Source: Dehalococcoidia bacterium (lineage in GTDB: Bacteria; Chloroflexota; Dehalococcoidia; Lucifugimonadales; Australimonadaceae). Taken from it: a stretch of 64,000 nucleotides of DNA. The notes beneath the pieces were generated by a model. That model made no database searches and was not told where the DNA came from. It saw only the letters and a program-made list of their open reading frames with translations. The stretch lies in the NCBI GenBank assembly GCA_022449765.1, contig JAKUPZ010000003.1:92441-156440 (forward strand). The letters are read 5' to 3'. The position numbers and the translations under genes are program-made. The stretch's first letter is position 1. Each line of letters opens with the position of its first letter. Below, one piece after another: positions 1 to 64,000 of this stretch.

Positions 1-165
1 GCATTATCCTTTCTGAATGAACCTTTAGAGGCAGCCCACTTAGAAGTACGTAGAGTTTACTCTGAAGAGCGCTGCTTTCTTGGGCTTGCTAAATTTGATA
101 GATCGACAAACAGTTGGAAACCAGAAAAAGTTTTGACGAAGCCATTGTTATCAAAGTATGCGTGA
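1..165 (+). CDS. 3' end of an unidentified CDS (partial, runs off the window edge)
   Basis: Frame 1 is open from the window edge for 54 codons to TGA at 163-165 (...KPLLSKYA*). No recognisable motif. Below the ORF-track length cutoff. Confidence 0.25.
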   Translation, partial: ALSFLNEPLEAAHLEVRRVYSEERCFLGLAKFDRSTNSWKPEKVLTKPLLSKYA

Positions 166-288
166 ATTTGTTTGGATGACGCTTTTGTGATGGTAGCAGG
201 GAATAACTACGTACGAAGATGGGAGCGACACTGCTTCAATCAATAGCATTAAACCCCTATACTTCCGAGGTCGGAATAAAAAAGGATT

Positions 289-1392
289 ATGAGCATGGGA
301 AAAATTAAAGTAGCGATTGTTGGAGTTGGAAACTGCGCCTCTTCATTTGTTCAAGGGTTGCATCGGTATCGTGAAGCTCCAACTGACGAATTGGTGCCTG
401 GGCTGATGCACGCTGAAATGGGCGGCTATCACATTGGTGATATTGAAGTTGTAGCCGCATTCGACGTAGATAAAACCAAAGTAGGAAAAGACCTATCAGA
501 AGCTATTTTTGCCGGGCAGAATAATACTGCAAAATTTACGGATGTTCCTAAGGCTGGATTAAAAGTAGAAAGAGGTATGACCCACGATGGTATTGGTAAA
601 TACCTGTCAGGAGTCATTGAAAAGGCTGAAGGGCCAACTGCTGATATAGTCAATATTTTAAAAGAAAGAGAAGTTGATGTTTTAATCAACTATCTTCCAG
701 TGGGCTCTGAGGAGGCCACAAAATGGTATGTTGAGCAAGCGTTACAGGCGCAAGTGGGCGTCGTAAATTGTATTCCTGTTTTTATTGCGAGAGAACCCTA
801 TTGGCAAAAAAGGTTTATTGATGCGGGTGTGCCTATAGTCGGAGATGATATTAAATCCCAGGTGGGAGCGACAATAACGCATAGGGTTTTAACTAACCTG
901 TTTAGAGACCGAGGCGTCAAAATCCTTAGGACGTATCAATTGAATTTTGGTGGCAATACAGATTTTATGAATATGTTGGAGAGAGAACGATTGGAGTCTA
1001 AAAAAGAATCAAAAACCAATGCTGTTACCTCCCAGTTGCCATATGATCTTGGTGAGAAAAACGTGCACGTTGGACCCAGTGATTACGTGCCTTGGCTGGA
1101 GGATCGTAAATGGTGCCATATTCGTATTGAAGGCCAAACGTTTGGAGATGTGCCGTTAAATTTGGAACTAAAATTAGAAGTTTGGGATAGTCCAAATTCT
1201 GCAGGGGTTGTTGTTGATGCAGTGCGCTGTGCAAAAATTGCGAAAGATAGAGGGATTAGTGGCCAGCTGGATGGTCCTAGTGCCTATTTCATGAAATCTC
1301 CTTTCAATCAGCATTCTGATGACATAGCAAGAGATTTGGTAGAAGAATTTATTGAACAAAAGAATGTTCCTTTTAAGGCTGAAGAAAATTGA
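289..1392 (+). CDS. ino1: myo-inositol-1-phosphate (inositol-3-phosphate) synthase
   Basis: 367-aa ORF. N-terminal Rossmann motif [13 protein letters not shown] and overall length/pattern typical of bacterial/archaeal-type MIPS. AAAAAGGA upstream of the ATG. Confidence 0.88.
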
Positions 1393-1424
1393 AGACAATA
1401 TGCTAGAAGTGATTACGCTCTTTA

Positions 1425-2576
1425 ATGGTCAGGTCAAGGATTAGTACGAAACCTTTAAAGATCGCATTAGTCTCTCCTTATGATTTGATGACTCCAGGAG
1501 GAGTGAATGACCATGTGTCGAATTTAGCTACTCAACTCAGACGCAAAGGGCATTATGTGACTATAGTGGCCCCGGCTTCAGGGGTCAGTAGTTACAAGGA
1601 AGGTACGCATCTCACAGGGCGAGCTATTCCTTTTCCAAGTGGCGGGTCGGTTGCAAGAATTACTTTGTCGCTGTCGGTTTTTTCGGATATTCGCAGGTTG
1701 CTAGATGAACAACAGTTTGATGTGATTCATTTACACGAGCCAATGGTTCCTTTGCTACCACTGGTGACTTTAGGTTTTTCCAAGTCAGTTAATATCGCGA
1801 CTTTTCATGCATTTCAAGGAACAAGATTAAATCGTTTCTGGAGCCTTTTTACCCGTGGGCTGTTCAATAAATTAGATTGTCACATTGCTGTTTCTGCTCC
1901 TGCGCGTGAATTTGTATCAAAATATTACCCAGCAGAGTATGAAATCATCCCTAATGGTGTTGATCTAGATCGGTTTTCAGGGAAGAACTCATTAAATAAA
2001 TTTAAAGATGGGAAAGTAAATATTCTATTTCTGGGCCGTATGGAGAAGCGAAAAGGGTTTAAATACTTATTGAGCGCTTATCTCCGGACTAAGAAGCAAT
2101 TCCCTGATATTCGTTTGATTGTTGCTGGTGGTACCCAGCCTTTGAAAGAATTAAGGCCTATGCTCAAATCTGATACTAATTTGGATATAGAGTGGGTTGG
2201 TCAAATTTCAGACTCGGATGTTCCGAAGTATTACCATTCAGCTGATATTTTTTGTGCGCCTAATACGGGGAATGAAAGTTTTGGTATTGTCCTCTTGGAG
2301 GCTATGGCATCAGGAAAACCGATTATTGCATCTAAGATAGACGGATTTCTAGAAGTAATGGAAAACGATAAGGAAGGGGTATTTTGCGACCCTGAAAATG
2401 AAGAAGAGTTGGAAGGCGCTTTAAAGAAACTTATTAAGGACGCGAAGCTTCGAGCGAGTATGGGTAAATCTGGTCGCTTAACTGCAAAAAAATACAGCTG
2501 GGATATCATATCCGATGAAATTGAAGACACTTACTTTAAAGCCATAAGTAAAAAACACTCAAAAGTAGGGAAATAG
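1425..2576 (+). CDS. GT4-family (GT-B) glycosyltransferase, PimA-like
   Basis: 383 aa. N-terminus LKIALVSPYDLMTPGGVNDHV...VTIVAPA resembles PimA-type enzymes. C-terminal ESFGIVLLEAMASGKPIIAS is the GT4 E-x7-E region. Confidence 0.8.
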   Translation: MVRSRISTKPLKIALVSPYDLMTPGGVNDHVSNLATQLRRKGHYVTIVAPASGVSSYKEGTHLTGRAIPFPSGGSVARITLSLSVFSDIRRLLDEQQFDVIHLHEPMVPLLPLVTLGFSKSVNIATFHAFQGTRLNRFWSLFTRGLFNKLDCHIAVSAPAREFVSKYYPAEYEIIPNGVDLDRFSGKNSLNKFKDGKVNILFLGRMEKRKGFKYLLSAYLRTKKQFPDIRLIVAGGTQPLKELRPMLKSDTNLDIEWVGQISDSDVPKYYHSADIFCAPNTGNESFGIVLLEAMASGKPIIASKIDGFLEVMENDKEGVFCDPENEEELEGALKKLIKDAKLRASMGKSGRLTAKKYSWDIISDEIEDTYFKAISKKHSKVGK

Positions 2577-3169
2577 TGAAGATACCTGTTATTCGCACTC
2601 ATGCGCGTGGTCTAGTTACTAAATTTTTCAGTAATCCGATTGCTAAAATTTTGATTGCTTTAAAAATTTCACCCAATTTGATAACAGTGATAGGTTTTTT
2701 AGTTACCTCCTATTCGGCTTACCTAATTGCGCAAGGGGATTTAGTCCTAGGCGGGTCAATAATGTTTGTAGGTGCGGGTATGGACATGTTTGATGGCGCA
2801 GTTGCTCGAATGGCTGGCCGTGAATCTGTTTTTGGAGCCTTTTTCGATTCGGTAATGGATCGGCTGGGCGAAGCAATGACTTTATTTGGCCTGCTTGCTT
2901 ATTTTGTAGCAGAAGGCGACAGTAACGGGATTTATCTTTCGTTTGGAGCTCTTACGGTTTCAATGATGGTTAGCTACTTGCGAGCTCGAGCAGAGGGCTT
3001 ATCAATTCCTGGAGATAAAGGAATTTTAGGTAGGCCTGAGAGAGTTGTGGTGCTTGGGGTAACCCTCATCGTTGGCCTCCCTTCGTGGGGTCTAGGTATC
3101 ATAGTGGGTTTTGGATTAGTAACTATCTTGCAACGTGGAATACATGTTTGGAAAAACGCTAATCGTTAA
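2576..3169 (+). CDS. CDP-alcohol phosphatidyltransferase (candidate phosphatidylinositol-phosphate synthase)
   Basis: 197-aa polytopic ORF with DMFDGAVARMAGRESVFGAFFDSVMDRLGE, matching D-G-x2-A-R-x8-G-x3-D-x3-D. GTG start overlaps the upstream TAG by 1 nt. Confidence 0.85.
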   Translation: MKIPVIRTHARGLVTKFFSNPIAKILIALKISPNLITVIGFLVTSYSAYLIAQGDLVLGGSIMFVGAGMDMFDGAVARMAGRESVFGAFFDSVMDRLGEAMTLFGLLAYFVAEGDSNGIYLSFGALTVSMMVSYLRARAEGLSIPGDKGILGRPERVVVLGVTLIVGLPSWGLGIIVGFGLVTILQRGIHVWKNANR

Positions 3170-3192
3170 AGCAATCTATGGAAAGGCAAAGC

Positions 3193-3408
3193 TTATCCTA
3201 GACAGGAAGGGCAGAAGCTCACCAAATGTATTTTGCATACATCGGTATTCTTACTTGTTACAGAGAGCTTCCGTAATGGCTTATCCCAATAAGGACTTTT
3301 GCATTTAGCACATACCCTAGGGTCTCGCGCATTGTTTCTTGCGGCCCATACATGCTCGCACCGGGTGCAAGTGTATTGGAATATCGTGATTTCTTCTTTG
3401 GGTGCCAT
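3193..3408 (-). CDS. small Cys-rich zinc-ribbon protein (function unknown)
   Basis: 71 aa with CTRC...CAKC plus a C-terminal C...CPSC. Divergent from the znu operon. Confidence 0.55.
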   Translation of the reverse strand: MAPKEEITIFQYTCTRCEHVWAARNNARDPRVCAKCKSPYWDKPLRKLSVTSKNTDVCKIHLVSFCPSCLG

Positions 3409-3416
3409 AACTAAAG

Positions 3417-3478
3417 TATATACCTATAGGTAGACAACTAGTCTATACCTCCTTATACTATGTACCTATGAGTATATA
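3417..3478. promoter_or_regulatory. pair of inverted 16-bp operator-like boxes (TATATACCTATAGGTA / TACCTATGAGTATATA)
   Basis: Box 1 (3417-3432) contains the perfect 12-bp palindrome TACCTATAGGTA (3421-3432). Box 2 (3463-3478) is its reverse complement with 2 mismatches. Centres are about 42 bp apart. A half-box TATATACC recurs at 3514-3521. Confidence 0.4.
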
Positions 3479-3604
3479 GTTAGGGTTTTAGGTTGGTGCC
3501 TTCTTTTCCTACTATATACCAAGTTTACTTTTGTAGCACTGGGTTATCTCCTCCCGCTGCCAAGCTTTAGCTTGATTATCCCAGTGCTACTCATAAGAGG
3601 TGCA

Positions 3605-4666
3605 ATGAATAGTAAAGTTTCGGTTATTCGATATTTGTACATGGGCTTAGCCTCTGTATTATTTTTAAGTTTCTTTTTGATTGTTTCTGCTTGTTCAAGT
3701 GATTCTTCTGAAGAGGTATCTGAGGAAATAGCTCAAGAGGTTAAACAAGTAAATGTTGTAACAACGATCTACCCGCTTGAGTATTATGCCACTAGAATTG
3801 GCGGGGAATATGTAAAGGTCACATCCCTTGCAGGGGTGGGAGTCGATGCTCATACAATTGAGTTAACACCAAGTCAGTTGCAAGGTATGCAAAATGCTGA
3901 CCTGATGTTTGCTAATGGCTTAATGATGGAGCCTTGGTTTGAGCGTGCACTAACATCACTGGGGGCCGAAGCCGTGGCGAAGACCCATTATTTGTCAGAG
4001 TTTGAGTTTACCAAGCTTGAATTCGAAGAAGGCCATGATGACCACGATGAGCACAAAGATGGCCACGACGACCATGATGAGCACAAAGATGGCCACGACG
4101 ACCACGAGGGTCATGAAGGACATGCCCACGGCGAGTTTGATCCTCACATCTGGTTGGATCCTCTTTATGCTATAAAGCAATCAAAGGCTGTGCTAGACGC
4201 ATTAAGCGCGAAAGACCCAAGTAATATGGATTACTATTTGGGGAACTACCAGAAGCTCGAGCAAGATTTGCAATCATTGCACCAGGACTACACCAATGGG
4301 TTGTCGAGCTGTAAACACGAAGAATTTGTTATTTCGCATGCTGCCTTCGGGTATATTGCTGCCAGATACAACCTAGAGCAGATTGAAATCGCTGGTCTTT
4401 CGGCTGAAGCTTCACCCTCTGCGGCTCGATTAGCAGAAATTGCGGAGCGCGTTGGTAAGCTAGGTCTCGGAAGCGTACTAGTTGAGGCGCTGCAGTGGGA
4501 TAATTCGGTTTCTCAAACATTAGCGAATGAATCGAATCTGCAGGCTTTGCCAGTACATGTAATTGGCACCGTTACGAGAGATGAGTTGAATGAGCATGCT
4601 GATTACATGGGATTGATGAGGAATAACCTTAAATCCTTACAAACAGCTATGGAATGTAGCGCCTAA
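3605..4666 (+). CDS. znuA: metal ABC transporter substrate-binding lipoprotein (ZnuA-like, cluster-9 SBP) with a His/Asp-rich loop
   Basis: ATG at 3605 is preceded by AAGAGGTG; the track ORF starts at TTG 3572. Signal peptide with lipobox-like LIVSAC. Loop HDDHDEHKDGHDDHDEHKDGHDDHEGHEGHAHGEFDPH typical of Zn-specific ZnuA. Followed by an ATPase and a permease. Confidence 0.85.
   Translation: MNSKVSVIRYLYMGLASVLFLSFFLIVSACSSDSSEEVSEEIAQEVKQVNVVTTIYPLEYYATRIGGEYVKVTSLAGVGVDAHTIELTPSQLQGMQNADLMFANGLMMEPWFERALTSLGAEAVAKTHYLSEFEFTKLEFEEGHDDHDEHKDGHDDHDEHKDGHDDHEGHEGHAHGEFDPHIWLDPLYAIKQSKAVLDALSAKDPSNMDYYLGNYQKLEQDLQSLHQDYTNGLSSCKHEEFVISHAAFGYIAARYNLEQIEIAGLSAEASPSAARLAEIAERVGKLGLGSVLVEALQWDNSVSQTLANESNLQALPVHVIGTVTRDELNEHADYMGLMRNNLKSLQTAMECSA
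4031..4120 (+). repeat. in-frame 30-nt tandem repeat (about 3 copies) encoding GHDDHDEHKD units
   Basis: ggccatgatgaccacgatgagcacaaagat / ggccacgacgaccatgatgagcacaaagat / ggccacgacgaccacgagggtcatgaagga read directly. Confidence 0.9.
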
Positions 4667-4704
4667 CTAAATATCGCATAAGGTGCATAAATATTTTGTA
4701 GAAT

Positions 4705-4738
4705 AAAGAGATACCCTCAAAATCGAGGGTATCTCTTT
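4705..4738 (+). terminator. 14-bp perfect stem-loop between znuA and znuC (intra-operon attenuator/terminator candidate)
   Basis: aaagagataccctc-aaaatc-gagggtatctcttt. The 3' arm ends in a short T run. Lies 39 nt after the znuA stop. Confidence 0.5.
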
Positions 4739-4805
4739 ATGATATAGGGTTGACCAGAGATAACCCCTGCGCACACAACAACGCTGGAGTGTATAGTCTG
4801 AATTA

Positions 4806-5561
4806 ATGGATACGATAATAGAATTTGAAAATATTACATTTTCGTATGGAGAGATTCCAGCAGTTAAGGAGATCTCTCTAAAGGTTGATCGTGGTGGATT
4901 CGTAGCCATAGTTGGGCCAAATGGTAGCGGTAAGAGCACTTTGATTAAGCTAGCCTTGGGTTTATTGAAGCCTCAAGAAGGCAAGAGTTTACTTTTCAAT
5001 ACAAATGTTGAGGAATTTTCGGCTTGGGAGCGAATTGGATACGTTCCTCAAGTTGCAAGTGGAATGCATGCAAGGCTACCAATGACGGTTTCTGAAATAG
5101 TTGCTCAAGGCCGTTATATAGGGTTTTCCCCGAAGTCATTTTGGACTTCATCGGCGGGAATAGATATTGATAATGCCTTAGATGTTGTGGGAGCAAAACA
5201 TTTGAAAGAGCGCAGAATTGGAGAGCTTTCTACGGGGCAGCAGCAAAGAGTTTTGGTTGCAAGAGCACTTGTTAAAGCCCCTGATATCTTGATGTTGGAT
5301 GAGCCTATCGGGGGAGTGGACGTTGACGGTGAGGAGCGGATTTATGAAATCATTCGAGAGCTCAACCAGCAAGGGATAACAATAGTTATGGTGTCTCACG
5401 ATATAGGAGCTGTAATGCGTGAGGCGAAAACAGTAGCTTGTATAAATCAAACATTAGCTTTCCATGGGGCACCTCATGAATTAACGCGAGACGAACTTGC
5501 AAATCTGTACGGGTTTCCAGTTGAAGTGCTCTTACATGATGCGCTGCATGAGCATAGATAA
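4806..5561 (+). CDS. znuC: metal ABC transporter ATP-binding protein (ZnuC-like)
   Basis: Walker A GPNGSGKST, signature LSTGQQQR, Walker B ILMLDEP. Confidence 0.88.
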   Translation: MDTIIEFENITFSYGEIPAVKEISLKVDRGGFVAIVGPNGSGKSTLIKLALGLLKPQEGKSLLFNTNVEEFSAWERIGYVPQVASGMHARLPMTVSEIVAQGRYIGFSPKSFWTSSAGIDIDNALDVVGAKHLKERRIGELSTGQQQRVLVARALVKAPDILMLDEPIGGVDVDGEERIYEIIRELNQQGITIVMVSHDIGAVMREAKTVACINQTLAFHGAPHELTRDELANLYGFPVEVLLHDALHEHR

Positions 5562-5567
5562 GGTGAG

Positions 5568-6389
5568 ATGCTAATGCTTCCTTCAATATTGCAATACGAT
5601 TTTATGGTGAGAGCCTTAATTGGGGGTATCCTTGCTGGCGGAATTGCCCCGGTGTTAGGTGCTTTTCTCGTGTTGCGCAGGTATTCATTAATTGCTGAAA
5701 CCCTTGCGCATGTCGGTTTATTAGGAGTGGCTATAGGCCTTGCCACGAGCACTTACCCTACGATAACCACGTTTATTGCAGTGACAATAGCAGCGATTTT
5801 TATTGAGCGATTGCGGGTTAGCGGAAAATTGCCTGGAGATATTGCATTGGCAGTAGTTTTGTATGCAACTATGGCTGCTGCAGTGGTCATTATTAATAGT
5901 GTCAGGGGATTTAATCTGGATTTGTGGGGGTTTCTTTTCGGTTCAATTCTAACTATATCGGCAACAGATGTTTGGCTATTATTGCTACTGGCAGTGCTGG
6001 TTCTTACCTTCATAACAATGTTTTACCCAGAGCTTTCAATGACCGCATTTGATGATGATTTAGCTAAAGTTTCTGGTGTTCGAGTGGATTTATTGAACCT
6101 AGGGTTGGCCATTTTGACGGCAGCGGTAGTCACGTTATCAATGCGAGTCTTAGGGGTTCTCCTGGTGGGAGCACTTATTGTTATCCCCTTTTTAATAGGG
6201 CAGACACTTTGCTCGGGTCTCAGGAAATCACTGGGCGTGGCGTCATTAGCGGGAAGCATCAGTGCGGTAATAGGGTTATTCATTTCATTTTATGCGGATC
6301 TTGTTGCAGGTGGGTCGATAGTTTTGACCGCGGTAACGTTGCTTTTAATGGCTCAGTTATGGAAAAAGCTCAAGCAACGAGCTGATTAA
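5568..6389 (+). CDS. znuB: metal ABC transporter permease (ZnuB-like)
   Basis: 273-aa polytopic membrane protein directly after znuC. ABC-3 family look. Confidence 0.85.
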   Translation: MLMLPSILQYDFMVRALIGGILAGGIAPVLGAFLVLRRYSLIAETLAHVGLLGVAIGLATSTYPTITTFIAVTIAAIFIERLRVSGKLPGDIALAVVLYATMAAAVVIINSVRGFNLDLWGFLFGSILTISATDVWLLLLLAVLVLTFITMFYPELSMTAFDDDLAKVSGVRVDLLNLGLAILTAAVVTLSMRVLGVLLVGALIVIPFLIGQTLCSGLRKSLGVASLAGSISAVIGLFISFYADLVAGGSIVLTAVTLLLMAQLWKKLKQRAD

Positions 6390-6399
6390 AGGAGCGGAA

Positions 6400-7350
6400 T
6401 TGAAAAGAGGAATAGGAATTACTGCCATGGGCGGTAATAGCAATGAAGTCCTGCAGCGAATAAAAAATTACGAAGTAAGAGGAATTAACGCTGCGTGGCT
6501 CACTGTTGGCAGTGCGAGTCTCGATGGAATAACAATTATGGCAGCCGCGGGCTTAGTAACAGAGAAAGTACTACTTGGAACATCTATAGTTCCGAGCTGG
6601 GGGCGGCATCCCGTTGTCGCTGCACAGCAAACCCAAGTTGCTTCTCAATTATCCAATAATCGTTTCCGGTTTGGAGTTGGGCCTAGTCATATAGCTAGTA
6701 TGCAAAAGGTTTTTGGCGCTGACTACAGGACGCCTTTAACTGCGCTAAGAGAATATTTGATTATAGTTAAGACGCTTCTGGATACAGGCTCAGTTAAATT
6801 TAACGGTAAAATTTATGACGCTGACGTTGCTCTACCTGCTCCAGTGCCAGGGGTTCCAGTATTGGCATCTGCCTTGAGAGCAAAGTCTTATGAACTTTGC
6901 GGAGAATTAGCGGACGGTGCAATTAGTTGGGTTTCGCCAGATATATATTTAAAAGAAGTGGCATTGCCTGCAATTGCAAAAGGTGCTGAGGCGGTAGGAA
7001 GAGAAGCACCTCCTTTGATTGCACACGTACCAATTTGTGTAGATGAAAATGTTGAGGATGTAAGAAGCGCAGCGCGTAATCAATTAGCGCATTATCCTCG
7101 GTCCCCGTTTTATCAGGCGATGTTTGCCCAAGCAGGATTCCCCGAAGCTGCAGAAACATCAAATTGGAGTGATGGAATGATTGAGGCAGTAGTTTTTTCA
7201 GGGAATGAAGAAAAAATCGAAGAGAGAATAGAAAAGCTTTTTGAGTACGGTGTTACTGAAATAATTTTTTCTATAGTAACGACAGAGGCAGATCCAGATT
7301 CTTCGCGAGAGCGAAGCTTAGAATTGCTGTCAAAAGTAGCTCAAGATTGA
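6400..7350 (+). CDS. luciferase-like monooxygenase (LLM) class, probably F420-dependent oxidoreductase
   Basis: 316 aa. TTG start 5 nt after AAGGAG. TIM-barrel LLM pattern (FRFGVGPSH..., C-terminal ...EIIFSIV). Confidence 0.75.
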   Translation: MKRGIGITAMGGNSNEVLQRIKNYEVRGINAAWLTVGSASLDGITIMAAAGLVTEKVLLGTSIVPSWGRHPVVAAQQTQVASQLSNNRFRFGVGPSHIASMQKVFGADYRTPLTALREYLIIVKTLLDTGSVKFNGKIYDADVALPAPVPGVPVLASALRAKSYELCGELADGAISWVSPDIYLKEVALPAIAKGAEAVGREAPPLIAHVPICVDENVEDVRSAARNQLAHYPRSPFYQAMFAQAGFPEAAETSNWSDGMIEAVVFSGNEEKIEERIEKLFEYGVTEIIFSIVTTEADPDSSRERSLELLSKVAQD

Positions 7351-7412
7351 CCGGCTTTATAGTCAAGCCTATGATCATAAAAAATTAGTTTGGGGCAGGG
7401 GTTAGTCAAGGT

Positions 7413-7655
7413 ATGGCAACAACGAAGGCATTTGTATTAATTGAGACCGCAGTGGGTAAGACTAAAGATGTAGTGGCTTCACTACTAGAGCTTTCAGGCG
7501 TCGCATCAGTAGATGTGGTTACAGGACCTTACGATATTATCTGTATGGTCCAAGCTGAGGACTTAAGTTCAGTTGGGGACACTGTGACAGGAAGTGTTCA
7601 TACTATCGGTGGGATAGTACGTACCGTAACTTGCCTGGCAGTAGGCAGTGAATAA
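7413..7655 (+). CDS. stand-alone Lrp/AsnC ligand-binding (RAM) domain protein
   Basis: 80 aa, AFVLIETAVGKTKDVVASL...GPYDIICMVQAEDL pattern. No HTH domain. Confidence 0.7.
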   Translation: MATTKAFVLIETAVGKTKDVVASLLELSGVASVDVVTGPYDIICMVQAEDLSSVGDTVTGSVHTIGGIVRTVTCLAVGSE

Positions 7656-7685
7656 TCGCTAATCTTAAATGATTGGGGTACCGCC

Positions 7686-8033
7686 ATGGTCGATTGGAAT
7701 TGCATTTTTTGTGATATATCCCAAGGGAAAATTCCCGCTACTAAGATATTTGAAGATGATACGGTTTTTGCAATTTTGGACATTGCTCCTAAGGCCCCAG
7801 AGCATATCCTTGTGATACCTCATGCTCATATAGAAGATTTAGTTTTTTCTTCTGTGCGTGAGATAAATGCAGTTGTGCATTGCATGAAGAAGGCCCCTCA
7901 GATAGCTAATAATAGAGGGTTGTCTCATTCGGGGTATCGGCTAGTTGTAAATCAAGGAATCGATTCGGGCCAAGAGGTTCCCCATTTTCATTTACATATC
8001 TTGGGTGGCCGCAAACTTCAAACTATGGGATAG
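7686..8033 (+). CDS. HIT-family (histidine triad) nucleotide hydrolase
   Basis: 115 aa ending with the triad HFHLHILGG. Confidence 0.88.
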   Translation: MVDWNCIFCDISQGKIPATKIFEDDTVFAILDIAPKAPEHILVIPHAHIEDLVFSSVREINAVVHCMKKAPQIANNRGLSHSGYRLVVNQGIDSGQEVPHFHLHILGGRKLQTMG

Positions 8034-8035
8034 CA

Positions 8036-8617
8036 ATGGATTTTGAGTTACCTAAATCACTGCAAGAGCATTTAGCGGCTTTGCCTAAAAATTTAAGCCT
8101 ACATATAGGCAGAGTTAGAGGAATAGCTAAAGAGCTCGCCCAAATGCATAACTTAGATGTGGAACTTGCTGATTTAACGGCTGCTGCGCATGATGTTGCA
8201 CGGCATTTGCCTGGCGGGAAGCTTATCGAAGAGGCCGAAAGATTAAATATTCCGGTAGGGGAATTTGAAAAAGCCGCACCGATAGTTCTGCATGGACCTG
8301 TTGGAGCGACTTGGTTGCGTCAAGAAGGTGTTTTACTAGACCCGGAGTTGTTTGATGCTGTTTATTGGCATACAAGCGCCCATCCTGATCTTAGCCCAAT
8401 AGGTAAAGTAGTTTTTGTGGCAGACAAAATAGATCCGGCAAAAGCTAAGGCCTACCCCTTTCAATCTAGTGTTATTGAGGCGGTCGCGAATAGCCTGGAT
8501 GAAGGAGTTTTAGCTTTCCTAGATGGAGTCATTAGGGAACACGTTGATCATTGTCGCCTTGTTCACCCAGTGAGCATAAATACCCGGAATAGGTTGATAA
8601 TAGAGAGCAGTTGCTAA
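8036..8617 (+). CDS. HD-domain phosphohydrolase, YqeK-like
   Basis: 193 aa with AAAHDVARH and later ...WHTSAHPD...FVADKIDP, typical of YqeK-type HD proteins. 2-nt gap after the HIT gene. Confidence 0.65.
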   Translation: MDFELPKSLQEHLAALPKNLSLHIGRVRGIAKELAQMHNLDVELADLTAAAHDVARHLPGGKLIEEAERLNIPVGEFEKAAPIVLHGPVGATWLRQEGVLLDPELFDAVYWHTSAHPDLSPIGKVVFVADKIDPAKAKAYPFQSSVIEAVANSLDEGVLAFLDGVIREHVDHCRLVHPVSINTRNRLIIESSC

Positions 8618-8621
8618 ATCC

Positions 8622-8635
8622 AGAAAATATGTTCT
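8622..8635. promoter_or_regulatory. LexA (Cheo/Gram-positive type) box, one mismatch
   Basis: AGAAAATATGTTCT versus aGAAC-N4-GTTCt. Confidence 0.45.
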
Positions 8636-8653
8636 AATTTTGATTGCTTTTAA

Positions 8654-8667
8654 AGAACTTATGTTCT
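8654..8667. promoter_or_regulatory. LexA (Cheo/Gram-positive type) box, perfect
   Basis: AGAACTTATGTTCT is a perfect GAAC-N4-GTTC palindrome with extended A/T flanks. Lies 35 nt upstream of ATG 8702. Confidence 0.6.
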
Positions 8668-8701
8668 ATTATCTCCAATATTACTTCTATTGGGGGTTTT
8701 T

Positions 8702-9307
8702 ATGGCGCTTGGAGTGAGTCTTCAAAAAGAGATGGTTACCGCGATTGCTCGTGATGTTTTAGCTGAAAAGGGGACAATTTTCAGCGTAGAAACATGTGAA
8801 GGAGAAAAATACCTGCGCGATGTTGTAGTTCAATTAGAATTATTAATTTTGGGCTTCAATGTCATTTCAAAAACATCACTTCTAAGATTGACGAGGAAAA
8901 CGGAAGCTTTGGTTCAAGGCAATACCCTTCATGCCCGCCTGCAAAATTTGCCGCTGGATGGGCTTTGGTCAAGTAATGATTATGGTGTCTGTATAGGTAG
9001 CTCTGAGGTTCAATATGCCAGGCATGATCAGCTTCAGGATATTGAAGGTTCTTTTAGTTTTATACAGGTAGAGCAATCTCATCATTTAAGTGATTTTGAT
9101 ATCAATCGAATTAAGCTTTTAGCGAGAGCTTCTGGTGCGACTGTTGTATTTTTTGGTCAAAGCACAGGGGTGAACTCTTCTTTTGGCCAATTGATTCAAC
9201 GTAATAAAAGAGCCCAGTTTGAAATGAGAGGGAAAGAGCATTTCATGCTCTTTGAAACAGCGATTGAGGATCCGCAAGAAAAAGAAACCTATTTGAGAGC
9301 CTCTTAA
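8702..9307 (+). CDS. hypothetical protein (candidate SOS-regulated), no recognisable domain
   Basis: ATG 8702 lies 4 nt after GGGGG; the track ORF starts at TTG 8690. 201 aa. No P-loop, no S24 peptidase motifs, no HTH seen. Confidence 0.6.
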   Translation: MALGVSLQKEMVTAIARDVLAEKGTIFSVETCEGEKYLRDVVVQLELLILGFNVISKTSLLRLTRKTEALVQGNTLHARLQNLPLDGLWSSNDYGVCIGSSEVQYARHDQLQDIEGSFSFIQVEQSHHLSDFDINRIKLLARASGATVVFFGQSTGVNSSFGQLIQRNKRAQFEMRGKEHFMLFETAIEDPQEKETYLRAS

Positions 9308-9367
9308 AAATATCGGTATTTAAATAATTGAAAATAATGGCTTAGGCGTAAATATTTGAGGGAGAAT

Positions 9368-9688
9368 ATGCGTAATTATATAAAATCTTACAGACGTCGT
9401 AATGAACCGTTCCTAGATTCACTACCTGAACAAATGCATTATTCAGACACTGGTTGCGAGGCATCTTTGTCGTGCCTGTCATGCCCATTGCCCAAGTGCA
9501 AGTATGATGATCCTGTGTGGTATCAGGCATATAAGCGTAGGGATAGGGATTTAGAATTATTGAATATGTATCGATCTGACAAATTAAGTGCCTTTGAGAT
9601 CGCTAACCACTTTGGAGTAAGCCCCAGAACTGTACATAGGGCTGTTAAGAGAGCACAGGGATATAAAGAGGGTATAAAAGTCGCGTAA
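9368..9688 (+). CDS. small Cys4-cluster + C-terminal helix-turn-helix protein (putative transcription regulator)
   Basis: ATG 9368 follows GAGGGAG. Cys cluster C-x5-C-x2-C-P-x3-C (CEASLSCLSCPLPKC). C-terminal HTH LSAFEIANHFGVSPRTVHRAVKRA. Confidence 0.6.
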   Translation: MRNYIKSYRRRNEPFLDSLPEQMHYSDTGCEASLSCLSCPLPKCKYDDPVWYQAYKRRDRDLELLNMYRSDKLSAFEIANHFGVSPRTVHRAVKRAQGYKEGIKVA

Positions 9689-9786
9689 CCACCACGCAAC
9701 AACCGATGACTTCTGTGTAGCGTAAAAGTATGTTATCAATACTGTTGAAACTATAACCAAATAAAAGACTGATTAGAGAGGGACAC

Positions 9787-10560
9787 ATGAGACTCGAAGG
9801 GAAAGTAGCTATTATTACAGGAGCCGGTCGAAATATAGGTGAAGCGGTAGGTCATTTATTTGCAGAAGAGGGTGCAAGAGTAGCACTTGTTGATGTCCGC
9901 TTTGCGGCTGTGGAAGAAGTATCGCATGCGATTAATGCAAAACACCCAGGGGCTGCGGTTGCTTTACAGTGCGATGTCTCTTCTGCATTGCAGGTAGAAA
10001 AAATGGTTTCGGACACAGTCTCTTCTTTTGGGAGAATTGACATCCTAGTTAATAATGCTGCTATCACTGATCATACTCCTGTATTAGACCTACCCGAAGA
10101 GGAATGGGATCAGATACTGGGAGTTACACTGAAAAGTGTATTTTTGACTTGCAAATATGCAGGCCGTCAGCTACGAGAACAAGGTCAAGGCGGGAAGATT
10201 ATTAACGTAGCATCTACTTCTGGGCATCGTGGGCGTGCTGATGCAACGGCTTATTCTGCTGCAAAAGGAGGGTTGCTCAATTTAACTCGCTCTCTTGCTA
10301 TTCAATTTGCAGAATTTGGGGTACGAGTTAATTCATTGACACCGAATCGGATTGGCTCTCCAGTTGGCAAAGAGGAAGTTCCCGCTGAGGGGAGAGGTAT
10401 AACTAACTTAGTGGGTCGTCCTGGAGTACCTATGGATATTGCCAATGCAGCTCTATTTTTAGCTTCTAATGAGTCTGATTTTATTGCGGCTGCGGATATT
10501 TTAGTAGATGGGGGCTCACTTGCCGGGGCACTTCAAACTCCGTTTTCCCCTAAACAGTAA
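9787..10560 (+). CDS. SDR-family oxidoreductase (FabG-like)
   Basis: TGAGRNIGEA cofactor motif, NNAA, catalytic YSAAKGG. Confidence 0.85.
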   Translation: MRLEGKVAIITGAGRNIGEAVGHLFAEEGARVALVDVRFAAVEEVSHAINAKHPGAAVALQCDVSSALQVEKMVSDTVSSFGRIDILVNNAAITDHTPVLDLPEEEWDQILGVTLKSVFLTCKYAGRQLREQGQGGKIINVASTSGHRGRADATAYSAAKGGLLNLTRSLAIQFAEFGVRVNSLTPNRIGSPVGKEEVPAEGRGITNLVGRPGVPMDIANAALFLASNESDFIAAADILVDGGSLAGALQTPFSPKQ

Positions 10561-10571
10561 GGGTTATGCTG

Positions 10572-11201
10572 TTAGCCTTTGACCATTGCTATAACTTGGT
10601 CGGTAGTTCTCACCCGCGCCATAAATGGGAAAATGCGATTCATGAATTGCTCATGGTTATCTTGATTTCCTGATCTGCAAGCATCGCTTACTACAACGAT
10701 ATTAAAATCAGAATCCCTTGCACAATACGCGGTAGAGGCAATCCCAACTTCAGTAGCTCCTCCACATAAAATGATAGTATCGATGCCCCTAGTACGAAGG
10801 CTTAGCTCTAGATGCGTTTGAAAAAAAGCATTCCATCGATGCTTGGCTATTATGTAATCATCTTGCCTAGGCTGTAGTTCCGGGATAATCTCGGAGCTCC
10901 AATCTCCTGCATAAACTAAAAGATAGGGCTTAAAAGGTTTCTCTTCGGGGTCAGACCAAGGCTCCCCTGAGATGCCTGTGTCGGAATAGAGATTGGCTGA
11001 ATCTTTTCCGTCATGCCGATGATCTGCACGAGCATAGTAGACAGGGACGTTAGCGCTGCGAGCTGCGGAAAGAACTTTTTGACAATTATCGACAAAGGGC
11101 TTAGTGATTCTCTCTTGCTCTTTAGATGTATGAACATACGCATTGAGCATGTCAAAAAATACTAATGCAGTCTTTTGCGGGTCAAGTACGTTGTAACTCA
11201 A
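10572..11201 (-). CDS. isochorismatase-family cysteine hydrolase
   Basis: TTG start at 11201 lies 5 nt after GGAGGG. Has TALVFFDM..., KHRWNAF..., and the C-terminal ILCGGATEVGIASTA catalytic-Cys region. The upstream part of the track ORF is tRNA read-through. Confidence 0.78.
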   Translation of the reverse strand: MSYNVLDPQKTALVFFDMLNAYVHTSKEQERITKPFVDNCQKVLSAARSANVPVYYARADHRHDGKDSANLYSDTGISGEPWSDPEEKPFKPYLLVYAGDWSSEIIPELQPRQDDYIIAKHRWNAFFQTHLELSLRTRGIDTIILCGGATEVGIASTAYCARDSDFNIVVVSDACRSGNQDNHEQFMNRIFPFMARVRTTDQVIAMVKG

Positions 11202-11250
11202 ATCACCCTCCAGCTGGATCCTATTAGGCCAATTAGGGAGCAAGGCACAA

Positions 11251-11327
11251 TGGTCGGGGTGCCCGGATTCGAACCGGGGGCCTCGCGCACCCCATGCGCG
11301 CGCGCTACCGAGCTGCGCCACACCCCG
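11251..11327 (-). tRNA. tRNA-Pro (anticodon GGG)
   Basis: Reverse complement folds as CGGGGTG-TG-GCGC/AGCTCGGTA/GCGC-G-CGCGC/AT GGG GT/GCGCG-AGGCC-CCCGG/TTCGAAT/CCGGG-CACCCCG-A-CCA. Confidence 0.9.
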
Positions 11328-11453
11328 AAACAATACAAGTCAGATTAGCATAGTATGAGAAGCGCTGCAGCTTAATTGCAGCTTCATTTTGCATGCCTAA
11401 GTTATAATTAATACGGTATTAAAAGCGAACTGCATGTCTGGAGTGTTAACAAT

Positions 11454-12558
11454 ATGGACGAACTGAAGCAAAAGCTTACTGATTTGCGTGAGGTAGTGAC
11501 TGGCATTATGGTGCGCCTTTGACATACCTGCTCTTGAAATAGAAGCTGGCAAATTAGAACACGAGACTTTAGATCCTAATTTTTGGAATAATTCTGGTGA
11601 CGCTCAAAGCGTAATGAGAAAGTTAGCACAATTGCGCTCTACTATAGATGGGTGGGTAGATTTCCAGTCACGTGTTTTATCTACCATTGACTTGGTTGAT
11701 ATGGCCATTGATTCCGAGGATTTCTCATTAGAGAGTGAGATTGCTCAGGAGGCTGAGATCCTTTTTGAAGATTTTCAGGCTCGTGAATTCCAATTAGTTT
11801 TTTCTGGCGAGTACGATGATCATAGCGCGATATTGGCGATTCATGCAGGCGCAGGAGGCACTGATTCTCAGGATTGGACTGAGATGCTTCTTAGAATGTA
11901 CACCCGGTGGGGAGATCAGAATGGTTACAAGACGCAAATATTAGATCTATCTGAGGGAGAAGAAGCTGGTATAAAGAGCGCTACGATTGAAATTTCAGGT
12001 CCCAATGCCTATGGATATGCAAAAACTGAAAGCGGGGTTCATAGGCTGGTTCGCTTATCCCCCTTTGATTCTTCTCACGCGCGACATACATCATTTGCCT
12101 TGGTTGAAGTTTTACCTGAGGTTGATAATGACGTGGAGGTACAAATCAATGCAGATGACATTGAAATGGACGTATTTAGAGCTAGCGGGGCAGGAGGCCA
12201 GAGCGTTCAAAAGAATTCTACCGCAGTTCGGATTCGTCATCTTCCATCAGGATTAGTGGTTTCTTGTCAAAATGAAAGGTCGCAGCTACAGAATCGTGAA
12301 GCAGCATTAAAAATCCTTCGCTCTCGCTTAATTGAAATTGAGATAAAGAGGAAAGAACAAGAAAAAGCTTCCTTGAAAGGCGAGCATATTACTGCAGGCT
12401 GGGGCAATCAGATTCGGAGCTATGTTCTTCATCCCTATAAAATGGTTAAGGATCACCGAACAGGCTTTGAATCTACCAACCCAGAATTAGTATTAGATGG
12501 AGAGCTTTCAGATCTGATGAAAGCGTATCTTTTAGCAAGCGTAAATAGGATTGATTAA
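11454..12558 (+). CDS. prfB: peptide chain release factor 2, with programmed +1 frameshift at CTT TGA C (11517-11523)
   Basis: Frame-0 MDELKQKLTDLREVVTGIMVRL stops at TGA 11520-11522. The +1 frame continues DIPALEIEAGKLEHETLDPNFW... into track ORF 11614-12558, which has SPF and GGQ (ASGAGGQSVQ) motifs. GGTG lies 3 nt before CTT. Confidence 0.92.
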
Positions 12559-12565
12559 CGATAGA

Positions 12566-12642
12566 TGGTGGGCCACCCTGGACTCGAACCAGGGACCTCA
12601 GTCTTATCAGGACTGCGCTCTAACCACCTGAGCTAGTGGCCC
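12566..12642 (-). tRNA. tRNA-Ile (anticodon GAU)
   Basis: Reverse complement GGGCCACTAGCTCAGGTGGTTAGAGCGCAGTCCTGATAAGACTGAGGTCCCTGGTTCGAGTCCAGGGTGGCCCACCA. Cloverleaf with CT-GAT-AA loop and encoded CCA. Confidence 0.92.
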
Positions 12643-12661
12643 TTGGGAACTGAGCCCTAAT

Positions 12662-12697
12662 TTATTTAGAGACCAGCCTTGGCTGGTCTCTAAATAA
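12662..12697 (-). other. 17-bp perfect hairpin in the 16S to tRNA-Ile spacer (probable RNA-processing structure)
   Basis: ttatttagagaccagcc-tt-ggctggtctctaaataa. No U-tract on either strand. Confidence 0.6.
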
Positions 12698-12701
12698 TGC
12701 T

Positions 12702-12728
12702 CTTAACGAGTGAATAGTGAAAGGAAAG
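12702..12728 (-). other. 3' half of the 16S-bracketing processing helix
   Basis: Reverse-complementary to 14459-14485: 27 positions with 1 A-C mismatch and 1 G-U pair. Confidence 0.65.
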
Positions 12729-12859
12729 ACTTTAGTTCGACGTTAGTCCTGTGAAGGTCTGGAACAGTGTTGTTCAGCAAGGGAGCAAAGCTCAACCAAT
12801 TGCTTCACAAGAGGCTATTCCCCCAACGTGTCGACCTAGGTTTCCCCAAAGGGACTCCC

Positions 12860-14364
<1,505 letters not shown>

Positions 14365-14458
14365 CAAGTTTGGATCTTAATTGATCCAATAATGTCTATT
14401 TGACAAGGGTGCATGTCATAAATGACATGCTAAGCATACCCCTTAGGGCATGCTGGCG

Positions 14459-14485
14459 CTTTCCTTCCACTATTCACTTGTTAAG
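14459..14485 (-). other. 5' half of the 16S-bracketing processing helix
   Basis: ctttccttccactattcacttgttaag pairs with 12702-12728 in the precursor. Confidence 0.65.
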
Positions 14486-14521
14486 GAGCAAATAAATATT
14501 CCCCCGGAGGGGAACCCATCT

Positions 14522-14550
14522 ATCGTACAGAAATTTAAGGTTCTCGTCAA
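14522..14550 (-). promoter_or_regulatory. candidate sigma70-type rRNA promoter (-35 TTGACG, 17-nt spacer, -10 TACGAT)
   Basis: Minus strand reads TTGACG-agaaccttaaatttctg-TACGAT, about 150 nt upstream of the mature 16S 5' end. AT-rich tract upstream. Confidence 0.45.
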
Positions 14551-14586
14551 TAAGATAAGGAATGGAGAACACAGTAAAATTAGTAA

Positions 14587-15213
14587 TTAAAAGATTAAAT
14601 TTCTTACCTTTGCCAAAATCGTTGAATGGATTTCTTGAATACCCAATTCTGCATTGATAACGAGCCATGTTTCAGGAGAACGAGAAGCTAGTTTTAGAAA
14701 GCCTGATCGGACTTTATGATGGAATGCAATGTTGGCATTTTCAAATCTTGGTTGATTTGCCTTTGCTCCATCTCGTTGAGAAGCACGTTGAAGGCTGATT
14801 TCAGGTGGCGCATCAAGTAGTATTGTAAGCTCTGGAGTTAGCCCGTCTTTCGCCAGATTATTTGCCGAATTTACATACCGCATAGGGACATTTCGCGCAA
14901 ATCCTTGATAGACAGTCGTAGAATCGGCATATCTGTCTAATAATATGTCGAAACCTGCATTTAGTTTCGGTTTTAAAACAGTCCGAACTAGCTCTGCTCG
15001 AGCTGCGGTGAATAATAATAATTCAGATGCTGGTTCTAGAGATCGGGTGTTATCCATCAACCAAGCTCGAAGATACTCACCCAAGGGAGACCCTCCAGGT
15101 TCTCTGAGCTGTAATACCTTTCGACCTAAACCTTCAAGCGAAAGGCGTAATAATTCAATCTGGGTGCTTTTGCCAGTACCTTCACCACCTTCAAAAGTAA
15201 TAAATAAACTCAT
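14587..15213 (-). CDS. tmk: thymidylate (dTMP) kinase
   Basis: MSLFITFEGGEGTGKSTQ P-loop, DRY motif (LLDRYADST). 208 aa. Confidence 0.92.
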   Translation of the reverse strand: MSLFITFEGGEGTGKSTQIELLRLSLEGLGRKVLQLREPGGSPLGEYLRAWLMDNTRSLEPASELLLFTAARAELVRTVLKPKLNAGFDILLDRYADSTTVYQGFARNVPMRYVNSANNLAKDGLTPELTILLDAPPEISLQRASQRDGAKANQPRFENANIAFHHKVRSGFLKLASRSPETWLVINAELGIQEIHSTILAKVRNLIF

Positions 15214-15214
15214 T

Positions 15215-16891
15215 TTAACGAGGCCTTCTTATCGTCACTCTTCTATGAGGTTCTCTACCTACACTATGTGAATGCAGCTGAGCTTGTTCTGCAATTCTGT
15301 GTTGTACTCTCCTAACGTAAGCGGATTGAGGTTCCAATTCTATTGCGTAAGTTTCGCCTGAGAGAATTCGATAGACACCTTCTTCTGCTTGAGTAGAGCC
15401 CTCGTTGACAGGGTTAGTTTTAGAGGAGGTTTGGCTTCCATCGATTTGCTCCAAAAAACTGGTTAGCTGCGCAGGAGTATTACGACGCAAGACAAAAATC
15501 GGAACTCCTTTGTCTTCAGCTTCTAAAATAACGTTTGCTCTTCTTCTAAAATGAGACTTAGTCGTGAGAACAACATTAGCTTCACTGACTGAATTAACAA
15601 TAGAAATAGAAGCTCCCGCGCTTCGAGCAAATTCCTGTAATCGTTCACGGCTAACACCAAACGGATATATTTTGGTGAATGCTATTTCAGGCACAGTTCC
15701 TAGATCATTTTGAGGGATTTTTATTGGTATTTCATGAATGCTTTCGCTTTCATCTCGGGGAGTTTTACGATGCTCCCCTTTCCCATGGAAGATAAATGGA
15801 GCAACTTCAAAGGCAGGTGTAGTTGGAGCTTGTTGCAAATGTTTACGTATAGAACCTGATGCATCTAATTCTCGTATTTCTGGAGGTATCTGCCTTCCTC
15901 TTAATACAGCATCGACTGTTCGTGCAACATCTTCATGTACTGCAACATAGTTCCATCCTCTTATTTCGATGAGAACCTCAAAAGTGGGAGGTGCTTTTCG
16001 TTCGAGTATCGTTTTTTGCGTTCTCCTTCTTCGAGCCTCATCATCACCAAGGGTTACTGTTTGTATGCCGCCAACTAAATCAGAAAGAGTTGGATTTACT
16101 AAAAGATTCTCAAGGGTATTACCGTGAGCAGTTGCAACTAGTTGAACTCCTCTTTCAGCAATTGTCCTCGCAGCTGAAGCCTCGAGCTCTGTCCCCATTT
16201 CATCAACGATAATTGCTTGTGGCATATGGTTTTCTACGGCTTCTATCATGGTCGAATGCTGCATTTCAGGGGTGGATACTTGCATTCTTCTTGCTTTGCC
16301 AATGGCCGGGTGTGGGATATCACCATCACCTGCTATCTCATTTGAGGTATCTACAATAATGACTCTCTTGCTGGCATCCGCTAAAACACGGGCTAGCTCT
16401 CTTAGGATGGTAGTTTTTCCTACACCTGGTCTTCCTACCAATAGAATACTTTTACCTGACAGCGCAAGATCCTCAACTACTCTTGCGCTACCTTCAATTG
16501 CTCTTCCGAATCTACATGTTAATCCAACTACTTCACCTTTTCGATTCCTCATCGCTGATATTCGATGGAGGGTTCTCTCGATTCCTGCTCGATTATCTCC
16601 TCCGAAAGATCCTAAGCGGCCCATCACAAATTCTAAATCTTTTCGAGTCAATTCCTGGTCGCCCAAGTAGATATCCCGAGTCAAAAATCGAGCTTCTGCT
16701 GGCCGTCCAAGGTCTAGAATAATTTCTAGTAAATCATTGATATCTAAAGGAGACTGAATGTCTGAAAAACTTGGCTCTGTCCGCGTTCTTGTAATTAAAT
16801 CTTGAAAAGTTTTTTCTATCCAAGGAGGCAAAATTGCAAATAATGCCTGACGTTCTTCTTCTTGACTCGAGTGATCTTCATGTTGGAGCAT
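15215..16891 (-). CDS. AAA-type ATPase with C-terminal R3H domain (Ycf45 / SpoIIIAA-like)
   Basis: Walker [10 protein letters not shown], Walker B IIVDEMG, conserved ATAHG block. C-terminal R3H-like [37 protein letters not shown]. Confidence 0.8.
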
Positions 16892-16909
16892 CTATTAAAT
16901 GTTACCTCA

Positions 16910-17821
16910 TTAAACTTGTACTGGAAGCATTGAAGTTTGGTGTGCGAATTTGGCAATTGGCTTAATTAATACTTCGAAAGAATTATCAACACTCCACCCT
17001 CTGCTATTTAAGGCGTTTGCTATCGTTACTTCATGGTTTCGTACTATCCAATGTACTTTAGTTTTGTACCCTACGATACGGTATGCGGTCTCTATAAAGT
17101 CATCAGTACGAGATGAGTATTCAGGGTGGATAAAAGAGTCAATTACGATCGATTTCGATAGCCAATTAATTCGGAGCCATGCGCGAATTTCAGAATCTAT
17201 GTTCCAAATATATTCTTGAACATGCCCGATCGAATTTTCGCGTGCTGCAAGCCATTGTTCCAAATTCATTCCTATGGCAGGCTTTATTTTCTGAGGAACT
17301 ACCGCGACATGTAATCTATATAGACCGTGCAAATCTGTTGGTTGTAGCTTTTGCAACGCGAGAGATCTTACCCCAGTGGAGCTTAAAGTACCGCGTAATA
17401 GATTCTCTTTGAATGCGTGCTTAAAGCCGGTTCGAGTTGCTGGTCCATCTGCAGGGCTTGCTAAAGGGGACCGCATAAAAATCCGCTCTGCTCCACCTCT
17501 AGCAGCCACTCTAGCTGCTGCAATGATTAATTCGTCTAATTCTCCATAGCCTGCGGTGTTAGAAAACGCGTGAGAAATTTCCCATACCGATTTGTGTTGC
17601 CGAGATTGTAGTAAGAGCAGTGCTTGAAGATGGTTATTGTGGAAAGAACCAATAGCTTTACGGTTCCGTGGAATAGGTAGCGTCCAAATTCCAAGTTCCA
17701 GAGGCCTGAGCATTTTGCCTTTTCCTGATATCCGGGAGTACGTAGACACAAGGTCATTACTGTTTAATCGATTTGGCAACAGTTGCCGTGGGATATCGCT
17801 CAGTCGGAGCGTTCGGATCAC
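16910..17821 (-). CDS. hypothetical protein (possibly acyltransferase-like; not recognised)
   Basis: Preferred start is GTG 17821, 6 nt after AGGAGAG, forming a GTGA overlap with the pdxT stop. The track ORF starts at ATG 17845. Confidence 0.5.
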   Translation of the reverse strand: MIRTLRLSDIPRQLLPNRLNSNDLVSTYSRISGKGKMLRPLELGIWTLPIPRNRKAIGSFHNNHLQALLLLQSRQHKSVWEISHAFSNTAGYGELDELIIAAARVAARGGAERIFMRSPLASPADGPATRTGFKHAFKENLLRGTLSSTGVRSLALQKLQPTDLHGLYRLHVAVVPQKIKPAIGMNLEQWLAARENSIGHVQEYIWNIDSEIRAWLRINWLSKSIVIDSFIHPEYSSRTDDFIETAYRIVGYKTKVHWIVRNHEVTIANALNSRGWSVDNSFEVLIKPIAKFAHQTSMLPVQV

Positions 17822-18408
17822 CTTAATCTCTCCTGATTGATGCAAAGCTCTAGGAAATATTTGTGCATTCTTGAGTCTTCAGATAATTCTGGATGGAAAG
17901 ATGTGGCAAGCAGGTTTCCTTGGCGGACACCTATGATAGTGCCATCTGCGAGTGAAGAAATCACTTGTACTTGCTCACCAATATGGAGGATTTGTGGGGC
18001 TCGGATGAAGAATACATGTAGTGCGCTACCGTCTAATCCGTCTATATATACATCAGTTTCAAAAGAGTTGATTTGCCTACCAAAGCCATTTCTTTGAACA
18101 GTAATATCTATTAAGCCGAGAGGTTTAGGGCGATCTTCAGTAAGTTCAGAAGCCATAAGGATCATGCCTGCGCATGTACCCCAAATAGCTTTTCCTGACT
18201 CAGCAAATTTTTTGATAGAGTTGCGGAGGTTATATGAATCCATGATTTTTGCCATGGATGTACTTTCTCCCCCTGGAATAATGAGCCCATCTAATCCCTC
18301 AAAATCAGGCGAGTTACGGACTTCAACGACAGTTGTTCCAAGCTGAGCTAGGAAATCGCAATGCTCTGCGAAATCTCCTTGAAGGGATAATACACCTACC
18401 GTAGACGT
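17818..18408 (-). CDS. pdxT: pyridoxal 5'-phosphate synthase glutaminase subunit PdxT (start codon non-canonical or uncertain)
   Basis: The track ORF (145 aa from ATG 18255) lacks the N-terminus. The same frame stays open to 18411 and encodes (V)TSTVGVLSLQGDFAEHCDFLAQLG...GLIIPGGEST, the conserved PdxT N-terminus. There is no ATG/GTG/TTG in that stretch. ACG codons occur at 18406-18408 and 18400-18402, downstream of GAGGTGA. Confidence 0.8.
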   Translation of the reverse strand, partial: TSTVGVLSLQGDFAEHCDFLAQLGTTVVEVRNSPDFEGLDGLIIPGGESTSMAKIMDSYNLRNSIKKFAESGKAIWGTCAGMILMASELTEDRPKPLGLIDITVQRNGFGRQINSFETDVYIDGLDGSALHVFFIRAPQILHIGEQVQVISSLADGTIIGVRQGNLLATSFHPELSEDSRMHKYFLELCINQERLR

Positions 18409-18425
18409 AACTCACCTCGTATGGA

Positions 18426-19334
18426 CTAAATACCCCTAGCAGCTAATTCCTGATCAGGTTGTAAGGAGCGCACGCTGATACCTACCATGGCTTCTCCTAG
18501 ACCTTTGGATGCTTCTGCTAAGGCGTAAGCATCTTTGTAATGGGTAACTGATTTTACAATAGCTTTAGCTCTTGCTGAAGGGTCCCCAGATTTAAAAATA
18601 CCTGAACCAACGAATACACCATCGGCACCCAATTGCATCATGAGTGCTGCATCGGCAGGAGTTGCAACACCACCTGCTGCAAAATTAACAACTGGGAGTT
18701 TGCCTTCTTTTTTTACAATGCGGAGTAGTTCAAGAGAAACGCCCAAGTCTCTGGCGTAGGCTGTCAATTCGTCATCGCCCATTACATGTAAGCGTTTTAT
18801 TTGCTTATTGACTGTTCGCATATGCCTAACAGCCTCAACTACGTCGCCAGTGCCTGCTTCTCCTTTTGTTCGGATCATAGCTGCACCTTCACCAATGCGC
18901 CTTAAGGCTTCACCCAAGTCGCGACATCCACAAACGAAAGGAATTTTAAAGTCGTGTTTCCAAACATGATGCTCTTCATCCGCAGGTGTTAGAACTTCAG
19001 ATTCATCGATATAGTCAATACCGATAGCTTCAAGGATTTGGGCTTCAACGAAATGGCCTATTCGTACTTTTGCCATTACAGGGATAGTGACTGATTTCAT
19101 GATTTCTTCAATCATTTCTGGATCAGACATTCGGGCTACCCCCCCGTCTGCACGAATATCAGCGGGGACACGCTCAAGAGCCATGACTGAGCATGCACCA
19201 GCATCTTCAGCTATTTTTGCTTGGTCGGCATCGACAACATCCATGATGACGCCACCCTTAAGCATTTGTGCTAGGCCTGCTTTGATAGCAAAAGAGCCAG
19301 TTTCTACACTAGTGTTAGTTTCATTTGTAGGCAT
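18426..19334 (-). CDS. pdxS: pyridoxal 5'-phosphate synthase lyase subunit PdxS
   Basis: 302 aa. GGVIMDV, PFVCGC and [10 protein letters not shown] motifs. Confidence 0.95.
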
Positions 19335-19391
19335 GCGTTCCTCCCCCTATACATAGTATAACGATAAAGGAAACAGATGCAGAATGCCATT

Positions 19392-21098
19392 TTATAAATC
19401 ATCTTTGGCAAGTAGTATCTTTGCTTCAGGCACGACATCATCTAGTCCTATTTTGGAGCTAGAATCGTCTCTCCTTCGCTTTAACTCTATAACTCCGTCC
19501 TTCAGGTTCCTCGGACTTACGATGATCCTTAAAGGGAGCCCCAGTAAATCAGAGTCATTGAATTTTACCCCCGCGGTTTCTAGGCGATCGTCCCATAATA
19601 CGTCACAACCCGAGTCAATTAAGGCTTGATATAAAACAGCGGACGTAGATGAGACTTCTTCGTTATCGATATTCAGTGAAATAAGTTGTACCTGGTATGG
19701 AGCTATAGGTGCAGGGAAAATAATTCCTTTGTCGTCGTGATTTTGCTCAATTGCAGCAGCCAGTATTCGGGAGACTCCGATTCCATAGCAACCCATTAGA
19801 ACAGGTGAAAGCTTTCCCTGTTCATCTGCGTATTCAAGGCCCAATGCGTCCGTGAAAAACGTTCCAAGTTTGAAGACATGCCCCACCTCAATGCCTCTAG
19901 TTGAGACTAAAATGCCTTTCCCATCAGGGCTTTTGTCACCTTCGCGTGCAGTTGCAATATCAAGGATTTCATCAACTTTGAAGTCCCTTGGGTAATTCAC
20001 ATTGATGTAATGTTTGTCATTGATATTGGCCCCAGCTGCATAATTGCCTCCTGATTCAATTGAAAAATCGGCAATGGTTCGGATGTTATTTAGACCAATC
20101 GGTGATGTCGAGCCAGGTGTCAGGCTCGATAGGCGGGTTTCCTCCTCTGTTGCGAGATGTAAATCAGTTACATGTAAATGGTTTTTTAATTTTACTTCGT
20201 TGACTTCTATATCTCCGCGAATTGTAACAAGGATGAGTTCGGAGTCTGCTTGGTAAAATACCGCTTTCAATGTTTGCTCTTCAGCTATGCCCAAAAAGGA
20301 GGATAGTTCTTCAATGGTTTTTACCGAAGGGGTATCGATTAATTCGAGCTCATCAGGTTCAGTGATTACAACGTTGGAGATAGTAGATTTTGCTCGCTCA
20401 ACGTTTGCTGCATAGCCCGATTCATTGCAAAAAAGGATTAAATCCTCCCCGCTTTCGGCGGGCATTATGAATTCATGAGAGTCTTTTCCTCCAATGGCTC
20501 CACTATCTGCTTCTACTTCTATGGTGGGTAAGCCACATCGACGGAAAATATTTCGGTAAGCTTCACGCATACGTTGGTAGCTCTCATCTAAACTATTTTG
20601 GTTAAGATTAAAAGAATAGGCGTCTTTCATAATGAATTCACGCCCTCTTAGTAGGCCTGCTCGTGGCCTGGGTTCATCTCGAAACTTAGTTTGTATTTGG
20701 TACAGAGTAACTGGCAGATCTCGGTACGACTCTATATGCGCAGCAGCCATGGCTGTAATAGTTTCCTCGTGAGTGGGCGCCAAAACCATTTCCCGCTCAC
20801 GTCGGTCTTTTAGCGTAAAAAGATTATCTCCAAAAGCTTCGTTTCTTCGTGTTTGCTGCCATATTTCTAAAGGCTGCAGTGCAGGCATGAGCACTTCTTG
20901 TCCGTTGGCAGCATTCATTTCTTCGCGAACGATTTGCTCAATTTTTTGGATTGAACGCAAGGCGAGAGGGAGATATGAATAGACCCCCGAGGTAACTTGG
21001 AGAATCATTCCGGAGCGAAGCATTAATTTATGACTGATAGTTTCTACTTCACTAGGGTCATCCCGTAATGTTTTTGATAGTAATTTGGAAACACGCAT
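19392..21098 (-). CDS. proS: proline--tRNA ligase (bacterial type with editing insertion)
   Basis: 568 aa. MRVSKLLSKTLRDDPSE..., class II motifs, C-terminal anticodon-binding domain. Confidence 0.95.
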   Translation of the reverse strand: MRVSKLLSKTLRDDPSEVETISHKLMLRSGMILQVTSGVYSYLPLALRSIQKIEQIVREEMNAANGQEVLMPALQPLEIWQQTRRNEAFGDNLFTLKDRREREMVLAPTHEETITAMAAAHIESYRDLPVTLYQIQTKFRDEPRPRAGLLRGREFIMKDAYSFNLNQNSLDESYQRMREAYRNIFRRCGLPTIEVEADSGAIGGKDSHEFIMPAESGEDLILFCNESGYAANVERAKSTISNVVITEPDELELIDTPSVKTIEELSSFLGIAEEQTLKAVFYQADSELILVTIRGDIEVNEVKLKNHLHVTDLHLATEEETRLSSLTPGSTSPIGLNNIRTIADFSIESGGNYAAGANINDKHYINVNYPRDFKVDEILDIATAREGDKSPDGKGILVSTRGIEVGHVFKLGTFFTDALGLEYADEQGKLSPVLMGCYGIGVSRILAAAIEQNHDDKGIIFPAPIAPYQVQLISLNIDNEEVSSTSAVLYQALIDSGCDVLWDDRLETAGVKFNDSDLLGLPLRIIVSPRNLKDGVIELKRRRDDSSSKIGLDDVVPEAKILLAKDDL

Positions 21099-21235
21099 TA
21101 TTAGTATGTCCCTAATAAAAAGATGTGCATAGTTTATAGCCTAGGTTCACTCGCATGATAGGTATCTAATTTTCTTTGTAAGGTGGATAGATTTTTGAGC
21201 CGTTCAATACGTATCGGGAGGCGACTGGATACGTT

Positions 21236-22375
21236 CTATAAATGCGAATTAGCAGTGTATTCAATTTCCTCTAAGAGGGCGGATAGCATATTTTCTTCTT
21301 CAACAACTCGGGCTTTCTTCCCTTTGCGAAAAATAACGGCTCTTCCATTGCCTGCAGCAATACCAACATCTGCATCCTTAGCTTCTCCTGGCCCATTGAC
21401 TTCACACCCCATTACAGCAACCTTGATATTTGAATCAAGATCTTTAAGCATTGAATCGACAGTATTAGCCAATTTTCTGATATCCACGTCGGCTCTACCA
21501 CACGAAGGGCATGCTACTATTTGTACTCCCTTATCACGAAGATTTAATGCTTTAAGAATTTCAAAGCCTACTTCAACTTCTTCTTTAGATTCATCACTGA
21601 GTGACACTCGGATGGTGTCTCCAATTCCTTCATAAAGCAGCGTGCCTAGGCCGATAGCACTTCGTATGGATCCCGAACGTGCCGTGCCGGACTCTGTAAT
21701 CCCTAAATGGAAGGGATATGGAATCATTGGAGCTAATTTTCGATACGCTTCAACAGTTGTATCAATGTCATAAGCCTTAAGTGATATTTTAATAAGATCA
21801 AAATCTAGATCTTCTAAGAGCTGAATTTCCCAAAGTCCAGTGGCGACCATATGATCTACGGCTGAAATAGCGCCGTTTTCAATTTCCTTCGAGGAGCCTT
21901 TAAGGAGCTGATTGACGCCATCTGCATGACGATGCTGCCCTTTTGTAACACCAATTGCACCTACTGGAGGAAGGCTTCCAAAATTAACGCCTATCCGTAT
22001 AGGAATTTCGCGAATCTTTGCTTCTTGCACGATGGATTTAACCTTTTCAGCATCACGGATATTCCCAGGGTTTAAGCGGAGGCAGTCCACACCTTGTCGC
22101 AACGATTCCAATGCCAGTTGGTCATGGAAATGGATGTCTGCAATTAGTGGGATTGAAATTTGGGATTTGATGGATCCCAGTGCTTTTGCAGCTTCCATAT
22201 CAGGCACAGCACATCGTATGAGTTCACATCCGGATTCCTCAAGTTCCTTAATTTGCTTTACGGTAGCGGACACATCTCGAGTATCTGTTTTGGTCATCGA
22301 TTGGACAGTGATAGGTGCATCACCTCCAATTTTTACATTACCCACCCAAAGGGGTTTGCTGTTTCTGCGATTCAT
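21236..22375 (-). CDS. ispG: 4-hydroxy-3-methylbut-2-en-1-yl diphosphate synthase
   Basis: 379 aa. GGDAPITVQSMT, CPSCGR and MGCEVNGPGE motifs. Confidence 0.95.
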   Translation of the reverse strand: MNRRNSKPLWVGNVKIGGDAPITVQSMTKTDTRDVSATVKQIKELEESGCELIRCAVPDMEAAKALGSIKSQISIPLIADIHFHDQLALESLRQGVDCLRLNPGNIRDAEKVKSIVQEAKIREIPIRIGVNFGSLPPVGAIGVTKGQHRHADGVNQLLKGSSKEIENGAISAVDHMVATGLWEIQLLEDLDFDLIKISLKAYDIDTTVEAYRKLAPMIPYPFHLGITESGTARSGSIRSAIGLGTLLYEGIGDTIRVSLSDESKEEVEVGFEILKALNLRDKGVQIVACPSCGRADVDIRKLANTVDSMLKDLDSNIKVAVMGCEVNGPGEAKDADVGIAAGNGRAVIFRKGKKARVVEEENMLSALLEEIEYTANSHL

Positions 22376-22401
22376 AGCATGTACATTGTAGTCAGAGATT
22401 G

Positions 22402-23673
22402 TTACGCGGGTCCAATTATTTGCTGGATATCGTTGACAGTGATCATAAAGATTAACCCTATTAAGCTGAAGAACCCGACTAAGTGAATTAGTTTTTCATG
22501 TTGTGGAGATAAGCGCTTACCACCACTAACTAATTCAAATAAGACGAACACAATACGACCTCCGTCAAGTGCTGGTATTGGCAGTAGATTGAGAATTCCA
22601 AGATTTATAGAGAGGATTCCAGCCCACAGTAGTAAAGAATTAATGCCTGATTTTGCGACATCACCTGTGATTTTGGCTATTCCCACTGGGCCAGCCAATT
22701 GAAGTTGAGTTGTCCCTTTTAGCAAAGATGAAACTTCACGACCGATTAATGAGAATATGCTGGTTAGTTGCTCAATGCTCATTTCAGTAGCCTTGAAGAT
22801 ATTATTTGATCGTTTGATAGAGCCTAGTGTGGAAGTCGAAATTTCCTCGATAGATATAAGGGGGTCAGTTATTGGTATTTTTTTTAAAGTTGAGCCTCTG
22901 AGAAGTAGAATTTCATAAGGCTCGGTAGTGCTTTCCATAAGTTCATAGAATTCGCCACTATCAAAAACCCTTACTCCATTTACCTGCAGGATCAAGTCAC
23001 TGCTTCGGAACCCAAGAGTCTCAAAGCTAGAACCCAGAGGCACATTTTTTAGATAAACTCGTCCATTGCCTATTTTGATTCCTATACTACCCTCTCCTTC
23101 AGGGGGATTTTCACGTATTTCAGGTATATAGATTTCTTTTAAGCTATCGTTGCGTTCGATTACCCAATTTGAGGAAGCATTTAAATTGGATTGGATCAGA
23201 TTCAATAAGTCGTTTGAATTGAAGATGGTATCGCCTTCAACAGTGCTGACGATATCCCCTTTTGCTAGACCGGCTTTTTCCGCGGGTGAATTCGCTGCGA
23301 CCTCTAGGATGACAACTTTCGTTTCATGAACAGAGTGAGGAATGATGAACGCTCCCCAAAAAAGGAAAATGGGTAAGAGAAGATTCATTGCAGAACCTGC
23401 ACTTAAAATTGCGAGTCGTTGCCAAGGGCTCTTTCGAGAAAAGCTTCCCTGCTCACTACTTTCTTCCTCCCCTAACATTCGAACAAATCCCCCGAGCGGC
23501 AGTGAATTGAGGGAATAGACAGTCTCTTTAAAAGTAAAACTGAAGAGCCTTGGAGGATACCCCAGGCCAAATTCTATAATTTTTACTTTAAATAGCTTTG
23601 CAATCGAAAAATGCCCTAGCTCGTGGACAAGGACAAGGATCGTTAGAATCCCTAAGAAAGCTAGAATAGTCAT
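22402..23673 (-). CDS. rseP: RIP site-2 metalloprotease (M50, RseP-like) with PDZ domains
   Basis: HELGHF near the N-terminus, C-terminal NLLPIPALDGG. 423 aa. Confidence 0.88.
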   Translation of the reverse strand: MTILAFLGILTILVLVHELGHFSIAKLFKVKIIEFGLGYPPRLFSFTFKETVYSLNSLPLGGFVRMLGEEESSEQGSFSRKSPWQRLAILSAGSAMNLLLPIFLFWGAFIIPHSVHETKVVILEVAANSPAEKAGLAKGDIVSTVEGDTIFNSNDLLNLIQSNLNASSNWVIERNDSLKEIYIPEIRENPPEGEGSIGIKIGNGRVYLKNVPLGSSFETLGFRSSDLILQVNGVRVFDSGEFYELMESTTEPYEILLLRGSTLKKIPITDPLISIEEISTSTLGSIKRSNNIFKATEMSIEQLTSIFSLIGREVSSLLKGTTQLQLAGPVGIAKITGDVAKSGINSLLLWAGILSINLGILNLLPIPALDGGRIVFVLFELVSGGKRLSPQHEKLIHLVGFFSLIGLIFMITVNDIQQIIGPA

Positions 23674-23675
23674 AT

Positions 23676-24812
23676 TTAATTTTTTTTCGCGTTAGCAATA
23701 AATTGCTTTATATGACTACGAGCAAAAGCATCCGCTTCCAGAATGTCTTCCAAACAAGATACGGCGTTAGGTGTATGCGCATCAAGTACATTGCGAAGTA
23801 GAGCAGGTATATCGTTGAAACCTATCGATCCGCCAAGAAAATGATGTACACACTCCTCATCAGCAGAACTTAATACAGTAGGGTAAGTTAATCCTTTTAG
23901 TCCTGCCTGTAGCCCTATTGAAAAACACGGATATCGACTTAAATCGAGCTTTTCAAATGTCAATGAGGGGTAATCTAAAGGATTGTATGCTGCTAAAGAT
24001 GGATTAAATTGACGTTCGGGATAAGTAAGAGCTACTTGAATGGGCGTTCGCATATCGGGAGGGCCTATTTGGGCCTTCACAGAGCCGTCAGCGAATTCGA
24101 CCATCGAGTGAATTACGCTTTGTGGATGGATATAAACTTCAATTTTATCGAAAGGTATGTCGAATAACCATCTGCTTTCAATTACTTCAAAGGCCTTATT
24201 CATAAGAGTTGATGAATCGATAGTTATTTTTTCCCCCATTTTCCACGTCGGGTGAGCTAGTGCCTGTTCAGGTGTAATTAGCTCAAATTTGTCTAACGGA
24301 GTTTTTCGAAAAGGACCTCCAGATGCGGTAATTAATAATTTACTAGGCAAACTACTTTCCCCTCTAAGGCATTGCCAAATTGCAGAAGGTTCGCTATCGA
24401 CAGGGATTAGTTGTGCATTGTGTTTTCGTGCATGTTGCACTAGCAATTCGCCTGCCATAACTATGACTTCTTTATTTGCGAGGGCTACCGTTTTGCCGGC
24501 TTCAAGTGCTTTTAAGGTAGGTAGAAGTCCAGATAAACCTGTAGAAGCTATCATTACCAATTCCACTTTAGGATTCGTAACCATGTGCTCAACAGTACTG
24601 ATAAGAGAAGGATCGATCTTTTTTGTTAATTCTTCTATTGGATTCGCACAAACCATCAATGGTTTGTGCTCATTTACCTGTGCGCATAGTAAATTGACAT
24701 TAGCGCCCGCTGATAAGCCTAGTATATTGAACTGACCTGGAAGGTTTCGTACGACATCTAATGTCTGTGTACCTATTGAACCAGTGGAGCCTAAAATTAC
24801 TATATTTTTCAT
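23676..24812 (-). CDS. dxr: 1-deoxy-D-xylulose 5-phosphate reductoisomerase
   Basis: ILGSTGSIGTQTLDV, LANKE and HPTWKMG motifs. Confidence 0.95.
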   Translation of the reverse strand: MKNIVILGSTGSIGTQTLDVVRNLPGQFNILGLSAGANVNLLCAQVNEHKPLMVCANPIEELTKKIDPSLISTVEHMVTNPKVELVMIASTGLSGLLPTLKALEAGKTVALANKEVIVMAGELLVQHARKHNAQLIPVDSEPSAIWQCLRGESSLPSKLLITASGGPFRKTPLDKFELITPEQALAHPTWKMGEKITIDSSTLMNKAFEVIESRWLFDIPFDKIEVYIHPQSVIHSMVEFADGSVKAQIGPPDMRTPIQVALTYPERQFNPSLAAYNPLDYPSLTFEKLDLSRYPCFSIGLQAGLKGLTYPTVLSSADEECVHHFLGGSIGFNDIPALLRNVLDAHTPNAVSCLEDILEADAFARSHIKQFIANAKKN

Positions 24813-24817
24813 TGTCC

Positions 24818-25645
24818 TTAAGCTCCGGGCCAGTATATAAAAACGAGGTATACAAAAGGGAAGATAGGGATAAGGCTATCCAGCCGATCTAGGATTCCAC
24901 CATGTCCGGGAATGATTTTCCCTGAGTCCTTTACGTTAGCTAAACGCTTAAAGGTTGATTCTAGCAGGTCACCAGCTTGTGAAAGCACTCCGATTCCTAG
25001 CCCTAATATTAAAGATAAGGCAAGATCGTTTGGAATTGCATCGAAAAAATGATTAAGAGCAAATGCACAAAAGATAGCACTGCATATTCCGAATCCAGCG
25101 CCTTCCCAAGTTTTATTAGGTGAAACCGAAGGAATTAGCTTGTGTCGACCAACAAGCTTTCCTCCAATATAAGCTCCTGTATCCGTAGCGAAGGTTGTGA
25201 GTATTGCAAATATAGACCAATGAAGGCCATTAGGTTCCAATCGCATTAGAACTAAAGATGAGATAGGTAATGAAACGTAAAGGATACCTGTAGAAGTCAC
25301 GCTCCAATCTCCAATGGCAATCAGTGATTGGCGTGTAATTAATGAGATGAGAGCCAGTATAAAAGCAGCAAATATCCAATATAGCAACTGATCGATCTCA
25401 TTAAATTGGAGGCCTGCGATAAGGCAGGCTGCAATTATTGCTCCTTGCGGAATTAATGGTTGCCAGCCAGCTTTTTTTAAAAGAGTAAGTAATTCATGAG
25501 TACCTATGTAAACAGCAAAACTAGCGGCAAGAACAAACCAGACGCCTCCAAGTCCAAAGACTAGCCCTAGTGCTGGTAAATAAAGTAACGCACTTATTAG
25601 GCGCAGCTGGAGATTTGTAAAATTAAATGTATTCATGATCTTCAC
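24818..25645 (-). CDS. cdsA: phosphatidate cytidylyltransferase
   Basis: Polytopic. C-terminal signature SxFKRxxxxKDSGxxIPGHGGILDRLDS. The start may be the ATG at 25636. Confidence 0.87.
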   Translation of the reverse strand: MKIMNTFNFTNLQLRLISALLYLPALGLVFGLGGVWFVLAASFAVYIGTHELLTLLKKAGWQPLIPQGAIIAACLIAGLQFNEIDQLLYWIFAAFILALISLITRQSLIAIGDWSVTSTGILYVSLPISSLVLMRLEPNGLHWSIFAILTTFATDTGAYIGGKLVGRHKLIPSVSPNKTWEGAGFGICSAIFCAFALNHFFDAIPNDLALSLILGLGIGVLSQAGDLLESTFKRLANVKDSGKIIPGHGGILDRLDSLIPIFPFVYLVFIYWPGA

Positions 25646-26387
25646 TTAGAGCATCAGATGTAGCTCCGAATTTACGTTGCCTTAATAGATATTCATCAAG
25701 GGCCCTTTGTACTTCTTTCTCGTCAAATTCAGGCCAGAAAATTGGAGTTTGGTAATATTCGCTATAAGCAGCTTGCCATATAAGGAAATTACTTAATCTT
25801 TGCTCTCCTGCTGTACGAATAATCAAATCAGGGTAAGGAACGTCTGGTAAATAAAGGTTGGATTGAATTAACTCTTCAGTAATTTCTCCCGGGTCACTTG
25901 TTTGCTCCATGATTCTTTTAACTGCCTGAACAATTTCTGCTCTCCCTCCATAGTCGAAAGCAACACAAAGTGTTAAACCGGTGTTGCCCTGTGTCCTATC
26001 TACGGCGGCAGTGATGGATTGCCTGAGTTTAGGTGATAGACGATGGAGAGCCCCCAAATGCCGTATACGTACGTTCCTCTTGTGAAGCTCGTTTACTTGA
26101 GCGTCAATTGCTGTTTGGAGAATAACCATTAATCCTGATATTTCTGAGTCGGGCCTGCCCCAGTTTTCGGTTGAGAATGCATAGAGAGTTACATATTTTA
26201 CAGACTGGGATTGAAGCGCATTTAAAACGCGTGCAATATTTTCAGTGCCAGCTTGATGGCCTGCAGTGCGAGGAAGACCCTTTTCAGTTGCCCATCGCCC
26301 ATTCCCGTCCATTATGATTGCCACGTGATTTGGCAATTTTTGCTCCAAAGGCTTAAAAGGAGAAGTGTCGTGAGGGCCTAGTGCCAT
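25623..26387 (-). CDS. uppS: isoprenyl (undecaprenyl) diphosphate synthase, cis-prenyltransferase
   Basis: HVAIIMDGNGRWA, TLYAFSTENW and RLSNFLIWQ motifs. Confidence 0.92.
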   Translation of the reverse strand: MALGPHDTSPFKPLEQKLPNHVAIIMDGNGRWATEKGLPRTAGHQAGTENIARVLNALQSQSVKYVTLYAFSTENWGRPDSEISGLMVILQTAIDAQVNELHKRNVRIRHLGALHRLSPKLRQSITAAVDRTQGNTGLTLCVAFDYGGRAEIVQAVKRIMEQTSDPGEITEELIQSNLYLPDVPYPDLIIRTAGEQRLSNFLIWQAAYSEYYQTPIFWPEFDEKEVQRALDEYLLRQRKFGATSDALSEDHEYI

Positions 26388-26390
26388 GCA

Positions 26391-26960
26391 TTAGACCTCC
26401 ATTAATTCTGATTCTTTTCGCGATGTTTCACTGTCAGCGCGAGATATGTGGGAATCAGTAATTTTTTGTAGAGAATCCTGTTCTCGTCGTAAATCATCTT
26501 GTGAGATCTCTTTGTTTTTCTCGAGACTTCTTAAGTGTTCTAAAGCGTCACGCCTTACGTTTCGAATAGAAACATGGGTGTCTTCTTGGAGTCGCTTCAA
26601 TCGCTTAACCATTTCTTGCCGGCGCTCCTGGGTCATTTGCGGTATAGATAGCCTTATTACAGAGCCATCGTTATTAGGAGTGAGGCCGAGCTCAGATTTT
26701 TGCAATTCCTTTTCAATGGAAGACAAAGAGTTTTTGTCGAAAGGTTGAATTATTAGCATGCGTGGTTCCGGTACCGAAACGGTAGCCAGTTGATTAATAG
26801 GCATTAATGTTCCATAAGCTTCAATTTTTAATGAGTCAAGCATACTTGGGTTTGCACGACCAGTTCGAATTGAATCCATCTCGAGCTTTAAAAAGTCTAA
26901 AGACTTTTGCATTCGCTCTTCAGCATCTTCTAAGATGAGTGTGACTTCCTCGTTCTCCAT
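26391..26960 (-). CDS. frr: ribosome recycling factor
   Basis: 189 aa. Typical RRF pattern (RTGRANPSMLD..., IRNVRRDA). Confidence 0.95.
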   Translation of the reverse strand: MENEEVTLILEDAEERMQKSLDFLKLEMDSIRTGRANPSMLDSLKIEAYGTLMPINQLATVSVPEPRMLIIQPFDKNSLSSIEKELQKSELGLTPNNDGSVIRLSIPQMTQERRQEMVKRLKRLQEDTHVSIRNVRRDALEHLRSLEKNKEISQDDLRREQDSLQKITDSHISRADSETSRKESELMEV

Positions 26961-26984
26961 TTACGATGCCTTCCTGGCTGCTTG

Positions 26985-27716
26985 TTATTTATTCGTTGAG
27001 TTTATCAGTGTGCCTATGTGCTCCCCAGAAAGGATTCGGCTTATCGAATCACGGTTGAACACATCGAATACATGAATTGGTAGTTTATTTTCCATACATA
27101 GAGATAATGCGGTGGGGTCCATTACCTGCAGTTGCCGATTTAATATTTCTATATAACTAACGCTGTGAAATTTTTTGGCATTGGGATTTTGCTTAGGATC
27201 CGAATCGTATACGCCATCAACGGCATTCTTTGCCATCAAGAGCAAGTCAGCGTTCATTTCTATAGCACGTAACGCTGCAGTAGTATCAGTCGTCATGTAA
27301 GGATTCCCTGTTCCTGCTGCAAAAACAACTACTCTCTTCTTTTCAAGATGCCTTACAGCACGTCTGTAGATATAAGGTTCAGCAACAGCACGAATTTCTA
27401 GTGCGGATTGCGTGCGAGTAACTACACCAACGCGCTCTAAGGAATCTTGAAGTGCTAGCGCATTGATGATAGTAGCCAGCATTCCTGCGTAATCAGCGGT
27501 CGCACGGTCCATGCCCTCTTGCTCTGCCTCGGCACCACGCCAAATATTACCTCCACCTACAACTAGTGCTATTTGAACACCTAGGCCGATACCTTTTTTT
27601 ACTTCGTTCGCTAAATATTCAAGAACTGACCAATCAATACCATCGGATGAACTGCCACGCAACGATTCACCACTAAGTTTCAAAACCGCGCGTTTAAATT
27701 CGGAGGGCTTACGCAT
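26985..27716 (-). CDS. pyrH: UMP kinase
   Basis: RAVLKLSGE..., [24 protein letters not shown]. Confidence 0.95.
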
Positions 27717-27724
27717 TCGCTATG

Positions 27725-28228
27725 CTACTCGCCAAGACCAAAACGCTGGAATCTTCCTACCCTGATGTTTTCGCCGACCTTAGCTCGAACTTCAAGAATT
27801 AAGTCAGATATTGTCTTGCTGGAGTCCTTAATGAACGACTGGTTCATTAAGCAAATTTCATCAGAACTCCTTTTTTCACCTTCAGGAATTTCTTCCTCAC
27901 TAAGGTAAATTGGAGACATGGCGGCAACTTGCATTGCGATATTGTGTGCTAATTCTTGAAATTCAGGTGTTCTACCTACAAAGTCAGTTTCACAGTTTAG
28001 TTCAACCATCGCTCCGATTCGGCTACCTGCATGTATGTAGGAATCTATGATTCCTTCAGCGGTGGTACGGCCTGCTTTGGAGGCAGCTTTTGCAATACCT
28101 TTAGCGCGAAGCGTATTTTCAGCTTCATCGATATCGCCATTAGAGGCTTCAAGAGCCTTTTTGGAGTCCATTATTCCTGCGCCTGTTCTTTCGCGCAGGA
28201 GGCGTATAGAGTCAGTAGAAACCTGCAA
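27725..28228 (-). CDS. tsf: translation elongation factor Ts (short form, 167 aa)
   Basis: N-terminal UBA-like LRERTGAGIMDSKKAL, then NCETDFV. Confidence 0.85.
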   Translation of the reverse strand: MQVSTDSIRLLRERTGAGIMDSKKALEASNGDIDEAENTLRAKGIAKAASKAGRTTAEGIIDSYIHAGSRIGAMVELNCETDFVGRTPEFQELAHNIAMQVAAMSPIYLSEEEIPEGEKRSSDEICLMNQSFIKDSSKTISDLILEVRAKVGENIRVGRFQRFGLGE

Positions 28229-28253
28229 CTATTTTCCTTTCTTACTCTTCAAA

Positions 28254-29204
28254 CTATTCTGAAGAACCGGATTCTGTAGATTCGGTCTCAGCGGCTTCAA
28301 CGGCACTTAGTTCGAGATCTTCCTTTTCGTTTGTTGTATCAGTCTCCGATTCCAAGTCCTCTTCTTGAATAGGCTCTATCGGTTCATCAATAACTTGGCT
28401 GTAACCACCCCGAGAGGAAAGCCATTCATTGTGACCTTCCATAGCAGATTGAGCTATATGGTGACAGATTAATCGGATTGAGCGGATAGCGTCATCATTG
28501 CCGGGGATGGGCCAGTCAACTCTGGTAGGGCTGCAGTCGGTATCTACAAGCGCGATGATTGGAACACCTGCTTTTTTTGCTTCTGCAACTGCGATGTCTT
28601 CTCTTCCTACATCGACAATAAACATTGCGCCAGGAAGTTCGGTCATTTCTTTAATTCCACCTAAATAGCGATTGAGCTTTTCTATGGAGGCCTCTAGTTT
28701 TAGAGCCTCTTTTTTAGGCAGCCTTGAAAATTCGCCTCTATCCCTTCTGGCTTCTAACCGGACAAGATAATCTATTCTTTTTTCGATAGTTTCAAAGTTA
28801 GTTATTGTGCCGCCTAGCCATCGCTGGTTTACATAATATTGCCCAGCTCGAATGGCTTCGTCACGTACTGCATCTTGAGCTTGTTTTTTCGTACCCACCA
28901 TTAAAATGCGCTTGCCCGTAGCCGCTACCTTGTTGGCAAATTCGCAGGCCTGTTCTAGTAGGCCCATGGTTTGCTGAAGGTCAACAATATGGATTCCATT
29001 GCGTTGAGCAAAAATAAAACGCCGCATTTGAGGATTCCATCGGTGGGTTTGGTGACCAAAATGCACACCTGCCTCTAGCAGCGCTTTCATACTTAGGGCT
29101 TCATCACCTAAAGGAATATTATCCTGATTAGGATTGAGCGTAGTTTCTTGTACCATGAGACCTACCTTCCCGTCGTTCTGAGAGATTTCTATGAAGTTAG
29201 ACAT
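28254..29204 (-). CDS. rpsB: 30S ribosomal protein S2 (N- and C-terminally extended)
   Basis: Core [21 protein letters not shown] begins at about residue 38. Acidic C-terminal tail. An alternative start is ATG 29156 (MVQETT), 6 nt after GGAAGGTAGG. Confidence 0.88.
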
Positions 29205-29270
29205 CCTTCATAGGTTGACGAAATTGTATCATAATCATTTACCTCACACATGGAACAGCTTTTAATTCGG

Positions 29271-29990
29271 CTAGTTACTAGAGTCAAGAAAGTCATTTAT
29301 ACGCCTAAGTATGGAATCAATACTGCCTTGGCGAAGCCTTCCTGTATTTGTGTTACGTGGACTTGGGTGATAGGAGATGAATAAGCGAGGCAGGCCTACT
29401 TCGAAATGATACTCGGCGCCATGAATAAATGTTGCGTTCAGTTTTTTTTTATGAACACTACTAAGGACTTTCAGAGTCTGGTTAAATGCAATATGCCCTA
29501 AAGTTAGAATAGCTTTGATTTTTGGAAGGTAATGCATTTCTTCATGCAAGAAATGCTCACACGATTTTAACTCTGTAGTTAGAGGTTTATCGTTCGGTGG
29601 AGCACAGTGAAGTGCAGACGATAAGAAAACGTTATTTAATTTCAAGCCATCCCCAAGGTCGCTAGAAGATGGTTGATTGGAAAATGCGGCCGTGTGCAGG
29701 GCTTGCGTTAGAAAATTTGCAGATGGATCGCCGGTAAAAAGCCGTCCAGTTCGATTTGCGCCATGTGCACCGGGAGCAAGCCCCACGATTAATAATTTGG
29801 CGTTTTGATCGCCATGGCTTGGTACCGGCGCACCCCAGTAGTCCCAATTAGAAAAGCCTGCCCTTTTCTCTGTAAGGGCTTTTCGTTCACGGTATTCCAC
29901 TAACCTTGGGCAGGCCTTGCACTGAACGATTTCATTCTGTAGTTGCAGTAGGTGCCCTTTGAGAGGGCCGTTATAAAATCGAGTTATCAT
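29271..29990 (-). CDS. uracil-DNA glycosylase, family 4/5 (UdgB-like)
   Basis: CKACPRL Fe-S motif, GLAPGAHGANRTGRLFTGD, C-terminal HPSPRN. Confidence 0.8.
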   Translation of the reverse strand: MITRFYNGPLKGHLLQLQNEIVQCKACPRLVEYRERKALTEKRAGFSNWDYWGAPVPSHGDQNAKLLIVGLAPGAHGANRTGRLFTGDPSANFLTQALHTAAFSNQPSSSDLGDGLKLNNVFLSSALHCAPPNDKPLTTELKSCEHFLHEEMHYLPKIKAILTLGHIAFNQTLKVLSSVHKKKLNATFIHGAEYHFEVGLPRLFISYHPSPRNTNTGRLRQGSIDSILRRINDFLDSSN

Positions 29991-30094
29991 GATGTCTAAT
30001 ATAGAATAAACTCAGACCACTTTCCTGAGCAGGGTATCCTTTCTTTTGCATTTGGCATGGGGAACTTTGATTTAGTATGGCCTAGGAGGGCCTG

Positions 30095-31681
30095 ATGGAT
30101 TACGTAAAATTATATGACACCACTCTAAGAGACGGTACACAAATGGAGGGTGTCAGCTTATCAGTGCATGACAAATTAAAAATCGCGGAACGGTTGGACC
30201 ATTTAGGAGTAAATTTCATTGAAGGAGGTTGGCCAGGATCTAACCCCAAGGATGATGAATTTTTCCAAGCCGCGAAAACGCTCAAGCTTAATAATGCAGA
30301 GCTTGTGGCTTTTGGAAGTACCTGTCGCGCCCATGTGTCTCCTGAGAATGACTCGAATATTTCGGCCTTAGTCGATAGTGGTGCTAAAGTTCTAACTATT
30401 GTAGGTAAATCATCTGAAACTCAGGTGAATGATGTATTGGAGGTTCCTTTAGAGGAAAACCTTCGCATGATTAGTGAGTCTGTTAAATATCTCAAAAAGC
30501 TGGGTAAGCGAGTGATTTTTGATGCGGAGCATTTTTTTGATGGTTACTTGTTGAATCCAGAATATTCTTTGCAATGCATTTCTGCTGCTGCTGAAGCGGG
30601 GGCTGAGTGTATTGTACTGTGCGATACGAACGGAGGGACTCTTCCTGTAGATATATTCGCGACCGTTTCCACTGTTACAAATGCAATGGAAGTAGATATT
30701 GGGATTCATTGCCATAATGATTCGGATGTTGCAGTTGCTAATACTTTGGCGGCTGTGCAGGCAGGAGCGTCTCATGTTCAAGGTACGATAAATGGGTATG
30801 GAGAGCGCTCAGGTAATGCGAATTTACTTTCAGTTATTGCGAATTTAAAACTCAAGCTTGGTATGGATGTGGTGACTGATGATCAACTTGAGCTTTTGAC
30901 CGAGATCCACCGATTTACTTCAGAGATGGCAAATATGCCTCGGAACCGTTACCAACCTTACGTAGGTGAAAGCGCTTTCACCCACAAAGGAGGGCTGCAT
31001 GCGTCTGCTGTTGCCAAAGTAGAAGAAAGCTACCAGCATATTGATCCCAGCCTTGTAGGCAATTTAAAGCACATTGTTGTATCTGAATTGGCAGGCCGAA
31101 GTAACATTGCAATTAAGTTACAGGAAGAAGGATTATCTGCGGATGTACCCAAAGAACGCTTAGGCGATTTATTGAAAATTGTTAAAGAAAGGGAGAACCG
31201 TGGGTTTCAATATGAAGGAGCGGAGGCGTCTTTTCGACTATTGGTACACCGGTCTTTGCCTGAATATCAATCTCCATTTGAGTTAGTGGATTTTATGGTG
31301 GTAATGGAGAAGAGGCGTAGACAGGGGCAGAGGAATGCTGAAGATGAGGATTCTTTGTGCGAAGCTATGGTTAAAGTTTCAGTTGGAGGAGAGGTCAAGC
31401 ACACTGTTGCTGAAGGAAATGGTCCGGTCAATGCCCTTGACCAAGCGTTACGTAAAGGACTGTTGGAGTTTTACCCATCGTTGGAGAATGTGGAATTAAC
31501 TGATTACAAAGTACGTGTTGTTTCGCAAGGGCCTGGTGGTACAGGAGCAGTTGTTCGGGTTTTAGTTGAATCTACTGATGGAAACTCAAACTGGGCAACT
31601 ATTGGCGCCTCTACGAATATTATTGAGGCTTCCTGGCAGGCCTTGGCTGACAGCTTAGAGTATGCACTGCTGCAGAGATAA
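30095..31681 (+). CDS. cimA: (R)-citramalate synthase (LeuA/CimA family)
   Basis: 528 aa. LYDTTLRDGTQ, HCHND, and a C-terminal LeuA-dimer regulatory domain of CimA length. Confidence 0.82.
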   Translation: MDYVKLYDTTLRDGTQMEGVSLSVHDKLKIAERLDHLGVNFIEGGWPGSNPKDDEFFQAAKTLKLNNAELVAFGSTCRAHVSPENDSNISALVDSGAKVLTIVGKSSETQVNDVLEVPLEENLRMISESVKYLKKLGKRVIFDAEHFFDGYLLNPEYSLQCISAAAEAGAECIVLCDTNGGTLPVDIFATVSTVTNAMEVDIGIHCHNDSDVAVANTLAAVQAGASHVQGTINGYGERSGNANLLSVIANLKLKLGMDVVTDDQLELLTEIHRFTSEMANMPRNRYQPYVGESAFTHKGGLHASAVAKVEESYQHIDPSLVGNLKHIVVSELAGRSNIAIKLQEEGLSADVPKERLGDLLKIVKERENRGFQYEGAEASFRLLVHRSLPEYQSPFELVDFMVVMEKRRRQGQRNAEDEDSLCEAMVKVSVGGEVKHTVAEGNGPVNALDQALRKGLLEFYPSLENVELTDYKVRVVSQGPGGTGAVVRVLVESTDGNSNWATIGASTNIIEASWQALADSLEYALLQR

Positions 31682-31684
31682 ATA

Positions 31685-32074
31685 ATGGCTACAGAAATTT
31701 TTCACATGGACTCTAATGGGATTTCTATTTCTGTTGAGTCTGCAATTTTTGGTGAGCATGAATATCAAGTGAAAAATATAGAGTCAGTAGCGATTGTTGA
31801 GGATAAAGCGAAACGATGGCCCGGGCGAATGACATTGCTGATTGGTATAGTACTTATTGTAATTGGATTTGTAATTGAGCAAACTGTCGGTATGATGCTT
31901 GGGGCAGTAGCACTCTTGTCAGGCTCAATTAACCTATCTAGAAAGCGCTCCAGGTTTGGGCTCCGGATAATGACAAAGCGAGGGGCAGTATTTGTGCTAG
32001 CTTCACAGGATAGAGGCTATGTTGAAACTGTTTCAATAGCTTTGCAAACGGCCATAGATTCTAGTCGTAACTAA
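31685..32074 (+). CDS. hypothetical membrane protein (central TM hairpin)
   Basis: 129 aa. Hydrophobic segment LLIGIVLIVIGFVIEQTVGMMLGAVALL. 4-nt gap after cimA. Confidence 0.5.
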   Translation: MATEIFHMDSNGISISVESAIFGEHEYQVKNIESVAIVEDKAKRWPGRMTLLIGIVLIVIGFVIEQTVGMMLGAVALLSGSINLSRKRSRFGLRIMTKRGAVFVLASQDRGYVETVSIALQTAIDSSRN

Positions 32075-35013
32075 GGGTCAATAATTTTTAATGAATCAGC
32101 AATATATTCAGCCCAGTGTTTTGGGGTTTTGGAAGTAAAATGCCCAATTTGCTGGCGGCATGAAATTCCAGAAATTGCTATAGGCCATTCGGATTTATCG
32201 GGTGCTTCTATAGCAGGGAAAAGCTTTAAATCTCCCATTGCTTTAGATGTTTCATAATGCTCTTTCTCAAAGCCAAAGGTGCCTGCCATTCCACAGCATG
32301 CGGAATCAATGAGCTCTGGTTTATACCCTGCTAAGCTTAAGGCACCTAAAGTAGAATCTGTTCCTATAACAGCTTTCTGATGACAATGGCCATGAACTTG
32401 GATGCTTTGATCTCTGGAAAAATCAAGCGTCTCATTAATCAAATCAGGCTCTTGTTCGGCAATTTGCATAATTAATTCATCAAGCATTAATGCTTGTGAT
32501 GCCACTGATCGGGATTCAGGGCTTCGTAATAATTCGGGATACTCTTCTTTTAATGTGAGCAAGCAAGAAGGTTCAGTTCCTACAATCAAAGTTCCTCTTT
32601 CCGCATAAGGAAGTAGAGACTCGACGTTTACCTTTGCCCATTCTTTGGCCTTAGAGAGTTGGCCTTTTGAAATTAGGGGCCTACCACAGCATTCCTTTTG
32701 AGCTTCTATGATCACGTTATAACCCAGAGACGATAGAATTCTAATTGCTGCACGCCCCACTTCAGGATGCATGTACTCCGTGAAAGTGTCATTAAAATAG
32801 ACTATGTCACCCCTATGAGTATTCAGAGAATTCTTTTTCTGGGATTTGAACCATGAGGAGAATTTACGCGTTGCGAATTGAGGTAATGGACGCTTGCGTG
32901 AAATCCCAAGTGTTTTTTCCGTAAATAATTTTACTAAGTAGAAGCGCCCTAGGAGATTAGTGAGTGGAGCTACAGATTGACCTATCCGGCTGAGTTTTGA
33001 AATATTACCGAAAAGGCGGGCTCGCAAGGGCAGTCCATGTTTTTCGTAATATTTACTTAATACCTCAGATTTCAATTTAGCCATATCGACGTTTGATGGA
33101 CACTCTGCTTTGCAAGCTTTGCACTCAACACAAAGATCCATAGTTTGGTACAGTCGGTCACCAGTCAATTCTTCTGCGGGAAGTGCCCCGCTAACAATCA
33201 TACGTAGCATGGTTGCCCTAGCTCTTGTAGAGTGCTCTTCATCACGAGTGACCATGAATGAAGGGCACATTCCTCCATCAAGTTTTCTGCATGCTCCTTG
33301 GCTGTTACACATTTCGACGTGTGCAGAAAACCCTCCGTCTTCACTAAAATCAAGGTAAGTAGGAACTTCAAAGGTTTTGTAGTCAGGACCAATCCGGAGA
33401 TTTTCTCTTATTCCAGGAGTCTCAATTATTTTGCCCGGGTTCATGATCGAGTCGGGATCAAAGGCTGATTTCAATTCTTTAAATGCTTGATAGATATCAG
33501 AGCCAAACATTTTTTCAGTGAATACCCCGCGAACAATCCCGTCACCATGCTCGCCGGTGAGACTACCTCCAAATTCTAGAACTAGATCAGAAATCTCTTC
33601 TGCAATGGATGCCATTTTTTCGACACCTTCGTGTTGTTTCATGTTCACTACAGGCCGAATATGGAGACAACCGGTGGATGCATGGCCGTAATAAGCAGAT
33701 TCTGTGTCGTGGCGGGCAACAATTTCTTCGAATCTTCTTACATACTCTGGCAGTTGTTCTGGAGAGACTGCAGTATCTTCAACGTACGGTAGTGGCTTTG
33801 CATCGCCTTTTAAGGCCATGGCCAGTCCTAAGCCTGCCTCTCGCAGTGCATACCATCTGCGTTGTTCCTGAGGGTCATTAGATATCATGGTTGCATAACC
33901 AAGCCGACGGTGCTCCATATCTGCTTTTAATGCTTCTAATTTAGATTGAACCTCTCTAGGAGAGTCGCCGTAGAATTCAACCAACAGGAGTTCCCTAGGC
34001 TCTCCAATAAAGTAATTGAGGAGATGGCGGTAGCCAGCATTGACTTTACAATTGTCAATTATCATGTGGCCTATTAATTCGACGGCAGAAGGGCTGTGTT
34101 CAAGAATTGGAACAGAAGCTTCCATGCATTCAATCAAATCAGTAAAATGAACTACTCCAAGCCCTTTGTACTGAGGAACAGGAACCAAATTTACTTTTGC
34201 TTCAGTAACAGCTACTAGCGTTCCCTCTGATCCCACCACTGCACGGGTTAGATTCATAGGTCCTTCACCCATGAAATCATCCAAGTTATAACCCATAACC
34301 CTTCGCAGGATCTTTGGGAAACGTTGCTCTATCTCAGCTGAATTTTCCCACGCCAACCTTCGAGTTTCTCTATAGATAGCACCTTCAAGGGTGTTTTCTG
34401 ACATTTTGTCTTCTAGTAAGGAGCCTGTAGTGGGGGCGAAATGTACTCTGCTTCCATCCGATAATATTGCATCTACTTCGAGAATATGGTCTAAAGTTTT
34501 GCCATATATAACTGAATGAGGGCCACAAGAATTGTTGCCAATCCCGCCTCCGATAGTTGCTCTTGCGCTTGTTACGGGATCAGGTCCATACATCAGCCCA
34601 TGGTTTCTAACAGCGGCCGAAAGGTGATTATTGACTATTCCAGGCTGCACTTTTGCCCAACGTTCTTCAGGTGATACCTCAACGATGTTTCTCATATATT
34701 TAGAGAAATCAATTATTATTGCGTGGTTAGTAGTCTGCCCTGCAAGGGCCGTTCCGCCCCCTCTTGGCATAACAGGAACTCCGTGCTCCTTAGCTATACG
34801 TATTGCAGCCTCTACATCGTCTGCTGTCCGAGGAATAACGACTCCGATTGGAGTCATCTGGTACATTGAAGCATCGGTCGAATACATAAGCCTGTTGTAT
34901 TTGTCCATACGAACTTCGCCCGAAATTTGGGGTTTCAATTTATCAACAATCATCCCAATTTCAGCTTCGTTTATGGTTGCCCCTTTACGGGCAGTTTCGT
35001 ACAGAAGTGGCAT
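32071..35013 (-). CDS. fused FAD-linked oxidase (GlcD-like) / Fe-S cluster / CCG-domain (GlcF-like) oxidoreductase
   Basis: 980 aa. N-terminal FAD-binding PCMH region (PRGGGTALAGQ), middle 2x CxxCxxCxxxC (CVECKACKAECP), C-terminal Cys-rich CCG repeats (CCG...). Confidence 0.85.
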   Translation of the reverse strand: MPLLYETARKGATINEAEIGMIVDKLKPQISGEVRMDKYNRLMYSTDASMYQMTPIGVVIPRTADDVEAAIRIAKEHGVPVMPRGGGTALAGQTTNHAIIIDFSKYMRNIVEVSPEERWAKVQPGIVNNHLSAAVRNHGLMYGPDPVTSARATIGGGIGNNSCGPHSVIYGKTLDHILEVDAILSDGSRVHFAPTTGSLLEDKMSENTLEGAIYRETRRLAWENSAEIEQRFPKILRRVMGYNLDDFMGEGPMNLTRAVVGSEGTLVAVTEAKVNLVPVPQYKGLGVVHFTDLIECMEASVPILEHSPSAVELIGHMIIDNCKVNAGYRHLLNYFIGEPRELLLVEFYGDSPREVQSKLEALKADMEHRRLGYATMISNDPQEQRRWYALREAGLGLAMALKGDAKPLPYVEDTAVSPEQLPEYVRRFEEIVARHDTESAYYGHASTGCLHIRPVVNMKQHEGVEKMASIAEEISDLVLEFGGSLTGEHGDGIVRGVFTEKMFGSDIYQAFKELKSAFDPDSIMNPGKIIETPGIRENLRIGPDYKTFEVPTYLDFSEDGGFSAHVEMCNSQGACRKLDGGMCPSFMVTRDEEHSTRARATMLRMIVSGALPAEELTGDRLYQTMDLCVECKACKAECPSNVDMAKLKSEVLSKYYEKHGLPLRARLFGNISKLSRIGQSVAPLTNLLGRFYLVKLFTEKTLGISRKRPLPQFATRKFSSWFKSQKKNSLNTHRGDIVYFNDTFTEYMHPEVGRAAIRILSSLGYNVIIEAQKECCGRPLISKGQLSKAKEWAKVNVESLLPYAERGTLIVGTEPSCLLTLKEEYPELLRSPESRSVASQALMLDELIMQIAEQEPDLINETLDFSRDQSIQVHGHCHQKAVIGTDSTLGALSLAGYKPELIDSACCGMAGTFGFEKEHYETSKAMGDLKLFPAIEAPDKSEWPIAISGISCRQQIGHFTSKTPKHWAEYIADSLKIIDP

Positions 35014-35175
35014 AGTTGAACCTCAAGTAATGGCTTATAACTTTACCCAAGGTAGTGCAAACTGAGAAGGGTTTCGTTGTAGGGCATTAGGTATAAGTTA
35101 TTTTGACGATCATATTAGTACTTATATCTTTTAGATTATAACTTTAATATAAAGTAGTTACGAACGAGAGATGCA

Positions 35176-35703
35176 ATGATTGATCAAAATACAGATTTCC
35201 CGCCAGATTCTGGCAAAGATGCAAAGAAAACTTATCGTACACTTGGGCCCTTAGAAACTGAATTAATGGAAGCGATTTGGAATTCGGAAGGCCCTCTTTC
35301 GGTGCAAGGAATTATTGATAAATTAGATACTGCTCATAATTACAAAACCGTAATGACTGTTCTCAATCGCTTGGTAGATAAATTGCTACTTGGTAGAAGC
35401 TTGGATGGTCGTGCGTATCATTATTTTGCAACAGAATCACGTCAAAGTTTTCTGCGTTCAGTTGCGGAGGGCTTAGTGAGTGATTATGTAAATCTTTACG
35501 GAGGCTCTTCCGCGCAATTTTTAGCTGATGCAATTGACACAAAACAGCCTAGAAATACATTGGATGATGAGCATGCAAATTTTTGGGACTATGGTCGTGA
35601 GACAAAAAATTTGCAAAAGAATTCATTAATAACGCTAGTTTTGGCGGCACTGATTCTTCAAGTAATTTCTTCTATATTTCGCCCTCGAAAGAAACGGAAA
35701 TGA
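35176..35703 (+). CDS. BlaI/MecI/CopY-family winged-helix repressor with an extra C-terminal TM helix
   Basis: LGPLETELMEAIW...YKTVMTVLNRLVDK pattern. C-terminal SLITLVLAALILQVISSIF followed by a basic tail. Confidence 0.68.
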   Translation: MIDQNTDFPPDSGKDAKKTYRTLGPLETELMEAIWNSEGPLSVQGIIDKLDTAHNYKTVMTVLNRLVDKLLLGRSLDGRAYHYFATESRQSFLRSVAEGLVSDYVNLYGGSSAQFLADAIDTKQPRNTLDDEHANFWDYGRETKNLQKNSLITLVLAALILQVISSIFRPRKKRK

Positions 35704-36437
35704 ACGATGTGTTACCAGAGGATTGGGCACTGTTTAATTTGGATGCATCAACTTTGGGGGTGACCTTAGACGATGTTCAGATTGAAAAATTTAAAACTTT
35801 ACTTAAGTTAATGCGAATGTTTAATAAACGCGCATCTTTAACTTCAGATTTGGGACTGAAGCAGGCGATAAAAGTTCATTTTCTAGATTCATTGTCAATA
35901 GTACCGTTTATTAAATCTTGTGGATTCCTTAATGCGAAATTACTTGATGTAGGGACGGGAGGAGGTTTTCCTGGTATTCCTTTGAAAATAGCAATTCCTT
36001 CGCTAGATCTTCATTTGATTGAAGCCAAAAATAAAAAAGTGGAATATCTCCAGATGGCGTTAAAGGAACTGGAAATTGAAGGCGACACTTATTTTGCGAG
36101 AGCTGAGGAGGCTGCGCATAAGGAGCAATTTCGAGAGAAATTTGATTTTGTCACCAGCCGAGCACTAGGTAGTTGGCCGACTGTTCTTGAATTGTCATTA
36201 CCTTTCTGTAGAGTTGGAGGATTTTTACTAGGACAAAGAGGAGCAGATGCTGAGGTAGATGCGATTAAGTACTTGCAAACCGCTTCAATACTTGGCGGAA
36301 CCGTTTATGATGTAAGCAAGGTAGGAGCCGGAATAGGCTTGAATTCTCGAAGTTTAATTATGGTTCGTAAGATAAATTCAATTCCAGATAAATTCCCTCG
36401 AAAAGCTGGTATACCCGCTAAGCGTCCTCTTGGATAG
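35700..36437 (+). CDS. rsmG: 16S rRNA (guanine527-N7)-methyltransferase RsmG
   Basis: LLDVGTGGGFPGIPLKI SAM motif. ATGA overlap with the upstream gene. Confidence 0.85.
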   Translation: MNDVLPEDWALFNLDASTLGVTLDDVQIEKFKTLLKLMRMFNKRASLTSDLGLKQAIKVHFLDSLSIVPFIKSCGFLNAKLLDVGTGGGFPGIPLKIAIPSLDLHLIEAKNKKVEYLQMALKELEIEGDTYFARAEEAAHKEQFREKFDFVTSRALGSWPTVLELSLPFCRVGGFLLGQRGADAEVDAIKYLQTASILGGTVYDVSKVGAGIGLNSRSLIMVRKINSIPDKFPRKAGIPAKRPLG

Positions 36438-36445
36438 TCAACGGC

Positions 36446-37465
36446 ATGTCATCACTTGAATCAAAACCTCAATCTTTCCTCTCAAGGCGCGGTCGGTCAT
36501 TTTTATTAAGATTAGTTATCACATTTTCTCTTCTTGCAGGGTTCGGAAGCGTTGCACTCTGGCGCATTGATATTGGATGGAATGACACTTGGATTGCAAT
36601 AAAAGCTATTAACCCGTGGTGGTATTTCATTGCTCTAGTTACGCATTATTTAACCTTCGTGTTTCGTGGTTATAGATGGATCCTGCTTCTAAAGAATTCT
36701 AGTAATGACGGGCAAAATTGGACGCCATCTTTATGGTACGCATCAAGAGTTATTCTGATGAGTTGGTTTGCTAATTCGGTTGCCTGGTTTCGCGTTGGAG
36801 ACGCCTACCGTGCCTACATTTATTCTGAGGATAGTAAAGTCAGTTTTTCAACGAGCATGGGTGTAGTTTTAGCGGATCGGATAGTGGATTTAGCAGTAAT
36901 TGTCGTATTAATGATCACAGGGGTGATCATTTTACTCGCAGTCGGCCAGATTGCTCCTCCTGTACTGATATTGATTCTAGGTTTGGCATTATTAGTTATT
37001 TTAGTTATCGCATTGCTAGCTATGGTCTTTGCACGCAAATGGATTAGTCCAAAGTTGCCACGCCAGATAAGAGAGACTTATCACAAATTTTATGATGCGA
37101 CGATGGGTAGCTTTAGAAGAATGGATATAGTTTTTATTCTTGCAATTGCCGCTTGGCTTTGTGAGGTGGGGAGACTATTTTTTGTACTAAAGGCAATGGG
37201 TGTTTCTATTTCTTTAGGCCTTATACTTTTTGTTCCCATGGCGAATGGATTGCTATCGGGAGTCCCTTTAACGCCGGGCGGGCTTGGCTTTGTTGAGACA
37301 GGTATTACTGGATTGCTGGGGTTAGAGCTTGCATTTGAATTAGCGGTGGCCGTTGCTTTAGTTGATCGTACTATAAGCTTCTTGAGTACAATACTTTTTG
37401 GCGGATTGGCGTTTTTAATTCGACAGATTAATAGTTTGCGAAATGTGGTAAAGGAGGACTCATGA
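36446..37465 (+). CDS. flippase-like (UPF0104 / lysyl-PG synthase TM-region family) membrane protein
   Basis: 339-aa polytopic protein with the typical ...PGGLGFVE... motif near the C-terminus. Confidence 0.68.
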   Translation: MSSLESKPQSFLSRRGRSFLLRLVITFSLLAGFGSVALWRIDIGWNDTWIAIKAINPWWYFIALVTHYLTFVFRGYRWILLLKNSSNDGQNWTPSLWYASRVILMSWFANSVAWFRVGDAYRAYIYSEDSKVSFSTSMGVVLADRIVDLAVIVVLMITGVIILLAVGQIAPPVLILILGLALLVILVIALLAMVFARKWISPKLPRQIRETYHKFYDATMGSFRRMDIVFILAIAAWLCEVGRLFFVLKAMGVSISLGLILFVPMANGLLSGVPLTPGGLGFVETGITGLLGLELAFELAVAVALVDRTISFLSTILFGGLAFLIRQINSLRNVVKEDS

Positions 37466-38229
37466 TTAGTTCGGAATTTAGGGAAAAACTTAAGTCAGGA
37501 GCACCGTTGCTTGGTGTGTTTGTGAGTATAGAATCGCCCACAACTGTTGAGCTCCTTGCAGTTGCGGGAGTCGATTATGTGATGATTGACGGCGAACACA
37601 ATCCAATAAGTGCAGGTGATGCTGCTGAAATGATTCGTGCTGCTGAGGCAAAAGGAATTCCGGCTATGTCACGGGTTGGAGAAAACTCCCAGCAGGTGAT
37701 AGCAAAATTTTTGGATGCAGGTTCTTTAGGTGTAATGATCCCAATGGTGAATTCTGCAAAAGATGCTAAGGCTGTCGTTGATTCTGTGAAATACCCTCCT
37801 ATTGGTAAGCGTGGATTAGCGGGCGTAAGAGCCAATGATTTTTCGACGAGTACAGGATATGTGGACATAGCTAATGAAGCGACTGTTGTAATGGTCCAAA
37901 TTGAGACGAATGATGGGATAAAGAATGCTGATGAAATAATATCGGTTGACGGAGTGGATGCAGTTTTTCTAGGGCCATCAGATTTATCTGTTGCGTTAGG
38001 CGTTCCCGGTCAGGCTAAGCATGATTCTGTACTAAAAGTGATAGAGGAATTAACAAAAAAAATTGTTGATGCGGGTAAGACAGCTGGAACTATAGCTCGC
38101 ACTCCAGAGGACTATGCATATTGGCGAGATAGAGGCGTTCAGCTGTTCCTGACGGGAGCAAATGGGCTTTTGTTGGGCGCTGCGAAAGACTATGTCGAAG
38201 GGTCTAGAGCGTTAGAAGAAGGTCGATGA
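37462..38229 (+). CDS. HpcH/HpaI-family aldolase
   Basis: 255 aa. DYVMIDGEH..., MVQIET, FLGPSDLS motifs. Confidence 0.8.
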   Translation: MISSEFREKLKSGAPLLGVFVSIESPTTVELLAVAGVDYVMIDGEHNPISAGDAAEMIRAAEAKGIPAMSRVGENSQQVIAKFLDAGSLGVMIPMVNSAKDAKAVVDSVKYPPIGKRGLAGVRANDFSTSTGYVDIANEATVVMVQIETNDGIKNADEIISVDGVDAVFLGPSDLSVALGVPGQAKHDSVLKVIEELTKKIVDAGKTAGTIARTPEDYAYWRDRGVQLFLTGANGLLLGAAKDYVEGSRALEEGR

Positions 38230-38269
38230 TCTCTCAGATTAAAGTATTATCCCGACTTGGAAATGTAAA

Positions 38270-38548
38270 TTGATTCTAAATTATTTAATAATAGTAATTG
38301 TTTTTTCGATCACTGGGTTTTCTTCTGTCCTTTTCAGTAGTTTTCTTCTTGGGGACGTTTTTGGACTAGAAGGTAATTTCATTTCAGGATCTTGGCTATA
38401 TCGAGGAATGTACTTATTATTCATCCCACCTTCCTACTCGGTCTTGCTGGTCTTGGTGGGTACAGTATTTGGTCGCAGAACATATTTTCTGCGTCGCGTA
38501 AAGCTTTTATGGGGGAGAATTATCCCTGTTAGATGGCTAAAACTTTAA
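38270..38548 (+). CDS. small hypothetical membrane protein
   Basis: 92 aa, TTG start, two hydrophobic helices and a basic C-terminus. Weak support. Confidence 0.35.
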   Translation: MILNYLIIVIVFSITGFSSVLFSSFLLGDVFGLEGNFISGSWLYRGMYLLFIPPSYSVLLVLVGTVFGRRTYFLRRVKLLWGRIIPVRWLKL

Positions 38549-38602
38549 GGTATAGCTTAGCTGCAGCTAAGTGAATATATTTTCGAAAATTGGAGGCCTG
38601 AG

Positions 38603-39787
38603 ATGGAAGATATCGTAATTGTAAGCGGAGCAAGGACTCCTATCGGTCGTTTTGGTGGGTCGTTTAAAAATTTGCTCGCTTCTGACCTTGGTGCAGTTGC
38701 GATTAAAGCAGCAATAGAACGCGCTAAAATTCAGCCTGAAGATGTAGATGAAGTAATTATGGGTAATGTTTTGCAAGCTGATGAGACTGGATATGTTGCT
38801 CGTCGTGCAATGTTAAAGGCTGGCTTACCAGAACATATCCCTGCCATGACGATAAATAGAGCCTGCTCTTCGGGGCTTGAAGCTATTAATTTAGCAGTGC
38901 AATCTATTGCTACGGGCGAATCTGAAATTGTTGTTGCAGGAGGCGCGGACAGCATGAGTAGGGTTCCTTACTTAATGCGCGATATACGATTTGACGGCCC
39001 TCGAATGGGCGACTATATGATGACAGATGGTCTTACCATGGGTCTGAGCTGCCCTATTTATGATTATCATATGGGGGTAACCGCAGAAAATGTGGCCCAT
39101 CAATTTGAAATCACAAGAGAAGTTCAAGATCAAATGGCCGTAACAAGCCATCAGCGCGCCGTGCATGCGCAAAACGCTGGATATTTTGAATCACAAATTG
39201 CTCCCGTAATTGTTCCCCAGCGAAGAGGGGATGATCTAATTATCACCGTTGATGAGCACCCACGCTCGGATACCACACTAGAAGGGTTGGCTAAATTACG
39301 CCCAGTATTTAAAGAAGGTGGCAGTGTAACTGCAGGTAATTCTGCTGGAATTAATGATGCAGCAGCAGCAGTTGTAGTAATGTCGAGAGCACGCGCAGAA
39401 AGTTATGGACTATTACCCCGATTGAAATGGGTTGGTAGGGGGGTTTCTGGAGTAGACCCCGCAATTATGGGTATTGGTCCAGTGCCTTCCACTAAAAAAG
39501 TATTGAGTAAGACGGGAATGAAAGTGGAAGATCTGGATGTAATTGAGCTAAATGAAGCCTTTGCCGCTCAAGCTGCATATGTTATGCAGGAACTGGGAAT
39601 GGATTCTGAGCGTACAAATGTAAATGGCAGTGGAATTTCTTTAGGGCATCCTGTTGGTGCGACTGGTGCGATAATGACTGTCAAACTGATGGAAGAGCTT
39701 TCTCGAAGTGATGGCGAAATGGGATTGGTGACGATGTGTGTAGGCGGAGGGCAAGGAGTTTCTACTATTTTTGAGCGACTAAATTAA
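38603..39787 (+). CDS. acetyl-CoA C-acetyltransferase (thiolase II)
   Basis: NRACSSGLEA active-site Cys, GNSAG, NEAFAAQ, CVGGGQG. Confidence 0.93.
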   Translation: MEDIVIVSGARTPIGRFGGSFKNLLASDLGAVAIKAAIERAKIQPEDVDEVIMGNVLQADETGYVARRAMLKAGLPEHIPAMTINRACSSGLEAINLAVQSIATGESEIVVAGGADSMSRVPYLMRDIRFDGPRMGDYMMTDGLTMGLSCPIYDYHMGVTAENVAHQFEITREVQDQMAVTSHQRAVHAQNAGYFESQIAPVIVPQRRGDDLIITVDEHPRSDTTLEGLAKLRPVFKEGGSVTAGNSAGINDAAAAVVVMSRARAESYGLLPRLKWVGRGVSGVDPAIMGIGPVPSTKKVLSKTGMKVEDLDVIELNEAFAAQAAYVMQELGMDSERTNVNGSGISLGHPVGATGAIMTVKLMEELSRSDGEMGLVTMCVGGGQGVSTIFERLN

Positions 39788-39978
39788 CTCTGATTTTTCT
39801 TTTTCCAGGGGCCTGGAGCACCAATTAATGGGGTGCAGACTTTACACGCGCGAAACCCGCTTAGCATAGCTTCATGTGGATTAGAAAAAGACACTCTATT
39901 TTCTGGTTTTGTTCGTCTACCGGGAGGGCAGTTAGGTCTGCAAAATATTTTAGTTGTGGTGCATCCGTTATAAGTCAT
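39784..39978 (-). CDS. stand-alone Ada-type zinc-binding domain protein
   Basis: 64 aa. FCRPNCPP...GFRACKVCTP matches the Ada N-terminal Cys4 pattern (CRPSC...CKRCxP). Confidence 0.68.
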   Translation of the reverse strand: MTYNGCTTTKIFCRPNCPPGRRTKPENRVSFSNPHEAMLSGFRACKVCTPLIGAPGPWKKKNQS

Positions 39979-39979
39979 A

Positions 39980-40876
39980 TTAAAGTATTTTTTGGATAAA
40001 CCCTGCTTTGTTGCGCCACTTAGGGTTTATTTTTACCCATAAATCTAAGTAGACAGGTTTCCCAACAAGTTTTTCAATTTCTGGCCGGGAATCGACTCCT
40101 ACTAATTTTAGTGCGCTCCCATTTCCTCCGATAAGTAGTTGCTTTTGTGACGGTTTGTCTACGTAAATTACCGCACGTATATAATCCCGAGCGCCATCAG
40201 CACGTTCATCAAAATCCTCAATTTCTATTGCTACATCGTAAGGTATTTCATGCCTGTATAAATTAAAAACGCGTTCTCGGATGAGCTCTCCAACTAGGAA
40301 CCGGACCGATCTATCAGTTAAAGCATCTGCTGGGAATAAAGCCTCTCGCTGGGGCATTGCATTCGAAATAGAGGTAACGACGGAATCTAAACCTTCCGAC
40401 ATAATGCTACTCACTGGAAAAATTTCCTGAAAGGAATGGATATCTGAATATTTTTGTATCACAGGTAACAATTTATTTTTAGGAATAGTGTCAATTTTGT
40501 TCAGAACTAGGAAGGCGTTTTTGCCTGATTTTTTGATTTGATTTACTAAATTTAACTCTATGTCTCCTGGAAGCCGTGGCTCCACTACTAATATTATTGC
40601 ATTGGCGTCGCTCAGGGCACTTGAAGACTCGCGTGACATGGAAGTATCAAGTAAGTCACGACCGCCTTTCAAAAAACCTGGGGTGTCAAGTAATCCAATT
40701 TGGAAATTTTCATTGGTGAGAATTCCTAGTAGTCGATGGCGCGTCGTATGGGGTTTTGCGCTGACAATCGTAACTTTTTGGCCAACTAGGGCGTTCATTA
40801 AAGTGGATTTGCCAACATTGGAGCGCCCGATGATGGCTACAAGTCCGCTTCTGAATGGTACTTTAGAGGAATCCAT
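39980..40876 (-). CDS. era: GTPase Era
   Basis: GRSNVGKSTL (G1), DTPG (G3), NKID (G4), C-terminal KH domain. The ATG at 40876 (MDSSKV) avoids overlap with the upstream cupin gene; the track ORF starts at 40957. Confidence 0.88.
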   Translation of the reverse strand: MDSSKVPFRSGLVAIIGRSNVGKSTLMNALVGQKVTIVSAKPHTTRHRLLGILTNENFQIGLLDTPGFLKGGRDLLDTSMSRESSSALSDANAIILVVEPRLPGDIELNLVNQIKKSGKNAFLVLNKIDTIPKNKLLPVIQKYSDIHSFQEIFPVSSIMSEGLDSVVTSISNAMPQREALFPADALTDRSVRFLVGELIRERVFNLYRHEIPYDVAIEIEDFDERADGARDYIRAVIYVDKPSQKQLLIGGNGSALKLVGVDSRPEIEKLVGKPVYLDLWVKINPKWRNKAGFIQKIL

Positions 40877-40886
40877 AGACGCTATA

Positions 40887-42005
40887 TCATTTCGGTTCAG
40901 GGTTGAAAAATTTGGACATTTTTGAAGTTGCCCCAGATTTGGTGAGAGTTTCGACAAAAATTTGATGGATTAGCGGATTTTCATTTTCATATTCTATTTG
41001 CCCTCCACCGAGGCTCACATCTACGTCAGTCTCTCCTTCCATTGCAACGCCTAAGGAAAAGTAATACCTTTGACTGTTCCAGCGGAACGCTAGATACCTA
41101 GCAGGCGTGTTTCCGCCATTAAAATGCTGATGGAACCATCCATTAGGAGGAACAACCATTGACCCAGGTTTCCAATCCACTCGTTCCAAGAAGGTAGTAG
41201 GATCCTCATGTGAAGGCCAAAGTAGGGAGTATCCCTGACCTTTGAGTATTATCACATGTGCTCCGGGTCCATGCTTGTGAGCTTTTTTATATGTACCTAC
41301 GGGGAATTCTGATACGTGTGCAGTTTGAGTTTGATGAGCAAGTTCAAATTTTATGTGGGCACCACCAGCTCCTCGTTCTTTCCATTCGAAAGTAGTAAAC
41401 GTTTCTACATCGGGAATAAAATTGGTTTCCCATGCATTTGTCCTGCCGGTTGTTGCAGTCCACATTTTGCCTTCCCCTTGAAAGCTTTTTTGGTTTCCAA
41501 GGCGATCTTCAAACACGTAGGGGTTATTGAAAATGAAGCCTTCATTGTGGAAAAGGTTCATTGTTAAAGGTGCGGTTGTCACTGCTACGAAGCGTGCAGG
41601 TTCTGACCCGCTTCCATTCAAATGTTGATGACTGACATTTATTGGAATGGAAAAAACACTCCCTTTTTTCCATTCAAAACTTGTTTGGCTTCTCGGGTGA
41701 TCACCTACAAGCGTCGCACCTCTGCCACTCAAAACAAAAATATTTTTCTCAAATATATGCTTTTCTGGGGCCATTTTTTTACCAGGAGGAATTTCGGCTA
41801 CATACGCGTCATTCGTATCACCGGTACCGTCTAGGTTGATGTAGGTTCCCAGGCAATTTAGCCGTGCCCAAGGCTTCACCTCAACGGTATTTAGATCATC
41901 TACCGCAAATCCAGTTATAACCGGAATACCTTCCTTGGCCTGGAAGTCACGGTATGCGTCGTGTTTTATTATTTTTTCAGCAGATGGCCTGACCTGGTGT
42001 GACAT
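40887..42005 (-). CDS. bicupin-family protein (dioxygenase-like; function unknown)
   Basis: 372 aa with two cupin-like halves (HxH...E / GWFHQHFN patterns). Confidence 0.65.
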   Translation of the reverse strand: MSHQVRPSAEKIIKHDAYRDFQAKEGIPVITGFAVDDLNTVEVKPWARLNCLGTYINLDGTGDTNDAYVAEIPPGKKMAPEKHIFEKNIFVLSGRGATLVGDHPRSQTSFEWKKGSVFSIPINVSHQHLNGSGSEPARFVAVTTAPLTMNLFHNEGFIFNNPYVFEDRLGNQKSFQGEGKMWTATTGRTNAWETNFIPDVETFTTFEWKERGAGGAHIKFELAHQTQTAHVSEFPVGTYKKAHKHGPGAHVIILKGQGYSLLWPSHEDPTTFLERVDWKPGSMVVPPNGWFHQHFNGGNTPARYLAFRWNSQRYYFSLGVAMEGETDVDVSLGGGQIEYENENPLIHQIFVETLTKSGATSKMSKFFNPEPK

Positions 42006-42032
42006 TCAATCCACGCATATAAAATTTATTAT

Positions 42033-42107
42033 TGGAGCGGGCGATGGGATTCGAACCCACGGCCCTTTGCTTGGGAAGCAAATGCTCTGCCCCTGAGCTA
42101 CGCCCGC
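42033..42107 (-). tRNA. tRNA-Gly (anticodon CCC)
   Basis: Reverse complement GCGGGCGTAGCTCAGGGGCAGAGCATTTGCTTCCCAAGCAAAGGGCCGTGGGTTCGAATCCCATCGCCCGCTCCA. Confidence 0.9.
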
Positions 42108-42141
42108 ATGCGATGATTCTAGGGCAGCACTTGTTGCTCGT

Positions 42142-42798
42142 CTACTTTTTCACCCAGTTTTGGGAATCTGAAATATCGCGGTCAAAGAATATTCGGTACA
42201 TCAATAGAGTTTTAAGGTTTCCCTCATGTGTAAAAGAAAAGTTTGAAAGTAATCTTTTTGTAATTGTACAAAATAAAATTCCATACATAAGAATAATAAT
42301 TTGTAATGGCTTTTCTAAGTACATTGAGACTAAAGGCAAAGTGATAAAGCTTATAAGAACCCATATTGGAGCAGACCGATACAATTGCCATCCGGCGCAA
42401 GCGACAACTGTAAAAAAAGCTAATTCCAGTTGCCCTAGTGAAAGTAATACCCCGAGGCTTGGTGCTACTCCCCTTCCTCCTTTAAATCTTAGAAAAATAG
42501 GCCAATTGTGGCCTATTATTGAGGTGAGGCCTATCAAAATTTGCTGGGTAACTCCCAATCCCAGAACCTGAGCAATGGTAATAGGCAAATAGCTTTTTAC
42601 TAACCCGTCGAATAGGCCTACAGGAATGACCCAATACTTCCCAACGTTGTGATAGACGTTGGATGCTCCTATTGTGCCGCTACCGACATATCGAAGATCG
42701 ATATTTTTAACTAATTTGCCTACGAGGTATGCAGAAGGGACTGAAGCTAAGAGATACGTTGACGCTATAAAAAGAAGATATCCAGAGTTTGAGATCAT
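42142..42798 (-). CDS. plsY: glycerol-3-phosphate acyltransferase PlsY
   Basis: 218-aa membrane protein. SVPSAYLVGK...GSGTIGASN... HNWPIFLRFKGGRGVA motifs. Confidence 0.87.
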   Translation of the reverse strand: MISNSGYLLFIASTYLLASVPSAYLVGKLVKNIDLRYVGSGTIGASNVYHNVGKYWVIPVGLFDGLVKSYLPITIAQVLGLGVTQQILIGLTSIIGHNWPIFLRFKGGRGVAPSLGVLLSLGQLELAFFTVVACAGWQLYRSAPIWVLISFITLPLVSMYLEKPLQIIILMYGILFCTITKRLLSNFSFTHEGNLKTLLMYRIFFDRDISDSQNWVKK

Positions 42799-42801
42799 TC
42801 G

Positions 42802-43635
42802 TTAAGATGCCTTGGCGCGCCTGCGTAATTCATTGAATATATCTTGAGTAGGGCCGCCGGTACCTGGGAGATTTTCACCTGATATCCCCGTCGCATGGTA
42901 ATCGCTACCCCCACAGGGAAGTAGATTTAATTGATGAGCTCTTTCTAATAATTGTTTCTGTTCGTGTAGCGTAAATTCTGGATAGAATACTTCAAATCCG
43001 CTGAAGCCCATTTCCTGTAAGGTAGGTAAAATAGCGTCATAATTCTTCACATAGACTGGGTGAGCCAGGACAGCAACTCCGCTTACTGAGCGAATAAGAT
43101 CTACTGCTCCTTGCATTGAAATATTTTCTTGATGTACAAAGGCACTGCCTCCTTCGTTAAGAAGACCTTTGAATGCATCTTTGGGGGTTCTTAGATAGCC
43201 TTTTTCAAAGAGGGCTTTCGCTATGTGAGGTCTCCCGATACTTGACCCTGTGGGCTTTAGATCATCCCAGCTTAATTGGTATCCCAATTCATTTAACCGG
43301 TCAATTATTTTTTTGCAACGAAGCTCTCTTTGTCCTCGAAAATAAGTAAGTGTTTGTTGAAACACAGGATCGTTATAGTGCATAAAGTAACCGAGTACAT
43401 GTACTTCTGAATTTCGCACCAAGGGATGAACTGCACTAATTTCGATGCCTGGTATTAATTCTAGGTGAGTATCTAGTGTTCCAAGTCTTTCGTAAGCCTC
43501 ATTTAGCCCTTCTGTGGAATCATGATCCGTCAGAGAGGCGATATTAATGTCCATTTTTACAAAGAAATCGACAAGATCGCTGGGAGACAAATTCCCATCA
43601 GAACAAGTTGAATGAGTATGCAAGTCGATTTTCAT
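42802..43635 (-). CDS. PHP-domain phosphoesterase (TrpH/YciV-like)
   Basis: MKIDLHTHSTCSDG...; C-terminal GGSDYH. Confidence 0.82.
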   Translation of the reverse strand: MKIDLHTHSTCSDGNLSPSDLVDFFVKMDINIASLTDHDSTEGLNEAYERLGTLDTHLELIPGIEISAVHPLVRNSEVHVLGYFMHYNDPVFQQTLTYFRGQRELRCKKIIDRLNELGYQLSWDDLKPTGSSIGRPHIAKALFEKGYLRTPKDAFKGLLNEGGSAFVHQENISMQGAVDLIRSVSGVAVLAHPVYVKNYDAILPTLQEMGFSGFEVFYPEFTLHEQKQLLERAHQLNLLPCGGSDYHATGISGENLPGTGGPTQDIFNELRRRAKAS

Positions 43636-44417
43636 GGGAGGCTGATAATTTTATCTATTCTTTCTACATGTTTTGCCAGCCCGCTAAGATCATCGAGCTC
43701 TGCGTATAAGGAATTGAACTGCAAAGGGCCGGTATTTTCAGCTACGGTTAGTCTTTTGGGCATTGCAGTCAAAAATTTCGCTAGAACATCTTCGACTTTA
43801 CTGCCAATTATTGAATTGAGGGGCCCTGTCATTCCAAGGTCAGTGACGAAGGCAGTTCCCTTAGGTAGTATTTTGGCGTCTGCAGTTGGAACATGAGTAT
43901 GGGTTCCTACCACTATGCTTACTCTTCCATCCAAATACCACCCCATTGCCGCTTGTTCTGATGTTGCTTCGGTATGGAAGTCTACGAGAATTGCCTTTGG
44001 TGATTGCAATTCTATTTCCTCTAGTAGAGTTTCTGCGGTGGTGAATGGGGAGTCTAGACCTTCTGGCATGTAGACGCGGCCCTGTAGATTGAGAACAGCA
44101 ACTCCTCCAATAATTATGTGGCCTCTTCCTGGTGCGGTAGCGGGGTAATTTGCTGGGCGAAGAAATGGCATTTCACCGTTTAATGATGGTATGAAATCTC
44201 GCTGGTCAAAAGTATGATTACCCCCACTAATGACATTGGCTCCAGCCTTTAGTATTTCATCCGCAGTATCGTCCGTAAGCCCAAAACCGGCAGCCGCGTT
44301 TTCCCCATTTACAACAACAAAATCCAAATCTAATTCACTTCGAAGCTTGGGAAGAATGTGGGATAGTGCAGATCTTCCCGGGCGACCAACAATGTCCCCG
44401 ACCATCAGTACCTTCAA
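43632..44417 (-). CDS. ymdB: YmdB-family metallophosphoesterase (2',3'-cyclic-nucleotide phosphodiesterase)
   Basis: MKVLMVGDIVGRPGR..., GENAAAGFG, GTHTHV. Directly downstream of rny, as in Firmicutes. Confidence 0.82.
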   Translation of the reverse strand: MKVLMVGDIVGRPGRSALSHILPKLRSELDLDFVVVNGENAAAGFGLTDDTADEILKAGANVISGGNHTFDQRDFIPSLNGEMPFLRPANYPATAPGRGHIIIGGVAVLNLQGRVYMPEGLDSPFTTAETLLEEIELQSPKAILVDFHTEATSEQAAMGWYLDGRVSIVVGTHTHVPTADAKILPKGTAFVTDLGMTGPLNSIIGSKVEDVLAKFLTAMPKRLTVAENTGPLQFNSLYAELDDLSGLAKHVERIDKIISLP

Positions 44418-44434
44418 GCTAACTCCTCCCGAAT

Positions 44435-45985
44435 TTAATGTGCAACTTCAGTAGTTCGAGTTTCGCGGACTACAGTTACAACAATTTCGCCTGGATAAAC
44501 AAGGTTCTCTTCGATTTTTTTCACGACTTTTCGAGCAAGATCGGAAGCCTCTACATCATCGAGTTCATCAGGTTGCACTAAAATGCGTACTTCACGACCA
44601 GCTTGAATAGCAAAAGATTTTTGAACACCATCGAAACTATTGGCTACATCTTCCAGTGCTTCTAACCGCTTCAGATAGAGCTCTACTGTGTCACGCCTAG
44701 ATCCAGGGCGTGCAGCACTTATGGCATCAGCGGCCGCTACTATAAAGGCCTCTGCTGAGCCACGATCATCTTCATGATGCTCGTTAATGGCAGCGGCTAC
44801 AGCAGGCGATAGGTTGTACCGTCTAGCTACTTCCTCTCCGAGCTCAACGTGCGTTCCTTCGACTTCGTGAGTTAGAGCTTTACCAATATCGTGTAATAAA
44901 CCGCCTGCCTTTGCAATTTGGACATCAGCATTGATTTCGCCGGCAAGCATACCTGCAATCCGCGAAACTTCGACCGAATGCTGAAGGATGTTTTCCCCGT
45001 AGCTATATCGATATTGAAGCCTTCCAATTAGTTTAATTAATTCTGGATTCAAACCCCTAACTGCTGCATCCAGAACTGCCTGTTCTCCACACCGGGCAAT
45101 AGTGTCTTCAACTTCTTTTTGCGCTTTTATCACTGACTCTTCGATACGTGCCGGGTGGATCCGTCCATCGGCAATAAGGTTAGTAAGAGCGATTTTAGCT
45201 ACCTCTCTTCTAATTGGATCAAAGCAAGAAACAGTAACTGCTTCAGGGGTGTCATCAATAATGAGATCAACTCCTGTAGCTGCTTCGATTGCTCGTATGT
45301 TGCGCCCTTCCCTTCCGATAAGCCTTCCTTTCATATCATCACTAGGGAGGGATACGAGAGATGTCGTTGATTCGTTGACTACATCAGCTGCGAGTCGTTG
45401 AATAGATAATGCAATTATAGTTTTTGCTTTTTCATCGACATCGGAATGCATTTTCTGTTCTAACGTGTAATAGCGTTTTGCAATTTCTTGTTCCATCGCA
45501 GATTCTGCTGTTTGCATTATCTGATCTTTAGCGTCTGCCAAACTTAAATTTGCTACTTCTTCGAGCTTTGAAACTTGCTCTGTTTTTAAATCTTCTACCT
45601 CAGCATAAGCGGTTTCTAATGTGGATTCACGGTCAGATAGTTTGGACTCTCTGGCTTCTAATGTGTCCTGGCGATTGTCGAGATTTTCCTCTCGATTCTG
45701 CAGGCGAGTTTCTGCTCGCTGGAGCTCTCTTCTCCTGTCACGCGCATCGGATTCAATTTCTTGTTTATTGCGCAATGCTTCTTCTTGAGCCTCAAGTAGA
45801 AGTCTTTTCTTCTGTTCTTCTGCATCACTCAAGATACGATCCGCCTCGCTTGAAGCAGCACTTATTTTTTTCCCACGATTAATTTGATTGAGGATAAATT
45901 TTACTAAAATTGTAACGATTATCCCTGCAATTACTCCTATTGCGGAGCCTATTAATAACGCCTCCATGAGCGTCTCCTTTCTCAC
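44435..45985 (-). CDS. rny: ribonuclease Y
   Basis: N-terminal TM helix, coiled coil, KH domain (GREGRNIRA), HD domain (LLHDIGKA). Confidence 0.93.
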   Translation of the reverse strand: MRKETLMEALLIGSAIGVIAGIIVTILVKFILNQINRGKKISAASSEADRILSDAEEQKKRLLLEAQEEALRNKQEIESDARDRRRELQRAETRLQNREENLDNRQDTLEARESKLSDRESTLETAYAEVEDLKTEQVSKLEEVANLSLADAKDQIMQTAESAMEQEIAKRYYTLEQKMHSDVDEKAKTIIALSIQRLAADVVNESTTSLVSLPSDDMKGRLIGREGRNIRAIEAATGVDLIIDDTPEAVTVSCFDPIRREVAKIALTNLIADGRIHPARIEESVIKAQKEVEDTIARCGEQAVLDAAVRGLNPELIKLIGRLQYRYSYGENILQHSVEVSRIAGMLAGEINADVQIAKAGGLLHDIGKALTHEVEGTHVELGEEVARRYNLSPAVAAAINEHHEDDRGSAEAFIVAAADAISAARPGSRRDTVELYLKRLEALEDVANSFDGVQKSFAIQAGREVRILVQPDELDDVEASDLARKVVKKIEENLVYPGEIVVTVVRETRTTEVAH

Positions 45986-46145
45986 TTTCTATGCTCGAGT
46001 CCTTTCAAAAAGGACCGGATAAAAAGCCCACACCTATTTTATCTAAACCAGGGGCTATATAAGTTAGAGTCTGACCTGGATCAATACACCGGATCAATTT
46101 CTACCCCGATTTTGTCATTGGTAATGGATGCTAGGAGCTATGACC

Positions 46146-47195
46146 TTATGAAGGAGCAATAGCGGGCACTTCGGAATGCTCAATTTTTTCATCGGGATTT
46201 TTATCTCCGTCAGTTGAATCAAGCCCTCGGATAAGCGCTTCGATCTGGTCTGCAATTTCAGGATGTTCATTTAGAAAATTTTTGGCATTTTCTCTGCCCT
46301 GTCCAAGGCGAGTTTCGTTATAGGAATAATTAGCTCCAGATTTTCTAATGACTTCGGCTGCTGTGCCTAGGTCAAGGATATCCCCCACCTTGCTGATTCC
46401 TTGTTTGAACATGATGTCGAATTCAGCCTGCCTGAAAGGCGGAGCAACTTTGTTTTTGACAATTTTTGCTCGCACTCTAGATCCTACTGGCTCTGTCTGT
46501 TGTTTGATCGTTTCGATTCTGCGAAGGTCAATACGAACTGAGCTGTAAAATTTTAGTGCACGCCCTCCGGGAGTGACTTCGGGGCTTCCAAAAAAGACTC
46601 CCACTTTTTCACGAAGTTGATTTACGAATACAACAGCTGTATTTGAAGCGTTGGTTGCTGCAGTAAGCTTTCGTAGCGCTTGTGACATTAGTCTTGCTTG
46701 TAGCCCTACATGTGCATCTCCCATATCTCCTTCTAATTCAGCGCGTGGTACGAGGGCCGCGACACTGTCAACTACTACGACATCTAACGCACCACTACGT
46801 ACGAGATATTCCACGATTTCTAAGGCTTGTTCGCCTGAATCAGGTTGTGAAATAAGAAGGGAATCGACTTGCACACCGCATTGGGCCGCGTAGATTGGAT
46901 CCATCGCGTGTTCGGCATCTATATAAGCCGCAGTTCCACCAAGCCGTTGAGCTTCAGCCACAATGTGGTTACACAATGTGGATTTTCCTGCTGATTCTGT
47001 CCCAAAAATCTCAATGATTCTGCCTTTTGGGATTCCACCAACACCTAATGCAAGGTCAAGCGAAATCGAACCAGTCGGAATGGCTTCAGTTTGCATAGCG
47101 TGGGAGGCCTCTCCCAGCCGCATTATTGCCCCTCGGCCAAATTGGCGTTCAATTTGGCCTAAGGCTACCTCTAGTGCTTGTTGTTTTTCTGACAC
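46146..47195 (-). CDS. recA: recombinase RecA
   Basis: [33 protein letters not shown]-loop, VVVDSVAAL. Confidence 0.97.
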
Positions 47196-47318
47196 GTTCT
47201 GGCCTCATCTCTTGGCAGCCATTACCACTTACATCGTATCATATTACGAAGTGCATGTACGGCCAATTTTTTACCAAGTCTGCCATTTATAGGTAGGTAT
47301 TATGCAAGCCTCAAATGT

Positions 47319-47332
47319 CGCACATTTGTTCT
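47319..47332. promoter_or_regulatory. LexA-like box upstream of recA (one half-site mismatch)
   Basis: The plus strand reads CGCACATTTGTTCT and the recA strand reads AGAACAAATGTGCG. GAAC-N4-GTgC. About 125 nt upstream of the recA ATG. Confidence 0.35.
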
Positions 47333-47337
47333 AATGC

Positions 47338-47526
47338 TTAACTCCCGTGACATTTCTTAAACTTTTTACCACTTGCGCAAGGACAAAGTTCGTTCCTACC
47401 AATCTTGCGATCGGTTGAAAATGTCTGAAATCTAGCATCTGCAACTCGTCGAGACTCACATCCAACGCAGGTGCAGGCAGGTGGATGGTCTGAATACCAA
47501 TTGGTCCGTTCTTTTCCAGTTACCAT
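47338..47526 (-). CDS. small SEC-C-motif metal-binding protein
   Basis: 62 aa ending [14 protein letters not shown], plus an internal CTCVGC. Start overlaps the nadE stop by 7 nt. Confidence 0.6.
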
Positions 47527-49283
47527 GGTGGCACCTGTTTGTAGCGATTAGCAATTGGAAGCCTGCGGTCTCGACCGAAATTTCTTTTAGTGATTTTGAC
47601 ACCTGGAGGAGATTGCCTGCGTTTGTATTCACTTTTGTCTACGAGGTTCACGGTAAGATCTATTGAATCCTTGGCCATACCTTGGGACGCCATGTCTTCG
47701 ATGCTTTTGTCTTCTTCCACATATGCGGAGATTATCAAGTCCAGTTCGTCGTATGGTGGTAGCGAGTCCTCGTCTTTTTGGTCTGGTCTTAGTTCAGCAG
47801 TGGGCGCCCGGTTAATTATGGAGTACGGTATTATTTCGTCATTGCTCGCTTCATTCAAATGTATGGAAATATTTTTAACTAATGTTTTAGAGACATCTTT
47901 AATGACTGCAAATCCTCCAGCCATGTCTCCATATAATGTTGCATAGCCAGTAGCCATTTCGCTTTTATTTCCGGTGGTTAAAACGATCCAATTGAATTTG
48001 TTGGATGCGGCCATCAGCAAGTTTCCGCGAATTCGCGCCTGTAAATTTTCTTCAGTAGTACCTATTTCGGTTCCTTGGAATTCACTTGCTAAAGATTCAA
48101 TGTACGTATTAAAGATGGGTTCTATAGGCAGGGTGACCATTCGAATTCCTAGATTTGCACTGAGTTTTTTGGAATCATTCAGCGATTGATCTGAGGTGTA
48201 CTGAGACGGCATGAAGAACGCAGTGACATTCGACGAGCCGAGTGCTTCAACTGCTATGACTGTGGTGAGCGCTGAATCCAGTCCACCGGATAACCCAATA
48301 ACGGCTTTGTTGAAACCACTTTTTTTCACATAATCTCGTGTTCCTAATACCAAAGCCTGGAATGCTTCTTCGTAAGGTTCTAGCTCTTCGGCAACTGAGG
48401 GTTTAAGTATTTTGGTTTCCTTACGATTTCCACTGGCTATAAAGTAATGTTTTGGATTAGCAAAGGATTGATTATGGATTTCATGGAAAGGTTTGGCTTG
48501 GTCTGCATTGATATCTGCTAGGAGTAATGATTCTTGAAATTGAGGAGATCGCGCAATGATCTTTCCTTCAGGGTCCAGAATAATGCTTTGCCCATCAAAT
48601 ACTAGCTCGTCTTGACCTCCAACAGCATTGATATAAGAAACGAAAATTTTATTACTGCGCGCTCGTTGAGAGAGCATGGAATATCGTTCAGCGCCCCTCC
48701 CTAAATGAAAAGGGGATGCATTTATATTTACAATTAATTCGGCACCATTTGCTCTTTGCACGGATGTCGGGCCTTTTTCGTACCAAATGTCCTCACAAAT
48801 ATTGACTCCTATGTTCACTTCGTTGATAGAAAAAATAGGGCATTCTGTGCCTCTTGAGAAATATCGTTGTTCGTCGAAGACACCATAGTTAGGGAGAAAA
48901 ATTTTCCGGTAGATGTTTACAATTTGACCATTGGATGCAACGACTGCGCTGTTATAGATCCGTCCGTTAAGCTGGTCGGGGTAGTTGGTCGCTCCAAGAT
49001 GAAAAGGTTCGCCTTCTATAAATTCGGGAGCACCTACTACTACGGTTGTATTGCCACTTTCCTTAACGATACGTTGCAAATGCTTTTTGGAATCTAGGAG
49101 GAACTGCTTTTTAAATAGTAGGTCTTCGGGGGGATAGCCCGTTATTGCGAGTTCAGGGAACGCAATTATGTCCGCTTGTTCCTCTCGGGCTTGTGAGATG
49201 AATTCAAGCATTTTGTCAGTGTTTCCACCGATATCACCAACAGTTGGATTAAATTGTCCAAGTGCTAACCGAATTAAGCGCAT
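47520..49283 (-). CDS. nadE: glutamine-dependent NAD+ synthetase (nitrilase + synthetase domains)
   Basis: 587 aa. N-terminal CN-hydrolase ([19 protein letters not shown]), C-terminal [11 protein letters not shown]-loop. Confidence 0.93.
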
Positions 49284-49344
49284 AGGATATGACCCTTGTC
49301 TACCAAAAAGGACATCTTTACAAGATGTCCTGAAGTGGAGAGTG

Positions 49345-49530
49345 TTAGGTGATGGACCTTCGTCTACGACGTGCTGATCTGCGGGCAGCTAATCGTGCCT
49401 TCTCCCCTTTAGATCGGAAGAATCTACGATCTTTATGCTCTTTCAGTATTCCATTTCGAGTCACAGCAGCCCTGAATCTCGACACTATTCCTTCAGGCGG
49501 CTCACCGTCTCTAATTTCCACGTATGCCAT
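49345..49530 (-). CDS. rpsU: 30S ribosomal protein S21
   Basis: 61 aa, basic C-terminus, ...FRAAVTRNGILKEHKDRRFF..KGEK pattern. Confidence 0.88.
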   Translation of the reverse strand: MAYVEIRDGEPPEGIVSRFRAAVTRNGILKEHKDRRFFRSKGEKARLAARRSARRRRRSIT

Positions 49531-49613
49531 TCATCACCTTCGCTATTCAGCCAATAAACGATAGCATATTCCTAGTTATGGGACAATCTTGAGCACTAAT
49601 CATCTCTATTTAA

Positions 49614-49642
49614 TTGACATTATTGCTCTGCTCACGATATTT
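49614..49642 (+). promoter_or_regulatory. candidate promoter (-35 TTGACA, 17-nt spacer, -10 ATATTT)
   Basis: TTGACA-ttattgctctgctcacg-ATATTT read directly, 44 nt upstream of ATG 49686. Confidence 0.4.
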
Positions 49643-49644
49643 TG

Positions 49645-49673
49645 ATTAGCAGTCAATTCTATTGACTGCTAAT
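49645..49673 (+). promoter_or_regulatory. 13-bp perfect inverted repeat (leader hairpin or operator) abutting the SD of the FmdB-type gene
   Basis: attagcagtcaat-tct-attgactgctaat, followed by tGAGGGAtctta-ATG. Confidence 0.5.
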
Positions 49674-49685
49674 TGAGGGATCTTA

Positions 49686-50027
49686 ATGCCAATATATTCC
49701 TACTATTGTGATTCTTGTGATAAAGAATTTGATTTACGACAAGGATTTGATGCAGTGACTGAAGCGGACTGCGCATCCTGTGGTAACCCTGCCAGACGTA
49801 AATTTGTAGCGCCTACAGTAATTTATAAGGGGTCTGGATTTTATACGACTGACTATGCAAGGAAAAGCGGGGGATCTAGTTCTGCTACACCGTCATCATC
49901 AGAGCAAACTACTGCGGCAAAGGGCACTGAGAAAAAAAGCACAAGCACAAACACAGAAAATAAAAGCACAAGCACAAACACAGAAAATAAAAGCACTAAG
50001 AGTACGTCTTCTAGCGATTCAAGCTAA
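49686..50027 (+). CDS. FmdB-family zinc-ribbon protein with a low-complexity repeat tail
   Basis: MPIYSYYCDSCDKEF...CASCG (CxxC...CxxC) and GSGFYTTDY. Ser/Thr/Asn-rich C-terminus. Confidence 0.8.
   Translation: MPIYSYYCDSCDKEFDLRQGFDAVTEADCASCGNPARRKFVAPTVIYKGSGFYTTDYARKSGGSSSATPSSSEQTTAAKGTEKKSTSTNTENKSTSTNTENKSTKSTSSSDSS
49935..49997 (+). repeat. 27-nt in-frame tandem repeat (about 2.3 copies) encoding KSTSTNTEN units
   Basis: aaaagcacaagcacaaacacagaaaat occurs twice, plus a partial third copy. Confidence 0.85.
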
Positions 50028-50491
50028 TGCGAGTAGTATTACAGCGTGTAAAGAGCGCTTCGGTTAGTGTCCACGGAAACGTAAGTGGAGCGATTGGGGC
50101 CGGCTTACTGGTTTTTGCCGCAATTCATGATAACGATAGTAGCCAAGACATTGAATATATCGCTGATAAAATTATAAACATGCGAATATTTGCTGACGAT
50201 AACGGTAGGTTTGACCGATCGTTACGTGAGGTTGATGGGTCACTATTAGTAGTTAGCCAATTTACATTATATGCAGATACTAGAAGGGGAAGGCGTCCTT
50301 CTTTTACTGGCTCTGCATCTTCCGTAATTGCATGGCCCCTTTTTTCAGATTTTATTAGCAAGCTCGAGAGTTTTAACATCATTGTAGAGACCGGAAAGTT
50401 TGGAGAAATGATGGAGATTCAGTTGGTAAATGACGGTCCGGTTACTATTATCGTTGATTCAAATGATAGGCATATGCCTCGTCACTACTAG
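50027..50491 (+). CDS. dtd: D-aminoacyl-tRNA deacylase
   Basis: MRVVLQRV..., VSQFTLYADTRRGRRPSF, NDGPVT. TAATG overlap with the upstream gene. Confidence 0.9.
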   Translation: MRVVLQRVKSASVSVHGNVSGAIGAGLLVFAAIHDNDSSQDIEYIADKIINMRIFADDNGRFDRSLREVDGSLLVVSQFTLYADTRRGRRPSFTGSASSVIAWPLFSDFISKLESFNIIVETGKFGEMMEIQLVNDGPVTIIVDSNDRHMPRHY

Positions 50492-50544
50492 CTCAAAGAG
50501 CCGTAGGGCGCTACACTCGCAAGCGAAACATAGGGGGACTATTT

Positions 50545-51468
50545 GTGGGAGATTTACTGAAAGGGAAAGTTGCAATAGTTACCGGATCTGGCCGTGGTAT
50601 AGGTCGTGAGCATGCGTTGGCTCTTGCCGAAGAAGGTGCCAAGATAGTTGTAAACGACATTGGTGTTGAACGGGATGGTTCTGGAGGTACTCAAGGACCG
50701 GCGGATGAAGTTGTAGCAGCCATTAAAGAGAATGGGGGGGATGCGGTTGCAAGCTATGACGACGTTTCTGACTATGACGCTGCAGGTAAGTTAACTAACT
50801 TAGCCATAGATCACTTCGGGCGCTTGGATATATTGATTAACAATGCTGGTACTTTTCAGTACCGGCTTTTTCATCAGCTAACCGAAGAAGCCTGGGACGG
50901 CTTGTTGGGTGTACACCTTTATGGAACGTTCAATACTTGTCACCATGCGTCTAAGGTTATGATGGATCAGAAATATGGACGAATAATTAATACTGCTTCA
51001 AGTCAATGGAGAAACCCCGAAGGTAGAGGGAATTACGGCGCAGCAAAGGGAGCTATTGTTTCTCTAACTTGGGGGCTAGCCTTTGAATTACGCAATTACA
51101 ACGTCACTGTGAATGCAATAGCTCCAATGGGAGCTACTCGTAGTTTTCATGATAATACCTATCGGCAAATGCTCGCGGATGCGGGATTAGATAGAAAGAA
51201 AGATCCATCAGAGCAGGGATCCAATAGGGCAGGACCTGAGTTCGTGTCTCCGATGGTGGTGTACTTGGCATCGGATCTAGCATCTGACATAAATGGATTA
51301 GTTTTTCGGGTAGGTTCTGGGAAAATAGGCAGATATAGCCATCCCACTGAATCACGCACCATTTACCGAGAGGCTGGAAACTCGGAACCTTGGACACTTG
51401 ATGAGTTGGATGAAGTATTACCAAGCACTGTGATGGGCGGCGATACGCAAGCACCGTTTATACCATAA
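50545..51468 (+). CDS. SDR-family oxidoreductase with a C-terminal extension (paralog A)
   Basis: GTG start 7 nt after GGGGG. TGSGRGIGRE, NNAG, YGAAKGA. Confidence 0.8.
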   Translation: MGDLLKGKVAIVTGSGRGIGREHALALAEEGAKIVVNDIGVERDGSGGTQGPADEVVAAIKENGGDAVASYDDVSDYDAAGKLTNLAIDHFGRLDILINNAGTFQYRLFHQLTEEAWDGLLGVHLYGTFNTCHHASKVMMDQKYGRIINTASSQWRNPEGRGNYGAAKGAIVSLTWGLAFELRNYNVTVNAIAPMGATRSFHDNTYRQMLADAGLDRKKDPSEQGSNRAGPEFVSPMVVYLASDLASDINGLVFRVGSGKIGRYSHPTESRTIYREAGNSEPWTLDELDEVLPSTVMGGDTQAPFIP

Positions 51469-51479
51469 AAGGGGTACTG

Positions 51480-52433
51480 ATGACTGAAGATTACATTCCA
51501 CCAAGAGGCAGTAGGTTAGAAGGGAAGGTTGCGATTGTCACTGGCGCAGGAAGAGGTATTGGACGGGCTCATGCAATCGCACTAGCTGCGGAAGGTGCAA
51601 AAATAATAGTTAATGATCCTGGCGTTGAGCGAAACGGGAGTGGTGGAACAATTGCACCGGCTGATGAAGTAGTCTCGTTCATAAGAGAAAATGGGGGAGA
51701 TGCTACGGCAAATTATAATTCGGTGGCTGATTATCAAGAAGCAGAGCAAATAATTGCCTCTGCGCTCGACGCTTATGGCCAGCTTGATATTTTAGTAAAT
51801 AATGCTGGGATTGCACGAGAAGGGCTATTTCATCAAATTAGTGCAGATGATTTCCATGCAGTTGTAAATACTCACTTAAAAGGGACGTTTAATACATGCC
51901 ATCACGCAGTTCCTGTGATGATGAAACAAAAATTCGGGAGGATTATTAATACTGCGTCAAGCCAATGGCGCAATCCCGAGGGACGAACAGCATACAGCGC
52001 TGCAAAAGGAGGCATTGTAAGCCTTACTTGGGATTTGGCCTTTGAACTTAGGAAGTTTAATATCACGGTGAATGCGATTGCGCCTATGGCCCAGACTAGG
52101 GCATTCACAAATTATCAGCATCCTCAGATGCTATCTGATGCAGGTTTATCCGTTAAAAAAGCTGGCGATGAGCTTGCCGGTGCTCGACCGGGAGGTGAGC
52201 ATGTTTCCCCTTTGGTAGTTTGGCTTGCTACTCAATCAGCAGAGAATGTAAACGGCTGCATTTTTCGTGCAGGAAGCGGTAAATTTGGAATCTATACGCA
52301 TCCTACAGAAACCAGATCGGTTAATAAGGACTGGCGAAACAAAGGTAGATGGACACTAGAAGAGCTAAGGAAAGTAATTCCAAGTAGCTTAACTTTTGAC
52401 GACTCAGTTGCACCGTTCATTCCCAACAGATAG
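51480..52433 (+). CDS. SDR-family oxidoreductase with a C-terminal extension (paralog B)
   Basis: Collinear with paralog A, sharing long identical blocks such as GRIINTASSQWRNPEGR and GTFNTCHHA. Confidence 0.8.
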   Translation: MTEDYIPPRGSRLEGKVAIVTGAGRGIGRAHAIALAAEGAKIIVNDPGVERNGSGGTIAPADEVVSFIRENGGDATANYNSVADYQEAEQIIASALDAYGQLDILVNNAGIAREGLFHQISADDFHAVVNTHLKGTFNTCHHAVPVMMKQKFGRIINTASSQWRNPEGRTAYSAAKGGIVSLTWDLAFELRKFNITVNAIAPMAQTRAFTNYQHPQMLSDAGLSVKKAGDELAGARPGGEHVSPLVVWLATQSAENVNGCIFRAGSGKFGIYTHPTETRSVNKDWRNKGRWTLEELRKVIPSSLTFDDSVAPFIPNR

Positions 52434-52490
52434 ATTGACACATTTGGTTGATTATTGAATCCTCTATAGTGAACTTAATTTACTTTAGAT

Positions 52491-53168
52491 TTGATGGCTT
52501 GCAGAGGATCCTTGGGACTTAAACACAGAAAATCTCAACGCCTTGCTTTTTGGGCAATGCTTGCTCCTCCTTTTTATATCGCTACTGCGATAATTGCCAC
52601 CTTACTGGGACCGCAAGGTTTTAAGTCTATGGAACACCCAATTAGTCAGCTTGGCGCTCCTTCCTCACCGCGCCCTTGGATAATTAAAGCCGGATTTGTA
52701 GGTTATGCGATTTTAGTTCAAGGATTGGGGCCTCTGCTAAACAAGGAGGCAGGAGGCGGCTTTAAAGGAAAGATACTTTGGGGACTTACAGGTATTTATG
52801 GACTTGCAGGAATGCTGTCTGCGATTTTCTCTAAAGATGTTAAAGATCGTCGATTATTTGGGATGACCCATGATTTGGTGCATAGCATAGTTGGCAGAGT
52901 CTGTTTTGGCGGAATCATGGGGCTAAGTTTACTGGCACCATTTTTTATCCAGAAAAGACAATGGAAAGAATGGAAACAATTTTCATTTCTGATGTTTTTA
53001 TTATCTGGAATAATGGCTATTTTTTATCAATCAAACAGCTGGAAAGGTCGGCAAGGGTTACTTCAGCGCGGGTTTTTTGCCACGACTATGTTGTGGGTCT
53101 TCGTAACTGCGTTAAAAATGATTGCAGTTGAGCAAAAGCGTAAAAGAATTAGCCAATCTCGAGATTAA
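52491..53168 (+). CDS. polytopic membrane protein (DUF998-like)
   Basis: 225 aa with about 6 hydrophobic segments. Family call is tentative. Confidence 0.45.
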   Translation: MMACRGSLGLKHRKSQRLAFWAMLAPPFYIATAIIATLLGPQGFKSMEHPISQLGAPSSPRPWIIKAGFVGYAILVQGLGPLLNKEAGGGFKGKILWGLTGIYGLAGMLSAIFSKDVKDRRLFGMTHDLVHSIVGRVCFGGIMGLSLLAPFFIQKRQWKEWKQFSFLMFLLSGIMAIFYQSNSWKGRQGLLQRGFFATTMLWVFVTALKMIAVEQKRKRISQSRD

Positions 53169-54154
53169 CGTGGCGGAGCTGAAGGGACATCTGGTCCCAT
53201 TCCAAATCTCTCGATATCCTCATCAGATCCTTCCCAATATGCAATTTCATCCACTTGGTCTCGCTGCTCTCTATCTAAAATCCAGTTAGCAGCATTAGCA
53301 TTAGAAATTACTTGTTCTTCTGTCATTGCTCCAGCGATAACCGAACTTACTGCAGGGTGCGCAAGTAGCCATGCGAAAGCTAAATCTACTAGTGTTTTTT
53401 CATGTTCACTAGCAAATGCATCGAGCTTACCAAGCACGGATTGGGAAGCAGAATCGTTTTGTAGCTGGCCTACCATTCTTCTTGCTGATTGAGGTACTTC
53501 GTTACCGGAAGCGTATTTACCTGTTAGCCATCCTCCGGCTAAAGGGAAATATGGTAAGAATCCCACTTTATGCTCTGTACAGTACGGCAGAAGCTCTAAC
53601 TCAGCATGTCTGTGCATCAAGCTATAATTATTTTGAGAGGACACAAAATTTGACCAACCGTGAGAATCTGCTATCCGAGTTGTATCGGCATGTCGCCAAC
53701 TTGAATAATTGCATTCGCCTAGATGGCGAACTTTCCCTTCGACAATTAGCTCATTTAAAGGTTCTAGGTATTCTTCGTGCGGGATATCGTTGGGTACGAA
53801 ATGGATTTGATAAAGATCAATTACGTCGGTTTGTAATTTTCGTAAACTTTCCTCAATATTTTTTTGAATTCGAGATTTCGGGGATTCACCATTTAGGTTA
53901 GTGAGATTGAATTTTGTAGCAATAAGAACGTCGTTTCGCTTCCCTTTCAATGCTTCACCGATATGAATTTCGCTTTCTCCATTCCCATAAATATTGGCGG
54001 TGTCGAGAAAATTGATACCCAAGTCAATACATTTATCAATAACACGCTGGCTAATTTTTTTATCAGCTATCCGAGAAGGATTTCCAAAATTATTTGTGCC
54101 AAGTCCAATTACTGAAACGTTCAGGTCTGTATTACCTAGTTGCCGGTATTGCAT
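53165..54154 (-). CDS. aldo/keto reductase
   Basis: MQYRQLGNTDLNVSVIGLGTNNFG, DTANIYG, and catalytic Y/K/H context. Confidence 0.88.
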   Translation of the reverse strand: MQYRQLGNTDLNVSVIGLGTNNFGNPSRIADKKISQRVIDKCIDLGINFLDTANIYGNGESEIHIGEALKGKRNDVLIATKFNLTNLNGESPKSRIQKNIEESLRKLQTDVIDLYQIHFVPNDIPHEEYLEPLNELIVEGKVRHLGECNYSSWRHADTTRIADSHGWSNFVSSQNNYSLMHRHAELELLPYCTEHKVGFLPYFPLAGGWLTGKYASGNEVPQSARRMVGQLQNDSASQSVLGKLDAFASEHEKTLVDLAFAWLLAHPAVSSVIAGAMTEEQVISNANAANWILDREQRDQVDEIAYWEGSDEDIERFGMGPDVPSAPPR

Positions 54155-54233
54155 AATGTCTCCCGTACTTATTCTTTAAAGGATGATACTGCAGAATAAA
54201 GATTCGCACATTCTGCCCGAAGGCGAGGTGTAA

Positions 54234-55091
54234 ATGAAAGTAACGTTTATTGGATTAGGGATGATGGGGAAGCCGATGGCTATTAATCTAGTCAAAGCAG
54301 GCCATCAAGTCACGGTTATTAATCGAAGCCAACAAAAAGTGAAAGAATTAGTGGAACTTGGAGCCATTGCAGGGGAATCCCCTAAGGAAGCTTCGGGAAA
54401 TGCTGAGGTAATTTGTTTGTGCCTTGTAGGAGAAAAGTTAATTGAGGAAATTATTGCTGGAGAAATGGGAATCCTAGCAGGGGTAAATGCAGGGGCCATC
54501 ATTGTTGATCATTCAACGGTGCACCCTGAATTTGCGCAGCGAATGGCGCAAGTTGCCTCGGGGAAAGGATTGGTTTATATGGATGCTCCGGTTTCAGGAA
54601 CTGGACAGGTAGCTTGGAATGGGGAATTGACTGTAATGGTTGGTGGCGAAGAGTCTTATTTCAAACAAATAGAACCAATATTAGACGCAGTTTCGTTGAA
54701 CGCTCAGCTAATGGGGCCTGTTGGAAGTGGCAATATTGCTAAATTGATAAACAATATGGTCAAAGATATTAATCAAATTGCGGTAATGGAATCTTTTGTT
54801 CTTGCATCGAAATTAGGCATGGATTTGAATTCTTTGTTTAAGGTAATGCGCACTGCTTCTGGTGCAAGTCGCCAGCTAGAAAGAATTGCGCCTAAGGTCA
54901 TAGAAAGAACATTTGAACAAACTTCTTACGTTTCAACAAATATAAAAGACCAAGAGCTGATGGGCTGGTTAATCAGTAAAGCACAACTTGACTTACCTTT
55001 GCGAAATGTTGCGCAACAGCATTGGATTAAAGCATTCGAAAAAGGGCTTGGAAATGCAGATCCAACTGAATCAATAAAAGTTTTGGAATGA
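54234..55091 (+). CDS. NAD(P)-dependent beta-hydroxyacid dehydrogenase (3-hydroxyisobutyrate dehydrogenase family)
   Basis: VTFIGLGMMGKPMAINL Rossmann motif, DAPVSG, GSGNIAKLINN. Confidence 0.85.
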   Translation: MKVTFIGLGMMGKPMAINLVKAGHQVTVINRSQQKVKELVELGAIAGESPKEASGNAEVICLCLVGEKLIEEIIAGEMGILAGVNAGAIIVDHSTVHPEFAQRMAQVASGKGLVYMDAPVSGTGQVAWNGELTVMVGGEESYFKQIEPILDAVSLNAQLMGPVGSGNIAKLINNMVKDINQIAVMESFVLASKLGMDLNSLFKVMRTASGASRQLERIAPKVIERTFEQTSYVSTNIKDQELMGWLISKAQLDLPLRNVAQQHWIKAFEKGLGNADPTESIKVLE

Positions 55092-55093
55092 TC

Positions 55094-57985
55094 TCAAAGA
55101 ATCGCCTTTAAGAAATTAGCAGTTTGGGATTTTGAGTTTTTTACAACTTGCTCAGGTTTCCCTTCTACAACAAGTTTCCCCCCATTTATTCCTGGCCCTG
55201 GGCCGAGGTCAATTACCCAGTCTGCATTTTTAATCAAGTCTAAGTGATGCTCGATTAGAAGCACGGTGTTGCCACCTTCAACAAGACGATGTAGTACTTC
55301 AAGGAGATGCGCTGCATCTTGAAATGAAAGGCCAGTAGTCGGTTCATCAAGGATATAAAGAGTTTTTCCAGTTGCACGCTTGGAAAGCTCAGATGCAAGT
55401 TTTATGCGCTGCGCTTCCCCTCCGCTTAGCGTGGTGGCGGGTTGGCCAAGTCGAATATACCCTAGCCCTACGGCTTCTAATGTTTCTAATTTTGATTTTA
55501 TGCGGGGAATATTTTCGAATGTCGAATGTGCTTCAGTGACAGTCATTTCAAGCACATCAGCAATGCTTTTTTCTTTGAATAATATTTCTAATGCATTGTC
55601 ATTATACCGGCGCCCTTCGCACACTTCACAAGGTACTGTTACGTCAGGTAAAAATTGCATTTGAATTTGGATGTACCCATCGCCTTGGCAAGATTCACAA
55701 CGGCCTCCTTTTACATTGAAAGAGAACCTTCCTGGAAGAAACCCTCGAGCTTTTGATTCAGGTAAAGATGCAAATAATTCCCGTATAGGCGTAAAGGTGC
55801 CTGTGTAGGTTGCAGGATTACTGCGAGGAGTACGACCAATTGGAGATTGGTCTATATTTACGACTTTATCGATATGCTCTAATCCTTCGACCCCTGCGCT
55901 GGACCCTGGCTTATCCTTCGCGTGGTAAAGTTTTTGTGCAAGCCATTTGTACAAAATTTCATATACAAGGGTTGATTTTCCTGAGCCGGAGACTCCAGTT
56001 ACGCAAATAAGTTTACCCAGAGGGAACGCTACATCGATATCTTGTAAATTATTTTCCTTTGCACCTTTGACGAGCAGGAATTTACCATTGCCCTCTCTTC
56101 GATTACGGGGCACAGGTATCACTTTTCTTTTTGAAAGATATGCTCCCGTTATAGATTGGGGACTTTCCTCGATATCTGCAATCGTTCCTTTTGCAACGAT
56201 ATTCCCACCATGCTCACCTGCACCAGGACCCATATCTACAAGGAAATCTGCAGATCGCATCATGGCTTCGTCGTGTTCCACAATCAAAACGGTGTTGCCC
56301 AGATCCCGTAACTCCTTCAGGGTTTCGATAAGGCGATTGTTATCTACTGGATGGAGACCTACTGATGGTTCGTCACATACGTATAGGACCCCCATGAGCC
56401 CAGATCCAATTTGTGTAGCTAAGCGGATTCGTTGCCCTTCACCCCCACTAAGCGTGCTGGCTGATCTAGAAAGGGAAAGGTAGTCCAATCCTACATTTGA
56501 AAGAAAAGATAAGCGAGAACTTATTTCTTTTAATATCTGCTCTGCAATTAAATGATCTCGAGATGAGAAGTTATGAGGGTCTTGGTATTTTGCCCATCGA
56601 GGCTTAATGTCAGGGGTCTCTTCGCTTTGCTGCAGTGCAATTACCCACCTGTTTGCGTCAGAAACTGAAAGATTTGTAGTTTGAATGATTGACCTGTTGC
56701 CAATTGTTACTGCTAATGCCTCTGGTCTTAATCGATTGCCACCACACGATTCACAGGGCAAAGCAGTCATATAACGCTCGATTTCATTGCGCATGTAATC
56801 GGATTGAGTTTCTCTATAGCGACGCTCAAGATTAGGGATTACTCCTTCAAATCCTGCATCCCATTCAAATTGGCGACCACGTCGTGTACGGTGTCGTACT
56901 TTAATTTTTCGATTATCCCCGAACCCATTAAGGATAACCCCTTGAACTTTTTTGGGAAGTTCCTGCCACGGGGTGTCAGGAGATACGTTCTCCAAGGAAG
57001 CTACACTGCGCAATATACTGAAGTACATTGCGTTGACACTTGACATTGAACGTGCCCAAGGTTTTATTACTCCTTGATTGATGCTAAGTGCTGGGTCAGT
57101 GATTATGAGTTCGGAATCTATGACTAGCCTTAATCCAAGGCCTGAGCACATGCTGCATGCTCCATGAGGGCTATTGAACGAGAACGTTCTCGGTTCTATT
57201 TCGGCAAAGCTGATTTGACAAAATGCACACGCAAATTGCTCAGAGAATATCTGCTCTTCCATCGAATCAGCATCAAGTGCGATCATTTTTCCTTGCCCGT
57301 ACTTCAGTGCAGTTTCCACGGAATCAGTTACACGGCTACGTTCTGTATCTGATTCAAGTACTAGCCTGTCAACAATAATTTCTATCGAGTGCCACTTTTG
57401 CTTGTCGAGGTTTATTGAAGAGTCTAGGCTTACAATTTCATTGTTTACTCGAACTCTAACGAAGCCAGCGTTTCTAGCTTCTTCAAAAATTTCTCGATGC
57501 TCTCCTTTTTTATGCGTAATTACTGGTGCTAGAAGCATTAATCGTTTACCTGATTGCCTGAGTACGATATCGGAAATTTGCTGAACTGTTTGTTGCTGGA
57601 CTGGCCTTCCACATTTATAACAATGGGGGTTACCTACGCGTGCATAAAGAAGTCGAAGGTAGTCATATATTTCAGTAACGGTACCTACAGTTGATCGGGG
57701 ATTATTTGAAACACCTTTTTGGTCAATTGATATCGAAGGCGAGAGGCCTTCAATATATTCAACATCAGGTTTATCCATGCGCCCAAGAAATTGCCTTGCA
57801 TAGGCAGAAAGTGATTCAACATACCTGCGCTGCCCCTCTGCGTAGATAGTATCAAAAGCCAGCGTTGATTTTCCTGAGCCTGAAGGTCCCGTTATCACGA
57901 CTAGCTGGTCTCGAGGGATAGTGATATCTACATTTTTTAGATTATGTTCGCGGGCACCGCGAATGACTATATTTTCTAGGGGCAT
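55094..57985 (-). CDS. uvrA: excinuclease ABC subunit A
   Basis: 963 aa. Two ABC modules ([18 protein letters not shown]), Zn-finger Cys clusters, LSGGE signatures. Confidence 0.97.
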
Positions 57986-58082
57986 GGTTTTGCGCCTGGG
58001 GCTAAATGATATTTAATGGTATAACCCATGTGTGTTTATTGTAGGGATATTTTTAGTAAAAGAAACTTAAGTAAGTTCAATC

Positions 58083-58436
58083 TCAGGAAATTAATGTTTG
58101 ATTAGGGATATGCACGAGTATTCGATCGTCTACAATCCGAACTTCATAAGAGGTTGTATCCCAAGTGTACTTATCGAGACATTCCCCTGTTTGTAAATCA
58201 AAAACTGCAGAATGAAGAGGGCAAATTATTTCTCCAGGGTCTATTAGCCCATGGCTTAACATTGCGCCCTGATGGGGGCAATAATTGTCTAAGGCTCCTA
58301 CGTTTTGACCATCCCAAAATAATGCTATTTCATTTCTTCCTAATGTTGGGTGTTCGAATTGAAATGATAGGGTCTTTTTAGATTGAAGTTCTTCAAAGGA
58401 GCATAGATCAAATTCTTGAGCGCTAGTTGGATTCAT
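58083..58436 (-). CDS. Rieske [2Fe-2S] ferredoxin-like protein
   Basis: CPHQG...(17)...CPLHS Rieske motif. 117 aa. Confidence 0.8.
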   Translation of the reverse strand: MNPTSAQEFDLCSFEELQSKKTLSFQFEHPTLGRNEIALFWDGQNVGALDNYCPHQGAMLSHGLIDPGEIICPLHSAVFDLQTGECLDKYTWDTTSYEVRIVDDRILVHIPNQTLIS

Positions 58437-58441
58437 TGAAA

Positions 58442-58858
58442 TTATTGAATCTCTATAAGAGTTTGGCCCGCGTTGATAGTTTGATCTTTTTTAACTTTTA
58501 TATTTTTAACTTTCCCTGGCTTGGACATGCGAACACTTTGTTCCATTTTCATAGACTCAAGTTTGCAGATTTCATCGCCTGTTTCCAAGAGCTGTCCTTT
58601 TTCGACGCTAATGGAGACAATTTTGCCAGGCAATGGGCAACGTACCGATCGCTCATCCCCTTTACTTTCCCCTCGTAATCCAGGTAGTTCTGTTTTGGGA
58701 GCTTGCTTTCGGCGCTTGGGCGTTACACCGTCAGCTGGAGCACCAATTTCCACAGAGAATGTTTCACCGTCGACTACGACTTCTACAGGACTTTGATAGG
58801 TGTCACCTACTTCAATGTCATACCATTCTTCATCAATTCTTAACCGAAGACGCTTCAT
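58442..58858 (-). CDS. biotin carboxyl carrier domain protein (C-terminal part of a split acyl-CoA carboxylase alpha subunit)
   Basis: ATG at 58858 (MKRLRLRIDEEWY) overlaps the upstream TAA as TAATG. Biotinylation motif ESMKME. 138 aa. Confidence 0.8.
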   Translation of the reverse strand: MKRLRLRIDEEWYDIEVGDTYQSPVEVVVDGETFSVEIGAPADGVTPKRRKQAPKTELPGLRGESKGDERSVRCPLPGKIVSISVEKGQLLETGDEICKLESMKMEQSVRMSKPGKVKNIKVKKDQTINAGQTLIEIQ

Positions 58859-60342
58859 TAAAAGTCTCCATTTAATTTGCTTACCATTGCCATGCGCCTT
58901 CCATGCATTTTCCATTTACTAGGAGATTGTGCATCCGCATGACTTTGGGCCATCACCATAGATAGTGCAATAGCGGCTACTATGCTTTTGTTTACAGAAG
59001 CCGGTGAGTTCAACAATTCTTCCAAGAATCCGTTATCAAACGTCGCTTTCTTGAAAATTTTATGCTCTAGCACTCGCTTAATTAAGGGTAGATTGACTAC
59101 AGGGCCTTCAATAATATATTCATCAATTGCAGCGAGCATATTGGCTATTGCAGATTCTCTATCTTTTCCTCTTACAATTAATTTAGACATCATGGGTTCA
59201 TAGTAGGGAGAAACCTCATAGCCTTCGAAGAGGGAACTATCTACACGAACATTGTAACCTTTTGGCTCGTTAAGTTTTGAAACGGTACCAGCTGTCGGTA
59301 GAAGCATAACAGGGTCTTCCGGATAAATTCGAGCCTCTATCGCTGCACCGTGCTGTTCGACGTCATCTTGATTAAGGGGAAGAGGTTCTCCCGAAGCTAC
59401 TCGTAACTGCAGCTCTACTAGGTCGACACCTGTCACCATTTCGGTAATGGGATGTTCCACTTGCAAGCGAGTGTTCATTTCGAGGAAATAAAAATTTTCT
59501 CCGTCACCATCAAGCAGGTATTCAATAGTGCCAGCATTACTGTACCCAATATTTTTGGTAAGCATGACAGCTGAATGTAAAAGAGCTTCTTTCACATTCG
59601 GTTTCAATTTTACGCATGGTGTTTCTTCGATAACTTTTTGATTTCTGCGTTGAACAGAGCAATCTCTTTCAAAAAAATGGATCGCATTTCCGTGTTGATC
59701 GCCCATGATCTGCACTTCAACATGCGATGCGTGTTCTACTCGCCTTTCAATGTAAACTCTGGTACTTCCAAAAGCTCCCTTAGCTTGTGCACGCGCTTGA
59801 GCAAGTGCTTCTAAGAGCGCGGAAGTTTCACGTACGACTCTAATGCCCATACCACCACCACCGTCGGCGGCCTTGATCATTAGGGGGTATCCAATTTTTT
59901 CAGCTGCCTCAAGAGCTTCAGAATCCTCGATTTCTCCTTCGGTCCCGGGTATAACAGGAACGCCCGCCTGTATAGCTAATTTACGAGCTTGAACCTTATC
60001 TCCCATTTGTTGAATGATGTTTGAAGAAGGCCCGATAAAAGCAATGCCGGCTGCTTCTACAGCCTGCACGAAGGACGGGTTTTCAGATAAGAACCCGTAT
60101 CCAGGGTGAATAGCTTGAGCTTTTGCCTTTTTTGCAGCTTTAATAATTGCTGAGGCATTGAGGTAAGAATCTGCTGGGGAAGCACCACCGATATTAATGG
60201 CATGATCAGCCATTTTCACATGCAGGGCGTTCTCATCAGCATTGGAATAAATAGCAATGGCAGTTACACCTAGCTTTTGGCAGGTTTTGATAACACGGCA
60301 TGCAATTTCACCGCGATTGGCTATAAGAACTGAGCTGAACAT
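58858..60342 (-). CDS. biotin carboxylase (ATP-grasp) subunit with a C-terminal extension
   Basis: MFSSVLIANRGEIACRVIKT, ATP-grasp GGGGMGIRVV, EMNTRLQVEHP. 494 aa. Confidence 0.92.
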   Translation of the reverse strand: MFSSVLIANRGEIACRVIKTCQKLGVTAIAIYSNADENALHVKMADHAINIGGASPADSYLNASAIIKAAKKAKAQAIHPGYGFLSENPSFVQAVEAAGIAFIGPSSNIIQQMGDKVQARKLAIQAGVPVIPGTEGEIEDSEALEAAEKIGYPLMIKAADGGGGMGIRVVRETSALLEALAQARAQAKGAFGSTRVYIERRVEHASHVEVQIMGDQHGNAIHFFERDCSVQRRNQKVIEETPCVKLKPNVKEALLHSAVMLTKNIGYSNAGTIEYLLDGDGENFYFLEMNTRLQVEHPITEMVTGVDLVELQLRVASGEPLPLNQDDVEQHGAAIEARIYPEDPVMLLPTAGTVSKLNEPKGYNVRVDSSLFEGYEVSPYYEPMMSKLIVRGKDRESAIANMLAAIDEYIIEGPVVNLPLIKRVLEHKIFKKATFDNGFLEELLNSPASVNKSIVAAIALSMVMAQSHADAQSPSKWKMHGRRMAMVSKLNGDF

Positions 60343-60413
60343 GCTACACAGTGTATAGGGCGATTAAGGAAGGGCCAACTATATTGGCCGGTGTATTGTT
60401 AGAGATGGGAATA

Positions 60414-60434
60414 GCCCCCTCCGACACAGGGGGC
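60414..60434 (-). terminator. GC-rich hairpin downstream of the RRM gene (terminator candidate)
   Basis: The minus strand reads GCCCCCT-gtgtcgg-AGGGGGC followed by tattcccatctct. Starts 17 nt after the stop. Confidence 0.5.
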
Positions 60435-60450
60435 GCTTCCAACTTAACTT

Positions 60451-60717
60451 CTAGTTTCGAAATCCTCCCCGATCTTCACGAGGTCGGGCTTCATTTACGT
60501 TTAAAGTCCTTCCAGCTAAATCGGTTCCATTCAGTCCTTCAATAGCACTCTGAGCTTGGCCGCCATCTGGCATTTCCACGAAGCCAAAGCCACGGGACCT
60601 TTCTGTGTAGCGGTCAATTGCTACGCGAGCTTCAACGACTTCGCCAAATTGCTCAAAAGCACCTCGTAACTCGTCGTCATTGGTGCTATAACTTAAATTT
60701 CCAACGTATATCCGCAT
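60451..60717 (-). CDS. RRM-type RNA-binding protein (glycine-poor short form)
   Basis: ATG 60717 lies 8 nt after AGGAGAAAG. RNP2 IYVGNL and RNP1 RGFGFVEM. Confidence 0.87.
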   Translation of the reverse strand: MRIYVGNLSYSTNDDELRGAFEQFGEVVEARVAIDRYTERSRGFGFVEMPDGGQAQSAIEGLNGTDLAGRTLNVNEARPREDRGGFRN

Positions 60718-60873
60718 TCGGTGCACTTTCTCCTATATACCCAAACAACTCGGAGGCACCGCTACCTTTCGGCGTGTCGGTCCGCTGGGAACTTCTGGTA
60801 GCCACTCAAGCTCATGGGCACCCTTTTCGTAGGGTGACTTGGTATCAGTATACTACGAATTAGCAAACTGAGA

Positions 60874-62526
60874 CTAAATGACTCCTAGCATGTGATACTG
60901 GACGCGATTTTTCCTTTGTACGCCCATCTTCATTATTTGCCTTGCCGGACGTGTTGCCTCATTGGGGAACACTTTTATCCATTCCTTGTCAATTATAGGA
61001 ATATCGGCATAATCCTGAACTAAGATGGTTACTAGCCCGATGTCGTCGACTATACCTTTACCGCTTTCCACTAATGACACTAGGTTTTGTAATCCATGGG
61101 CTGCCTGCCCTTCAATTCCTTCAACAGGCTCAAGCTTATCGTTACTATTTGGATCAACTCCTGATACCCCTGAGGAGCAGTACAGGTTTCCTATGCGCGC
61201 ACCCATTGGAATCGGATCGTGATGCCCATGGCCTTCAATTTCATGGTTTGATCGGGTTTCGTTGATGTTTCCGATCACTTGGATTTGTATTTGACCGGAC
61301 ATTGGATACCGGAATGTTTTACGCGCAGCTTGGTAAGAGTTAAGGGGCCATGCCTCGAGGTATACATCAACCATAAATGGCTGATAAGCGAAGTCGTTCA
61401 AATAGACCCATTGCAGTGCTATATCGTCTACCGTGCCACCAGCTTTTTCCATAAAAACTCTCATGTTTTCAAAACACTTATCAGTTTGAGCATCTTCCCC
61501 AATTACCGGTTCAGAAGTTGATAAATCCCAAGGCACTATTACTGAAGAGAATACATAGCTACCCATTCTGACACCATTTGGTAATGGGTCTTTGTGAGTC
61601 AATCCTTGAATTTCTATGCTGGTTCTTTTTTCTCCGGCTACTCCAATTGCCTGTAGCTGGACCCCCCCCTTTCCGGCAGGAAGAGGGAACGAGGTGGTTT
61701 TTCGTGCTGGTCTATTGTTAGCGTCGGGAAATAACTCTAGCCAACCAGGATTGATATGCGCACGAAAGTCTTGATTGTCGATGAAATTTGTTATTAGGCC
61801 TATTTCATCTGTTGAATGCCCCGCAGCTTCTACCAATGTTTTCAAATTTCCCCAAGCATTTTTAAACTGAAGAGCAGGTTCTTCTGGGATTTCTCCTGTA
61901 GCCAAATTGATACCCGATATTCCAGATGTGAATAACAAGCCTCCAACCTCTACAAAATCGGGTGCGATACCTTCTTGAGAAGATAGCCCGGGAAGGTTGG
62001 TAATTTTTTTAAATTTACTTTGCGAAGGGGCAATATTAACGGCTAGGGGGATTGTTTTTGCGGGTCTAAGTGCTGGCCTAATATCTTTGTTTTGAAGACG
62101 CAGCATAGTTTCCGGTCCTACCAACGCTTCTGCACCTGCTAGGGCTAACTTTTCATCTTCGTCCTCGTTACCTGTTCCACTAACACCTATCCCTCCGATA
62201 ACTTGGCTTCTGCGATGAATGGTTAACCCTCCATGGAGAGTAGTAATTTTATTATTGGACCAGTCTGCGATTGTACGACCGTCATGGGTGATTTGTTGAC
62301 GGTAAATTGAAGTATCACGCCCGATGTAGGATGCAGTGTAAGCCTTCCGCTCAGCATTAAGTACATCACTGGCAGATGTACCATCTTGCCTGATCAATAG
62401 GACTATTTCGCCATTTTCATCTACTATCGCGACAGCAAAAGGATTTCCTGCAGAGATTCCTTTTGAAAGAATGGCGTCGATAGCCCTTTGAGCATCTTCT
62501 ATCTCAAGAGTTTCTTTTGAGGGCAT
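60874..62526 (-). CDS. fusion protein: GlcG/DUF336 domain + three tandem RidA (YjgF/YER057c/UK114)-like domains
   Basis: Residues 1 to about 140 parallel the standalone ORF 62820-63260 (ERKAYTAS / ARAKAYTAA; TTLHGGLTI / TTLQGGLVI; VIGGIGVSG / VIGGIAMSG). Residues from about 175 to 550 hold three repeats of about 120 aa, each ending with an (P/A)AR(K/Q) motif (RPARKT, QAARKT, RPARQI). Confidence 0.75.
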   Translation of the reverse strand: MPSKETLEIEDAQRAIDAILSKGISAGNPFAVAIVDENGEIVLLIRQDGTSASDVLNAERKAYTASYIGRDTSIYRQQITHDGRTIADWSNNKITTLHGGLTIHRRSQVIGGIGVSGTGNEDEDEKLALAGAEALVGPETMLRLQNKDIRPALRPAKTIPLAVNIAPSQSKFKKITNLPGLSSQEGIAPDFVEVGGLLFTSGISGINLATGEIPEEPALQFKNAWGNLKTLVEAAGHSTDEIGLITNFIDNQDFRAHINPGWLELFPDANNRPARKTTSFPLPAGKGGVQLQAIGVAGEKRTSIEIQGLTHKDPLPNGVRMGSYVFSSVIVPWDLSTSEPVIGEDAQTDKCFENMRVFMEKAGGTVDDIALQWVYLNDFAYQPFMVDVYLEAWPLNSYQAARKTFRYPMSGQIQIQVIGNINETRSNHEIEGHGHHDPIPMGARIGNLYCSSGVSGVDPNSNDKLEPVEGIEGQAAHGLQNLVSLVESGKGIVDDIGLVTILVQDYADIPIIDKEWIKVFPNEATRPARQIMKMGVQRKNRVQYHMLGVI

Positions 62527-62528
62527 GA

Positions 62529-62816
62529 CTAAACACCTTCAACTACAAATACATTCGACGTCGCTGCAGTTTCTCGTATGCCAATTATTGCTTGATATTC
62601 TTTTGAGTAATACCAATTGTTGAGGGAGTCCATATCAGGGAATTCAATGATTACTGTTCGCGCAGGTTCCCATTCACCTTCAAGAACCTTACTTCCCCCG
62701 CCACGAACTAGAAATTTACCGCCATACATGGCAATAGTATCGGGAACTTGACTGCTATAAGACTTGTAAGATTCAGGGTCATTTATACTCACATTTGCAA
62801 CTACATAAGCACTCAT
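62529..62816 (-). CDS. DUF1330-family (dimeric alpha/beta-barrel) protein
   Basis: 95 aa. MSAYVVANVSINDPESYKSY...GGKFLVRGG...VIIEFPD pattern. Confidence 0.72.
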   Translation of the reverse strand: MSAYVVANVSINDPESYKSYSSQVPDTIAMYGGKFLVRGGGSKVLEGEWEPARTVIIEFPDMDSLNNWYYSKEYQAIIGIRETAATSNVFVVEGV

Positions 62817-62819
62817 AAT

Positions 62820-63260
62820 TTATACCTCCAAAGCCTGTAATCCAATGCTTGCTAAAGCTTCATCTCGCATGGTTGAATTCCCGCTCATCGCGATTCCACC
62901 AATAACATGATTAGTCTTTGATTTAATGACCAGTCCTCCTTGGAGAGTAGTCAGTTTAGGGTCACCCCAATCTCCTAAGCTCCGACTAGAAGCTTTAACG
63001 AAATCATCACGAAACACGACCGTGTCAATACCAAGACGCGCAGCGGTATATGCTTTTGCGCGAGCTCTACCAAGCATTCTGGCGGGAGCCCCGTTTTGCC
63101 GCATACAAAGTACTTCAATGCCATTCGAATCAGTTATAGCTAATGCCCCTGGGCTGTCAGCTGAAGTCATAGCGTTAACGATGGCATCCCTAGCCTTTGT
63201 AGCTTCACTCAGGCTTATGCTCGTTGTTTCAAACATTAGTGCCCCCTTTAACTCAGGCAT
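62820..63260 (-). CDS. GlcG/DUF336 (HbpS-like) protein
   Basis: 146 aa. ...AKAYTAARLG..., TTLQGGLVI, VIGGIAMSG motifs typical of DUF336. Confidence 0.75.
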   Translation of the reverse strand: MPELKGALMFETTSISLSEATKARDAIVNAMTSADSPGALAITDSNGIEVLCMRQNGAPARMLGRARAKAYTAARLGIDTVVFRDDFVKASSRSLGDWGDPKLTTLQGGLVIKSKTNHVIGGIAMSGNSTMRDEALASIGLQALEV

Positions 63261-63290
63261 ATTAATACTTTTGATATGCCTGAGGAAGAA

Positions 63291-64000
63291 TTAGGAAACT
63301 TGATTGAGAAATCCGATCAGAAGCTGGTTGTACAGATCTGAATGCTCTATTTGAGGCCAATGCGCACAGTGCGGGAGGATGATGGTAGTGCAACTGGGTA
63401 TAACCGAGCCCGCTTTGATTGCAGCATCCATTAAAATTTCTCGGTGCGTGCTAGGGTAAAACCAAATTTCATCCCTACCATGTAATAAAAGAGTAGGAAC
63501 TTGAAGCAGATGTAAATAATCTACAGAACCGTCTGATCCTCGTCTTTTTATTTGGCCTAGGGAGTTTTCCTTTGCGAATTCATAAGCATCCCGATCATTA
63601 AGTGTGTTTAACCGGCAGCGGGTAATTTCATCCACCATCGGATGATCTCTGTCATAGAAGAAATCTGCTGTGGCTTTATACATATCTTCATAACTCAACT
63701 GAGGTTTAGAAAACATCTCCCTGCCAAAGTCCATACGAGGCGTAGCACGAACCGCCCCTAATTATCATACTACATTTGTCTCGACACTCGGATCACAACC
63801 ACTGATCGTTAAGCTAAGGAACAATTCGGGGTCGTCTGAAGCAAACTTACTGATAGTCATTCCTCCCATGGAATTACCAACAAGATGAGGATTACGTATT
63901 TCTAAAGACTCAATAAATGTATGGAGGAAATAGACAGGCTTGGGGGTTTTTGCATTTGGATTGAGAGTTTTTGAGTTACCGAACCCCGGGGCATCCGGTG
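63291..64000 (-). pseudogene. alpha/beta-fold hydrolase (C-C bond/meta-cleavage-product hydrolase-like) interrupted by an in-frame TGA-TAA; 5' end outside the window
   Basis: The upstream part (64000 to 63768) encodes ...PDAPGFGNS...HLVGNSMGG (nucleophile elbow) and ends at TGA (63767-63765) TAA (63764-63762). The same frame resumes and holds ATG 63734, the HGRDE Asp region, and HCAHWPQIEH (catalytic His). Confidence 0.6.

Follow-up and report, generated by a model that had tools for sequence, protein, structure and literature searches.

The window analysed here, a stretch of 64,000 nucleotides from a Dehalococcoidia bacterium, carries a predicted two-gene operon behind a pair of LexA-type boxes. 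The first gene, called X below (8702–9307, plus strand), encodes a 201-aa pseudo-terminase, homologous to the N-terminal ATPase domain of the phage terminase large subunit (TerL) but catalytically dead. The second (9368–9688, plus strand) encodes a 106-aa protein, Cys4-HTH, with a C-x5-C-x2-CP-x3-C motif and a C-terminal helix-turn-helix resembling sigma region 4. Upstream, an HD-domain gene stops at 8617, and the 84-bp gap between this stop and the X ATG at 8702 contains two palindromes of the GAAC-N4-GTTC type, a motif also reported for the LexA of Dehalococcoides. Box 1, AGAAAATATGTTCT (8622–8635), matches 9/10 specified bases and lies 8 nt 5' of a -35-like hexamer, TTGCTT (8644–8649, plus strand; 3/6 to TTGACA). 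Box 2, AGAACTTATGTTCT (8654–8667), is 32 bp from box 1 centre to centre and fills the 17-bp spacer between this hexamer and the -10 hexamer TATTAT (8667–8672, plus strand; 5/6), the final T of the box being the first base of the -10. A consensus promoter scanner with a threshold of 4/6 made no call for this promoter because the weak -35 matches at only 3/6. A leader hairpin at 8671–8697 probably begins 5' of the predicted transcription start (~8680), and for that reason is unlikely to matter.

Counts of the motif alone were not significant: the window contains 15 copies of GAAC-N4-GTTC when up to one mismatch is allowed, fewer than the ~21 expected, and for the longer form AGAAC-N4-GTTCT the genome yields 1 perfect occurrence and 33 with a single mismatch, compared with 0–6 and 47–76, respectively, in shuffled sequences. 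The credibility of the boxes comes instead from their placement and conservation. Box 2 is the sole perfect AGAAC-N4-GTTCT in the 1.61-Mb genome, and boxes 1 and 2 are the top two sites of the genome-wide scan. Only 6 of the 34 matches to the longer form are intergenic, and three of these are the two X boxes and the box at the lexA promoter; the genome-wide probability that any intergenic gap of ~84 bp contains two such sites was estimated at ~2e-3. Conservation of both boxes is 100% across 5 orthologous loci whose X proteins are 54–67% identical and whose leaders have drifted, and the -35-like and -10 hexamers, like box 2, are invariant among the orthologous loci. The arrangement of a box in the promoter spacer recurs in distant homologues (27–36% identity, 66–71% GC). 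At the L009 locus the order is a box, TTGACA, a perfect AGAACACCCGTTCT abutting TATGAT, and a third box 5' of the start codon; at L010, AGAACATTCGTTCT abuts TATCAT, so that the GTTC-TATNAT junction formed by box 2 and the -10 at X recurs in both. An operator overlapping core promoter elements, which is what marks a member of a LexA regulon, is what the X promoter displays. It is very probable that both boxes serve LexA as operators, which makes induction of the gene product by DNA damage a sound reading of this promoter.

In the genome, which comprises 35 contigs and is 96.8% complete, there is one LexA (G000:C34, 24015–24668, 216 aa), with LexA_DNA_bind (2e-16) and Peptidase_S24 (1.1e-26) domains. 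The lexA promoter reads TTGACA...TTTACGAT-cAGAACTAACGTTCGt, where the perfect box cAGAACTAACGTTCGt lies 15 nt before the start codon. In the window, recA (Pfam 2e-129) is preceded by a LexA-like box, AGAACAAATGTGCG (47319–47332, minus strand, outside the X operon), 3 nt 5' of TTGAGG-N17-TATAAA, and box 1 is placed relative to its -35 as the recA box is. Apparent autoregulation of lexA and the motif at recA, both expected of a LexA regulon, are thus found in this genome. A high-scoring site at ~38476 was set aside as a chance match, since it sits inside a DUF6787 coding gene. The remaining intergenic near-matches precede apparent housekeeping genes (L25, ATP synthase beta, HemB, HflX, RsmH and ThiG, labels assigned by eye), and for this reason the credible predicted LexA regulon is reduced to lexA, recA and the X-HTH operon. 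An earlier note on this DNA had described the two boxes, 32 bp apart in the 84-bp gap, and a related box near recA, and had read them as LexA operators. The sequence agrees with that description, and the operator reading is borne out by lexA with its own perfect box, by the recA box and by phylogenetic footprinting. The note had also proposed that lexA be located and all promoters scanned: the lexA found is complete and its promoter contains a perfect box, and X proved to carry the two best sites in the genome, the lexA promoter box being intergenic as well.

The 60-nt spacer between X and the Cys4-HTH gene (9308–9367, plus strand) holds a Shine-Dalgarno sequence, GAGGGAG, and has neither a plus-strand terminator nor a conserved promoter; across the orthologous loci the gap is 39–62 nt. 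A single promoter-like match within it (9328–9356) was dismissed as a separate promoter of the HTH gene, since the L002 locus has a deletion there. The size of the gap and the lack of a terminator and of a conserved internal promoter indicate that X and the Cys4-HTH gene form a two-gene operon. The operon, and the more conserved Cys4-HTH partner in it, had been overlooked in the earlier note.

The Cys4-HTH protein matches Pfam HTH_11 (3.9e-7) and is 55–61% identical to its distant orthologues, while X is 27–36% identical for the same genomes. A search of 401 genomes gave 35 strong, single-copy matches, all in the class to which the window belongs. In 23 of 30 fetched loci, the immediate promoter of the HTH gene contains a LexA-type box, typically TAGAACAnnnGTGCTA. 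The background is ~0.39 matches per kb, i.e., ~6% expected per 150 nt, and relatedness among the genomes inflates the nominal binomial P of ~1e-22. The AlphaFold2 model of Cys4-HTH (pLDDT 82.9) has three C-terminal helices, with which Foldseek returned generic HTH and sigma-4 matches only, all non-significant; PHROG matches to 'late transcriptional activator' were weak (E 1e-4 to 3e-3). Taken on the promoter boxes and the distribution of the gene, Cys4-HTH is the conserved, class-wide, putatively LexA-boxed core of the module. The literature searched holds no account of such a Cys4-HTH SOS gene.

Sequence-only searches gave no identity for X: there was no match in Pfam, NCBIfam, PHROG or PDB sequences, either by phmmer or with the family profile against the PDB, and exhaustive phmmer with X over 1.84 billion representatives found only 18 relatives. 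Many of these are 438–459 aa long, and X aligns to their first ~185 residues. The identity of X was resolved only by structure prediction and a genome-wide profile search. An AlphaFold2 model built on the alignment of the phmmer relatives (pLDDT 85.5, pTM 0.85) matched the T4 gp17 ATPase (2o0j) in Foldseek with an E of 7e-6, a TMq of 0.65 and an rmsd of 3.6. Further TerL matches were to D6E, Sf6 gp2, HK97 and P74-26, and the entry 6z6d also gave a TMq of 0.65, the TMq of X against TerL ATPase domains ranging from 0.55 to 0.65. In a viral structure library there were 197 matches, nearly all to TerL (best E 2.3e-9). The predicted fold of X is thus the TerL-type ASCE ATPase fold. Among 401 Chloroflexota genomes from 217 genera, the X-family profile had matches in 140 genomes (92 genera), mostly in single copy and with E values down to 1e-95, and the matched proteins are intact terminases, with Walker A ARQGGKNELS, Walker B LLEIDESQ or LLEVDEAQ and the nuclease motif YVAGIDLAGE; the motif forms among live matches are RQxGKN, DEAQD and xxDxxGE. 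The live relatives pass Pfam Terminase_6C, one precedes an SPP1-type portal gene, the small gene 5' of the live TerLs matches PHROG small terminases (TerS), and a live TerL matches X directly by tblastn (E 1e-7). On the predicted fold and the profile homology together, X is firmly placed as a homologue of intact Chloroflexota terminases with a TerL ATPase fold. The earlier note had held that the protein could not be placed and was a new kind of effector; the terminase fold and homology do not support this, and the AlphaFold and Foldseek analysis that it had proposed returned a familiar fold, the ATPase of the terminase large subunit. Its statement that there is no P-loop is right as to the motif, which is absent, but the fold is nonetheless that of a degenerate P-loop NTPase. 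Its exclusion of a RecA/ImuA-like protein and of a membrane division inhibitor stands, as X has no such match among the top structural hits and no TM segment.

X has lost every catalytic residue. Walker A of live TerLs follows R-Q-x-G-K-[NST], with Arg and Lys, and reads ARQGGKNELS in all of the 40+ live relatives; the corresponding segment is CEGEKYLRD in X and GSGVRE or QGGARE in the long dead forms. At Walker B (hhhhDE, with the Asp and the catalytic Glu), X has IQVEQS, its orthologues VEES or VEGS, and other dead forms also AVDA or VAEA. The C-terminal RNase-H-like nuclease domain is absent from X. The long dead relatives keep this domain without its first catalytic Asp (AASVVLTR, also VAALHVAQ, vs AGIDLAGE in live forms). 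Of the (Y)Q motif, X retains the N-terminal Q; among the dead forms only the long ones still have the Tyr, its position in the genus of X being occupied by Leu, Phe or Thr. Because the Walker A and B residues and the nuclease domain have been lost, X cannot package, translocate or cut DNA. In a maximum-likelihood tree, a single branch (100/100) divides 16 dead forms from the 46 live ones, which is consistent with one inactivation event for the dead forms, and the shortened trio that includes X sits on a very long stem.

Relatives of the operon were compared using crude ORF calls, and three loci (L020, L033 and L036) were left out on account of a mis-assigned orientation. One X orthologue carries the NCBI label 'SAR202 cluster bacterium'. 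In genome G008, identical boxes head two operons, one encoding TerS and TerL and the other encoding the HTH protein, a portal, a major head protein (phrog_212, 1.9e-72) and further structural proteins. The gene set is compact, and replication or lysogeny genes are not visible in it. The portal gene follows the HTH gene in many genomes, and TerS-TerL operons headed by boxes can lie kilobases from the HTH gene. Few of the best ~30 TerL matches have a box directly 5' (7/32), a count that misleads because the box instead precedes the small TerS gene heading the operon. When 13 proteins of the G008 cluster were compared by tblastn with the genome of the window, only TerL (as X) and the HTH protein were found, and this 96.8%-complete genome has no integrase, portal, capsid, TerS or second TerL gene. 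TerS, portal and capsid genes, whose co-occurrence would mark a functional TerL, are thus missing from the genome that encodes X, and the head and packaging gene set of a GTA-like system, present in G008, is absent here. The comparison shows that the X-HTH operon is a remnant of a LexA-wired set of packaging and head genes of phage origin that relatives in the class have kept, and that all other particle genes have been lost from this streamlined genome.

In other relatives the loss has gone further. In G356, from a sister genus, X is an N-terminal stub of ~75 codons ending in a stop, and boxes and HTH gene are kept. In G195, of the same class, X is reduced to its dead nuclease half (264 aa), preceded by two boxes 32 bp apart, and the HTH gene is kept. 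Four genomes of the same order complete the series: G396 has a partial ATPase domain and the HTH gene, a credible box not being seen; G159 has an unrecognisable 172-aa gene with two perfect boxes 5' and the HTH gene; and in G324 and G300 X is absent, the boxes are kept and the HTH gene stands alone. What persists across this series is the combination of boxes and HTH gene; over longer times X can be dispensed with.

We consider it likely that the locus is a LexA-operated X-HTH operon in which X is a dead TerL domain serving as a non-catalytic partner to a conserved effector, the HTH protein. Boxes 1 and 2 would be operators of the host LexA on a sigma-70-type promoter. Because box 2 fills the spacer and overlaps the -10, and box 1 lies three helical turns 5', we propose that two LexA dimers occlude RNA polymerase until DNA damage triggers RecA-stimulated self-cleavage of LexA. 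Derepression of X-HTH by DNA damage would follow, as the architecture and conservation of the promoter suggest. The role of conserved effector would fall to Cys4-HTH, a small, sigma-region-4-like protein predicted to bind metal and DNA, which probably regulates transcription and derives from the late-gene activator of the ancestral element. The weakest step is the part given to X, which may be an accessory without catalytic activity that, most likely, binds or modulates the Cys4-HTH protein expressed with it. X is taken as an accessory because purifying selection on it persists in the genus-level clade; the partner role itself is speculative.

The strongest competing account is that X has no function and is a slowly decaying open frame between the promoter and the Cys4-HTH gene that the promoter serves. 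The decay series agrees with it, as G356, G195, G396, G324 and G300 all keep the HTH gene and, apart from G396 with no credible box, the boxes too. It is also in keeping with the loss of every catalytic residue, with the far better conservation of the HTH gene, with the very long stem branch and with a dN that is the highest among seven syntenic genes. But in comparisons of three genus-level lineages, pN was 0.19–0.27 against a pS of 0.63–0.77, and dN/dS was 0.16–0.19 with synonymous sites near saturation. The length is constant at 200–201 codons in the three lineages, and a compact fold is confidently predicted. By these codon comparisons X is under purifying selection in the genus-level clade and is not a pseudogene. 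Further, at least 14 full-length dead forms of 438–459 aa are intact at 25–37% identity, which neutral decay would forbid. Because of the dN/dS values and the many intact full-length dead forms, we regard a functionless X as unlikely. A catalytically dead terminase kept by selection is not described in the literature searched.

Three further accounts fare much worse. The palindromes might be operators of another regulator, e.g., sites for autoregulation by Cys4-HTH, given that the HTH protein is always encoded 3' of such boxes. But the motif is also present at the promoter of lexA itself and 5' of recA, boxes in relatives also head TerS-TerL operons kilobases from the HTH gene, and the boxes match GAAC-N4-GTTC, which is established as the motif bound by LexA in Bacillus, in Mycobacterium and in Gram-positive bacteria at large (PMC3323433); a regulator other than LexA is thus very improbable. 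X might, alternatively, be an undescribed SOS effector unrelated to known proteins, for instance a novel factor that inhibits division or takes part in repair, as an SOS-type promoter and a protein with no Pfam, NCBIfam, PHROG or PDB sequence match would allow. The fold part of this account is largely refuted, since fold and profile homology make X a derivative of a terminase ATPase domain. ImuA, SulA and RecA-like proteins were ruled out, none being among the top structural matches and neither imuB nor dnaE2 being nearby, and a membrane division inhibitor was ruled out by the lack of a TM segment, which leaves very little room for a novel effector. That the locus is an active prophage or mobile satellite with LexA as its switch, a notion encouraged by the phage ancestry of both genes and by LexA-controlled temperate phages such as GIL01 (PMC4551915), can practically be dismissed, because X is flanked by housekeeping genes in conserved synteny (AsnC-HIT-HD 5' and SDR-isochorismatase-prfB 3', fixed in genus-level and deeper relatives), and the locus is single copy in a genome with none of the phage genes listed above.

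The LexA-operated operon with a dead terminase domain and a conserved HTH effector thus remains the preferred reading: a predicted SOS-type operon and a domesticated phage relic rather than an SOS effector of new fold, with a putative damage function. A bolder proposal, which we make tentatively and think somewhat less probable than not, is that X and Cys4-HTH are a host-domesticated SOS module rather than debris, the minimal surviving control unit of a class-wide, LexA-wired, GTA-like particle system. If so, the module would have outlived the particle genes in streamlined marine SAR202-type genomes through a cellular DNA-damage function of the HTH protein, e.g., as a second-tier SOS transcription regulator, with X as its non-catalytic partner within the genus. 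To our knowledge, the SOS regulons of Chloroflexota, and especially of the abundant marine SAR202, are almost unstudied. With the credible regulon consisting of lexA, recA and X-HTH, the operon would be the only lineage-specific DNA-damage output, and would offer a direct handle on the damage response of SAR202-type cells. The relatives also form a natural series, from an intact LexA-controlled terminase-portal-capsid set through full-length dead TerL, halves and a stub to the regulator alone, which shows the dismantling of a phage-derived system under genome streamlining and the piece that selection keeps.

Several known systems come close to this arrangement. X shares the ATPase fold of, and sequence homology with, phage TerL (T4 gp17, Sf6 gp2, HK97, D6E; Terminase_6 plus Terminase_6C), but differs from it in having no nuclease domain, Walker A Lys, Walker B Asp or catalytic Glu, and in its fixed chromosomal position. 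Like SulA, YneA, SidA and ImuA, X is a short gene of ~200 codons, predicted to be LexA-controlled and without obvious motifs; membership in this classical SOS effector class was rejected, there being no SulA- or RecA-like match, TM segment or imuB/dnaE2 neighbour. The promoters of GIL01, a temperate phage of Bacillus thuringiensis, are repressed directly by the host LexA (PMC4551915, PMC6182141). X-HTH resembles GIL01 in combining phage-derived genes with Cheo-type boxes in core promoters and no phage CI-type repressor, a control that for X-HTH is predicted. GIL01, however, is a complete inducible virus with the co-factors gp7 and gp6, whereas X-HTH consists of two chromosome-inherited genes, one of them dead. 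The Gifsy-1 prophage terminase is described as repurposed in Salmonella, where it acts as a stress-induced tRNase (commentary PMC11610961). If X is domesticated, it would likewise be a terminase retained by the host for a stress role other than packaging; the tRNase is assumed to use its nuclease domain, whereas X has lost both catalytic centres, so that any role of X would be non-enzymatic. RcGTA is a domesticated particle system with a dedicated activator, GafA (PMC6363796, PMC9638019). As in GTAs, the relatives of X have a compact, chromosome-inherited set of TerS-TerL and HTH-portal-capsid genes with no replication or lysogeny genes visible, and a small sigma-like HTH protein is tied to the structural genes, as is GafA. 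Unlike the RcGTA host, the genome of the window has no particle genes, and Cys4-HTH is likened to GafA in kind, not by demonstrated homology. In RcGTA, LexA acts indirectly, in contrast to the boxes within promoters at X-HTH. In sum, LexA-controlled phage genes, domesticated particle systems and a terminase reused under stress are already known, and the X-HTH operon is a vestige of the gene set found in its relatives, and the smallest unit of it to be retained.

The Walker B position of X, the 201-aa catalytically dead homologue of the N-terminal ATPase domain of TerL (terminase large subunit), reads IQVEQS (residues 124-129; 9071-9088), with Glu-Gln in place of the Asp-Glu of live terminases, in which the catalytic motifs are kept. 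The Glu-Gln pair is similar to the classical hydrolysis-dead "E-to-Q" state. X orthologues have EE or EG at this position, however, and so the likeness is not a conserved feature.

The C-terminus of X is conserved. All dead-terminase forms, whether 440-460 aa long or truncated to ~200 aa, close with the tail h-[AL]-[LRKIV]-[AV]-S-COOH, found as ALAS, AIAS, LRAS or LKVS (alignment A2); in X it lies at 9287-9304. Live TerLs end in ...A-[KR]-G-S. Because dead forms of both lengths share the tail, we infer that the nuclease domain was excised internally and the extreme C-terminus retained. The tail could be a docking peptide or degradation tag, or could reflect mere constraint from the start region of the downstream gene. 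In the five closest orthologues, the Cys4-HTH protein encoded by that gene (9368-9688) has an invariant RRR-x-EP...LPE segment at its start and Ala as its last residue (VA, AA or GA; alignment A3), neither feature clearly reaching more distant members of the class.

Ahead of X, a leader hairpin flagged as terminator-like (8671-8697) overlaps the Shine-Dalgarno sequence, with compensatory changes in 3 of 10 pairs among three orthologues. Its relevance is doubtful, since its first bases probably precede the predicted transcription start (~8680).

Across the window's own genome, AGAAC-N4-GTTCT with at most one mismatch occurs less often (34 matches) than in shuffled genomes (47-76). The cause of this shortage may be avoidance of spurious LexA sites, or simply codon and dinucleotide effects, which are lost in mononucleotide shuffles. 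The best non-seed PWM hit, CAGAACATATTTTCTG (38476-38491), is probably due to chance; it falls inside a gene coding for a DUF6787 membrane protein of 92 aa, with a thiolase gene downstream.

In G096 and G021, related 1.5-Mb single-contig genomes (loci L053, L054 and L072), the portal gene that follows the LexA-boxed HTH gene survives in truncated or split form, as 303 aa, or as 188 aa with another fragment; TerS-TerL is intact behind its own box. Erosion of the particle set is under way in more than one lineage. In the related genome G008, a compact phage-derived cluster (locus L071, G008:C1:203000-222000, reverse-complemented coordinates 2399-14952) contains two gene sets led by the identical box TAGAACATTTGTGCTA: TerS-TerL (2399), and HTH-portal-major head protein with further structural genes, including one for a 669-aa protein (7111). 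Between the two sets, the opposite strand codes for an 812-aa repeat-rich surface-type protein. With no integrase or replication genes visible in it, the cluster looks GTA-like.

Follow-up and report, generated by a model that had tools for sequence, protein, structure and literature searches.

A DUF336 domain joined to three Rid repeats in a Dehalococcoidia genome, and the gene cassette to which the fusion belongs

The fusion gene and its domains

The window that we study is a 64,000-nucleotide stretch of contig JAKUPZ010000003.1 (assembly GCA_022449765.1, positions 92,441 to 156,440) from a Dehalococcoidia bacterium of the phylum Chloroflexota. Its minus strand, on which all of the genes and features described below are located, carries an open reading frame for a 550-residue protein (60874..62526, stop codon 60874-60876) that consists of a DUF336 domain, a linker and three Rid repeats. 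The DUF336/HbpS-like domain, of a lineage that we call b, occupies residues 7-132 (62131..62508) and matches Pfam PF03928 with E = 1e-25, scoring 90.5 bits where the cut-off is 25. It is followed by a variable linker, residues 137-172 (62011..62118), comprising the tail of a long helix and then coil, which is without conservation in the family consensus, and by repeat 1 (residues 173-300, 61627..62010), repeat 2 (residues 301-423, 61258..61626) and repeat 3 (residues 424-550, 60877..61257). A DUF1330 gene of 95 residues (62529..62816, Pfam E = 1.5e-34) separates the fusion gene from a standalone DUF336 gene two genes upstream that encodes 146 residues and belongs to a second, a lineage (62820..63260, Pfam E = 2.3e-18). 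The spacers between the genes of this cassette are 2-3 nt in length, and a scan for promoters and terminators around it returned nothing exceeding shuffled expectation.

The initial annotation had anticipated one PF03928 domain and three PF01042 (Rid/YjgF) domains, and Pfam does find both families, with three stretches matching PF01042 at a whole-protein score of 76.3 bits. In separate profile scans each of the repeats is detectable alone, repeat 1 (residues 170-300) at E = 7.9e-9, repeat 3 (residues 424-550) at E = 4.3e-6 with 27.2 bits and repeat 2 (residues 301-423) at E = 5.3e-5 with 23.7 bits, slightly below the PF01042 gathering score of 27.3 bits. A PDB sequence search matches every repeat to single-domain RidA/YjgF chains, the chains differing from repeat to repeat. 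Self-BLAST of the fusion protein does not find the internal repeats because, at pairwise identities of 27-30%, they are too diverged, and they are revealed instead by the profile and PDB matches.

Three differentiated Rid repeats

The late Arg-containing motifs that had been noticed in the repeats, RPARKT, QAARKT and RPARQI, all align with Arg105 of E. coli RidA, through R275 (codon 61702-61704), R402 (61321-61323) and R529 (60940-60942), respectively. Each of these residues is invariant among 67 close relatives; in a set of 31 deep relatives R275 is found in 28 and R402 in 30, and R529 in only 9. Besides the Arg, conserved positions include R255, N259, T277 and Q292 in repeat 1, H311, D313, T404, Q414 and Q416 in repeat 2, which is the most constrained of the three (48 invariant columns in the 67 sequences), and a motif of E429, H435, H436, D437, Q543 and H545 in repeat 3. 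The deep relatives retain H311 in 23 of 31 cases, H435 in 22, H436 in 20, D437 in 24, Q543 in 27 and H545 in 19, and it is in the Rid module that invariant polar residues cluster. Judged from these alignments the repeats are differentiated, with two Arg pockets kept family-wide and a third that in deeper relatives often lacks the Arg and would retain a His/Asp/Glu cluster; in the window's clade R529 is kept. The earlier suggestion of three non-equivalent pockets is borne out to this extent, in that the residues conserved around the Arg105 equivalent differ by repeat.

The assignment of the repeats to RidA/YjgF, also made initially, holds at the level of the PF01042 superfamily and its Arg and fails at the level of the RidA subfamily. 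Against the TIGR00004 model, with a cut-off of 106.25 bits, the whole protein scores 68.8 bits and single repeats 23-29 bits, whereas P0229, a genuine RidA-type triple included as a control, reaches 234 bits and has an F/N/R/(A,C)/E pocket in each of its repeats. RidA Tyr17 is replaced by A188, L315 and I439 in repeats 1, 2 and 3, and RidA Glu120 by Q290 (Glu in some relatives), Q414 and Q543. On these grounds we reject membership in the canonical RidA subfamily; the sequence comparisons place the triple module in the Rid superfamily, outside RidA proper. Imine hydrolysis by RidA requires the Arg, the presence of which is predictive of activity in Rid1-3, and a Glu equivalent to Glu120 is common to all eight Rid subfamilies (PMC4433059). 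Because this universal Glu is Gln here, imine hydrolase chemistry is not assured.

An AlphaFold2 model of the fusion protein is of high confidence, with a pLDDT of 90.8 and a pTM of 0.90. Foldseek superposes the Rid module on many RidA chains with a target TM-score of ~0.85, and alignment across the entire triple module, over ~360 columns, is achieved among PDB chains by the chorismatases FkbO and Hyg5 alone (4bps, 5ag3, 5a3k), with target TM-scores of 0.55-0.60, 10-13% identity and an rmsd of 5-7 Å. The model and this alignment agree with the proposal, put forward at the outset, that the three Rid repeats should form one covalent single-chain pseudo-trimer, as in the chorismatases.

The DUF336 pair and the cassette

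As had been supposed, the N-terminal domain of the fusion is a paralogue of the standalone DUF336 protein, the two sharing 41% identity (E = 1e-26). They belong to distinct, ancient lineages that occur in a conserved order, the standalone gene falling in the a clade. In PDB sequence searches the DUF336 domain is closest to EfgA (E = 9e-13), a formaldehyde sensor described as a homotetramer, and it also matches HbpS and NahX; a literature search returned nothing on the function of NahX. Residues R46, K61, S116 and D124 of the b domain correspond to the EfgA pocket residues R42, K57, S114 and D121, and this R/K/S/D set is conserved in DUF336a and DUF336b alike and is generic across DUF336. Structures 4nkp, 9jth, 6bws and 3fpw superpose on the domain with Foldseek target TM-scores of 0.8-0.88 at 26-33% identity.

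In order to place the fusion in context we consider 35 metagenome loci having sufficient upstream DNA, in 34 of which DUF336a and DUF336b precede 3xRid. A divergent 3xRid protein (P0125, locus L013) has no DUF336 gene nearby. The three parts are separate in 24 of the 34 cassettes, the b part is fused to 3xRid in 7, as in the window, and all three are fused in the remaining 3. We conclude with high confidence that the open reading frame represents a conserved cassette of three parts, DUF336a - DUF336b - triple-Rid, in its b-fused form, and that the DUF336 gene upstream is the obligatory a partner of this cassette and not a casual paralogue. So strict a partnership, together with three independent fusion states, is a strong 'Rosetta-stone' sign that Rid and DUF336 act together. 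Searches of the literature found no paper linking DUF336 with Rid proteins and nothing on SAR202 and RidA.

The two overlapping genes that encode DUF336b and 3xRid separately in most of the sampled loci would fit a frame created when an assembly or sequencing error joined neighbouring genes, an explanation to which we assign next to no probability. The same architecture recurs at 99, 88, 79 and ~69% identity in independent ENA, NCBI, JGI, Tara and Logan assemblies, Mb-scale contigs among them, and in a contig whose DNA is 98.8% identical to that of the window (L016). Many independent assemblies contain fused frames, 55-99% identical and with a linker of ~35 residues, and the fused state extends beyond the 7 sampled loci to several divergent clusters. 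We therefore reject an artefact of this kind.

SAR202 and further Chloroflexota carry the cassette, which also turns up in metagenomes from marine, sediment and soil samples. Its neighbours apart from DUF336 vary and include his genes, hydrolases, Amdase, ABC transporters and Rieske oxygenases; in the window's clade it is embedded among housekeeping genes (his genes, accC, uvrA), and for one high-GC locus (L003) the synteny with HAD and accC alone was used. The DUF1330 gene accompanies the cassette in 3 of 34 sampled loci and has the same position in L002 and L007. Co-oriented genes for Rieske/LigXa-type oxygenases now and then adjoin the cassette; 6 of 32 loci have a Rieske/LigXa gene no more than 3 kb away. 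Since the DUF336 pair is the sole constant, we have rejected the neighbouring genes as a basis for assigning a pathway. Neither threonine dehydratase nor any other PLP enzyme is encoded nearby in any locus examined.

Possible functions and known relatives

The best explanation that we can offer, which we hold tentatively and at a little less than even probability, is that the cassette's pseudo-trimer works with a DUF336a/DUF336b complex on an intermediate that bears a carboxylate and is an imine, an enamine or derived from an aldehyde. With low to moderate confidence we envisage the pseudo-trimer as the catalytic core of an approximately 1:1:1 complex with a DUF336a/DUF336b heterodimer. The Rid 'subunits' can be differentiated because all three are on one chain, and the Arg pockets of R275 and R402 would hold one or two small carboxylate-bearing substrates, with the His-rich third pocket serving as an acid-base or metal site. 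A reactive intermediate of the imine, enamine or hemiaminal type might then be hydrolysed or tautomerised by the pseudo-trimer. The DUF336 units would bind or hand over a small ligand, which may be a tetrapyrrole or an aldehyde (formaldehyde, for instance), and would thereby gate, feed or sense the Rid reaction, and the fusion would make one protein-protein contact of the complex permanent. A compact a-b-Rid3 assembly is not confidently predicted, because the AlphaFold2 model of the all-fused relative P0035, in which the domains themselves are confident, has disordered linkers and a pTM of only 0.58. A bolder version, which we regard as doubtful, has DUF336a, DUF336b and triple-Rid assembling into a heteromer, an enzyme or sensor so far unrecognised, that SAR202-type Chloroflexota encode in their core genome, with two asymmetric DUF336 partners docking on the other faces of the pseudo-trimer and one Arg pocket turned into a His/Asp, possibly metal, site. 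Were it true, it would imply chemistry new to the Rid family, acting for example on the hemiaminal, imine or formaldehyde-type compounds that Rieske demethylases produce, and would provide the first defined protein partner for DUF336.

Other readings have to be weighed against the tentatively preferred one. It is unlikely, in our estimation, that the system is a non-catalytic stress or ligand sensor in which the DUF336 pair detects heme or formaldehyde or another aldehyde and the Rid pseudo-trimer acts as effector or scaffold. The match to EfgA and the retention of its pocket residues in both DUF336 units point this way, as do the oxygenases that adjoin the cassette at some loci, since the Rieske/LigXa/VanA-type class includes formaldehyde-releasing demethylases. 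However, those pocket residues are generic to DUF336, the oxygenases are close by in only the few loci counted above, the cassette has no output domain (DNA-binding, kinase), and conservation is strongest at polar positions of the Rid repeats, a pattern typical of active sites. The DUF336 proteins characterised to date are nonetheless sensors or binders and not enzymes (PMC8153426).

An ordinary housekeeping RidA, that is, a 2-aminoacrylate/2-iminobutanoate deaminase protecting PLP enzymes that has incidentally been triplicated and fused, is to our minds quite improbable. It would explain the activity-essential Arg in all three repeats and the his, accC and uvrA genes around the cassette in the window's clade, and it agrees with the name '2-iminobutanoate/2-iminopropanoate deaminase' that JGI gives to members. 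Yet it is difficult to reconcile with repeat scores so far below the TIGR00004 cut-off that the genuine triple P0229 exceeds, with the replaced Tyr17 and Glu120 equivalents and with loci that lack PLP enzymes, and it leaves the obligatory DUF336 pair unexplained. We think it very unlikely that the module is a chorismatase-like lyase or hydrolase with a single composite active site for chorismate or for a related precursor of enol-pyruvyl or aromatic type. Hyg5 and FkbO are indeed the sole solved chains that superpose on the full triple module, and they establish that single-chain triples of the YjgF fold can evolve new chemistry; the superposition is nevertheless a distant one in both identity and rmsd, what is conserved is a set of two or three distinct Arg pockets and not one site, and no DUF336 partnership was seen among the chorismatase matches or in the literature searched. 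No chorismatase family model in Pfam or NCBIfam is matched at E <= 1 and, given this and the low identity, membership in the chorismatase family itself is rejected.

Most members of Rid and of DUF336, each a very large family, have no known function, and the cassette, two genes of which are present in the window, is a concrete and easily cloned system for studying their roles beyond RidA and EfgA. In addition, it offers a predicted natural example of how covalent linkage might free an obligate homotrimer from symmetry, with two Arg pockets kept and one made His-rich. Because the cassette occurs in conserved synteny in SAR202, in several ocean assemblies, its function may bear on the processing of organic matter by this group.

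The architecture had been thought undescribed, a view that must be given up in part. Single-chain triple-Rid proteins are already known, Niehaus et al. (2015, PMC4433059) having defined '3x-RidA' proteins as 'presumably covalently linked trimer units', chorismatase pseudo-trimers have been solved (4bps, 5ag3, 5a3k), and members of the present family carry automatic database names such as 'RidA family protein' and 'heme-binding protein'. What is new is a triple that is not RidA, with differentiated repeats, paired with two DUF336 paralogues in the order a-b-3xRid. The 3x-RidA proteins (for example EF_0115 of Enterococcus faecalis), of which our literature search found none characterised beyond the 2015 work, resemble the fusion in having three tandem Rid/YjgF domains per chain and the Arg105 equivalent. 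They differ in that their domains belong to the RidA subfamily with the canonical pocket in each repeat, as in P0229, whereas the repeats of the fusion have other residues in place of Tyr17 and Glu120, have diverged in character among themselves and are tied to two DUF336 units; in a repeat-by-repeat comparison with canonical 3x-RidA the register holds only down to ~35% identity. The chorismatases FkbO, Hyg5 and XanB2 likewise form a full pseudo-trimer of non-equivalent repeats from one chain, as is predicted for the fusion, yet have no DUF336 partner, a different set of conserved residues and only the distant identity given above. Homotrimeric RidA, TdcF, RutC and UK114 share with each repeat the fold and a carboxylate-binding Arg on the equivalent strand; they are assembled from subunits of ~130 residues with three identical interface sites and the universal Glu, in contrast to the one chain, the three different sites that are predicted and the Gln of the fusion. 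Finally, EfgA, HbpS, the PduO C-terminal domain, GlcG and NahX have the same fold as the DUF336 domain of the fusion, and the solved DUF336 relatives are deposited as several copies of one chain, whereas here two distinct paralogues are combined with a triple-Rid module.

Domain composition and spread of the fusion protein

The ATG-started 550-aa ORF found at 60874..62526 (-) in the ORF listing of the window contains, as established by Pfam, one PF03928 domain (HbpS-like/DUF336; aa 7-132, E = 1e-25) and three stretches of PF01042 (Ribonuc_L-PSP, Rid family). Searched as four separate pieces, the protein still matches PF01042 in each repeat on its own (E = 7.9e-9, 5.3e-5 and 4.3e-6), in repeats 2 and 3 at or slightly below the gathering score. 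Phmmer searches against the PDB return EfgA, HbpS and NahX for the N-terminal domain and different single-domain RidA/YjgF chains for each Rid repeat. Because the repeats share merely 27-30% pairwise identity, self-BLAST is blind to them and detects no internal repeats in the fusion protein. Catalytic Arg105 of E. coli RidA (reference from NC_000913) aligns with R275, R402 and R529. Between the N-terminal domain and the product of the standalone DUF336 gene at 62820..63260 the identity is 41% (E = 1e-26). The initial annotation had read the ORF as one DUF336 domain, paralogous to the nearby gene, followed by three RidA-type repeats each with a late Arg motif, and this composition is borne out.

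That the ORF is an artefact, a misassembled concatenation of separate genes, is exceedingly improbable: it is genuine, the same architecture recurring in independent assemblies at 99, 88, 79, ∼69 and down to ∼55% identity, for several relatives on Mb-scale contigs and in one case on a contig with 98.8% DNA identity to the window. The genomes matched are MAGs of SAR202 and other Chloroflexota. A triple-module profile searched against 1.84 billion cluster representatives matched 83 clusters with E <= 1e-30, or 429 when the threshold is relaxed to 1e-10; the members in register are either ∼360-400 aa (triple module alone) or ∼510-561 aa (with DUF336, confirmed by Pfam). Proteins with four PF01042 stretches (P0142, P0146 and P0157, about 500-515 aa) were also seen.

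The DUF336 partners and the gene neighbourhood

In a tree of 18 DUF336 units 'a' and 'b' form two cleanly separated lineages, the standalone gene of the window belonging to a and the fused domain to b, with the order a-b-3xRid (triple-Rid) constant throughout the set. We annotated 67 metagenome loci using HMMs built from Pfam-validated sequences; among the 35 with at least 1 kb upstream, a and b precede 3xRid in the same order in 34, of which 24 are fully separate, 7 b-fused as in the window and 3 all fused. Ahead of the ∼380-aa triple-Rid gene of P0067 lie two DUF336 genes, the second of which ends within it, and relatives of ∼700 aa carry 2x DUF336 and 3x Rid on one chain. The three cassette-region genes of the window are spaced 2-3 nt, and a DUF1330 gene lies between a and b in 3 of the sampled loci.

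Pocket residues R42, K57, S114 and D121 of EfgA correspond to R46, K61, S116 and D124 of the fusion protein and are conserved in both a and b. An EfgA-like sensor, which these residues would fit, we consider rather unlikely. Since the EfgA paper describes them as largely conserved throughout DUF336, their presence shows, at the level of sequence, that the pocket is intact but not which ligand it takes. Among the examples examined, those with separate or b-fused genes all retain the DUF336b pocket Ser (S116 in the fusion protein, S114 in EfgA), which is His in the all-fused P0032, P0033 and P0035.

Around the cassette, synteny with housekeeping genes is conserved in the clade of the window: hisA/F-HAD-hisIE lie upstream, and downstream are genes for an RRM protein, biotin carboxylase, BCCP, a small Rieske protein and uvrA. 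The RRM-type RNA-binding protein gene (60451-60726 (-), 91 aa; PF00076, E = 1.4e-22) directly follows the fusion gene across a 147-nt spacer, a position kept in locus L002. Three genes occupy the stretch before uvrA at 58083-60342 (-): that for biotin carboxylase (494 aa), a biotinyl-carrier-like ORF that carries an ESMKM motif and shares 58 nt with the former, and that for the 117-aa Rieske-type protein. L002, L009 and L003 keep this order. Just upstream of the cassette a BphD/HsaD-like alpha/beta-hydrolase gene (63291-63998 (-), extending past the window end) has two consecutive in-frame stops, TGA TAA, at 63762-63767 in a locally diverged stretch; L016 (98.8% nucleotide identity) and L002 (298 aa) have an intact orthologue, and the interruption marks either a pseudogene specific to this strain or a local error of assembly.

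Neighbours vary at other loci (alpha/beta-hydrolase, Amdase, ABC transporter, cupin, amidohydrolase), and the sole recurrent extra one is a Rieske/LigXa_C-type oxygenase, 20 nt upstream of the gene in L014 and two genes off in L004 and L011; in 6 of the 32 loci sampled it lies no more than 3 kb away. This is suggestive of an association with the cassette, not a general one. In L014 (8808-11638) a glutamine-synthetase-like gene (PF00120) adjoins the oxygenase next to the DUF336::3xRid gene, a pairing reminiscent of aniline-dioxygenase-type clusters, and hydantoinase A/B, GST and aldehyde dehydrogenase genes lie nearby. On the 888-kb contig of L013 (1-15155) a divergent 3xRid, P0125, sits amid an array of at least 8 Rieske/LigXa_C oxygenase paralogues, with no DUF336 genes nearby.

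Divergence and fold of the Rid repeats

Membership of the repeats in the RidA subfamily was rejected, each scoring 23-29 bits against TIGR00004 (cut-off 106), whereas the distant triple P0229 reaches 234 bits. At the position of RidA Tyr17 repeats 1, 2 and 3 have Ala, Leu and Ile, and at that of Glu120, reported as kept in all eight Rid subfamilies (PMC4433059), all three repeats of the window protein have Gln. A plain RidA deaminase, for which the aligned Arg residues would speak, is thus improbable. In canonical-type triples (P0229, P0244, P0246) each repeat has the pocket residues typical of RidA, F/N/R/(A,C)/E, unlike the window triple, and repeat orthology (R1 to R1 etc.), clear to ∼35% identity, is lost against them.

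As judged from conservation, the three repeats are differentiated from one another. Invariant columns among 67 close relatives number 48 in repeat 2, 26 in repeat 1 and 20 in repeat 3, and in 31 deep representatives (identity down to ∼20%) R275 is retained in 28, R402 in 30 and R529 in just 9. A polar set (H311, D313, E429, H435, H436, D437, Q543, H545) stays conserved among these representatives.

The AlphaFold2 model of the fusion protein, from a 67-sequence alignment, has pLDDT 90.8 and pTM 0.90. Foldseek comparisons with the PDB place the N-terminal domain among DUF336 structures (target TM-score 0.8-0.88), and single RidA chains each cover a single repeat (about 0.85); alignment over the whole triple (∼360 columns, target TM-score 0.55-0.60) is confined to the chorismatases Hyg5 (5ag3, 5a3k) and FkbO (4bps). 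These matches support the predicted single-chain pseudo-trimer, into which, as the initial annotation proposed, the three diverged repeats would fold with three non-equivalent pockets. A chorismatase-like enzyme, suggested by the same match, is very unlikely at 10-13% identity.

Possible mechanism and relation to known systems

We tentatively favour, at somewhat under an even chance, a triple-Rid catalytic core that a DUF336a/b heterodimer would join in a complex. Carboxylate-bearing small molecules would be bound by two universally conserved Arg pockets, a role that Arg105 plays in RidA and TdcF (PMC4433059), and an imine, enamine or hemiaminal-type intermediate would likely be hydrolysed or tautomerised; the third pocket, rich in His/Asp/Glu, may be an acid-base or metal site, and the DUF336 units might bind or deliver a small ligand. 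Against this reading stand the replacement of Glu by Gln in every repeat, the lack of a constant pathway neighbour in the sampled loci and the occurrence of P0125 apart from DUF336 genes. A further point against it is the AF2 model of the all-fused P0035, whose pTM of 0.58 and disordered linkers do not predict a compact a-b-Rid3 assembly with confidence.

In the literature searched we found no biochemical characterisation of any 3x-RidA and no paper linking DUF336 and Rid proteins. The initial annotation had taken the architecture to be undescribed, and this stands in part. The idea of a covalent pseudo-trimer is not new, since Niehaus et al. (2015; PMC4433059) already describe 3x-RidA as presumed trimers linked in one chain, together with less common 2x and 4x forms, and Hyg5 and FkbO are solved structural precedents for a single-chain triple of this fold. 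What is genuinely new is that the triple is differentiated and not of RidA type, and that it is obligatorily paired with two DUF336 paralogues, a pairing that occurs in three states of fusion.
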